From contig CALVVP010000080.1 of NCBI GenBank assembly GCA_944363895.1, positions 1 through 27,084 on the forward strand: a stretch of 27,084 bases of DNA. Direction: 5' to 3'. The notes under the pieces are model-generated. The model was given only the letters and a program-made list of their open reading frames with translations, ran no database searches and had not been told where the DNA came from. Positions within the stretch are counted from its first letter, which is position 1. Each line of letters begins with the position of its first letter. Source of the DNA: an uncultured Bacilli bacterium (GTDB lineage Bacteria; Bacillota_I; Bacilli_A; RF39; UBA660). The position numbers were made by a program, and so were the translations under genes. Shown piece after piece: positions 1 to 27,084 of the stretch.

Positions 1-318
1 TTTTTATTAAAACATCACATTGCTTTATTCGATGTCGTCAAAAAATGTGAGATAAAAGGATCTAGCGATAATACAATTAAAAATATTGTTCCGAATGATA
101 TTAAAACAATAATTAAACAAAGTAAAATAAAATATATATTTACTGTAGGTAATAAGGCTCATCAATTATACCAAAAATATCTATTAAAAGATACTAAGAT
201 TAACGATATAAAATTACCTTCAACTTCACCAGCTAACTGTCAGAAAGGAATCGATGATATCCTATTTAATAATTATAAAAAAATTAAAGTATTAATTGAT
301 AATGAATTAAAAATTTAA
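1..318 (+). CDS. 3' part of a uracil-DNA glycosylase superfamily protein, most likely family 6 (DNA-deoxyinosine/hypoxanthine glycosylase); 5' end lies outside the window
   Basis: Not in the ORF track. Frame 1 is open from base 1 to TAA at 316-318 and reads FLLKHHIALFDVVKKCEIKGSSDNTIK...IFTVGNKAHQLY...KLPSTSPANC...NELKI*. The IALxDV..C.I.GS.D and LPSTSPAN motifs are typical of this family. Confidence 0.8.
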   Translation, partial: FLLKHHIALFDVVKKCEIKGSSDNTIKNIVPNDIKTIIKQSKIKYIFTVGNKAHQLYQKYLLKDTKINDIKLPSTSPANCQKGIDDILFNNYKKIKVLIDNELKI

Positions 319-354
319 TTTAAATAAAAAATAGATTAGGAAGTAGGGATAAAC

Positions 355-3300
355 TTGAAAACAAAAAATGATTTAAAAATAATAACTAAACATTATAATA
401 ATTTAATCAAATTAACTAAACAACATTATTTTATTGGGATAACAAATGAATGGATTATCGATAATTATTATTTAATTGTTGAAAAAGCAAACAGGATTAA
501 ACAATTTTATAAAAATAAAAAAGAAAGCCAATATTTAGATAAAAATGTTAATTTAATTAATATTTTAGAACATATTTTAGAATTTCGTAATTATCGAATC
601 GATGAAATTAGTTTAATTAATAATATTAAAGACTATTGTAAGGAAAATAATATTCATTTAAATTATCAAGAAATAAAGATTATACCTAATGCTTTAGCCA
701 TTGTTCTTATAAATAGACTAAGTGAAATTTGTCAAAAAGAAAGAATTAAATTAAAAGAAAAAGCTATCATTGATCGGATTGTCAAAAAAATGCCGAAAGA
801 TGGGAAGATAAAAAGTTTAGAAAATTATTTACCAAATAATTTCCTTACTTCCTCTTCAATGATTGTCTTTTTTAATGATAAAATTAAAAATTTTGGTAAT
901 TCAGCTAATAGTATTTTTAAACAATTAAATAATTATTTAGAAAAAAACAATATTTCTTTAAGAAAAACAATCAATAAAGAACATCTAAATAACACTAATG
1001 ATAATATTTTAATAGCCAATATTTTTTATAGTATTAAAGAAATAGAAAATATCGATATTGAAAATTTAAATGAAGCTTTATGTCATGTGGAAAAAATACT
1101 ACATAATGATCCTTATTACACAATGATGACATTAGAAACGAAAAATTTATATCGCAAACAATTGATTAAATTAGCTAAAAAAAGAAAGCAAAATATCGAA
1201 GATTTAGCTAATGAATTAATTAAAATTGATAAAAATATTGGCGATTTATTATTTGCTCAAAAAGATATAAAATTTAAAACTTTCATTTATTTATTTTTAA
1301 TTATTTTCTTTAGTACTTTATTAACCATTATTTTATCTTATTATTTTATTCCTAATAAATGGCTAGGATTTTTCATTTTAATTATTCCTGTAAGTGAAAT
1401 TGTGATAACTTTTTTAAATAAAATTTATTTAAAAATTTATCCACCTAAACCACTAGCTAAATTAGATTTTGAAAAAGGAATTCCGAAAAACTATAAAACA
1501 ATGGTCGTAATTCCGACAATTTTAAAAAACAAAGAAAAAGTTGAGGAAGTGTTTAATAAATTAGAAAGTTATTATTTAGCTAATAAATCTAAAAATATTT
1601 ATTTTACGCTTTTAGGTGACGCTTGTGAGTGTAATCAAGAAAAATATGCAAAAGACGAAGAAATAAAAAAAGCTGGTCTTTTAAAAGCTGGTGAACTAAA
1701 TAAAAAATATCATGAAGAAATATTTTATTTTGCTTACCGTAAAAGAATTTATAGCGAAAGTGAGGAAAGTTTTTTAGGTTTTGAAAGAAAAAGAGGCGCT
1801 TTATTACATTTTAATGATTTAATTTTAAATAATTTAAGTGAAGAAGAAGAAAATAAGTTTTTTCAAATTCATACTTTCCACAATTTTAAACACAAAATAA
1901 AATATGTTATTACCTTAGATGTTGATACACAATTAGTTTTAAATAGTGCTTTAAAATTAGTCGGTACGATGGCTCATCCAATTAATAAACCAATTTTAAA
2001 TGAAGAACAGACAAAAGTTATTAAAGGATATGGTATCTTACAACCTAAAATTAGTGTCGATGTGGAATCGACAAATAAATCTTTATTTTCGCAAATTTAT
2101 GCCGGAATCGGGGGCTTAGATCCATATTCGACAATCGTCCCTAATTTTTATCAAGATGTTTTTAAAGAAGGTAGTTTTATCGGTAAAGGTATCTATGATT
2201 TAGAGATTTACCAAAAAGTATTAAAGGGAAGATTCCCGAATCAACTTATTTTAAGTCATGATTTATTAGAGGGAAATTATTTAAGATGTGGAGTTGTTAG
2301 TGATGTTGAACTAATCGATGATTTTCCTTCAAAATTTTTAGTTGATGCAACAAGACGTTCCCGCTGGGCCAGAGGGGATATGCAAATAATCAATTGGATT
2401 TTTAGTAAAGTGAGAAATGAGAAACAAGAAAAATATCACAATCCAATTAATGCTTTAGGTAAATTTAAAATTATCGATAATATTCGTCGAAGTTTATTAG
2501 ATTTTTCTTTATTATTAATTTTAATATGTTTATCAATTTGTACTGTCCATCCTTATTGGTGGTTATTATTTATTTTATTTATCGTTATTTTACCAGTTAT
2601 TTCTTATATCATCCAATTATTTACGATTCAAGATAAAAATAGTAAAAATTTAAAATATTATAATATCATGGTTTTTGGTTATCAAGCGTTTATCTTACGG
2701 ACAGTATCAGTATTTACTAATATTCCTTACAATGCTTATTTATATGTTAAAGCTTTTATCATTGCCATTTATCGGATAACGATTAGTAAAAAACATTTAT
2801 TACAGTGGATGACAGCCGAAGATGCCGATAAACAAGTTAAAACAACCTTAACTAATCATTTAAAACAATTTTGGATAAATTACATAGCAGCTATTTTATT
2901 TATAGTTTTAGGTTTAGCTAGTAAATACCCAATCGAATGTATTATTATCGCTATATTCTTTATTATCGCTCCTTTTTTAGCTTATGCGATTAGTGATGAT
3001 ATTAAAAAAAATAATCATAAATTAAAAAAAGATGAACAAGAATATTTAACTAATATTGCTAGATTGACCTGGAAGTTTTTTAAAGAAAATATTAAAGAGG
3101 AAAATAATTATTTAATTTGCGATAATTATCAGTTAAACCGTGATAAAAAAGAAGATTATAAAACTTCGCCAACTAATATTGGACTATCATTAATTGCTAT
3201 TTTATCAGCTTATGAATTAAACTTTATCAGTAAAAAGGAAACAGTCGATTATTTTAATAAAATAATTAATACTGTGGAAAAACTACCAAAATGGCATGGT

Positions 3301-6300
3301 CATCTATATAACTGGTATAAAATTAACACATTAGAAGTGATATATCCTCATTTTATATCAACGGTCGATAGCGGTAACTTTGTCGCTTCATTAATTACCA
3401 TTAAAGAATTTTTAAAAACTATCAAGGAAGATAAATTAGCCAATAAAATTATAAAATTAATTCAAGAAACGGATTTTTCTAAACTTTATAGTCAAAATGA
3501 AGTTTTTAGTATCGGTTATAATGTCGATGAAGGTATTTTAGAACCATATAACTATAATAAATTTGCTAGTGAAAGTAGAATTACTAGTTATATTGCGATT
3601 GCTAAAGGTGATGTGACCAGTAAACATTGGTTTAATTTAGATAAAACTTTAACGACTTATAAAAGAAAAAAAGGTCTTGTTTCTTGGTCGGGTACTTCTT
3701 TTGAATATTTTATGCCACTTATATTTATTCCTACTTATGACAATACTTTAATCGATGAAAGTTATGATTTTGCTTTTTATGCACAAAAAGAATTTATGAA
3801 AGAAGTTAATCGAAAATATCCTTGGGGCATTTCGGAATCAGCTTATAATGAATTAGACGATGCTCAAAATTATAAATATAAAGCGTTTGCTACCCCTTAT
3901 TTAAAACTGCAAGAAGAAGCAAACAACCGGATTGTTATATCACCATATAGTTCTATTTTAGCGCTACCACTTTTCCCGGATGATGTTTTAAGCAATATGA
4001 AAAAATTAGAAAAGTTAAAATTAGTTGGTAAATATGGTTTTTATGAATCTTATGATGCTGATGATGAGGCGGTTGTTTATTCTTATTTTGCCCATCACCA
4101 AGGAATGATTTTAGGAAGTATCACGAATACTTTAAAAAACAATATTATGCAAAAATACTTTATGGATGATATTAATAATCATGCTTTTGAAATATTGAAT
4201 AAAGAAAAAGTTCAATTAAAACCGATTATCGATGTTAATATTACAAAATATAAGAAATATACCTATGAAAAAGAAACATTTATCAACGATATCAGAGTCT
4301 TTCACCAACTGGCTACTTTACCAGAAGTTTCGGTTTTATCCAATTCAAAATATAGTGTTTTTATGAACGATCGAGGCAATGGTTTTAGTCGTTATCGAAC
4401 AATTCAATTAAATCGTTATCGAAAAATTACGGAACAAGATTATGGCATATTTTTATATATTAAAGATATTAATACTAATGATATTTGGTGTAATACTTAT
4501 GCACCGATTAATAAAATGCCAGAAAAATATGAAGTGGTCTTTGCCTTAGATAAAATAAAATTTATCCGTTTAGATCATAATATTATTACAACTACCGAAG
4601 TCGTGGTCGCTAAAACGCATCATGCGGAAATTAGAAAAGTAACTTTTAAAAACCTTAGTGACCAAACTAAAACTTTAGAATTGACTACTTATACCGAACC
4701 AATTTTAAGTGAAAATATGGACGATATAAGTCATAAAGCTTTCCAAAACTTATTTGTGCAAAGTGAATATGAGGAAAAGACCAATTCCATTATTATGCAT
4801 CGAAAATTAAGAGATAAAGATATCACTTATTATATGGTCAATCGTCTATTAATCGATGAAGATAGTAATTACAGTTATGAAACTAATCGTTATAACTTTA
4901 TTGGTCGCAATCGAAGTGGCGCTAATCCAATCGCTTTAGAACAAAAACTTACGAATACAATTGGTACTTGTATCGATCCGATTATCAGTTTAAGAAGTCA
5001 AATTACCATTAAAGGAAATAGTGAAAAAACAGTTTATTTAATTAATGGCTTTGGTAAATCAAAAGAACAAGTATTAGAAATAGTAAGTGTATTTTCTAAT
5101 CCAGAACAAATTTTTGAAAAAGCTTTTGAAGTAGCTACTATTATGAATAATGTAACTAATAAAATGGTCGATATTACGGGACATGATATGCGCCTTTATA
5201 ATACCATGTTAAATTATTTATATCAGACTAGTCACATTAGTGTTAATAAAGAAAGAACGAAAATTTTAAAAAACAATACTTTAAATCAAACCGGATTATG
5301 GAAATTTGGTATTTCTGGTGATCGTCCAATCGTTTTCTTAGAAGTGGAAAATTTAGATAATCTAAGTTTAGTTAAAGAATTATTACATACTTTTGAATAT
5401 TATAAAAGTAAATCGATTTTTATTGATTTAATTATTTTAAATAGTAAAGATGAACAAGATAAAAAAATAATTAATGAAGAAATCGATAATGAAAAATACC
5501 GCATGTATGCTTTAAATAGTTTTAATAAAACACCAGGGAATATTTATATAATTAATCCTAGTGATGTAACTTTAGAAGAAATAACATTGTTTAAAACAGC
5601 GGCGAGAATTAATATCGATAGTAAAAAATATCATTCATTAGAAGAATTTGTGTTGAGTTTACAAAAATTAAATACGGTTAGCCGTAAAGAAACAGTTAAA
5701 AAAGAAAATACGCAATTTAACTATGATAAAAAATTAAAGTTTTATAATACTTATGGGGGCTTTAATAATGATGGTAAAAAATACATTATCACTAATCCCG
5801 ATACCCCTTTAATTTGGTGCAATATCCTAGCTAATAAAAATTTTGGCAGTATTGTTTCCAATAATCAAATCGGATTTACTTATGCTTTAAATAGCCGCGA
5901 ATATAAATTAACTTCTTGGTCAAACGATCCCTTGTTAGCGAATAGTTCTGAAGGAATAAAAATTAATGATGTCCACTTAAAATATCAAGTGGCGGAAGTA
6001 AGTTTTGGGAAAATGCGGTTTTTAGGAAGTTGGAAAAATTTTGATTTTGATTTAAAACAATTTGTCGCTTATGATGATCCAATTAAATTTTATTATTTAA
6101 AAATTAAAAATAACAACAAAACAAAACAAAAATTAAATTTAAAATATTGGATTAATCCTTGTTTAGGGGTTACCGAGGAAAAAACGAGTCGTTATATTTT
6201 AAGTGAATATAAAAAAGAAAAAAATTGTGTTTTATTGAAAAATAAATATAGTCAACACTTTTCTAATATAAGTACTTTCATGGGCTGCACACTACCAATT

Positions 6301-7968
6301 GAAGATATAAAAACTAAAAGAATTATCTCTAAAGAAATTGTTACTTCTTTAGAAATAATGCCTAATGAAGAAGTCGAGCTAGCATTTACTTTAGGAACAG
6401 TTGCTGATGATAAAGACTTAAATAAGTATAATTCAATTGAACAAATTAAATTAGAAGAAAGAAAAGTTACGAAATATTGGCAAGATATGTTAGAAATTAT
6501 CCAAGTAAAAACTGGCAACGATAGTTTTGATTATCTACTTAATGGTTGGTTAACTTATCAAGCCATAGTATCGCGACTTTATGCGAAAGCAGGATTTTAT
6601 CAAGTTGGGGGAGCTTATGGTTATCGCGACCAATTACAAGATAGTATGAATATTTGTATAATTCATCCAGAAATCACTAAAAACCAAATTTTATTTAATG
6701 CAATGCATCAATTTAAAGAAGGCGATGTTTTACATTGGTGGCATAAGGAAACTAAAATCGGTTTAAGATCAAAATATAAAGATGATTATTTATGGTTAGT
6801 TTATGCAACGAGTGAATACCTTAATGTCACTGATGATTATAAAATATTAGATGAACAAATTTGCTTTGTCGATGGACCAATTCTTACAAATGAAGAAATG
6901 GAAAAAGGCATCGAATATAGCTATACTGAAAAAAAAGCTACGCTTTATGAACACTGTCTATTGGCTTTACAATTAGCTAAAAAAGAAATTGGCGCAAATG
7001 GTTTACCACTAATTAGAGGTGGTGACTGGAATGACGGTATGAATAAAGTAGGGGAAAAAGGGCAAGGAACTAGCGTTTGGTTAGGATTCTTCTTATACCA
7101 AGTAATCGATAATTTTATTAATTTTACAAAAAAATATAATAAAAATATTAAAACTGATGAATGGGAAGAATTAAAAGATAATTTAGCTAAAGCTTTAAAA
7201 AAATGTTGGGATACTGACCATTATTTAAGAGCATTTTTTGATAATGGTGAAAAGTTAGGTTCTAATGATAACTTAGAATGTAAAATTGATTTAATTTCTC
7301 AAAGTTTTGCTATCCTTTCTGGTCTTGCTAGCGATGAAGAAACTAAAGATATTCTAAATGCTGTGGATAAATACTTATTTGATAAAAACTTAAAAATTGT
7401 CAAATTGTTAGATCCGGCTTTTGAAAAATCGAAAAATAATCCAGGATATATTATGAATTATCCTAAAGGAATTAGAGAAAATGGTGGTCAATATACTCAT
7501 GCTGTTGCTTGGTATATCGAAGCTTTAATTAAAACAGGTAATTATAATTTAGCTTATGAAATCTTTCAAATGATTAATCCAATTGAAAGAACTAAAAATA
7601 AAAACGATACCGATATCTATCAATTAGAACCATTTGTTATTGCTGCCGATATTTATAGTAATGATAATTTTAAAGCTAAAGGCGGATGGAGTTGGTATAC
7701 TGGTAGTGCGGGATGGTTTTATCGCGTTGGTTTAATCGATATTTTAGGTTTCGATAAAAAAGGCGATAAATTATATATTAAACCCCATTTACCAAATGAT
7801 TGGCCACAATATGAAATTACTTATAAATTTCAAAATACAACTTATCATATAACAGTAATAAATAGTAACAAAAATAGTATTACTGTGGATAAAAAAATGA
7901 TTAAAAATAATTATATTCCTTTAATTGATGATAATAAAACTCATGAAGTTGTCGTTAGGAGGTTGTAA
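355..7968 (+). CDS. Cyclic beta-1,2-glucan synthase (Cgs/NdvB)-like multidomain membrane protein: GT84 glycosyltransferase, ~6 TM segments, central glucoamylase-like (GH144/GH189-type) domain, C-terminal GH94 phosphorylase; 2537 aa
   Basis: TTG start after AGGAAGTAGGG. Motifs: GFERKRG (1777-1797), VITLDVDTQL, SHDLLEG, RRSRWARGDMQ; three paired hydrophobic stretches; SWSGTSFEYFMP, PWGISESAY, FAHHQGM; GFYQVGGAYGYRDQLQD, HWWH, GGDWNDGMN, RENGGQYTH, GGWSWYTGSAGW. Confidence 0.88.
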   Translation: MKTKNDLKIITKHYNNLIKLTKQHYFIGITNEWIIDNYYLIVEKANRIKQFYKNKKESQYLDKNVNLINILEHILEFRNYRIDEISLINNIKDYCKENNIHLNYQEIKIIPNALAIVLINRLSEICQKERIKLKEKAIIDRIVKKMPKDGKIKSLENYLPNNFLTSSSMIVFFNDKIKNFGNSANSIFKQLNNYLEKNNISLRKTINKEHLNNTNDNILIANIFYSIKEIENIDIENLNEALCHVEKILHNDPYYTMMTLETKNLYRKQLIKLAKKRKQNIEDLANELIKIDKNIGDLLFAQKDIKFKTFIYLFLIIFFSTLLTIILSYYFIPNKWLGFFILIIPVSEIVITFLNKIYLKIYPPKPLAKLDFEKGIPKNYKTMVVIPTILKNKEKVEEVFNKLESYYLANKSKNIYFTLLGDACECNQEKYAKDEEIKKAGLLKAGELNKKYHEEIFYFAYRKRIYSESEESFLGFERKRGALLHFNDLILNNLSEEEENKFFQIHTFHNFKHKIKYVITLDVDTQLVLNSALKLVGTMAHPINKPILNEEQTKVIKGYGILQPKISVDVESTNKSLFSQIYAGIGGLDPYSTIVPNFYQDVFKEGSFIGKGIYDLEIYQKVLKGRFPNQLILSHDLLEGNYLRCGVVSDVELIDDFPSKFLVDATRRSRWARGDMQIINWIFSKVRNEKQEKYHNPINALGKFKIIDNIRRSLLDFSLLLILICLSICTVHPYWWLLFILFIVILPVISYIIQLFTIQDKNSKNLKYYNIMVFGYQAFILRTVSVFTNIPYNAYLYVKAFIIAIYRITISKKHLLQWMTAEDADKQVKTTLTNHLKQFWINYIAAILFIVLGLASKYPIECIIIAIFFIIAPFLAYAISDDIKKNNHKLKKDEQEYLTNIARLTWKFFKENIKEENNYLICDNYQLNRDKKEDYKTSPTNIGLSLIAILSAYELNFISKKETVDYFNKIINTVEKLPKWHGHLYNWYKINTLEVIYPHFISTVDSGNFVASLITIKEFLKTIKEDKLANKIIKLIQETDFSKLYSQNEVFSIGYNVDEGILEPYNYNKFASESRITSYIAIAKGDVTSKHWFNLDKTLTTYKRKKGLVSWSGTSFEYFMPLIFIPTYDNTLIDESYDFAFYAQKEFMKEVNRKYPWGISESAYNELDDAQNYKYKAFATPYLKLQEEANNRIVISPYSSILALPLFPDDVLSNMKKLEKLKLVGKYGFYESYDADDEAVVYSYFAHHQGMILGSITNTLKNNIMQKYFMDDINNHAFEILNKEKVQLKPIIDVNITKYKKYTYEKETFINDIRVFHQLATLPEVSVLSNSKYSVFMNDRGNGFSRYRTIQLNRYRKITEQDYGIFLYIKDINTNDIWCNTYAPINKMPEKYEVVFALDKIKFIRLDHNIITTTEVVVAKTHHAEIRKVTFKNLSDQTKTLELTTYTEPILSENMDDISHKAFQNLFVQSEYEEKTNSIIMHRKLRDKDITYYMVNRLLIDEDSNYSYETNRYNFIGRNRSGANPIALEQKLTNTIGTCIDPIISLRSQITIKGNSEKTVYLINGFGKSKEQVLEIVSVFSNPEQIFEKAFEVATIMNNVTNKMVDITGHDMRLYNTMLNYLYQTSHISVNKERTKILKNNTLNQTGLWKFGISGDRPIVFLEVENLDNLSLVKELLHTFEYYKSKSIFIDLIILNSKDEQDKKIINEEIDNEKYRMYALNSFNKTPGNIYIINPSDVTLEEITLFKTAARINIDSKKYHSLEEFVLSLQKLNTVSRKETVKKENTQFNYDKKLKFYNTYGGFNNDGKKYIITNPDTPLIWCNILANKNFGSIVSNNQIGFTYALNSREYKLTSWSNDPLLANSSEGIKINDVHLKYQVAEVSFGKMRFLGSWKNFDFDLKQFVAYDDPIKFYYLKIKNNNKTKQKLNLKYWINPCLGVTEEKTSRYILSEYKKEKNCVLLKNKYSQHFSNISTFMGCTLPIEDIKTKRIISKEIVTSLEIMPNEEVELAFTLGTVADDKDLNKYNSIEQIKLEERKVTKYWQDMLEIIQVKTGNDSFDYLLNGWLTYQAIVSRLYAKAGFYQVGGAYGYRDQLQDSMNICIIHPEITKNQILFNAMHQFKEGDVLHWWHKETKIGLRSKYKDDYLWLVYATSEYLNVTDDYKILDEQICFVDGPILTNEEMEKGIEYSYTEKKATLYEHCLLALQLAKKEIGANGLPLIRGGDWNDGMNKVGEKGQGTSVWLGFFLYQVIDNFINFTKKYNKNIKTDEWEELKDNLAKALKKCWDTDHYLRAFFDNGEKLGSNDNLECKIDLISQSFAILSGLASDEETKDILNAVDKYLFDKNLKIVKLLDPAFEKSKNNPGYIMNYPKGIRENGGQYTHAVAWYIEALIKTGNYNLAYEIFQMINPIERTKNKNDTDIYQLEPFVIAADIYSNDNFKAKGGWSWYTGSAGWFYRVGLIDILGFDKKGDKLYIKPHLPNDWPQYEITYKFQNTTYHITVINSNKNSITVDKKMIKNNYIPLIDDNKTHEVVVRRL

Positions 7969-7969
7969 A

Positions 7970-9163
7970 ATGTTAAGAACTGATTTTAAAACATATTTAA
8001 AAGATAAAAATTTAAAACCTTATGATGCAAAAATCTTGGAAATTAAAAATACTTTATCTAATGGTGGAGAAATGCTCGATTGGTATGATATCAATAAATG
8101 TATTTCTTTAAATGATTTAGCTAGAATTAAAAAAATAAGTCAAGAAATAAGACAAAACTGTGAATTATTTATCGTAATTGGGATTGGTGGTTCCTTTTTA
8201 GGAGCTAAAGCGGTGATTACAGCTTTAAAACCATATTTTACTAAAGATAATCCAGAAATTATTTTTGCAGGCAATTCTTTATCAGAAAGTTACCTTACAG
8301 AATTAATTGACTATATGGAAAATAAAGATACCGTTGTCAATGTTATTTCTAAATCGGGAACTACTTTAGAACCAAGTATCGCTTTTGACCTTATCTATAA
8401 TAAAATGTTACAAAAATATCCTACTGAAGAATTAAAAAAAAGAATCATTATTACAACCGACCCGACAAAAGGTGTTTTACGGAAACTAGCTAATGACAAC
8501 AACTATCCATCATTTATTGTTCCTGAACAAATTGGCGGAAGATATTCGGTGTTAACAGCAGTCGGACTTTTACCGATTGCTGTAGCTGGTATCGATATTG
8601 ATAAACTATTATTAGGAACTAAAGAGGTTAATAAAGATTTAGCCTTTGAATATGCTGTAAATCGTGATATTTTATATCATCAAGGAAAATTAATTGAATT
8701 ATTTACTTTCTATGAACCTAAACTAGCATATTTTACCGAATGGTTAAAACAATTATTTGGGGAAACCCAAGGTAAGGATTTAAAAGGAATATATCCTAGT
8801 TCTTCTAATAATACTCGTGATCTACATTCTTTAGGACAATTTTATCAAGAGGGAACACCGATTATTTTTGAAACTGTTATTGGTATTAATCAAAAAGGGC
8901 ATTTAAAAAATAATTTATATGATTATCCAGTTGAAGATATTAACATGATTGCTTTAAAACAAGTTGCTTTTGCCCATTTAGAAGCTGGTGTGGAAAGTAA
9001 TATTATTATGATCGATCAATTAGATGAATTTCATTTAGGAATGTTAATATATTTCTTTGAAATTGCAGCAGCTACGGGAGCTTATTTACTCTCAGTTAAT
9101 CCTTTTAATCAGCCGGGAGTAAATTTTTATAAAAATCTGATTACAAAAGAACTAAAAAAATAG
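7970..9163 (+). CDS. pgi: Glucose-6-phosphate isomerase (compact, ~397 aa)
   Basis: Motifs GIGGSFLGA, SKSGTTLEP, GGRYSVLT, QLFGETQGK, DLHSLGQ, NPFNQPGV..YK. Start moved from 7925 to ATG 7970 because AGGAGG lies at 7957-7962; it begins 1 nt after the upstream stop. Confidence 0.93.
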   Translation: MLRTDFKTYLKDKNLKPYDAKILEIKNTLSNGGEMLDWYDINKCISLNDLARIKKISQEIRQNCELFIVIGIGGSFLGAKAVITALKPYFTKDNPEIIFAGNSLSESYLTELIDYMENKDTVVNVISKSGTTLEPSIAFDLIYNKMLQKYPTEELKKRIIITTDPTKGVLRKLANDNNYPSFIVPEQIGGRYSVLTAVGLLPIAVAGIDIDKLLLGTKEVNKDLAFEYAVNRDILYHQGKLIELFTFYEPKLAYFTEWLKQLFGETQGKDLKGIYPSSSNNTRDLHSLGQFYQEGTPIIFETVIGINQKGHLKNNLYDYPVEDINMIALKQVAFAHLEAGVESNIIMIDQLDEFHLGMLIYFFEIAAATGAYLLSVNPFNQPGVNFYKNLITKELKK

Positions 9164-9181
9164 CCATTGGCTATTTTTTTT
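9154..9181. terminator. Bidirectional intrinsic terminator between convergent pgi and noc-like genes
   Basis: AAAAAAATAGCC-ATT-GGCTATTTTTTT: perfect 12-bp inverted repeat with a T tract on each strand. Confidence 0.85.
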
Positions 9182-10859
9182 CTATTTTAAATATTACTTG
9201 ATATGAATCTTCAAAATCAATTTCTTCAACATCAACAGTAAATCCATATTTTTCTAATGTATTTTCGCATTCTCTTATTGTATTTAAAGCTAAACGCATA
9301 TTAGGTGCAGCAGCGGTAATTGTTGTTCCGGTATTTTGTGCTGCGATATTATTTTCTACTTCTTGATTATTCATATTAGTTGACTGAATAACTGAGTTAT
9401 CTATACTAGGTATTTCAGTTGTATTATTGTCGATAGGCACTTCATATATTGGTTGATTATCAGTAGGTTCGTTAATTATTGAAGGATTTGATTCAATATT
9501 TGATACCCCTGGTACTGTTGGTTCAATTGACGATACACTTGGTGTACTTGGTACCTCTGGCATTGTTGGTTCAATTGACGATACACTTGGTGTACTTGGT
9601 ACTTCTGGTATTGTCGGTTCGACTGTTGGTACACTTGGTTCAATACTTGGCATGCTTGGTACTTCTGGTATTGTCGGTTCAATTGTTGGTACACTTGGTT
9701 CAATACTTGGCATGCTTGGTACTTCTGGCATTGTCGGTTCAATTGTTGGTACACTTGGTTCAATACTTGGCATACTTGGTGCCTCTGGTATTGTTGGTTC
9801 AATTGATGGTACACTTGGTTCAATACTTGGCATACTTGGTGCCTCTGGTATTGTCGGTTCAATTGTTGGTACACTTGGTTCTGTGCTTGATGATAAAGAA
9901 GTTGAATCAGTCACATTATTAGTATTCATATTACTAAAGAAATTTTCTAATTTAAAATCACTTTGATTATTTTGTTCAACTTGTGGTTCTTCAAAGAAAT
10001 TGAAAAATTTACCTTCATGAAGAGGTTGTTCATTCGTTTCAACAGCAGTAGTACTAGAAGGTGCCTTTAATAATTCATCCATATCAGCAACAGGTTTTTC
10101 TTGAGGAGTTATATCTTGTGCAGTTTGTTCAATTTTATCAATATCCATAAAGCCTGGTAATTTAGTAGTATCAATACTACTTAATTCAATATCAGGAATT
10201 TGAACTACTTCTTCTTTAACAATAGGGTTCTCAATTGGTTGATTATTTGTATTTTCATTTAACATTTTATCAATCTCCTCATCTGTTTTTCGAACTGTCA
10301 ATCGTTCAGTTATAATTCTATTTAACATTTCAACTTGTTTTTTTTGGTCTTTCAATTTTAATAATGATCGAGCGTGACGTTCAGAGATTTTATTTTCTAA
10401 TAAGGCTTCTTGAACTTCATCACTTAAATTTAATAATCTTAATGTATTAGCAATAGATGATTGGGATTTTCCCACTTTTTGAGCTAAATCTTCTTGGCTA
10501 ATATAGCCCATATCCAATATTTTTTTATATGAGATAGCTTTTTCAATTGGGGTTAAATCTTCTCTTTGAACATTTTCAATTAAAGCAATTTCGACACTAT
10601 CTTTATCAGTCATTTCTGAAATAATAGCTGGAATTGTTTGTTTACCTGCTAAAACACTAGCTTTATATCTTCGTTCTCCCGCAATTATTTCATATTTATC
10701 GCCAATTCTTCTAACGACAATTGGTTGAATAACACCGTATTTTTTAATTGACAAAGCTAGTTCATTAATTGAATTTTCATCAAATTTAATTCGTGGTTGG
10801 AACCTATTTGGTAAAACATCATTTATATTTAATTCGACAACTTTTTTTTCATTTGGCAC
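9171..10859 (-). CDS. noc: ParB-family CTP-binding DNA-binding protein of the Noc (nucleoid occlusion) type with a ~320-aa low-complexity insertion; 562 aa
   Basis: GTG start after AGGAAGGGG. PNRFQPR, IQPIVVR, IAGERRYKA, ALIENVQREDL, HTH LAQKVGKSQSSIANTLRLL, ISERHARSL. The C-terminal MRLALNTIRE...GF.V..EEIDFEDSYQVIFKIEK resembles the Noc C-terminal domain as I recall it. Located directly after rsmG, the position of noc in Bacillus. Confidence 0.75.
   Translation of the reverse strand: MPNEKKVVELNINDVLPNRFQPRIKFDENSINELALSIKKYGVIQPIVVRRIGDKYEIIAGERRYKASVLAGKQTIPAIISEMTDKDSVEIALIENVQREDLTPIEKAISYKKILDMGYISQEDLAQKVGKSQSSIANTLRLLNLSDEVQEALLENKISERHARSLLKLKDQKKQVEMLNRIITERLTVRKTDEEIDKMLNENTNNQPIENPIVKEEVVQIPDIELSSIDTTKLPGFMDIDKIEQTAQDITPQEKPVADMDELLKAPSSTTAVETNEQPLHEGKFFNFFEEPQVEQNNQSDFKLENFFSNMNTNNVTDSTSLSSSTEPSVPTIEPTIPEAPSMPSIEPSVPSIEPTIPEAPSMPSIEPSVPTIEPTMPEVPSMPSIEPSVPTIEPTIPEVPSMPSIEPSVPTVEPTIPEVPSTPSVSSIEPTMPEVPSTPSVSSIEPTVPGVSNIESNPSIINEPTDNQPIYEVPIDNNTTEIPSIDNSVIQSTNMNNQEVENNIAAQNTGTTITAAAPNMRLALNTIRECENTLEKYGFTVDVEEIDFEDSYQVIFKIEKK
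9511..9881. repeat. Intragenic tandem repeat: about five 60-bp units (20 aa, EPTIPE[AV]PSMPSIEPSVP[ST]I) plus two 48-bp units (16 aa, PEVPSTPSVSSIEPT[MV])
   Basis: Lines 9601, 9661, 9721, 9781 and 9841 align column by column with few substitutions; GTTGGTTCAATTGACGATACACTTGGTGTACTTGGTAC occurs at 9517 and 9565 (48-bp period). Confidence 0.95.
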
Positions 10860-10893
10860 GAAAAAAACCCCTTCCTAATTCTTTTATAAGTAA

Positions 10894-10922
10894 ATGATAC
10901 TATATTTTGGGAAATAATGCAA
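10894..10922 (-). promoter_or_regulatory. Putative sigmaA promoter of the noc-like gene, overlapped by a 14-bp direct repeat
   Basis: Minus strand TTGCAT (10922-10917)-17 nt-TATCAT (10899-10894). TTTTGGGAAATAAT occurs at 10905-10918 and 10927-10940. Confidence 0.6.
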
Positions 10923-10947
10923 GGGGTTTTGGGAAATAATTTTAAAA

Positions 10948-11652
10948 TTATAATGGTCTTTTCTTAATTTCATTATATTTCCTAGGAAATTTTTTATCAG
11001 TAATTGCATCTTTTTGAATTTTAATAATTGTTCTTTTACTATTTTCAATTGGTAAATTAAATATTTCACAAGTTTCGATATGAGATTTTAATTTAGTTAA
11101 AGCATTTTTGCTATTTTCAATTTCTTCATTACATGTGCCTTTCATCGCAATAAAATAGCCATTTACTTTAGTAATAGGAAGACAATATTCTAATAAAACA
11201 TTTAGTTGAGCGACAGCCCTAGCGACAACAACATTAAATTTTTCACGGTTTTGAAGTCCATATTCTTCAATTCGACAATGAATAGTTGCAATATTATTTA
11301 AATTTAGTTCAGAAATAACATTATTTAAAAAGTTTATTCTTTTGTTTAATGAATCAATTAAAGTTATTTTCAAATTGGGAAATAATATTTTTAATACTAT
11401 TCCAGGGAAACCGGCTCCAGTTCCCACATCACATAAGTTTTCTACGGTATTTAAATCAATTACTTTTAAAATAGTTAAACTATCATAAAAATGTTTTAAA
11501 TAGACCGCTTCTTTTTCTGTAATGCCGGTCAAATTCATAACTTTATTCCATTCGATTAATAATTTATAATATTTATCTAATTGATTAATTTGTTGATTGT
11601 TAATTTTGATATTTAATTTAGCTAGTTCTTGAATAAATTCTTCTATTTTCAT
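10948..11652 (-). CDS. rsmG: 16S rRNA m7G527 methyltransferase RsmG (GidB)
   Basis: WNKVMNLTGI, HFYDSL, DVGTGAGFPG, DSLNKRINFL, VARAVA motifs; ATGA overlap with mnmG stop. Confidence 0.97.
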   Translation of the reverse strand: MKIEEFIQELAKLNIKINNQQINQLDKYYKLLIEWNKVMNLTGITEKEAVYLKHFYDSLTILKVIDLNTVENLCDVGTGAGFPGIVLKILFPNLKITLIDSLNKRINFLNNVISELNLNNIATIHCRIEEYGLQNREKFNVVVARAVAQLNVLLEYCLPITKVNGYFIAMKGTCNEEIENSKNALTKLKSHIETCEIFNLPIENSKRTIIKIQKDAITDKKFPRKYNEIKKRPL

Positions 11653-13514
11653 CGATTATATTCCTTCTTTAAATAAATACTTAAAATGGAAATATCAGCA
11701 GGATTAACGCCACTTATTCTAATGGCTTGGCCAATGGAAGTAGGGCGGATTTCGGATAATTTTTGTTTGGCTTCACTAGCTAAATTAACAATTTTATTAT
11801 AATCAATATCATCAGGAATTAATTTGTTTTCTAAATTGATTAATTTTAAAGCTTCTTTTTCGGCTTTTTTTATATATCCTTCATATTTAATATTTAATTC
11901 AACTTGTTCAATTATTTCTTCTTCATAATTAAAATCAATTATTTTATTAATTAATAATTTTTGATAAGTTATTTCAGGACGCTTCAATAATTCATAAAGA
12001 CTATAACCATCTTTAATTTTTGTACTACCTAATTTTTCTAATATATCATTGCTACTTGGTGTGACTTTGACACTTTTTAATTTTTCTAATAACTCTTTAA
12101 TTTTTGTTTTTTTAGCTAATAATTTTTGATATTGTTCATTATTGATTAATCCAACTTGATAACCATATTCTCTTAGTCTTAAATCAGCATTATCATGTCT
12201 TAATAACAAACGATATTCAGCTCGAGATGTTAATAAACGATATGGATCACGCACACCTTTAGTTACTAAATCATCGATTAATACTCCGATATAAGCTTCA
12301 TTTCTTTTTAAAATTAACGGTTCTTTATTTTCTAATTTTAGACTAGCATTTATCCCCGCAATTAATCCTTGACAAGCAGCTTCTTCATAACCACTTGTCC
12401 CATTGATTTGGCCAGCGGTGAATAAATTTTCAATGATTTTTGTTTCTAAAGATCTTTTTAATTGAGTAGGGTAGATAGCATCATATTCAATCGCATAAGC
12501 ATATTTATTAATAACGGCTTTTTCTAAACCTGGTAAGCTATGAACCATTTTTTCCTGCACATATTTGGGCATACTTGTCGAAAAGCCTTGTAAATAAATA
12601 TCATCATAATATAAACTTTCCGGTTCTAAAAACAATTGATGTTTCTCTTTATCTTTAAATCTAACAATTTTATCTTCGATTGAAGGACAATAGCGAGGAC
12701 CAATTCCCGTAATATCATTAAGGCCACCATACATACTAGATTTATTTAAATTATCTAAAATAATTTTATGAGTTTCGCTAGTAGTATAAATTAAATGACA
12801 GGGAACTTGTTCTTCAATTTTATAATTTGGTTTATCATCAAAACTAAAAGTATGATAAACTTTATCGCCTTCTTCAATTTTAGTTTTAGAAAAATCAATA
12901 CTATTTTTAGCTATTCGTGGTGGGGTACCTGTTTTTAAGCGAATTATTTTAAAACCATATTTTTTTAAATTGTCACTTAGATAATTACTTGGTTTTTCCC
13001 CGTGAGGACCTTCTCTTGTTCTGGTATCACCGATTAAAATATCTGATTTTAAATAAGTTCCTGTCGTTAAAATGACAATTTTAGCAAATATTTTTTCACC
13101 AGTTTCTGTAATGACACCTTTAATTTGATTATTTTCGATAATTAAATCTTCGATGATTGCTTCTTTAAGATCAAGATTATCTTGTGATTTTAATACTTTT
13201 AACATTTCTTTCGGATAAGTTATTTTATCAGCTTGGGCTCTTAGTGCTCTGACTGCTGGTCCTTTAGCATAGTTTAACATTTTAATTTGTAATAAACTTT
13301 TATCAGTAACTTTGCCCATTATTCCTCCTAGGGCATCGATTTCTCTTACCACAATGCCTTTAGCTGAACCGCCGATTGAAGGATTACATGGCATCGTAGC
13401 AATATTTTCAATTCTTCCGGTCACTAATAAAGTTTGATGATTTTTTTTAGCTGCAGCTACCGCAGCTTCACAACCAGCATGACCACCACCAACAACAATT
13501 ATTTCATATTCCAT
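11649..13514 (-). CDS. mnmG: tRNA uridine-5-carboxymethylaminomethyl(34) synthesis enzyme MnmG (GidA)
   Basis: IIVVGGGHAGCEAA, MPCNPSIGGSAKG, RLKTGTPPR, GPRYCPSIEDK, AGQINGTSGYEEAA, TSRAEYRLLLRHDNAD. ATG 13514 preferred over GTG 13523 because AGGTGA precedes it at RBS spacing. Confidence 0.97.
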   Translation of the reverse strand: MEYEIIVVGGGHAGCEAAVAAAKKNHQTLLVTGRIENIATMPCNPSIGGSAKGIVVREIDALGGIMGKVTDKSLLQIKMLNYAKGPAVRALRAQADKITYPKEMLKVLKSQDNLDLKEAIIEDLIIENNQIKGVITETGEKIFAKIVILTTGTYLKSDILIGDTRTREGPHGEKPSNYLSDNLKKYGFKIIRLKTGTPPRIAKNSIDFSKTKIEEGDKVYHTFSFDDKPNYKIEEQVPCHLIYTTSETHKIILDNLNKSSMYGGLNDITGIGPRYCPSIEDKIVRFKDKEKHQLFLEPESLYYDDIYLQGFSTSMPKYVQEKMVHSLPGLEKAVINKYAYAIEYDAIYPTQLKRSLETKIIENLFTAGQINGTSGYEEAACQGLIAGINASLKLENKEPLILKRNEAYIGVLIDDLVTKGVRDPYRLLTSRAEYRLLLRHDNADLRLREYGYQVGLINNEQYQKLLAKKTKIKELLEKLKSVKVTPSSNDILEKLGSTKIKDGYSLYELLKRPEITYQKLLINKIIDFNYEEEIIEQVELNIKYEGYIKKAEKEALKLINLENKLIPDDIDYNKIVNLASEAKQKLSEIRPTSIGQAIRISGVNPADISILSIYLKKEYNR

Positions 13515-13523
13515 AAATTTCAC

Positions 13524-14879
13524 CTACTTTCCTAAACAAAATTGACTAAATAATTGATCGATTAATTCATCTTCATATGTTTCACCGATAATGCTACCTA
13601 ATAATTCCCAAATATGTTTTAAATCGATTTCCAAAATATCGATTGGTAAATTATTTTCTAAACCTTTTTTGATATCGATAAGAGAATTAAGAGCTTGATG
13701 TAAGAGTGATAAAGAACGGGCATTGGTCAAATAAGTTAAATCGGAAGTTGTAATTTGATCAAAATTAAATATCTGTTTAATTTTTGCTTTTAAATCATCG
13801 ATACCAAAATTAGTTAAAGCACTTATGTAAATAATTTTATCTTTATCTAGTTTTTCAATATTAATATGACTTTCTAAATCATTTTTATTAATTACAATTA
13901 AATAATTTTTCGTTTTTATTTTTTCTAATAATTCTAAATCTTCATTAGTTAATTTCTCATTATTATTAAGTAGTAAAATAACTAAATCTGCTTTTTCAAT
14001 TAAATCGATACTTTTATTGACGCCAATGCTTTCTACTAAATCATTTGTCGCTCTAATACCAGCAGTATCAATAATATTTAATATTATTCCATCGATACTT
14101 ATTGTACCTTCAACACAATCACGAGTAGTACCTGCAATATCCGTAACAATGGCTTTTTCCGTTTCTAATAAACAATTTAACAAACTACTTTTTCCCACAT
14201 TAGGACGACCAATTAAAGCAACATTTATCCCTTCTTTAACAATTTTGCCATTTTCGCTTTTATTAAGAATTTCTTTAATTTTAGTTTCAATATTAATTAA
14301 TCTATCATGCAACATATCATTGGTCATTTCTTCAATATCTTCATATTCAGGATAATCAATATTAACTTCAATATTGGCTAGTATTTCAATAATTTGTTGT
14401 CTTAAATCTTTAATTAAATTAGAGGTTTTACCACTTACTTGATTAATAGCTAAATTTCTTGCCGTTTCTGTTTTAGAATTAATTAAATCCATAATTCCTT
14501 CAGCTTCAATTAAATCAATTCGGCCATTTAAAAAAGCTCTTTTGGTAAATTCTCCTGGTTCAGCTAAACGGCAACCATTAGTTAATAATAATTCTAAAAC
14601 TTTATTAGTAGTGGCAATACCGCCATGACAATTTATTTCCACAACATCTTCTTTTGTAAATGTTTTTGGAGCCAACATAACTGAAATTAAAACTTCGTCA
14701 ATTATCTTATCTTCATCGACAATAAAATCATAATGAATGGTATGCGTTAAAGCTGTGGATAATTTTTTATTTTTAGTTATTTTATTTACGATATCGATAG
14801 CTTCATCCCCACTAACGCGAATAATTGAAATGGCGCCCACTCCTAAAGCTGTGGAAATAGCGGCAATTGTATCATTCAT
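13524..14879 (-). CDS. mnmE: tRNA modification GTPase MnmE (TrmE)
   Basis: DTIAAISTA, EDVVEINCHGG, AEPGEFTKRAFLNGRIDL, GRPNVGKSSL, IAGTTRD, DTAGIR, NKND, C-terminal FCLGK. Confidence 0.97.
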   Translation of the reverse strand: MNDTIAAISTALGVGAISIIRVSGDEAIDIVNKITKNKKLSTALTHTIHYDFIVDEDKIIDEVLISVMLAPKTFTKEDVVEINCHGGIATTNKVLELLLTNGCRLAEPGEFTKRAFLNGRIDLIEAEGIMDLINSKTETARNLAINQVSGKTSNLIKDLRQQIIEILANIEVNIDYPEYEDIEEMTNDMLHDRLINIETKIKEILNKSENGKIVKEGINVALIGRPNVGKSSLLNCLLETEKAIVTDIAGTTRDCVEGTISIDGIILNIIDTAGIRATNDLVESIGVNKSIDLIEKADLVILLLNNNEKLTNEDLELLEKIKTKNYLIVINKNDLESHINIEKLDKDKIIYISALTNFGIDDLKAKIKQIFNFDQITTSDLTYLTNARSLSLLHQALNSLIDIKKGLENNLPIDILEIDLKHIWELLGSIIGETYEDELIDQLFSQFCLGK

Positions 14880-15402
14880 GTTTTTCCTCCTTTTTTAATC
14901 CAATATATTTATATAATTCTTTTGGTTCTTTAAAAATTTCCATTGAACAATATTTATCAATAAAACAGACTAACCAACTCTCATAATAAAATGGGGGAAT
15001 AAAATTTAAAGGAAACATATGTCTTTTAATAATATTTTCAACCTTTTTATCCATTAAATCGGGAAATAGTTTTTTAGAGTTTTCTAAAGCTTCATTAGCA
15101 TGAATAAAACCATGAGATTTTAATAATGGTTTTTTCTCTTTATCTAATTGCCAATCTTTATAATAAAAATCATGTAATAAACCACCAATAGCAGCCGCTT
15201 GATAATCAAGACCTAATTTTTTAGCTAAATAATAAGCGTTGATGGAAACCATTAGACTATGACCATAAACTGAACGATGTTCATGATGATTATAAAATTT
15301 ACGATTGATAAATTGTTGATTAGTAATAATCGGTTTAATGATATCAATATATTCTTTGTCTATTTTATTTAAAATATTAACTGGTAAAAATTCATAAGAC
15401 AT
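14872..15402 (-). CDS. Small HD-domain metal-dependent phosphohydrolase (~176 aa)
   Basis: H..SVYGHSLMV, GGLLHDFY, HGFIH, IIKRHMFPL, ESWLVCFIDK. Start set at ATG 15402 with GAAAGGGG as RBS; its stop overlaps the mnmE start. Confidence 0.85.
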   Translation of the reverse strand: MSYEFLPVNILNKIDKEYIDIIKPIITNQQFINRKFYNHHEHRSVYGHSLMVSINAYYLAKKLGLDYQAAAIGGLLHDFYYKDWQLDKEKKPLLKSHGFIHANEALENSKKLFPDLMDKKVENIIKRHMFPLNFIPPFYYESWLVCFIDKYCSMEIFKEPKELYKYIGLKKEEKHE

Positions 15403-15426
15403 ATTATTTCCCCTTTCCACCACTGT

Positions 15427-15455
15427 ATTTTACAACATCTTAAATAATTTATCAA
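15427..15455 (-). promoter_or_regulatory. Putative internal sigmaA promoter for HD protein-mnmE-mnmG-rsmG
   Basis: Minus strand TTGATA (15455-15450)-17 nt-TAAAAT (15432-15427). Confidence 0.5.
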
Positions 15456-15477
15456 GAAAAAAAGACATTTAGTCTTT
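15456..15477 (-). terminator. Weak putative intrinsic terminator after jag
   Basis: Minus strand AAAGAC-TAAAT-GTCTTT followed by TTTT; only a 6-bp stem, jag stop in the loop. Confidence 0.35.
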
Positions 15478-16077
15478 AAATTTAACAACTGTATAGCGAT
15501 TAGGATCTTCACCATAACTAATTGATTCTAATTCAGGAAATTCACTAACAATTGAATGCACTTTTCTTCTTTCATAAGAATTCATGGGATCTAATTTAAC
15601 TTCGACTTTAGTTTTTAAAACCTCATGACATATTTTCTTTACTTCGCGTTCTAAATTTTTTAATCTTTTATTTTTATAATTTCCTACATCAACGATAATT
15701 CTTAAACCAAATTTAGTTAATTCATTCATAGATTGTCTTAAAATAATTTGAATTGCGTTTAAGGTTTTACCATCTTTACCAATCATTATTTTATTATTAT
15801 CGGTAACTAATAAAACATTAATATTTTCATTTTCAATTTTTATTTCAGAATTAATTTCAATATTCATTTTTTTAGCTAATTCATTAATAAATTGGCGAAT
15901 TTCTTTAATAATTTCATCTTTAGTCATCGCTTCAATAATATATTTTTTTCCTTTAAATAAGCCTGTTTCTTCTGTTTCAAAAGTATACAATTCATCTTCA
16001 TTAACATTTAATTGTTCTAAACATTCTTTTTTTAAAACTTCTAAGTTTTTTCCTTCAAATCTATGCAATGTGTTCAT
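15469..16077 (-). CDS. jag: Jag/EloR (KhpB) RNA-binding protein with KH and R3H domains
   Basis: N-terminal Jag domain (FEGKNLE...GLFKGKK), KH-like MIGKDGKTLNAIQ, IVDVGNYK, R3H PMNSYERRKVH, SYGEDPNRYTVV. Start ATG 16077 after AGGAG. Confidence 0.92.
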   Translation of the reverse strand: MNTLHRFEGKNLEVLKKECLEQLNVNEDELYTFETEETGLFKGKKYIIEAMTKDEIIKEIRQFINELAKKMNIEINSEIKIENENINVLLVTDNNKIMIGKDGKTLNAIQIILRQSMNELTKFGLRIIVDVGNYKNKRLKNLEREVKKICHEVLKTKVEVKLDPMNSYERRKVHSIVSEFPELESISYGEDPNRYTVVKFKD

Positions 16078-17074
16078 TTTTTTTACTCCTTTTAGCAATT
16101 AAATTTTGAACAATAGTGAAACTACTATTGACAATCCAGTATAAGGCAATTCCTGTGGAAATAGTAAATGAAGCAATAGAAATCATCACTATACTTATAT
16201 TCATCATCATTTTCATTTGTTTAGCTTGTTCACCTGATGGATTCATCGTCGTGTTAAGTTTAAATGAAAAATAAGTGGCAAGAATTACTAAAGCAACGAA
16301 AATTAGATAATAATATTGTCCGTGTTGGAAAGCTGTTAATGGGGTAATACCTAAATTTATACCAAAGAAATTTTCTTCTAAGACAACTGGTAAACGATAT
16401 AAGGCTTCGTAAAAAGCGAAAAATAAAGGTATTTGAATTAAAGCATATAAACAGCCAGACATTGGATTAATATTGTATTGTTTATATATTGCCATCATTT
16501 CTTGAGCTTTTAACATTTGTGATTGTTGGTCATTCCGATTACGATATTTTAATTCAAGTTTATCTAATTTACTTTTAGCCGCATTTAGATTTTCTGACTG
16601 CATCGCCGTTTTTTGAGTTAATGGATATAAAACTAAACGAATTAAAATTGTAACGATAATGATTGCCCAACCATAGTTTTGAGTAAACATGCCAATTTTG
16701 GTAATTAACCAAGCTAAAGTTTTTACAAATAATGTTGTCCATAGGCCTTCGTCGCCCGAAAAAACATTAAATTCAGAACAAACGGCAACATCCGATAAAT
16801 CGAAATTTTCATTTAATTCAGCTAGCTTTTGATCATATTCTTCTTGGGAAATAGTCGAATCATTTAGCTGATTATCTAAATCTATTTTATATTTTTCTTT
16901 TAATTCATTAAATTGTCTTTCGGTTTCTTCTGTTTTACACAAGATATTTTCGACAACTCGTTGACCAGTGGAATCAATAATAACTGGTTCATTGTTATAA
17001 GTCTTATATTGAGTACATCCTGTTAATAGGAATAATAAAGCTGCTACTAATAATAGTTTTTTTCTTTTATTCAT
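16061..17074 (-). CDS. yidC: Membrane protein insertase YidC/SpoIIIJ, lipoprotein with an extended extracytoplasmic N-terminal domain
   Basis: Lipobox LTGC (Cys20); YGWAIIIVTILIRLVLYPL, KQYNINPMSGCL, IQIPLFFAFY, GIALYWIVNS; located between rnpA and jag. Confidence 0.95.
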   Translation of the reverse strand: MNKRKKLLLVAALLFLLTGCTQYKTYNNEPVIIDSTGQRVVENILCKTEETERQFNELKEKYKIDLDNQLNDSTISQEEYDQKLAELNENFDLSDVAVCSEFNVFSGDEGLWTTLFVKTLAWLITKIGMFTQNYGWAIIIVTILIRLVLYPLTQKTAMQSENLNAAKSKLDKLELKYRNRNDQQSQMLKAQEMMAIYKQYNINPMSGCLYALIQIPLFFAFYEALYRLPVVLEENFFGINLGITPLTAFQHGQYYYLIFVALVILATYFSFKLNTTMNPSGEQAKQMKMMMNISIVMISIASFTISTGIALYWIVNSSFTIVQNLIAKRSKKNEHIA

Positions 17075-17411
17075 CTCTTTTCTCCTTTATCAATTCTAAT
17101 TTTTTTAATACTAAATTTAAATCTTGTTCCATTTCATGATAAGATTTATTTAAAATATTACTATTTACTATTATAATACAATTAAAGGATTTTTGGTAGT
17201 CTTTTTTAGCAACAATATGTTTTAATTGCCTTTTTATTTTATTTCTAACAACTGCGGAACCAATTTTTTTTCCCACTGAAAAACCAAACCGATAATTATT
17301 ACTATTACTCTTTTCAATATATAAAATATACTCTTTATATTTATATGGTCGATTATTTTTAATTATTCTTTGAAAATCAATATTATTTTTTACAATATGT
17401 TCTTTATTCAC
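17067..17411 (-). CDS. rnpA: Ribonuclease P protein component
   Basis: RFGFSVGKKIGSAVVRNKIKRQLK (RNR motif). GTG 17411 preferred with AGGTG as RBS; 17417 and 17420 are alternatives. Confidence 0.95.
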   Translation of the reverse strand: MNKEHIVKNNIDFQRIIKNNRPYKYKEYILYIEKSNSNNYRFGFSVGKKIGSAVVRNKIKRQLKHIVAKKDYQKSFNCIIIVNSNILNKSYHEMEQDLNLVLKKLELIKEKRDE

Positions 17412-17431
17412 AATCATCACCTAATCCTATG

Positions 17432-17456
17432 AAAAAACCACTGTTTAGACAGTGGT
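17432..17456 (-). terminator. Intrinsic terminator/attenuator between rpmH and rnpA
   Basis: Minus strand ACCACTGT-CTAA-ACAGTGGT followed by TTTTT, beginning 4 nt after the rpmH stop. Confidence 0.75.
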
Positions 17457-17459
17457 GTA

Positions 17460-17582
17460 TTAATGAGCTAAAACTTTACGGCCTTTTTTACGACGATTAC
17501 TTACTATTTTAGACTTAGTACGTGCTAAGAAACCCATTTTTTTACTTCTTTTACGATTATTTGGTTGATAAGTTCTTTTCAT
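17460..17582 (-). CDS. rpmH: 50S ribosomal protein L34 (40 aa, short variant)
   Basis: [21 protein letters not shown]...[11 protein letters not shown]; ATG 17582 after GGAGGTGG. The 63-aa ORF-track version is over-extended. Confidence 0.95.
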
Positions 17583-17622
17583 TATAATCCACCTCCAATA
17601 ATTTTTGCCAATTGCTTTATTA

Positions 17623-17651
17623 ATTATATAGATAAAAGTTATTTTTGTCAA
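17623..17651 (-). promoter_or_regulatory. Consensus sigmaA promoter for rpmH
   Basis: Minus strand TTGACA (17651-17646)-17 nt-TATAAT (17628-17623), perfect consensus. Confidence 0.88.
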
Positions 17652-17739
17652 ATATTTTTTAATTAAAACAGAAATTAATAATTATTATGTCATAACATTA
17701 TCGACTAAACATTAACACAAACTTGATGAAATAATTTAT

Positions 17740-17915
17740 TTTTCCACATTTTTAAAAGTTATCCACATTTTTATTAACATATGTGGATAAAATTATTAAC
17801 ATTTTTTAGACAAAGTTGATAAAGTTATCCACAAAAAAGTGGATAACTACTATTTTTTAATAAATAAAAGTAATTTTCCCTGTGGATTTTTATTTTTTTT
17901 TAATATTTTTCCACA
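17740..17915. promoter_or_regulatory. oriC part 1: DnaA-box cluster upstream of dnaA
   Basis: TTTTCCACA 17740 and 17907; TTATCCACA 17759 and 17825; TGTGGATAA 17782; AGTGGATAA 17838 (1 mismatch); weaker TTATTAACA 17771 and 17793, AGTTGATAA 17814, TGTGGATTT 17881. Confidence 0.93.
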
Positions 17916-17976
17916 TTTTTGTAGCGTTTTTTAAGAAAATAAGGTAGAATATATATGAAACAAAGTGGGTGATATT

Positions 17977-19341
17977 GTGGATATAAATAGTATATGGAAT
18001 TCTTTTTTAGAAAAAATTCAAAATAGTTTAACGCCAGTATTATATGATATGTGGTTTTCAGAAACAAAATTAATTGAACTTACTGAAGAATATGCTAAAA
18101 TATTAGTACCAATGTCACTTCATAAAAAACATTTAAGAGAAAACTACATTGATTTAATTGATAAAACTTTTACTGAAGTAACTGGTTCAATCTTTAAATT
18201 TGAATTTGTAACAGAAGATGATTTAAATAATGAAACCATTATTGATATCGATGAAATTGGTGTTCCAGAAAATGCTACTTTTCAATCAAACCTTGACCCT
18301 AAATATACTTTTGAAAACTTTATTTCCGGAGCTAGTAATAAATTTGCTAAAGCTACAGCTTTAGCTGTTGCAGAACAGCCAGGAAGTATGTATAATCCAT
18401 TATTTATATATGGAAAAAGTGGACTAGGTAAAACTCACTTAATGCATGCCATCGGTAATTATATAAAAGAAAATAGTCGCAAAAAAGTATTATATGTAAC
18501 AACAGATACTTTCGTCAATGATTTTTTAAAAATTTACCGTAAAAATGAAAATGATAGCAATTTTGAAACAATTGATACTTTTAAAGAAAAATATCGAAAT
18601 GTTGATGTTTTAATGATCGATGATATCCAATATTTAGAAATTGCTCATAAAACGCAACAAGAATTCTTTAATACTTTTAATGATTTATATACAAATAATA
18701 AACAAATTGTCATTGCCTCTGATCGATCACCAGATGATTTAAAAAAATTAGAAGAAAGATTAAGAACTCGATTTGTTTGGGGATTGATTGTCGATATTCT
18801 TCCACCTGATTATCAATTAAGAATGAATATTATTGATAATAAAATCGATGGAAATAACATGAATACTTTTTTTCCACAGGATGTCAAAGAATATATTGCC
18901 AACAATTGCACTAGTGATATTCGCAAACTAGAAGGAGCCATTACGCGAATTATCGCTTATGCCACAATCATGAATGGTTCCGATATTACATTAGATTTAG
19001 CTATGGATGCTTTAAAAGATTATTTTGGAACAACAACTATTTCAAAAAATAAAATTGAACAAGTTCAACAAATTATTGCTAATAATTATAATATTAGTAT
19101 TGAAGATTTAAAAGGTAAAAGAAAATCTAATGATATCACAATTCCAAGACAAATTGCTATGTATATTTGCCGAGTCTATTTGAAAGAATCACTTCCCCGT
19201 ATCGGATCAGAATTTGGGGGAAAAGATCATACTACAGTCATGCATGCAGTCAACAAAATAAAAAAAGAAGTAGAAAATAATGATGAACTTAATATTGAAA
19301 TTAACAAAGTTCTTAATCAATTACCGTGGATAACTAAATAA
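17977..19341 (+). CDS. dnaA: Chromosomal replication initiator DnaA
   Basis: Walker A GKSGLGKTH, Walker B LMIDDIQ, RLRTRF, DIRKLEGA, GGKDHTTVMHA. GTG 17977 preferred over 17965 because AAGTGGGTGAT is at RBS spacing. Confidence 0.98.
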   Translation: MDINSIWNSFLEKIQNSLTPVLYDMWFSETKLIELTEEYAKILVPMSLHKKHLRENYIDLIDKTFTEVTGSIFKFEFVTEDDLNNETIIDIDEIGVPENATFQSNLDPKYTFENFISGASNKFAKATALAVAEQPGSMYNPLFIYGKSGLGKTHLMHAIGNYIKENSRKKVLYVTTDTFVNDFLKIYRKNENDSNFETIDTFKEKYRNVDVLMIDDIQYLEIAHKTQQEFFNTFNDLYTNNKQIVIASDRSPDDLKKLEERLRTRFVWGLIVDILPPDYQLRMNIIDNKIDGNNMNTFFPQDVKEYIANNCTSDIRKLEGAITRIIAYATIMNGSDITLDLAMDALKDYFGTTTISKNKIEQVQQIIANNYNISIEDLKGKRKSNDITIPRQIAMYICRVYLKESLPRIGSEFGGKDHTTVMHAVNKIKKEVENNDELNIEINKVLNQLPWITK

Positions 19342-19445
19342 AATCCCCATATTATCCACTATGGGAAATAATAGTAAATACAATCTTTTATTAAAGTTTT
19401 CCACATTATCCACATCGATAATAATAACAATATATATATTTATAA
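19325..19445. promoter_or_regulatory. oriC part 2: DnaA boxes and probable DNA unwinding element between dnaA and dnaN
   Basis: CGTGGATAA 19325 (inside the last dnaA codons), TTATCCACT 19352, abutting TTTTCCACA 19397 and TTATCCACA 19406, then ATAATAATAACAATATATATATTTATA. Confidence 0.88.
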
Positions 19446-19462
19446 AAAAAGGAGCTGAATTT

Positions 19463-20584
19463 ATGAATTTTAAAATAAAAAAAGAAAATTTGATGAAACA
19501 TTTAAATTTTGTTATTAAAGGTATATCAAATAAAAACATTAGACCAATATTAAATTGTATAAAATTTGAATTAAAACCGGAAGGTTTATATTTATCAAGT
19601 ACAGATAATGATATTGCAATTAGAACTTTTATTACTAATAAAGAAATAGAAGAAGATTATAACTGTGGAAAATTTGCTGTATCAGGAAAATATATTTATG
19701 ATATTATTAGAAAATTACCTAATGAAATTATTACAATCGAAGAAGTAATGGATTCTAAAATATACATTTCCACAACTAATATTTCCTTTTCTCTTAATTG
19801 CAATAATGTTGAAGAATTTCCTAATTTAGAATTAGAAGAAAGTAAAACGCCAATTATCTTAAGTAATAAAGTTTTAAAAAATATATTTAATCAAACCGCT
19901 TTTGCTGCTTCGACGCAAGAATCACGACCAGCGATTACTGGTATTAATTTTAAAATCAATAAAAATATCTTAGAGTGTACAGCTACTGATTCTTATCGTT
20001 TAGCTAAAAAAATTATTAATTTAAATCAAAATATTGAAGATGATGTTAATATTATTATTCCGACTAAAAATTTAATTGAATTATCGCGGATGTTTAATGA
20101 TGAAGAAGAAATGGTTGAAATTCATATTTTTAACAATAAAATAATCTTTAAATTTGGTACTATTATAATGTTATCACGGTTGATAAATGGTAATTATCCG
20201 GATGTTTCTAAGTTAATTCCTACCGAATTTTTATTAAAAATTACAGTATCAACTAGTGAGTTTTATGCTTTACTTGATCGAGTATCACTTTTTTCCACAG
20301 AAGAGGAAAAAAATACGATTAAATTAGAATGTAATGATAACATGATGGTTGTTTCATCAAATATTCCAGAAATAGGAAATGTTGTGGAAAAGTTAGAAAT
20401 CGAAAAAAATAATCAAGAAAATATAAAAATAGCTTTTTCTTCTAAATATATGATGGATGCTATTAAAGTATTGGATTGTGAAAAAATCGAACTTGCTTTT
20501 AATGGTGAAATTAAACCAATTATTATCAAAAATCCTGAGGATGAAAATTTAATTCAATTAATTGTTCCAATCAAAACTTATTAA
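19463..20584 (+). CDS. dnaN: DNA polymerase III beta sliding clamp
   Basis: ISNKNIRPILNCI, STQESRPAITG, ATDSYRLA, SRLINGNYPD, IAFSSKYMMDA, LIVPIKT. Start ATG 19463 after AGGAG (373 aa); the ORF-track start at 19361 runs through oriC. Confidence 0.97.
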   Translation: MNFKIKKENLMKHLNFVIKGISNKNIRPILNCIKFELKPEGLYLSSTDNDIAIRTFITNKEIEEDYNCGKFAVSGKYIYDIIRKLPNEIITIEEVMDSKIYISTTNISFSLNCNNVEEFPNLELEESKTPIILSNKVLKNIFNQTAFAASTQESRPAITGINFKINKNILECTATDSYRLAKKIINLNQNIEDDVNIIIPTKNLIELSRMFNDEEEMVEIHIFNNKIIFKFGTIIMLSRLINGNYPDVSKLIPTEFLLKITVSTSEFYALLDRVSLFSTEEEKNTIKLECNDNMMVVSSNIPEIGNVVEKLEIEKNNQENIKIAFSSKYMMDAIKVLDCEKIELAFNGEIKPIIIKNPEDENLIQLIVPIKTY

Positions 20585-20609
20585 AAATGCAAAAAAATGC
20601 ATTTTTTTT
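20583..20609 (+). terminator. Intrinsic terminator after dnaN
   Basis: AAAAATGCA-AAAAAA-TGCATTTTT followed by further T residues. Confidence 0.6.
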
Positions 20610-20614
20610 ATATT

Positions 20615-20641
20615 TTCGACAAAATTCGACAAATTTCGACA
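20615..20641. promoter_or_regulatory. Three tandem TTCGACA (= TGTCGAA, Spo0A box consensus TGNCGAA) sites at 10-bp period upstream of the comK-like gene
   Basis: TTCGACA at 20615, 20625 and 20635; followed by TG-A-TATAAG at 20651-20659 (imperfect extended -10). Confidence 0.7.
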
Positions 20642-20700
20642 ATATATCTGTGATATAAGAGTAATGCCATTTTTATTTGGTCAGGGAGGGAGGTAAATTG

Positions 20701-21171
20701 ATGTTTGATGAATATTATATTAATGATGATACATTATTGATTGTACCATTTGGAAAAAATAAATCTAAAATATACGATATAAATGGAACTTATATTGTAA
20801 AAAAGTCAGTATTTGAAATTGTCGATATTAGTTGTCAATATTATGGCAGTAGTTATTCTGGTAGATATATTGGTGCTAAAAATTTATTAGATATGGATTA
20901 TAAATTACCAATAATTGTCGATGAAGTCAAAGAAACAGTTATTTTTCCAACTTGTTCACCTAAATCAGATAGTTGTTGTTGGTTATGTGTGAATAATATC
21001 GATAATTATGAAAAATTAAAGAAAAATTCTAAAGTTAAATTTGTTAATGGCTTAACTTGTGAACTTAAAATATCGCTTAATTCTTTAGAAAATCAAATAA
21101 TGCGAGCAACGATGTTATTAATGCGATTAAAAAGAAGAAAAAATAGTCCTAAAAAAAGTGTAATAAAATAG
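20701..21171 (+). CDS. comK: ComK-family (competence transcription factor-like) protein, 156 aa
   Basis: YYINDDTLLIVP, IVDISCQYYGSSYSGR, YKLPII, IFPTCSP..DSCCWL, VKFVNG..ELKIS...LENQIMRA match the ComK family pattern. ATG 20701 after GGAGGGAGGT. Orthology to true ComK is not established. Confidence 0.8.
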   Translation: MFDEYYINDDTLLIVPFGKNKSKIYDINGTYIVKKSVFEIVDISCQYYGSSYSGRYIGAKNLLDMDYKLPIIVDEVKETVIFPTCSPKSDSCCWLCVNNIDNYEKLKKNSKVKFVNGLTCELKISLNSLENQIMRATMLLMRLKRRKNSPKKSVIK

Positions 21172-21197
21172 GTAATTTGCCTATTTTATTTGTTTTT
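21162..21197 (+). terminator. Intrinsic terminator after the comK-like gene
   Basis: AATAAAATAGG-TAATTTG-CCTATTTTATT (11-bp stem containing the stop codon) followed by TGTTTTT. Confidence 0.75.
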
Positions 21198-21219
21198 AGG
21201 GACTATTTTATGATATAAT
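21190..21219 (+). promoter_or_regulatory. Putative extended -10 sigmaA promoter for recF-gyrB-gyrA
   Basis: TG-A-TATAAT at 21211-21219; weak TTGTTT at 21190-21195 (18-nt spacer). Confidence 0.6.
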
Positions 21220-21297
21220 ATATATGTGAGTAAGGGTGTACATAAATAGGTTAAAACCGAAAATAGTGCCATTTTATGCAAAAAAAGAGGTGGATAT

Positions 21298-24346
<3,049 letters not shown>

Positions 24347-24357
24347 GGTGGTGAATT

Positions 24358-26811
24358 ATGGATAGATTAGAAAAAAGAAATATAGTAGATGAAGTAAGAC
24401 AATCTTTTATTGATTATTCGATGAGTGTTATTGTTTCACGGGCTTTACCGGATTTAAGAGATGGTTTAAAACCTGTTCATAGACGTATATTATACACAAT
24501 GTATGAAGACAATTTAACACCCGATAAGCCATTTAGGAAAAGTGCAACTACGGTTGGTGCTGTTTTAGGTCGTTATCATCCGCATGGTGACTCCTCAGTT
24601 TATGATGCGATGGTTAGAATGGCTCAAGATTTTAGTTATCGTTATGTTTTAGTTGAAGGTCATGGTAATTTCGGTTCGATCGATGGTGATGGAGCAGCTG
24701 CTTATCGTTATACGGAAGCTCGTCTTTCTAAATTATCACTTGAATTATTAAGAGATATAAATAAAAATACGATTGATTTTACTCCTAATTTTGACAATAC
24801 AACAAAAGAACCAGTTGTTCTACCTAGTAGATTTCCTAATATTTTAGTAAGTGGAACAATGGGAATCGCTGTTGGTATGGCCACTAATATCCCACCGCAT
24901 AATTTGGGTGAGGTAATTGATGGTTGTGTTGCTTATATTGACAATAATGATATAACTGTTTCTGAATTAATGCAGTATATTAAAGGTCCAGATTTTCCAA
25001 CAGCAGCAACTATTTTGGGCAATAATGGTATTAAAAAAGCTTATGAAACTGGTCGTGGGACAATTACTATTCGTAGTAAAGTCGAAATTGTGGAAAATAA
25101 CAATAAAAATCAAATTATTATTACAGAATTACCTTATCAAGTTAATAAAAAAGCTTTACAAGAGCGGATTGGTGAATTAGTTCGGGAAAAAATAATCGAC
25201 GGCATTAGTGATCTTCATGATGAAAGTAATTTAAAAAATGGTATTAGATTAGTTGTCACTTTGAAAAAAGAGGCTAATGCTAATGTTGTTTTAAATAATT
25301 TGTTTAAACATACTCAATTACAAACTACTTTTGGAATAATTTTATTGATGTTAGATGAAGGTCGTCCTAAAATTTTAAATTTAAAAGAAATTATTTCTAA
25401 ATATATCGATTATCAAAAAATAATTATTATTAGAAGAACTAAATTTGATTTAGATAAAGCTGAAAAAAGAGTTCATATTTTAGAAGGTTATAAAATCGCT
25501 TTAGATAACATCGATGAAGTAATTAAAATTATTAGAAATGCGGAAAGTGATGTTATCGCAAAACAGGAATTGATGAATCGTTTTGGTTTATCTGATATTC
25601 AATCTGATGCTATTTTAGAAATGAAGTTAAGAAGATTAACTGGATTAGAAAGAAATAAAATTGAAGAAGAATTAAAAGAATTGTTAAGTTTAATTGAAGA
25701 ATTGAGAGCTATTTTAGAAAGTGATGAGAAAATTTATAATATTATTAAAGAAGAATTATTAGCAATTAAAGAAAAATATGGTGATGAAAGAAGAACTAAT
25801 ATTGATATGACTGCCATTGAGTATATTGAAGATGAATCTTTAATTCCTGTTGAAGATATTGTTATTACTTTAACTAATAAAGGTTATATTAAGCGAATGA
25901 CTACTGATACCTATAAAACCCAAAATCGTGGGGGAGTGGGAATTAAAGGTATGGCAACTAATGAAGATGATTTTGTTGAAAATATTATTTCTATGACTAC
26001 TCATGATTATTTATTGTTCTTCACTAATAAGGGTAAGGTATATCGAATAAAGGGTTATGAAGTACCTTTATATAGTCGTCAATCTAAAGGATTACCAATT
26101 ATTAATTTGTTGTCTTTGGATAAAGATGAATCAGTAAAAGTTATGCTGAAAGTTAGTAATGAAGAAAAAGATAAATATATTGTATTTTGTACACAAAAAG
26201 GACTAGTTAAAAGAACAGATTTAAGTGAATTTGAAAATATCAGAACAAATGGTAAAATCGCTATTACTTTAAAAGATGATGATGAGTTAATTTCTGTTAA
26301 GAAAACTAATGGTGAAAATGAGATAATAATTGCTTCTTCTAATGGTAGAATGATTCGATTTAATGAAAATGAAATTAGAGTAATGGGACGTACTGCTTCT
26401 GGTGTTCGTGGTATTGATATTGGCGATGGTGTAGCAGTAGGATGTGAAATTGCTGAAAAAGGTCAGAAGATTTTAGTTGTAACAGAAAAAGGTTATGGTA
26501 AAAAAACTGATGTTGAAGAATATCGTATGACTCATAGAGGTAGTAAAGGTGTTAAAGGATTAAATGTTACTGAAAAAAATGGTAATATTGTATCATTTAA
26601 AACTGTTCATGATGATGAAGATTTGATGATTATTACTAATAGTGGTGTTATTATAAGATTGCCAATTGAACAAGTTTCTTCAACTGGTCGTATTGCCCAA
26701 GGTGTACGATTGATTAATTTGAAGGATGATCAAAAAGTTTCTACTGTTGCAATGATTGAAAAAGAAAAAGAAAGTCTAATTGAAAATGAAGAATCTAGTG
26801 ATAATGACTAG
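24358..26811 (+). CDS. gyrA: DNA gyrase subunit A
   Basis: [27 protein letters not shown], catalytic RYTE, GyrA-box-like QNRGGVG at 25921-25941, C-terminal beta-pinwheel repeats. Confidence 0.97.
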
Positions 26812-26821
26812 ATTCTTTTTT
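26789..26821 (+). terminator. Intrinsic terminator overlapping the gyrA stop
   Basis: AAGAATCTAGT-GATAATG-ACTAGATTCTT (11-bp stem) followed by TTTT. Confidence 0.75.
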
Positions 26822-26910
26822 AATTTTTAAAATTGTAATGAAATATTTTTTTAATATTGAAAATTATGTTAAAAATTATATTCAATTTTTAAAAATGGTA
26901 AGAAGATTTT

Positions 26911-26940
26911 TTGATTTCAACAAGTTATCCACAGTATAAT
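26911..26940 (+). promoter_or_regulatory. Putative sigmaA promoter containing a perfect DnaA box in its spacer
   Basis: TTGATT (26911-26916)-18 nt-TATAAT (26935-26940); TTATCCACA at 26925-26933. Confidence 0.55.
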
Positions 26941-26958
26941 CGGAGTTTTAAAGAGGTT

Positions 26959-26983
26959 GCATAATTTCTTATAGAAATTATGC
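26959..26983. repeat. Perfect inverted repeat 1 (11-bp arms, 3-nt centre)
   Basis: GCATAATTTCT-TAT-AGAAATTATGC. Confidence 0.9.
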
Positions 26984-27015
26984 TTTTTCCCATTAATTTA
27001 TTAATGGGAAAAAGC
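26982..27015. repeat. Perfect inverted repeat 2 (16-bp arms, 2-nt centre)
   Basis: GCTTTTTCCCATTAAT-TT-ATTAATGGGAAAAAGC. Confidence 0.92.
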
Positions 27016-27020
27016 CCGTA

Positions 27021-27084
27021 TAACTAATGTTTCACGTGGAACTATAAATAACTAATGTTTCACGTGGAACTATAAATAACTAAT
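27021..27084. repeat. 28-bp tandem repeat, each unit carrying a parS (ParB/Spo0J binding) site; truncated by the window end
   Basis: Unit TAACTAATGTTTCACGTGGAACTATAAA starts at 27021, 27049 and 27077 (partial). TGTTTCACGTGGAACT at 27028-27043 and 27056-27071 matches parS TGTTTCACGTGGAACA at 15 of 16 positions. Confidence 0.88.

Follow-up and report, generated by a model that had tools for sequence, protein, structure and literature searches.

A Noc-like ParB paralogue with a long acidic, repeat-bearing linker and no N-terminal membrane helix in small-genome gut Bacilli

Results

A noc-like gene downstream of rsmG encodes two folded regions split by a long linker

The window considered throughout is a 27,084-nt stretch of DNA from an uncultured chicken-gut Bacilli bacterium with a ~1-Mb genome of 27% GC (assembly 0.99 Mb, 82% complete). 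It contains mnmG (11649-13523) and rsmG (10948-11652) and, 88 nt downstream of the latter, an open reading frame for a 562-aa protein related to ParB. The frame begins with a GTG codon, which is also the start called in homologues, and is preceded by a ribosome-binding site, AGGAAGGGG. The gene and its domains map as follows (window coordinates):

9171..10859, minus strand: noc-like gene, 562 aa, stop codon counted in, GTG start
10566..10844, minus strand: ParB N-terminal (CTP-binding) domain, aa 6-98, from Pfam and the homologue alignment
10260..10562, minus strand: ParB helix-turn-helix (HTH) DNA-binding domain, aa 100-200, with specificity positions Q133, T139, N144 and R161
9303..10259, minus strand: acidic, Pro-rich disordered linker, aa 201-519, net charge -44, from composition and AlphaFold2
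9174..9302, minus strand: Noc-type C-terminal (dimerisation) domain, aa 520-562, helix and two strands, pLDDT ~85, from a profile match and AlphaFold2

A Pfam search revealed the domain pair of the ParB/Spo0J superfamily (PF02195 + PF17762), with ParB_N at aa 6-98 (PF02195, E = 2e-32) and HTH_ParB at aa 100-200; the QPIVVR, GERRYKA and ENVQREDL motifs of the N-terminal domain were invariant among 83 homologues. At the opposite end, the last 73 aa (9177-9395) matched positions 183-255 of the Noc profile TIGR04285 (E = 8.6e-6) and contained a motif similar to that of canonical Noc, confirming the earlier proposal of a Noc-like C-terminal domain. Modelled by AlphaFold2 with the 83 homologues, the protein had pLDDT values of 80-92 for aa 11-200 and of ~85 for aa 521-560, the latter forming a helix and two strands. 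Nearly all of aa 206-517 scored below 50 (206-224, 267-301 and 310-517), with weak short helices predicted at 240-246, 260-263 and 305-309. The 319-aa linker consists of 16% D+E, 2% K+R, 16% Pro and 23% S+T, and Pfam returned only weak sub-threshold matches for it.

The protein thus consists of a folded CTPase and HTH core (aa 1-204) joined by 319 disordered residues to a C-terminal domain of Noc type. The original prediction had described just this, a CTPase/HTH core and a Noc-like C-terminal domain split by a long, low-complexity linker (9303-10260, i.e. aa 200-519) that is acidic, Pro-rich and disordered. Taken together, the Pfam, profile, composition, repeat (see below) and AlphaFold2 results show that observation to have been right in all particulars.

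The protein groups with Noc, beside a separate Spo0J

The closest solved structures were those of Noc (7NG0/7NFU, E ~1e-61; 7OL9, 3e-54), with Spo0J/ParB structures next (1e-49 at best). When the 200-aa cores were placed in a maximum-likelihood tree, Spo0J proteins formed a clade with 100/100 support that included the genome's own Spo0J and excluded the 562-aa protein; the long-linker homologues and the canonical Nocs likewise fell outside it. This Spo0J, the second ParB in the assembly, is a 294-aa protein encoded beside a ParA/Soj gene on another contig (C9), separate from the noc-like gene. Scored over its whole length, the 562-aa protein reached 290.1 bits against TIGR04285 in two stretches, the first covering profile positions 1-203; this lies under the curated cut-off of 315 bits, which none of the genomes sampled in the taxonomic family passed.

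Jalal et al. 2020 (PMC7383237) distinguish four specificity positions, two of them switching residues and two permissive lysines (179 and/or 184). Placed by means of the conserved neighbours GKS, N138 and R164, the Noc switching residues Q173 and R201 (Caulobacter ParB numbering) correspond to Q133 and R161, both invariant in the family (83 homologues). In place of the permissive K179 and K184 stand T139, at least 90% conserved in the same 83 homologues, and N144, while the genome's own Spo0J carries R, I, R and G at the four positions. As a Q-T-A-R variant of the Caulobacter ParB scaffold, without both lysines, failed to bind DNA (PMC7383237), DNA binding by the Q-T-N-R set is putative and of uncertain strength.

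The protein had been proposed to be Noc-type, and the best-matching structures, its position in the tree, its location directly after rsmG and the presence of soj-spo0J on another contig all support this assignment: judged on sequence, it is a Noc-side paralogue of the ParB family. With Noc of Bacillus subtilis and Geobacillus thermoleovorans (TIGR04285; 7NFU, 7NG0, 7OL9, 6Y93) it has in common the ParB-type CTPase domain, an HTH with the equivalents of Q173 and R201, the Noc-type C-terminal domain and the place after rsmG. Noc-binding site (NBS) palindromes, ATTTCCCGGGAAAT, and a separate Soj-Spo0J pair likewise occur in both genomes. It departs from canonical Noc in the T and N at the permissive lysine positions and in a TIGR04285 score below the curated cut-off. 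The fold, the CTP motifs and dimerisation via the C-terminal domain are also those of chromosomal ParB/Spo0J, from which the 562-aa protein nevertheless differs by its clade, its specificity residues and the lack of an N-terminal ParA-contact peptide.

A family-wide Noc form with a long acidic linker and no N-terminal helix

Canonical Noc requires an N-terminal amphipathic helix: in B. subtilis the protein is inactive once its first 10 residues are deleted, and activity returns when a foreign amphipathic helix takes the place of Noc's own (PMC4331003). Together with helix alpha-2 and the loop after it, this N-terminal helix is Noc-specific (PMC8429893). In contrast to canonical Noc, the 562-aa protein has neither the N-terminal amphipathic helix nor helix alpha-2 nor the connecting loop; its residue 6 is the counterpart of 7NFU residue 27 in the alignment, and the open frame reaches just 5 codons further upstream. 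An N-terminal helix was looked for in ~117 homologues and seen in none, setting apart a single homologue with a 22-residue upstream extension (possibly from a mis-called start), and none was seen across 43 sampled genera. Canonical Nocs in other families of the class have frames of 261-306 aa and N-termini reading MGLFDFLG, MASLFNIL or MNIFSG; the sister family encodes a 262-aa Noc that is also without the helix.

A long-linker Noc-like gene was present in 117 of the 119 family genomes sampled (each at least 85% complete; 74 genera), with frames of 323-764 aa, and within the genus the protein reaches 829 aa. The Spo0J paralogues of the family genomes measure 290-303 aa. Where the 562-aa protein has its 319-aa acidic linker, the canonical Nocs of the class have ~20 mostly basic residues. 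Linkers sampled from 43 genera were net acidic in 43 of 43 cases, at lengths of 77-566 aa. Composition differed among genera, some linkers being Pro-rich and acidic and others containing up to 31% Asn+Gln (genomes G144 and G054). Full-text literature searches returned no description of a long-linker or helix-less Noc, nor of a long-linker ParB in this lineage; we therefore appear to be dealing with a long-linker, anchorless form of a known family that we did not find described.

The linker contains tandem repeats that vary by whole units

Two blocks of tandem repeats lie within the linker:

9585..9890, minus strand: five tandem 60-nt / 20-aa units (PSIEPSVPTIEPTIPEAPSM), aa 324-423, from Tandem Repeats Finder and translation
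9500..9639, minus strand: 48-nt / 16-aa tandem units, 2.9 copies, from Tandem Repeats Finder, 86% matches

Tandem Repeats Finder called the 60-nt unit at 4.9 copies over 9585-9881 (94% matches, score 503), and the repeat block is far beyond chance. The five 20-aa and two 16-aa repeats seen in the initial inspection were recovered, the 16-aa units numbering about two to three. Two candidate readings of this region were discarded: overlapping ORFs in other frames across 9476-9966, which are by-products of the repeat and had no support, and a secreted or cell-wall protein suggested by the Pro-rich repeats, rejected because these lie between two cytoplasmic DNA-clamp domains.

In public assemblies made independently, the gene is in frame throughout and its products, nearly identical, measure 562, 562, 566 and 582 aa. 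The 582-aa conspecific allele corresponds to the window allele plus one exact 60-nt unit, and differs from it by 2 mismatches in ~1250 nt outside the repeats as compared to 14-16 inside. The block therefore gains or loses complete units and has diverged more quickly than the flanking sequence, and the copy-number variation that the original prediction had held possible is indeed found between strains.

An assembly artefact was considered as a rival account of the block. In Logan contigs from four independent chicken-gut studies, both flanks were recovered at at least 99% identity, and between 9577 and 9852 the De Bruijn contigs of all four runs were broken into pieces of 45-193 nt; the contigs of many relatives, too, stop inside the noc-like gene. 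Against an artefact, the repeat units were present in all four studies with raised k-mer depth, from which we conclude that the repeat is real. As the independent assemblies are moreover in frame and homologous repeats occur across the family, an artefact is effectively excluded. The exact copy number is uncertain, as the data are short-read only.

Across species, the repeat units are unrelated in sequence, reading for instance MPEFNFEVP, IPSFDVPAAPAVE, IPSYEVPSMDI or YETPEVPMYEP, and IEPSVPTIEPTIPEAPSM in the 562-aa protein. Many of them have a core in common, namely a hydrophobic residue followed by D/E, then V/I, then Pro.

Conserved modules persist within the variable linker

Alignment of the 83 homologues revealed P222 and F285 as invariant and 17 more linker positions as at least 90% conserved. 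These positions group into four modules:

10065..10199, minus strand: module A, aa 221-265, IPD ... PGFMDIDKIE..A.DI ... ADMDELLK, conserved more widely than any other linker motif; AlphaFold2 places weak helices at 240-246 and 260-263
9987..10013, minus strand: module B, aa 283-291, GKFFNFFEE, like the C-terminal membrane peptide of the genome's FtsA
9927..9959, minus strand: module C, aa 301-311, DFKLENFFSNM, with a short predicted helix at 305-309
9399..9452, minus strand: module D, aa 470-487, PIYEVPI...TEIPSID, conserved in the genus only (1 of 43 genera)

A profile of module A matched linkers of 22 of the 43 genera and none of 43 shuffled controls. The module B/C profile found 6 of 43 genera at E <= 0.01, and looser [KR]FF motifs occurred in about half. 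When the profiles of modules A, B/C and D were run against all frames of the genome, no other protein contained them. The long linker as originally proposed is thus real, but its description as a plain spacer proved too simple in view of these conserved modules and of the excess of module A over its shuffled controls.

Module B (GKFFNFFEE) is alike to the C-terminal membrane-targeting peptide of FtsA, which in this genome reads LGKVFGYFFGE and is conserved across the family. The pattern [GS][KR][FVIL]F.[FYL]F has just three occurrences among frames of at least 80 aa, including the FtsA C-terminus and the Noc linker. Some long-linker homologues contain GLFGLFGKKK inside the linker, a sequence much like the N-terminus of canonical Noc. 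Unlike the FtsA peptide, however, module B is internal rather than terminal and sits among acidic residues; both it and module C have acidic flanks, in contrast to the basic flanks usual for membrane peptides. AlphaFold2 predicted no helix for aa 281-291, at low confidence. In a hydrophobic-moment scan the conserved modules were the most amphipathic windows of the linker, yet their moments were moderate (0.38-0.43) and not decisive. A membrane role of module B is accordingly termed putative here.

The coexistence of fixed modules and changeable sequence bears on whether the linker has been selected at all. Neutral low-complexity growth would have filled a tolerant linker, by slippage in an AT-rich genome, with repeats that do no more than link the two domains, leaving the protein as an origin-proximal, self-repressing ParB-like clamp. 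Such growth would fit the wide differences in composition among genera (Pro/acidic here, Asn+Gln-rich elsewhere), the more than sevenfold range of linker lengths, the unrelated repeat sequences of different species and the faster divergence of the repeat DNA relative to its flanks. It sits less well with the uniformly net negative charge of the sampled linkers, with the persistence of conserved motifs within variable sequence and with the retention of long linkers in nearly all family genomes, which measure just ~1 Mb. In two subgroups, furthermore, the repeats precede modules A and B, whereas elsewhere they follow the modules; the modules have been retained all the same. Weighing these points, we consider purely neutral growth unlikely, while granting it some credit, and favour a tether that carries functional motifs.

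The C-terminal linker of FtsZ is disordered, highly variable in length and sequence, and bears short conserved docking peptides. By analogy, the Noc linker likewise combines a variable disordered sequence with short conserved peptides, and both linkers are apparently constrained in bulk properties, not in sequence. The two proteins are unrelated, and the Noc linker, unlike that of FtsZ, is internal and joins two folded domains.

The resemblance might extend to the peptides themselves, in which case the linker would serve division proteins as a multivalent decoy or hub, with motifs akin to the C-terminal peptide of FtsZ as ligands of FtsA or SepF, and Noc-coated DNA would compete locally with FtsZ for membrane anchors. 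The FtsZ of this genome ends in DTDVPSFLRNRGF (reading DVPSFLR), those of the family in D[IL]P[PS]FLR, and in relatives from the genus DIPSFDVP, EVPSFDVP or DIPTFDVP recurs up to ~20 times; DIPSFDVP has five residues in common with DIPSFLR, the FtsZ tail in several genera of the family. The 562-aa protein keeps one TEIPSID and one YEVPI, and genes for FtsA, SepF and a DivIVA-like protein are present in the genome. Yet its own repeats (IEPSVP / IEPTIP) are without an aromatic residue, the Phe of the relatives' repeats is followed by Asp where the FtsZ peptide has Leu, module D was not found outside the genus, and motifs this short easily arise in Pro/Asp/Glu-rich sequence. We thus regard competition for FtsZ anchors as quite improbable, and return to a tether with docking or membrane motifs as the preferred reading.

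Noc-binding sites are few and lie near the origin, with half-sites in the noc promoter

Two features upstream of the noc-like gene relate to DNA binding:

10894..10938, minus strand: noc promoter, with -35 TTGCAT (10917-10922), -10 TATCAT (10894-10899) and two copies of TATTTCCCAAAA (10927-10938 and 10905-10916)
10977..10990, no strand assigned: NBS-like palindrome ATTTCCTAGGAAAT with 2 mismatches, located upstream of noc in the 3'-terminal part of rsmG

In a genome-wide search, the NBS palindrome was found once without and once with a single mismatch, each time on contig C38; among 140 palindromes of matched composition, such a count places it in the top 2. As the end of C38 overlaps with the parS array found at the window's right end, these sites adjoin the origin region. 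On the same contig the 8-bp half-site TATTTCCC was observed 9 times as compared to 0.84 expected (p = 3e-7); genome-wide it was not enriched (69 copies, rank 35 of 280 permutations), the enrichment being confined to contigs C38 and C80.

Within the genus, 25 of 26 genomes contained 1-6 perfect or near-perfect NBS, while a reversed control pattern was almost absent; in the typical layout, one contig has a perfect site and, ~5 kb away, a near-perfect one. This near-origin handful differs from the situation in B. subtilis, where many NBS are described as scattered round the chromosome (PMC4331003). In another species of the genus, the linker repeat of the noc-like gene itself contains NBS palindromes, three in number and spaced 204 nt apart, of which two are perfect and the third has 1 mismatch.

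The two TATTTCCCAAAA copies in the promoter are 22 bp apart and each contains an 8-bp NBS half-site, the second located inside the -35/-10 spacer. These half-sites are conserved in ~20 species, distant ones among them, and their occurrence in the gene's own promoter is a further difference from canonical Noc.

Discussion

We consider it somewhat better than an even bet (roughly 55%) that the 562-aa protein is a Noc-clade DNA clamp with an acidic, length-variable tether bearing docking or membrane motifs, a reading whose mechanism we infer. The protein would load as a CTP-dependent clamp at the few origin-proximal NBS and at its own promoter, which it may repress via the half-sites. The repeat block would act as an extended, DNA-repelling spacer of variable length, and the linker motifs may supply the contact to the membrane or the division machinery that canonical Noc makes by its N-terminal helix. 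Candidate membrane-binding elements are the FtsA-like GKFFNFF and LENFFSNM, while module A is a putative docking site for a partner. For every member of the long-linker group, any binding of CTP, clamp formation, membrane contact or autoregulation is a prediction.

The same architecture might instead serve clamp topology or condensation, ideas that the original prediction put forward beside a tunable tether and that are plausible: a long tether could give the clamp a very large lumen, or N-terminal domains could engage between dimers to form bridged networks. A CTPase core, a 319-aa disordered tether and a dimerisation domain would fit this, and canonical Noc is reported to undergo phase separation on membranes (PMC9606368). 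The net charge of -44 and repeats almost without basic or aromatic residues argue against self-association, making this account a highly doubtful one next to a clamp whose tether bears contact motifs.

Taken to the level of the family, the preferred reading could amount to a rebuilt system of nucleoid occlusion or origin anchoring. Without its former N-terminal helix, the clamp would be confined in its loading to a few origin-proximal NBS and reach the membrane and division machinery by its tether motifs (the FtsA-like peptide, module A and, in some species, FtsZ-tail-like arrays), with repeat number setting reach or valency. In this full form the scenario is speculative and, in our view, distinctly unlikely.

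The natural series of linker lengths, from ~80 to 570 residues, offers a test of how linker length affects ParB-type clamps. The accepted mechanism of Noc depends on an N-terminal membrane helix, and here a whole family of small-genome gut bacteria keeps a Noc without it. If the linker motifs stand in for the helix, these proteins would be an example of a membrane-targeting function moving within a protein; if they do not, the Noc of this lineage must act otherwise than by tethering DNA to the membrane.

Noc-binding sites around noc and the centromere array

Inspection of the noc promoter revealed two direct copies of one sequence element, both of which contain the 8-bp half-site of the Noc-binding site (NBS); an NBS-like palindrome lies within rsmG:

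Window 10894-10938: noc promoter with two direct copies of TATTTCCCAAAA, spaced 22 bp
Window 10977-10990: NBS-like palindrome ATTTCCTAGGAAAT in the final rsmG codons (KFPRKY)

One TATTTCCCAAAA copy precedes the –35 element, the other falls within the –35/–10 spacer, and the pair is kept across ~20 species. As judged from this conserved arrangement, noc is suggested to be autoregulated via half-sites rather than via a palindrome. The palindrome at the end of rsmG was found in most relatives, with the copy in one of them (G005) bearing only one mismatch; either coding or binding, or the two together, may constrain its sequence.

The three top-scoring 16-bp NBS-like palindromes of the whole assembly all mapped to a single 12-kb contig (C38; locus L092), at a spacing of ~3 kb, and this contig harbored nine TATTTCCC half-sites compared to 0.84 expected:

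C38 4690, 7647 and 10496: the three top 16-bp NBS-like palindromes of the assembly
Window 27028-27084 and C38 11967-12020: tandem parS sites (AGTTCCACGTGAAACA) with a 28-bp period

The tandem parS run reaches the end of the window and carries on into C38. C38 terminates in an overlap with the parS array at the right end of the window, and the NBS cluster thus adjoins the centromere array.

NBS palindromes were also identified within the noc gene of another species of the genus:

G015, contig C3, 13650-15800 (L093): noc linker with a 68-aa tandem repeat

Here, two perfect palindromes and one with a single mismatch, 204 nt apart, arise from the linker repeat itself, which includes N-x-F-P-G-N, encoded by ATTTCCCGGGAAAT using the GC-rich codons CCC and GGG, although the genome of the window has a GC content of only 27%.

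Linker repeats and loss of the N-terminal helix

In many relatives (L016-L023 and further genomes), either the contig terminates within the noc repeats or the N- and C-terminal halves of noc are split between contigs or reading frames, identifying the linker repeats as a frequent assembly breakpoint. 'Partial ParB' annotations in these metagenome-assembled genomes probably reflect assembly truncation.

A sister-family genome (G025, contig C29; L045) encodes a 262-aa Noc on a very long branch of the tree (2.53 changes per column). As this protein lacks the N-terminal helix yet possesses a short linker, helix loss may predate linker expansion.

What the first reader, a model, noticed from the sequence alone, without database searches (positions are those of the whole stretch)
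20615..20659. Triple in-phase Spo0A boxes directly upstream of an origin-linked comK-like gene
Seen: three perfect TTCGACA copies at exactly 10-bp period, covering the -35 area of an imperfect extended -10, with no good -35 hexamer. Established: TGNCGAA is the Spo0A~P site, tandem boxes 3 bp apart (10-bp period) occur at Bacillus abrB, and Spo0A also binds the Bacillus comK promoter. Inference: a compact Spo0A-to-ComK-like switch wired next to oriC, where gene dosage oscillates with replication; possibly an undescribed developmental or competence circuit in this lineage.
Basis: partly seen in the sequence, partly recalled or inferred. Interest (0 to 1): 0.8.

Follow-up and report, generated by a model that had tools for sequence, protein, structure and literature searches.

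The report
Spo0A-box promoter of origin-linked comK
Three evenly spaced copies of the binding motif of the sporulation master regulator Spo0A form the promoter of a comK competence-regulator gene next to the replication origin in an uncultured chicken-gut bacterium with a very small genome. The arrangement is conserved across its relatives, so it is a real and tidy variant of a regulatory link already known from Bacillus subtilis.

Summary
Three perfect TTCGACA boxes (reverse complement of the 0A-box core TGTCGAA) lie at 20615, 20625 and 20635. They end 12 nt before an extended -10 (TGaTATAAG, 20651-20659), and there is no usable -35.

It is not chance. The three-box register is kept without indels in 22 related comK promoters. 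One subclade carries the array inverted and further upstream.

The Spo0A reading is well supported by comparison, though binding was not shown:
- Spo0A is present in 30/30 genus genomes, and the Spo0A of this genome has a conserved recognition helix.
- The same motif is conserved at the spo0A promoter, at a spoIIAA-like/sigF-like operon and, as a 2-3 box phased array, at an orphan histidine kinase.
- In the seven sampled genomes of the order that have lost Spo0A, comK remains but box scores fall to background.

Box 2 places a -35-like hexamer 22 bp from the -10. By my recollection this is the spoIIG arrangement, so I favour activation by Spo0A~P. Repression is not excluded.

ComK is universal in the order (121/121) and usually sits between dnaN and recF. 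MecA was not found.

This is a new variant of a known kind: Spo0A acting directly on comK is described in B. subtilis. The gene-dosage idea is untested.

The parts
19361..20584 (+). dnaN (DNA polymerase III beta clamp), the gene upstream of the element
   Evidence: Pfam DNA_pol3_beta domains 1-3.
20583..20609 (+). AT-rich hairpin plus T-run, likely the dnaN terminator that insulates the comK promoter
   Evidence: 9-bp stem, 6-nt loop, -7.2 kcal/mol. A hairpin with T-run precedes the boxes in most relatives. It was not flagged by the GC-biased scan.
20615..20621 (+). 0A box 1 (TTCGACA), about -51 to -45 if the -10 hexamer is taken as -12 to -7
20625..20631 (+). 0A box 2, about -41 to -35; its TCGACA is a 5/6 match to a -35 hexamer lying 22 bp from the -10
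20635..20641 (+). 0A box 3, about -31 to -25, 12 nt before the -10
   Evidence: The gap is 12 nt in 21 of 26 relatives.
20651..20659 (+). Extended -10 (TG-a-TATAAG); TATAAGAG is conserved in relatives
   Evidence: columns nearly invariant.
20666..20681 (+). Small 5'-leader hairpin just before the ribosome-binding site
   Evidence: Predicted in 23 of 25 species at the same place, with different stem sequences. RNAalifold on a sequence alignment found nothing.
20686..20693 (+). Shine-Dalgarno (GGAGG ends 7 nt before the ATG)
20701..21171 (+). comK homologue (156 aa)
   Evidence: PF06338 at 133.7 bits, covering positions 2-151 of the 152-position profile. Relatives align from the ATG at 20701. 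A 224-nt metatranscriptome contig matches 20922-21145 exactly.
21162..21190 (+). comK terminator hairpin
   Evidence: 13-bp stem, -12.5 kcal/mol, followed by a T-run.
21298..22434 (+). recF, the downstream neighbour
   Evidence: SMC_N hit. dnaN-comK-recF synteny holds in 23 of 30 loci from other genera, one further locus having dnaN upstream with recF not in the fetched stretch.

Best explanation
The three boxes are a head-to-tail array of binding sites for phosphorylated Spo0A, and together they form the regulatory half of the comK promoter. The promoter has a good extended -10 but no -35 at 16-18 bp. Boxes 1 and 2 occupy about -51 to -35, box 3 fills -31 to -25, and the -35-like hexamer inside box 2 lies 22 bp from the -10.

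I infer that Spo0A~P, bound on one face of the helix, recruits or repositions sigma-A RNA polymerase and switches comK on, as it does at spoIIG. The same promoter design drives an orphan histidine kinase, which would give positive feedback on Spo0A phosphorylation. The same motif also sits at spo0A itself and at the spoIIAA-like/sigF-like operon. comK would therefore belong to a small early Spo0A regulon.

Shown: the sequence anatomy, its conservation, the presence of Spo0A and the co-loss of boxes with Spo0A.
Inferred: binding, the sign of regulation, the transcription start and what ComK controls.

I put about 0.85 on 'Spo0A site controlling comK' and about 0.6 on 'activation'.
For: 1. Motif identity. 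The boxes match the 7-bp 0A-box core TGTCGAA exactly, with 3-bp spacers. That spacing is reported for tandem 0A boxes at the phage Nf/phi29 A2c promoter (PMC2731898).
2. Conservation pattern. Information is highest at C3, G4 and C6 of TTCGACA, which correspond to the G5, C4 and G2 that Spo0A contacts (PMC3485338). It is lowest at the N position and in the spacers.
3. The factor. Spo0A is present in 30/30 genus genomes. In this genome's Spo0A the recognition helix reads SRVERSIRHAVEVSW, against SRVERAIRHAIEVAW in the solved structures 1LQ1 and 1FC3.
4. Regulon. A conserved perfect box with two phased degenerate boxes lies upstream of spo0A. A perfect TGTCGAA lies 44 nt upstream of a STAS(SpoIIAA-like)-sigF-like-spoVAC operon and is kept in 21 of 26 genus genomes. 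Arrays of 2-3 phased boxes precede an orphan HisKA/HATPase kinase across the genus.
5. Register. The array is fixed relative to the -10: the gap is 12 nt in 21 of 26 comK promoters and 22 nt in 4.
6. Inverted subclade. Four genomes carry the array inverted, about 32 nt upstream of their -10, which would put it at about -71 to -45. This fits a protein-binding site placed upstream of the core promoter and fits activation better than occlusion.
7. Natural experiment. Seven of 121 genomes in the order lack Spo0A_C or keep only remnants. All keep comK, but their comK upstream regions score at background: mean two-box score 8.7 against 10.9, and CGACA present in 1/7 against 35/52.
8. Helix and box. 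Diverged Spo0A proteins that keep E-R-x-x-R keep CGACA boxes. Those with the last Arg replaced have altered or lost box cores.
9. Partner logic. Spo0A and the kinase are both orphans; of the other DNA-binding response regulators, two have a kinase gene nearby and two lie at contig ends.
Against: - No binding or expression data exist. The only RNA evidence is one 224-nt metatranscriptome contig inside comK, which could be DNA carry-over.
- Boxes overlapping the -35 region repress in other cases, for example R1 at B. subtilis PcomK (PMC3297582) and the phage A2c promoter (PMC2731898). An extended -10 promoter could also work without an activator.
- Outside the genus the arrays are often degenerate, and some Spo0A-positive genomes score at background.
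- The Spo0A-loss events are few (about five lineages), and sporulation loss removes many genes together, so the co-loss is not specific to Spo0A.
- The altered TCTAC core in genus g48 is not enriched genome-wide, so the helix/box covariation is only suggestive.
- The spoIIG parallel rests on my recollection of the literature; I could not read the original papers here.
Confidence: 0.7

Rival explanations
1. The boxes do bind Spo0A~P, but to shut comK off. An activator-independent extended -10 promoter would be occluded when Spo0A~P fills -51 to -25, closing ComK expression once cells commit to sporulation.
For: - Box 3 lies in the spacer between the -35 and -10 positions.
- Extended -10 promoters can work without a -35 (general knowledge).
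- Tandem 0A boxes overlapping a core promoter repress at phage A2c (PMC2731898), and R1 overlapping the -35 represses B. subtilis PcomK (PMC3297582).
Against: - Box 3 is dispensable: many kinase promoters keep only the two boxes at about -50 to -34, with a 21-nt gap.
- One subclade places the comK array at about -71 to -45, where occlusion is unlikely.
- The same design drives the presumed Spo0A kinase, where positive feedback is the usual logic.
Confidence: 0.2
2. The direct repeats are sites for another regulator that binds 10-11 bp direct repeats, such as one of the OmpR-type response regulators in the genome, and only resemble 0A boxes.
For: OmpR/PhoB-family regulators typically bind direct repeats at about one helical turn (general knowledge). 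Two or three such regulators are encoded.
Against: - The 7-mer equals the 0A consensus, not the WalR-type TGTWAH-N5-TGTWAH repeat.
- The same motif sits at spo0A and at the spoIIAA/sigF-like operon.
- The boxes vanish where Spo0A is lost, and the box core tracks the Spo0A recognition helix.
- At least one OmpR-type regulator has its own adjacent kinase.
Confidence: 0.07
3. The array mainly serves replication control. Spo0A~P bound beside oriC would damp initiation, as it does at 0A boxes in the B. subtilis origin, and the link to comK would be incidental.
For: The array lies 1.2 kb from a DnaA-box cluster at the dnaA-dnaN junction. Spo0A inhibition of replication at origin 0A boxes is cited in PMC2731898.
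Against: - No DnaA boxes lie in 20585-20700.
- The array keeps a fixed register to the comK -10.
- The same design occurs at the kinase promoter on another contig.
- Where comK has moved away from dnaN, box-like repeats are still seen upstream of comK in some genomes (L128, L131).
Confidence: 0.03

Closest known systems
Spo0A~P control of the Bacillus subtilis comK promoter (Mirouze et al. 2012, PMC3297582)
   Same: The same two players and a direct link: Spo0A~P sites in the comK promoter region set when ComK is made.
   Different: B. subtilis has five scattered, imperfect boxes: three upstream activating sites that work against Rok, and two repressing sites, one of them on the -35. It also has ComK auto-activation and MecA-dependent proteolysis. 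Here there are three consensus boxes in strict 10-bp phase abutting the -10. MecA was not found. The gene sits between dnaN and recF.
Spo0A-activated sigma-A promoters spoIIG and spoIIE of B. subtilis (Satola 1992; Baldus 1994; recalled, not read here)
   Same: Sigma-A type -10, a -35-like hexamer about 21-22 bp away instead of 17, and tandem 0A boxes overlapping that hexamer at about -50 to -35.
   Different: The boxes here are perfect and there are three of them. The target gene is comK (and a kinase), not a sporulation sigma-factor operon. Activation is not shown.
Tandem 0A boxes separated by 3 bp at abrB and at the phage phi29/Nf A2c promoter (PMC2731898; PMC3485338)
   Same: The same 7-bp core, the same 3-bp spacer and the same head-to-tail orientation. 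By my recollection this matches the tandem Spo0A arrangement in the co-crystal structure 1LQ1.
   Different: Those arrays hold two boxes and repress. This one holds three and is placed like an activator site.
Spo0A autoregulation and spoIIA control in Bacillus and Clostridioides (PMC12090719; PMC3485338)
   Same: 0A boxes upstream of spo0A and of the spoIIAA operon are also found and conserved in this genus.
   Different: None of note. These serve here as internal positive controls for the identity of the motif.

Membership tests
Spo0A binding site (0A box array) | Match to the core TGTCGAA / TGNCGAA | tested here: met
   Three exact matches on the complementary strand. Conservation peaks at the bases Spo0A contacts (PMC3485338).
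Spo0A binding site (0A box array) | Spo0A encoded, with its DNA-recognition helix intact | tested here: met
   Spo0A_C at 137.8 bits in this genome and present in 30/30 genus genomes. This genome's helix aligns to 1LQ1/1FC3 with E, R and R conserved.
Spo0A binding site (0A box array) | Same motif at hallmark Spo0A targets in the same organism (spo0A, spoIIA) | tested here: met
   Conserved boxes upstream of spo0A and of the STAS/sigF-like/spoVAC operon.
Spo0A binding site (0A box array) | Site depends on the presence of the factor across genomes | tested here: met
   The seven Spo0A-less genomes have background box scores. There are few independent losses, so the support is moderate.
Spo0A binding site (0A box array) | Physical binding by Spo0A~P and Spo0A-dependent transcription | not testable with these tools
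   Needs EMSA or footprinting and reporter or in vitro transcription assays.
spoIIG-type activator-dependent sigma-A promoter | -35-like hexamer 21-22 bp from the -10, overlapped by tandem 0A boxes | tested here: met
   TCGACA at 20626-20631 lies 22 bp from TATAAG at 20654. The gap is 21 nt at the kinase promoters. The defining values are recalled, not read.
spoIIG-type activator-dependent sigma-A promoter | Stimulation by Spo0A~P | not testable with these tools
   No expression system is available here.
ComK family transcription factor | Full-length ComK domain | tested here: met
   PF06338, E 5.7e-39, profile positions 2-151 of 152.
ComK family transcription factor | Bacillus-type control: MecA adaptor present | tested here: not met
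   PF05389 was not found in 11 genus genomes, while the B. subtilis and Lactococcus controls were positive.
ComK family transcription factor | Controls DNA-uptake genes | not tested
   ComEC and a ComGA/PilB-type ATPase are present. K-boxes cannot be judged in a genome of 27% G+C.
DnaA box / oriC element | Match to TTATCCACA | tested here: not met
   With at most one mismatch there is no match in 20585-20700. The clusters lie at 17740-17984 and 19325-19414.
OmpR/WalR-type direct repeat | Hexamer repeat of the TGTWAH-N5-TGTWAH kind at 11-bp period | tested here: not met
   The period is exactly 10 bp and the core is CGAC. The consensus is recalled.

The most novel reading that the evidence does not exclude
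In this genome-reduced, uncultured order of gut Bacilli, ComK has become a core gene that is hard-wired, without MecA or Rok-type buffering, as a direct first-tier output of Spo0A~P. It would be driven from an activator-dependent promoter at the replication origin. Entry into the ComK state (DNA uptake or growth arrest) would then be an obligatory early branch of the sporulation decision, timed by origin-proximal copy number. Lineages that later lost Spo0A would have had to rebuild the comK promoter to keep the gene.
Probability: 0.3. Interest if true: 0.65.

Novelty: new variant of a known kind. Interest (0 to 1): 0.5.

Why it matters
- It gives a very compact, consensus-built Spo0A-dependent promoter: three perfect boxes plus an extended -10, about 45 bp in all. 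This could serve as a clean model or a synthetic part for studying how Spo0A~P activates sigma-A polymerase.
- It outlines a small candidate Spo0A regulon (spo0A, an orphan kinase, spoIIAA/sigF, comK, a cold-shock gene) in bacteria with 1-Mb genomes that nobody has grown.
- It shows that ComK is universal in that order. I found no mention of this in the one paper on these orders that I read (PMC10868615 has no occurrence of 'comK' or 'competence'), nor any paper combining comK, dnaN, recF and Spo0A.
- The lineages that lost Spo0A but kept comK are a ready-made comparative test of how a promoter is rewired when its activator disappears.

Tried and rejected
- **Leader hairpin.** RNAalifold on a MAFFT alignment of the comK leader predicted nothing. 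The sequence alignment puts the stems out of register. Per-sequence folding shows the hairpin, but I did not obtain a formal covariation statistic.
- **Kinase in diverged lineages.** I looked for the kinase orthologue in lineages with diverged Spo0A, to see whether a second promoter carries their altered box core. None was found at E <= 1e-10.
- **Altered box core in g48.** I searched g48 genomes for phased TCTAC arrays. Counts equal the reversed-pattern control, so coevolution of Spo0A helix and box remains a hint only.
- **SpoIIE.** The model TIGR02865 was not found. The genome is 82% complete, and PMC10868615 reports frequent spoIIE absence in the related order ML615J-28, so this says little.
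- **spoIIGA upstream region.** It has only a weak AACGACA, which is uninformative.
- **Metatranscriptomes.** Two runs gave one short contig in comK and one in dnaN, with no 5' ends.
- **spoIIG papers.** The original spoIIG promoter papers could not be read, so that comparison is from memory.
- **ComK auto-regulation rejected.** I considered ComK binding its own promoter at these boxes. I rejected it because ComK persists in the Spo0A-less genomes where the boxes are gone, and because the same boxes sit at spo0A and spoIIAA.
- **Slippage repeat rejected.** I considered a neutral slippage repeat. I rejected it because the spacers vary while the box cores and the register to the -10 are held across species with 45-100% ComK identity.

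Full report
**Where we are.** The window is contig C80 of a 0.99-Mb metagenome-assembled genome. It is 82% complete, has 27% G+C and comes in 115 contigs. Near-identical DNA occurs in chicken gut metagenomes, and relatives are deposited as uncultured Bacilli or 'Tenericutes' MAGs. The gene order is rpmH, then dnaA, dnaN, a 116-bp spacer, comK, recF, gyrB and gyrA. Canonical DnaA boxes cluster upstream of dnaA (17740-17984) and at the dnaA-dnaN junction (19325-19414). None lies in the dnaN-comK spacer.

- Exact TTCGACA sits at 20615, 20625 and 20635.
- After 12 nt comes TG-a-TATAAG (20651-20659). No -35/-10 pair with a 16-18 bp spacer ends there.
- Upstream, a 9-bp AT-rich hairpin with a T-run (20583-20609) probably terminates dnaN. 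Downstream lie a small leader hairpin (20666-20681), a GGAGG and the ATG at 20701.
The genome holds 227 exact boxes, mostly in coding DNA.
- The phased arrangement is special, though. Every close same-orientation pair of exact boxes is spaced 10, 20 or 30 bp. Seven of the eight 10-bp box pairs found with at most one mismatch lie outside called ORFs.

**It is conserved, so it is functional.**
- A comK homologue follows dnaN in all 24 sampled genomes of the genus.
- In 22 non-identical promoters with the conserved TATAAGAG -10 (ComK identity 46-100%), the three boxes align to that -10 without a single indel. Information peaks at C3, G4 and C6 of each box. It is lowest at position 5, in the spacers and in the 12 nt before the -10.
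- The gap from the last exact box to the -10 is 12 nt in 21 of 26 promoters and 22 nt in 4.
- In four genomes of a deep subclade (ComK about 47% identical), two or three exact boxes (the third one mismatch off) are present in the opposite orientation. They lie about 32 nt upstream of a TG-extended -10. An element that survives inversion and relocation is a protein-binding site, not a slippage repeat.

**Why Spo0A.**
- The 7-mer is the reverse complement of TGTCGAA, the 0A-box core. Spo0A makes base contacts with G2, C4 and G5 (PMC3485338), and these are exactly the best-conserved positions here.
- Two 0A boxes separated by 3 bp are a known Spo0A site type (PMC2731898).
- Spo0A is encoded in this genome and in 30/30 genomes of the genus. 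In this genome its DNA-binding domain aligns over 115 residues to the solved Bacillus structures, with the recognition helix nearly unchanged.
- SpoIVA, SpoIIGA and a sporulation-type (SigF-like) sigma factor are also present, as is SpoVAC.

**The same motif marks other promoters.**
- The spo0A promoter carries one perfect box followed by two degenerate boxes in 10-bp phase. This is conserved in most genus genomes, even where the upstream gene differs.
- An operon encoding a STAS (SpoIIAA-like) protein, a SigF-like sigma factor and SpoVAC has a perfect TGTCGAA 44 nt upstream. The box is kept in 21 of 26 genus genomes, and most of the remainder read TGTCGAT.
- An orphan membrane histidine kinase has the same promoter design as comK: a T-run, three boxes (two perfect, the third one mismatch off), 11 nt, then TATAAT. 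Two or three phased boxes are conserved across the genus.
- Spo0A and this kinase are both orphans. Of the other DNA-binding response regulators, one OmpR-type and the LytTR-type have a kinase gene nearby, and two OmpR-type genes lie at contig ends so their neighbours are not assembled.
- Further two-box arrays lie upstream of a second cold-shock gene (inverted, upstream of a normal -35) and of a 147-aa membrane protein.

**A natural experiment.**
- ComK is present in 121 of 121 sampled genomes of the order, spanning 74 genera with genomes of 0.6-1.6 Mb.
- dnaN lies upstream of comK in 24 of 30 loci from other genera, with recF downstream in 23 of them. Many of these have phased CGACA repeats upstream.
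- Spo0A_C is missing or reduced to remnants in seven of these genomes. All seven keep comK.
- Their comK upstream regions score like random upstream DNA: a mean two-box score of 8.7, against 10.9 in Spo0A-positive genomes. CGACA is present in 1 of 7 against 35 of 52, and the genome-wide background for gene upstream regions is 15%.
- Within one genus, the genome that keeps Spo0A_C keeps two boxes, while the genome with a wrecked helix has none.
- Among diverged Spo0A proteins, those that keep E-R-x-x-R in the recognition helix keep CGACA boxes. Those with the last Arg replaced have TCTAC or CGCC cores, or nothing.
- This last point is only suggestive. TCTAC arrays are not enriched elsewhere in those genomes. 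The losses amount to about five events, and sporulation loss removes many genes at once.

**How it most likely works.**
- I number positions by taking the -10 hexamer as -12 to -7. The boxes then lie at -51/-45, -41/-35 and -31/-25.
- The TCGACA inside box 2 is a 5/6 match to a -35 hexamer, but it sits 22 bp from the -10. At the kinase promoters the equivalent gap is 21 nt, and the third box is often absent.
- As I recall the literature, this is the spoIIG/spoIIE arrangement. There, tandem 0A boxes overlap a mis-spaced -35 and Spo0A~P is required for sigma-A polymerase to initiate. I could not re-read those papers.
- Taken together with the inverted upstream arrays in one subclade, I favour activation at about 0.6.
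- Repression by occlusion remains a serious rival, because overlapping boxes do repress at PcomK R1 and at phage A2c (PMC3297582, PMC2731898).
- The conserved leader hairpin close to the predicted 5' end may stabilise the mRNA. This is an inference only.

**What ComK does here is not shown.** ComEC and a ComGA/PilB-type ATPase exist. MecA was not found in 11 genus genomes, and this genome has only a SpoVT-sized AbrB-domain protein. ComK control therefore looks simpler than in B. subtilis. A 224-nt metatranscriptome contig matches comK exactly, which is weak evidence of expression.

**Comparison and novelty.**
- Direct Spo0A~P action at the comK promoter is known in B. subtilis, where it works through five imperfect scattered boxes and Rok (PMC3297582).
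- Spo0A autoregulation and spoIIA control are classic.
- Sporulation gene content of the uncultured reduced Bacilli orders has been surveyed, without mention of ComK or competence (PMC10868615).
- No paper in the library combines comK, dnaN, recF and Spo0A.
- New here are the promoter design (three consensus boxes in phase replacing the -35), its use for both comK and an orphan kinase, the conserved dnaN-comK-recF position, the universality of ComK in the order and the loss of boxes with Spo0A.
- I class this as a new variant of a known kind.
- The scan's own earlier notes on this window had flagged the comK slot and the DnaA boxes. I re-checked both.

Noticed in passing
window 20666-20681: A small hairpin lies between the -10 and the ribosome-binding site of comK. 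It is kept at the same place in 23 of 25 species, with different stem sequences (for example CCAAT/ATTGG, GCTAA/TTAGC, ACTTAG/CTAAGT). Other genera show a GAAAAC...GTTTTC version.
   Followed up: partly
order-wide; window 20701-21171: ComK is present in 121 of 121 sampled genomes of the order, including the smallest (0.6 Mb) and the Spo0A-less ones. MecA was not found in 11 genus genomes.
   Followed up: partly
G000:C50:2168-3183 (L118): The SpoIIAA-like STAS gene is followed after 12 nt by the SigF-like sigma gene and then spoVAC. No SpoIIAB-type anti-sigma kinase gene lies between them, and none was seen on that contig.
   Followed up: no
G000 contigs C79, C89, C63, C71 (L036, L038, L040, L043): There are two hybrid histidine kinases with receiver domains, plus REC-REC-Hpt and Hpt-REC proteins. 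This may be a phosphorelay of a non-Bacillus type in a 1-Mb genome.
   Followed up: no
G000:C58:560-640 and 6450-6546 (L032): A hairpin of about 80 nt followed by a four-box 0A array occurs twice on one 6.5-kb contig. The second copy runs into the contig end, so its target gene is unknown.
   Followed up: no
G000:C85:10966-10982 (L033): Two perfect TGTCGAA boxes at 10-bp spacing lie upstream of a normal -35/-10 promoter of a second cold-shock protein gene.
   Followed up: partly
L161-L170 (Spo0A genes of other genera): In the smallest genomes of the family, Spo0A is diverging or decaying. The third Arg of the recognition helix is replaced by Ser, Cys, Ala or Lys in several lineages.
   Followed up: partly
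window 19325-19414: dnaA and dnaN are only 19 nt apart. DnaA boxes lie across the junction and inside the first 50 nt of dnaN, so the second half of oriC seems to overlap coding DNA.
   Followed up: no
G000:C44:2526 and C84:1194 (L209, L210): Single perfect TGTCGAA boxes lie 6-8 nt upstream of a -10, before a 633-aa SH3-domain protein gene and a 388-aa gene with no Pfam match. These are placed like repressor sites.
   Followed up: no

Follow-up and report, generated by a model that had tools for sequence, protein, structure and literature searches.

What two back-to-back perfect palindromes are doing between the last gene of a replication-origin region and a centromere-like parS array is the question raised by this locus. 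The window analyzed here, 27,084 nucleotides, is the entire contig C80 of a metagenome-assembled genome (MAG) of an uncultured gut Bacilli (991,759 bp in 115 contigs, 27% GC). It carries the replication-origin region, running from rnpA to dnaA, dnaN, comK, recF, gyrB, and gyrA, and the encoded GyrA displays the Pfam domain DNA_topoisoIV together with six DNA_gyraseA_C repeats. The 11-bp and 16-bp palindromes that follow gyrA are called P1 and P2, and the features discussed are collected in Table 1.

The palindromes and their setting

The two perfect inverted repeats with a common GC dinucleotide that the first-pass annotation had reported were recovered at the same coordinates. The shared GC lies at 26982-26983, and P2 is laid out as GC-T5-CCC-ATTAAT / TT / ATTAAT-GGG-A5-GC. 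From the end of P2 it is 4 nt to the 28-nt repeat and 13 nt to the first parS core (27029-27042). In 200 dinucleotide shuffles of the window no 16-bp arm arose, and arms of at least 11 bp occur four times versus a shuffle mean of 0.43. Among the 85 perfect hairpins of the 991,759-bp genome with an arm of at least 11 and a loop of at most 6, P2 ranks second in length. Folding gave z-scores of −6.3 (+ strand) and −6.6 (− strand), with predicted RNA energies of −10.3 kcal/mol for P1 (z −5.8) and −18.9 kcal/mol for P2; as a DNA hairpin, P2 reaches −14 kcal/mol.

The 28-nt repeat resumes at the end of contig C38, where it is followed by the SRP RNA gene, tadA, and dnaX; it is because of this tandem repeat that C80 ends where it does. 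Full parS sites are found in the assembly only in this C80/C38 array. Besides the Noc-like ParB paralogue of C80, an ordinary ParB, the second one in the genome, is encoded on contig C9. Array units measure 27-28 nt in the subclade that carries P1 and P2 and 36-37 nt in G020, G023, G013, and G007, whose fully or mostly assembled arrays (L010, L009, L013, and L015, respectively) hold 12 to 19 CACGTG cores at 36-37-nt spacing. The units are near-identical inside one species and different across species. At the far border of the array, G000 (the species of the window), G014, G016, and G017 conserve ..ATTCCTGTTCCAC.., a lone parS half-site, followed by CAATTTTAAAAATTG.

Either side of the array is also rich in a 13-nt palindrome, AATTTT-N-AAAATT (in many cases CTAATTTT-N-AAAATTAG). 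The array region has three perfect copies in approximately 450 nt versus 28 in the 992-kb genome, a promoter region on C110 has three further copies in approximately 110 nt, and every relative examined has the motif on the flanks of its array. It is a putative protein-binding site that resembles a CodY box but is shorter by 2 nt.

Table 1. Positions of the features considered in the window and, where named, on other contigs or loci.
Feature	Position	Strand	Remarks
Window (contig C80)	1..27084		entire contig
Noc-like ParB paralogue	9171-10859		encoded on C80
gyrA	24358..26811	+	817 aa; final gene of the dnaA-dnaN-comK-recF-gyrB-gyrA row; reads toward the palindromes
T1, first gyrA terminator (terminator scan)	26788..26828	+	12-bp hairpin (26788-26818) across the stop codon, then T-rich run
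AATTTT-N-AAAATT sites	26822-26834, 26884-26897; C38 11896-11939 (L002 1433-1476); C110 17393-17505
Promoter-like TTGATT-18-TATAAT	26911..26940	+	scores 10/12
Perfect DnaA box TTATCCACA	26925-26933		in the promoter spacer
P1	26959..26983	+	arms 26959-26969 / 26973-26983; 11 bp, 3-nt loop UAU, closing GC; perfect
P2	26982..27015	.	arms 26982-26997 / 27000-27015; 16 bp, 2-nt spacer; perfect
P1 U-tract	26984..26988	+	T5; doubles as outer 5' arm of P2
Tandem 28-nt parS array, start	27020..27084		one parS site per unit; runs off the contig end
TTATCCACAATAAT sites	L012 about 1745-1765 (G010); L010 about 1310-1330 (G020)
Far-border sites of the array	L002 1480-1500 (C38); L040, L042, L043

Occurrence in relatives and compensated changes

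The module was searched for by BLAST and then with a covariance model built from six sequences. Of the 30 species of the genus, seven (G000, G014, G016, G017, G018, G022, and G045) have it, each genome with a single copy, and a pattern scan gave an extra copy on a human-gut metagenome contig, L032, which the covariance model matches too. Its position is constant: it follows gyrA and precedes a parS array built of 27-28-nt units. BLAST, an exact core search, and the covariance model all return a single copy in the 992-kb assembly, and a dispersed palindromic repeat (REP/BIME-like, or the ends of a MITE) was rejected on the finding of one copy only per genome. A covariance-model search of 151 genomes from 86 genera of the order matched the genus only, and none of the 149 other genomes gave a convincing copy; a marginal match in G049 (E 0.0095) turned out to be an unrelated terminator-like hairpin. 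BLAST in distant mode against 72,556 plasmids gave no match, and therefore no sign of a mobile element. Searches of both contig ends at E <= 1 placed no Rfam family at the module, only SRP RNA on C38 and a chance match; the sole Rfam match overlapping the module, WsnRNA46, scored 22.5 bits versus a gathering score of 65.3 (E 0.33). P2 thus keeps the status given to it at first, that of a palindrome explained by no annotated feature and no Rfam family.

The species of the genus that have a parS array and fall outside the module subclade carry the array at the same place without P1 or P2, which shows that the array does not need P2. In those with 36-37-nt units, T1, a spacer, and a weak CTAATTTT-N-AAAATTAG hairpin precede the array, and P2 is absent.

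The search for compensatory changes in relatives that had been proposed was fruitful. The palindrome comparison covers 8 sequences (the seven species and L032) with one informative wobble pair. A separate search gave about 120 close GyrA homologues, one of them on a 1.13-Mb contig; GyrA identity among the module-bearing species is 84-93%. In the structural alignment, standard pairs occupy 98.4% of the pair cells, and at seven pairs both partners are altered, P1 accounting for three of these pairs and P2 for four. In 500 shuffles the observed covariation was never matched, and sliding the partners by 1-3 columns left 40-60% paired. The inner triplet of P2 runs through CCC, TCC, TTC, and TTT across the species while the opposite arm runs through GGG, GGA, GAA, and AAA, around an invariant center, ATTAAT-TT-ATTAAT. 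P2 is perfect in 7 of the 8 sequences, with one mismatch in G016. There the T-run has mutated, with a compensating substitution in the arm that holds the A-run. From this pattern we infer selection on P2 itself as a base-paired structure, maintained through compensatory changes.

The two hairpins differ in what they tell about strand. P1 of G014 contains a U.G pair on the + strand, which on the − strand is a C.A pair; this is a clue that agrees with P1 acting in the + strand RNA. P2 is without any G.U pair, four covarying pairs notwithstanding, and therefore nothing ties it to RNA rather than DNA.

P1, a probable gyrA terminator

The first terminator of gyrA, T1, has a predicted RNA folding energy of −13.8 kcal/mol and is homologous, judging from outgroup sequences, to the GAAGAAT..ATTCTTC-plus-T-run terminator of the other species of the genus. 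It is present beside P1 in G000, G014, G016, G017, and G045, where a spacer of 100-190 nt separates the two.

The promoter that had been placed upstream of the palindromes is indeed found there as a promoter-like sequence (Table 1). In the spacer of these five species, a DnaA box is fused to a −10-like hexamer (window 26921-26940) on the gyrA side and points into the array. Box and hexamer together (GTTATCCACAGTATAAT) are kept in 5 of the 8 sequences: G000, G014, and G045 have them unchanged, whereas G016 and G017 each differ by a single change. By our reading of the sequences a good −35 exists in G000 only, and conservation does not extend to the 18-28 nt that separate the −10 from P1. A similar TTATCCACAATAAT is seen in G010 and G020 on the far (SRP RNA) side and on the other strand, also pointing into the array.

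P1 itself is listed by the terminator scan on the + strand, with the tail TTTTTCCCAT. It forms a stable stem-loop with an immediate 3' U-rich tract and lies downstream of, and co-oriented with, the end of gyrA. The distance from the gyrA stop codon to P1 is 147 nt in G000 and 4 nt in G018, and in G022 and L032 the stop codon falls within the 5' arm of P1. The tract reads U5 followed by CCC in G000, U6 in G014, and U7 in G017, G018, G022, G045, and L032; it has decayed to CUUUACC in G016, the other six relatives having T6-T7. A GC stands at the base of the P1 hairpin (−11/−10) in G000, G016, G017, G018, G022, and L032, and a TC in G014 and G045. An in-register RU (−2/−1) is found only in G018, G022, and L032, the three sequences whose P1 tail reads GC-U7-AU; at that place G000 has CA. 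The GC-U7-AU of these three fits exactly the GC(U)7RU motif, with its GC at the hairpin base, for which enrichment at strong termination sites and, from mutagenesis, a requirement in termination have been demonstrated (Battaglia et al. 2026, bioRxiv 10.64898/2026.05.29.728758). Because in three relatives it lies at the gyrA stop codon and reads GC-U7-AU, P1 is very probably a Rho-independent terminator on the + strand.

Two statements of the first-pass annotation, that neither palindrome has a 3' U tract and that neither is a terminator, consequently divide between the palindromes. They do not apply to P1, with its GC-ended stem, TTTTT at 26984-26988, a tract of U5-U7 across the relatives, and the orientation of gyrA, and they stand for P2, which has no U tract on the + strand and is not canonical. 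The GC common to both palindromes is best read as the hairpin-base (bubble-edge) GC of the P1 terminator, and the T5 that gives P2 its reversed polarity as the U-tract of that same terminator.

Where T1 exists, P1 is predicted to be a second-line stop, and a weak one, because the tract is U5 followed by CCC in G000 and CUUUACC in G016. Both stems are nonetheless paired in these two species despite the poor U-tract, perfectly in G000 and with the single P2 mismatch in G016, which hints at selection on the hairpins themselves. G018, G022, and L032 (loci L007, L011, and L032) are without T1 and the entire spacer (window 26788-26958), and their GyrA C-terminal tails are unlike those of the others. 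In these three it looks as if a deletion left P1 as the sole gyrA terminator, the U-tract then having become the ideal GC-U7-AU. A small ORF from the ATG at 26980 (15 aa) was considered and rejected, having no ribosome-binding site and no ATG in G014.

The second palindrome: a proposed stop module and its alternatives

P2 is followed on the + strand by CCGUAUAAC, which is no U-tract, and on the − strand by AUAAUUUCU, which holds 4-5 U in 9 and passes a lax scan with interruptions at the proximal positions. The reverse polarity noted for P2 was confirmed: on both strands the T5 is 5' and the A5 is 3', the opposite of the A-tract 5' and U-tract 3' of a bidirectional terminator. P2 is therefore not a canonical terminator on either strand. 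No other of 146 terminator-like sites in the genome pairs its U-tract into a strong downstream hairpin (−13.7 versus −8.7 kcal/mol for the next), so that terminators do not generally share the arrangement. On the − strand beyond the array, 3 promoter-like sites were observed versus 3.2 expected from shuffles. No comparable hairpin or mirror terminator was found on the far side of the array in G000, G014, G016, G017, and G018, and the SRP RNA gene on that side points outward; this absence fits a stop signal needed only where transcription enters the array.

On balance, we favor a reading in which P1 and P2 make up a compound transcription-stop module at the gyrB-gyrA 3' end, before the parS array. 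P1 would catch read-through from T1 and transcripts from the DnaA-box promoter 12 nt upstream, and would keep RNA polymerase out of the centromere and its ParB-parS complex; in G018, G022, and L032, where T1 and the spacer are absent, it would act as the only gyrA terminator. P2 would be a second hairpin built on the T-run of the terminator, forming in + strand RNA that escapes P1 and acting through base pairing rather than as a sequence read by a protein. For a polymerase on the − strand, the first hairpin would be P2, closed at its base by the shared GC, which is self-complementary, with the T-rich P1 arm coming next. Each palindrome would in this way provide the tail of the other, and transcription would be stopped or hampered both ways at the array edge, with P2 as an accessory hairpin shielding the array. 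The poor − strand tail and the lack of a − strand promoter above chance speak against a two-way stop. A role of P2 as RNA in termination or insulation is put forward tentatively, as a possibility that falls short of an even chance.

P2 may instead work as DNA, extruding a cruciform on negatively supercoiled DNA at the gyrA-side edge of the array, with P1 still a terminator; there it could block sliding ParB clamps or SMC, or absorb supercoils. Its perfection in 7 of the 8 sequences and the lack of G.U intermediates among four covarying pairs are what would be expected if both strands pair. The 2-nt spacer, the AT-rich center, and the DNA hairpin energy given above also suit extrusion, as do a polarity useless for termination, the place next to the array, and pairing kept in G016 despite the lost U-tract. 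A stem of 16 bp is, however, short for stable cruciform extrusion in vivo, and array-bearing species beyond the subclade have no such palindrome, nor does the far array edge. Moreover, the ordinary bidirectional terminators of this genome are typically perfect palindromes with very short spacers too, so that perfection alone is not diagnostic. We regard the cruciform as unlikely. The fuller proposal, that P2 is a selected cruciform-prone boundary mark of the repeat centromere on the gyrA side, built by co-opting the terminator T-run, is more doubtful still; such a mark would halt ParB-CTP clamps or SMC, or buffer supercoiling where transcription of the gyrase operon ends.

P2 could also be functionless, an inverted duplication of the terminator tail (GC, T-run, and 9 nt) made by fold-back template switching and kept perfect by hairpin-templated repair rather than by selection. 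The left arm of P2 consists of exactly the terminator GC, the U-tract, and the bases that follow, and the module is restricted to one subclade. The right flank, GCACGTATAAC in relatives, resembles a truncated array unit, and the right arm has TAATG in common with the start of each array unit, which suggests a rearrangement of the border. P2 nevertheless survives across 84-93% GyrA identity while the nearby spacer diverged or was deleted, and long perfect palindromes are usually unstable. The stepwise series of the inner triplet, matched on the opposite arm with pairing retained, also goes against a passive relic, and we consider this origin without function to be rather improbable.

The bases directly after P2, GC(C)ACGTATAA.. 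(window 27016-27028), resemble a truncated array unit (CACGT...ATAA) and are found at the same place in L005, L007, L008, and L030. They hint that P2 arose by rearrangement at the array border.

A small RNA had been among the first suggestions. The DnaA-box promoter would then make either an RNA of approximately 45 nt that stops at P1 or one with two hairpins, P2 among them. The promoter score of 10/12, the conservation of GTTATCCACAGTATAAT described above, and a purine-rich stretch before P1 in all sequences are in keeping with it. The promoter segment is, however, absent in 3 of the 8 sequences (G018, G022, and L032), where P1 and P2 are intact, and neither the −35, usable in G000 only, nor the stretch between the −10 and P1 is conserved. 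The U-tract of P1 would end the RNA before P2, and no terminator follows P2. With no Rfam family, and with neither a second copy nor a target-like sequence in the genome, the small RNA is disfavored and appears very unlikely.

Operators for dimeric DNA-binding proteins had likewise been suggested, and the Noc-like ParB paralogue would be one candidate for such a protein. Both palindromes are symmetric, the center of P2 is invariant, and its outer half-sites in G000 (TTTTTCCC / GGGAAAAA) resemble half-sites of Noc-binding sites (NBS). The CCC/GGG of these half-sites is not conserved, and the matched changes to TCC, TTC, or TTT, with the opposite arm following, are a signature of base pairing and not of a protein reading the bases, which is why operators are disfavored. 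P1 and P2, furthermore, are unrelated in sequence and each single-copy in the genome, and canonical NBS-type sites with a different spacing occur elsewhere in it. Operators for dimeric proteins are accordingly judged highly improbable.

The identity of the palindromes with a ParB parS or a Noc NBS, 16-bp palindromes of the form TGTTNCACGTGAAACA or TATTTCCCGGGAAATA with abutting half-sites, was rejected: in P1 the half-sites ATTTCT/AGAAAT are 3 nt apart, and in P2 CCC/GGG are 14 nt apart and not conserved. The reading of the TTTCCC...GGGAAA of P2 as an NBS was dropped for the same variation and because real NBS geometry differs. Likenesses to dif/Xer, a ComK box, and a DnaA-trio were also set aside on what we take to be misfits of position or spacing.

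Noc-binding-like sites were seen at C38:4691 (ATTTCCCGGGAAAT) and, as one- or two-base variants, at C38:10496, C80:10977, and C69:2454. They fit the Noc-like ParB paralogue predicted at 9171-10859.

A fold-back or chimeric assembly artefact, which the 69 nt between the palindromes and the end of the MAG contig might suggest and which the first-pass annotation had named as a refutation, has a negligible probability, since seven further genomes or contigs, each assembled independently, show this architecture at the equivalent position with compensated changes peculiar to the species, and the contig end is owed to the tandem repeat that resumes on C38. Both palindromes are non-chance and are no assembly artefact.

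Several known systems can be set beside the stop module that we favor. P1 resembles the intrinsic terminators of Battaglia et al. (2026) in its stem ending in GC, followed by U5-U7 and co-oriented at the gyrA stop, and G018, G022, and L032 read exactly GC-U7-AU. It differs from them in the U5 followed by CCC of G000, in having T1 upstream, and in a U-tract that is the arm of a second, stronger hairpin. Termination units made of paired hairpins directly behind a stop codon have been described as a class (Gupta and Pal 2021, PMC8355165). The module resembles them in having two hairpins separated by less than 15 nt at a gene end, the first canonical and the second lacking a U trail. In contrast to them, P1 and P2 overlap by 1-3 nt, and P2 is a perfect 16-bp palindrome with the P1 U-tract as an arm. 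With bidirectional terminators, of which the genome has many, it has in common a symmetric perfect palindrome and the prospect of stopping polymerase from either side, but the polarity of P2 is opposite, so that it cannot work in that manner and two different hairpins would be needed for the two strands.

In lambda tI / sib retroregulation, the hairpin itself is lengthened by read-through into an RNase III site. Here also the terminated and read-through RNAs would differ in structure, with the extra arm in the read-through RNA only, but P2 is a separate hairpin. As for centromeres, the palindromes border a head-to-tail array of ParB-family binding sites of the kind seen in sopC of the F plasmid, where, however, a terminator/palindrome module is not known to be a defining part.

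Most of the apparent oddity of the locus reduces to ordinary terminator parts, a hairpin-base GC and a U-tract, and the promoter, the hairpins, and the parS array therefore need not form an exotic control element. What remains, a modest and lineage-restricted curiosity, is a 34-bp perfect palindrome welded to a terminator at the edge of a parS centromere and kept through the divergence of seven gut species. [quoted passage not shown]

Follow-up and report, generated by a model that had tools for sequence, protein, structure and literature searches.

The closest described counterpart of the locus analysed here is sopC on the Escherichia coli F plasmid, where SopB, a ParB-family protein, binds a 16-bp inverted repeat in each of 12 direct repeats of 43 bp (PMC3177203). 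In Bacillus subtilis, the chromosomal parS sites occur as individual 16-mers scattered across a large origin domain, often within genes; the consensus in Firmicutes is TGTTNCACGTGAAACA, the sites lie near oriC, and their partners are Soj, a Spo0J with the R...G specificity residues, and SMC-ScpAB. In Myxococcus xanthus, a stretch of about 3 kb that lies 4 kb upstream of parA contains 22 parS repeats (PMC3899335). These sites have a mean spacing of about 140 bp with no regular short period, lie beside parAB in a 9-Mb deltaproteobacterial genome, and form the densest chromosomal parS cluster that we found described in the literature. A related system is that of Noc in B. subtilis and Staphylococcus aureus, where a ParB paralogue encoded beside rsmG, with the specificity residues Q and R, has its own Noc-binding sites (NBS). 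Why the number of parS sites varies if one suffices, and what drives the clustering of parS, are open questions in the field (PMC7333895).

The locus described here lies at the end of the window, the whole 27,084-nucleotide stretch of DNA that was analysed, and shares traits with each of these systems. Like sopC, it consists of head-to-tail direct repeats with one ParB-family 16-bp inverted repeat per unit, separated by short, non-coding spacer DNA. Unlike sopC, it is chromosomal and origin-proximal, sitting between the chromosomal gyrA gene and ffs/tadA and away from a parAB operon, with soj-spo0J on another contig. Its sites are chromosomal Firmicutes parS rather than the SopB motif, and its period is 28 bp (25-38 bp in the genus) instead of 43 bp, with a copy number that is possibly higher. 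It resembles the sites of B. subtilis and other Firmicutes in the 16-bp inverted-repeat consensus, the position near oriC and the partner proteins, but forms one intergenic tandem array instead of dispersed single sites. As in M. xanthus, many chromosomal parS are packed into one short origin-proximal stretch. As in the Noc systems, the genome encodes a paralogue with Q and R beside rsmG and contains NBS-like palindromes; the array units, however, are parS, and the paralogue lacks the permissive lysines, has a short N-terminus and carries a repeat linker of about 320 residues. Relative to the literature, the locus is a probable ParABS centromere with sopC-like architecture on a chromosome, previously undescribed as far as searched. 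Literature searches, in a collection that lacks many subscription journals, turned up no earlier account of chromosomal parS arrays with a short period, nor any of parS in this lineage.

The array and its surroundings in the host genome

The host (G000) is an uncultured bacterium from the chicken gut, represented by a 0.99-Mb metagenome-assembled genome with 27% G+C, 115 contigs and 82% completeness. The window is the whole of its contig C80, which breaks inside the repeat. Genes follow the order rnpA, dnaA, dnaN, recF, gyrB, gyrA and then the array, and the features that matter between the origin and the contig end are these:

17759-17833: perfect DnaA boxes upstream of dnaA, marking the likely oriC
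17965..19341, plus strand: dnaA (open reading frame list)
24358..26811, plus strand: gyrA (open reading frame list), conserved on the left side of the array in all relatives examined (tblastn synteny)
26911..26940, plus strand: promoter-like site (TTGATT, 18 nt, TATAAT), about 95 bp upstream of the array
26925-26933: perfect DnaA box TTATCCACA in the spacer of the promoter-like site, outside the array
26959..26983, plus strand: terminator-like, perfect 11-pair hairpin followed by TTTTT, from the sequence
26982..27015, no strand: perfect 15-pair palindrome directly before the array, adjoining the hairpin at 26959-26983
27020..27084, no strand: first part of the tandem parS array (Tandem Repeats Finder, parS pattern search, contig-end comparison and unitig depth)

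About 7.7 kb separates the array from dnaA and the likely oriC, the origin being placed by gene order and DnaA boxes and not by skew. Tandem Repeats Finder (TRF) reports 27020-27084 as a repeat of period 28 with 2.3 copies, 100% matches and a score of 130. The 28-bp unit is ATAACTAATGTTTCACGTGGAACTATAA, and the parS core TGTTTCACGTGGAACT occurs once per complete unit, at 27028-27043 and 27056-27071. The minus-strand reading of the core is AGTTCCACGTGAAACA, with one mismatch to the parS consensus (15/16). The window contains four strand-matches to parS, against 0.03 expected from dinucleotide-preserving shuffles, and four were reached in none of 100 shuffles.

The array stops at 27084 because the assembly broke there, the window being an entire contig. 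It continues on contig C38 (L001), which in reverse complement starts within the 28-bp unit of C80 with the register unchanged. The portion on C38 amounts to about 4.6 units: a perfect but truncated unit (0.64 of the full length), a pair of degenerate units, a unit whose core differs at one position (TTTTTCACGTGGAACT), and a final perfect unit that borders unique DNA. Spacers between cores in the host array are identical 12-mers. Since the ends of C80 and C38 are not directly overlappable, the array has at least 7 units; two of these are degenerate, so not every unit is maintained. Beyond the array, C38 carries the SRP RNA gene (ffs; Rfam RF00169, 61 bits) and then tadA, dnaX, ybaB, recR, holB, rsmI, pth and mfd. 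The order inferred across the gap between the two contigs (gyrA, array, SRP RNA, tadA, dnaX) agrees with the loci of all 12 relatives examined. The first-pass annotation, made from the letters of the window, had described at least 2.3 identical 28-bp units, each with a 15/16 parS match, running off the window; TRF, the pattern search and the continuation on C38 all agree with that description, except that the array starts at 27020, one base before the 27021 given there.

Short elements fill the space between gyrA and the array. Judging from its sequence, the hairpin at 26959..26983 would halt transcription from the upstream promoter-like site ahead of the array. A hairpin resembling the palindrome at 26982..27015 flanks the arrays of G014 and G016, and a DnaA box also adjoins those of G020 and G010.

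Other classes of repeat were considered for the array and rejected. In an NBS array the units would carry the A at position 1 and the C at position 6 of the half-site in ATTTCCCGGGAAAT, and the units here keep the parS G and A instead. A CRISPR array would have unique spacers; here they are identical in the host and homologous AT-rich variants in relatives. For a DnaA-box cluster or iteron-type origin repeats, the best match to TTATCCACA inside the unit has 3 mismatches of 9.

Copy number in chicken-gut metagenomes

Sequencing depth was taken from Logan unitigs of four independent chicken-gut metagenome runs (X1-X4), that is, from contigs and not from raw reads. In all four runs the perfect unit appears as a 58-nt cyclic unitig (28 + k - 1). 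The k-mer depth of the repeat is 500 in X1, 430 in X2, 458 in X3 and 81 in X4, compared with 10.5, 9.3, 5.5 and 4.8 for the unique flank, giving ratios of 48, 46, 84 and 17. These ratios suggest tens of units and serve as an upper bound only, and the copy number derived from them is inexact, since the unit is shared among congeners and the depths come from Logan contigs alone. The congener G014, for example, has a unit identical to that of the host in a flank that is only 86.6% identical, and the same runs contain variant units from related strains.

A separate stretch of the window, 26538-26606 in the C-terminal region of gyrA, has a unitig depth 4-50 times that of its surroundings in four of four runs. 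Other organisms presumably share this stretch, which would then be an example of shared k-mers inflating depth in these metagenomes.

Arrays in relatives

Sites of the parS type occur in 21 of the 24 genomes sampled in the genus, most of them as tandem arrays. The period is 25 bp in G024, 27 bp in G017 and G018, and 28 bp in the host, G014 and G016. Longer periods are found in G008 (34-35 bp), in G001, G004, G005, G007 and G023 (35-36 bp), in G010, G013 and G020 (36-37 bp), and in G012 (37-38 bp). Looser clusters are present in G003, G009 and G019, with sites 95-411 bp apart, and in G021, with two sites 72 bp apart. The genus maximum assembled in one piece is 19 sites, in G020; G013 has 12 sites and one degenerate site, G010 has 7, and the 26 sites of the G007 genome include 15 at one contig end. 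Complete assembly is seen for arrays with diverged spacers, and tandem arrays explain the recurrent contig break beside gyrA in metagenome-assembled genomes of this group.

The position of the locus is conserved as well. Of the 12 loci retrieved, which come from the genus and six further genera of the family, all have the parS cluster next to gyrA and/or tadA-dnaX; nine of these loci span both flanks and three end at the array on one side. Across the family, 61 of 200 genera have parS pairs 9-30 bp apart, several with runs of 10 to 17 adjacent pairs. In the rest of the class, such a tight pair occurs in 12 of 349 genomes, none of which has a run of more than two adjacent pairs (more than three sites). 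Among the genomes searched, long tandem parS arrays are limited to this family.

Mixed loci also occur. In 45 of the 200 family genera, parS lies 5-35 bp from an NBS, with many repeats in some (13 in G072, 9 in G121), and some genera (G153, G155, G194) have a DnaA box between parS and NBS. A locus of a sister genus that mixes parS, Noc sites and DnaA boxes may be a combined control element for segregation, occlusion and initiation. The two members of the window's genus within the 200-genera sample show no such parS/NBS mix. Within this centromere locus, which evolves fast and is found family-wide, the host array represents the very tight variant composed of parS alone.

A further arrangement is seen within the genus itself. 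In G003, G019 and G001, many parS directly abut a perfect or near-perfect DnaA box, as TGTTTCACGTGAAACA[T]TGTGGATAA, and these composite elements occur in 3 of 30 genomes of the genus:

L044 (G003), 6673-8082: 7 parS-DnaA composites
L046 (G019), 3787-5324: 5 parS-DnaA composites
G001:C85:2903-3107: 2 parS-DnaA composites

Selection on the cores and probable turnover of the units

Core and spacer were compared in nine arrays with the units in register, and degenerate units were kept so that the choice of sites did not depend on a match to parS. At the 12 specified positions of the core, minority bases make up a fraction of 0-0.017, compared with 0.04-0.27 for the spacers. Most of the variation within cores is at positions 5 and 12, which the known parS consensus leaves degenerate, and spacers vary in both length and sequence between species. 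This is the pattern expected if a bound protein constrains every 16-mer and leaves the spacers largely free to vary, and it indicates purifying selection on the core in relatives.

Periods of 25-48 bp correspond to rotations of 0 to 240 degrees per unit, a range that rules out conserved helical phasing between sites. Because helical phase is not conserved between species, independent sites are favoured over a phased higher-order nucleoprotein complex. Units are probably gained and lost, and unit length probably changed, by replication slippage or unequal exchange, which would account for the different periods of different species. The perfectly identical units of the host suggest recent expansion or homogenisation.

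Candidate reader and proposed function

A scan of the 0.99-Mb assembly, a check that the first-pass annotation had proposed, finds host parS sites at up to two mismatches in the array only and none elsewhere; as the genome is 82% complete, unassembled DNA may hold another. A search for the partner genes, also proposed there, places soj followed by spo0J (P0002, 292 aa) on contig C9 next to ychF, SMC on C10, and ScpA and ScpB on C66. P0002 carries the GERRFRA motif, and its best structural-sequence score is with Spo0J (6SDK).

Jalal et al. (PMC7383237) showed that four positions in the HTH region decide between parS and NBS, namely R173, T179, A184 and G201 in Caulobacter ParB and Q, K, K and R in Noc. 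R173 contacts a parS guanine, and R173 and G201 specify parS; Q173 and R201 recognise the NBS adenine (position 1) and cytosine (position 6), for which a permissive lysine at 179 or 184 is needed, and a lysine-less QTAR variant is non-functional in the Caulobacter scaffold (PMC7383237). Alignment to solved structures gives R-I-R-G at these positions in P0002, R-H-T-G in B. subtilis Spo0J and R-T-A-G in Caulobacter ParB. The host genome encodes a ParA together with a ParB that has R and G at the equivalents of Caulobacter R173 and G201. Because the array keeps the parS-type G and A and NBS-like sites exist separately, a Spo0J-type protein is the expected reader, and P0002 is most likely the protein that would bind the array.

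On this sequence evidence, the array is probably a chromosomal centromere, with at least 7 and possibly tens of parS sites at a 28-bp period that would provide sopC-like multi-site ParB loading for a Spo0J-type reader. The earlier proposal of a tandem, plasmid-like parS centromere array is upheld in this form: the sites are of the parS type, near the origin and the only ones in the assembly, arrays recur at the orthologous locus, and selection is visible only on the cores. As for the reader, two options had been put forward. A cognate Spo0J encoded elsewhere fits the gene on C9 with its R and G residues, and a hybrid Noc-like protein reading parS fits poorly with that protein's Q and R residues and with the NBS-like palindromes nearby.

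In the proposed mechanism, P0002 would nucleate on each 16-bp core, close into a CTP clamp and slide off, which would free the site. Each 28-bp unit would act as an independent loading site, and the array would form a compact, high-flux point source that supplies ParB clamps to origin segregation driven by Soj and to SMC-ScpAB loading. In single-molecule experiments in vitro, more parS copies (7, 13 and 26 tested) gave a higher loading rate of ParB clamps and stronger condensation (PMC8299390). Array copy number may tune ParB and SMC loading, and many copies may bring a benefit. With 12 bp between cores, neighbouring ParB dimers may hinder each other sterically, or bound sites may be roadblocks to sliding clamps.

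A broader idea, which we put forward tentatively, is that these gut Bacilli segregate a reduced chromosome by a satellite-like centromere of tens of parS at a 25-38-bp period, selected as a single high-flux loading point for ParB clamps and SMC. Between species, unit length and copy number would turn over fast, possibly in step with the Noc paralogue's hypervariable, disordered linker. At a single orthologous locus, this lineage provides a natural series of arrays, with 2 to 19 or more sites assembled and possibly tens, periods of 25 to 48 bp, and pure arrays or mixtures with Noc sites and DnaA boxes. Core gaps of 9-12 bp put the sliding-clamp model to the test, asking whether dimers load side by side and whether occupied sites block inner clamps. 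Tight arrays of this kind are ready natural substrates for single-molecule work.

Alternative readings

One sopC repeat suffices for the F plasmid. One parS is likewise usually enough for segregation (PMC7333895), so extra copies may be neutral. Neutral satellite expansion, with one or a few functional sites and array length as a slippage by-product in an AT-rich, repair-poor reduced genome without selected dosage, is a possible account, though we think it unlikely. It is compatible with centromere identity and competes only with the claim of adaptive amplification. Besides the frequent sufficiency of a single parS (PMC7333895), degenerate units are tolerated, close species differ widely in copy number and period (2 sites in G021, 19 in G020), and the perfectly identical host units indicate recent expansion. 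Against this, spacers have diverged by 9-27% in older arrays, yet nearly all units keep an intact core, which is unexpected with one selected copy unless gene conversion acts on the cores alone. The recurrence of multi-site arrays or clusters at the locus in 21 of 24 genus genomes, and of tight pairs in 61 of 200 family genera compared with 12 of 349 genomes outside, also speaks against this account.

Replication control as the main role is improbable. On that view, the array would serve as a sink for ParB and so set how active Soj is towards DNA-bound DnaA, or it would belong to a combined DnaA/ParB control region, as might be read from the perfect DnaA box 95 bp upstream in the promoter-like site, from the parS that abut DnaA boxes in the congeners G003, G019 and G001, and from the boxes between parS and NBS in other genera. 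The 28-bp unit itself, however, holds no DnaA box, its best match having 3 mismatches of 9, and the composites are confined to 3 of 30 genus genomes. Such control would in any case supplement a centromere role and not replace it.

The ParB-family gene closest to the array is not spo0J but the paralogue at the Noc position:

9171..10859, minus strand: 562-aa ParB/Noc paralogue P0001, beside rsmG (Pfam, translation and PDB comparison)

P0001 has ParB_N and HTH_ParB domains (Pfam), followed by a Pro/Ser/Glu-rich low-complexity linker of about 320 residues with 20-aa repeats, and GERRYKA in place of GERRxRA. In the PDB comparison it scores best with Noc structures, at 212 bits, versus 165-174 bits for Spo0J-type chains. 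Only about 8 residues precede its ParB N-domain, compared with 21 or more in solved Noc chains, and the N-terminus as predicted leaves no room for the N-terminal membrane helix of Noc. Orthologues across the genus have open frames of 286 to 829 aa, and contigs often break inside them. The shortest are found in genomes with few or loose parS (G021, G019, G009, G003), an anecdotal observation, given the non-independence of the relatives and the many frames truncated at contig ends.

That P0001 reads the array is a very doubtful proposition. Beyond its proximity, the protein has a hybrid signature, with Q-T-N-R at the specificity positions and neither of the two permissive lysines of Noc, and its length varies strongly in the genus. 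Yet Q173 and R201 select the A1 and C6 of NBS (PMC7383237), whereas the array has the parS G and A; the protein is nearer to solved Noc structures than to Spo0J, and a canonical Spo0J with R...G is present in the genome. Matches to the NBS-like sequence ATTTCCCGGGAAAT within two mismatches number 8 in the host genome, and 3 of them, one perfect, lie downstream of the array on the 12-kb contig C38:

4689, 7646 and 10495 of C38, plus-strand positions: NBS-like palindromes inside dnaX, holB and rsmI

Perfect NBS-like copies also lie near the array in six relatives (L037:13840, L040:7579, L042:13594, L043:7005, L044:9871 and L046:1975), and six such copies are very unlikely to arise by chance at 27% G+C. 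The protein, judged by its residues and by these palindromes, probably does not read the array itself, for which the Spo0J-type P0002 is the preferred reader.

Duplication of a single parS by the assembler, which might be suspected from a repeat lying exactly at a contig end with only 2.3 units in the window, has a negligible chance of being correct and is ruled out: two contig ends bear the array in register with different degenerate variants, the cyclic repeat unitig has 17-84 times the flank depth in four independent runs, and in relatives, arrays of 5-19 sites are assembled in full within long contigs.

Other features of the window

A gene of the ComK family (Pfam PF06338, E 6e-39) lies at 20677-21171 on the plus strand, between dnaN and recF. 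Upstream of it are three TTCGACA repeats with a 10-bp period (TRF 20614-20642). At the far end of the window from the array, a 2537-aa open reading frame occupies 355-7968 on the plus strand and is followed by a phosphoglucose-isomerase-like gene at 7925-9163, also on the plus strand.
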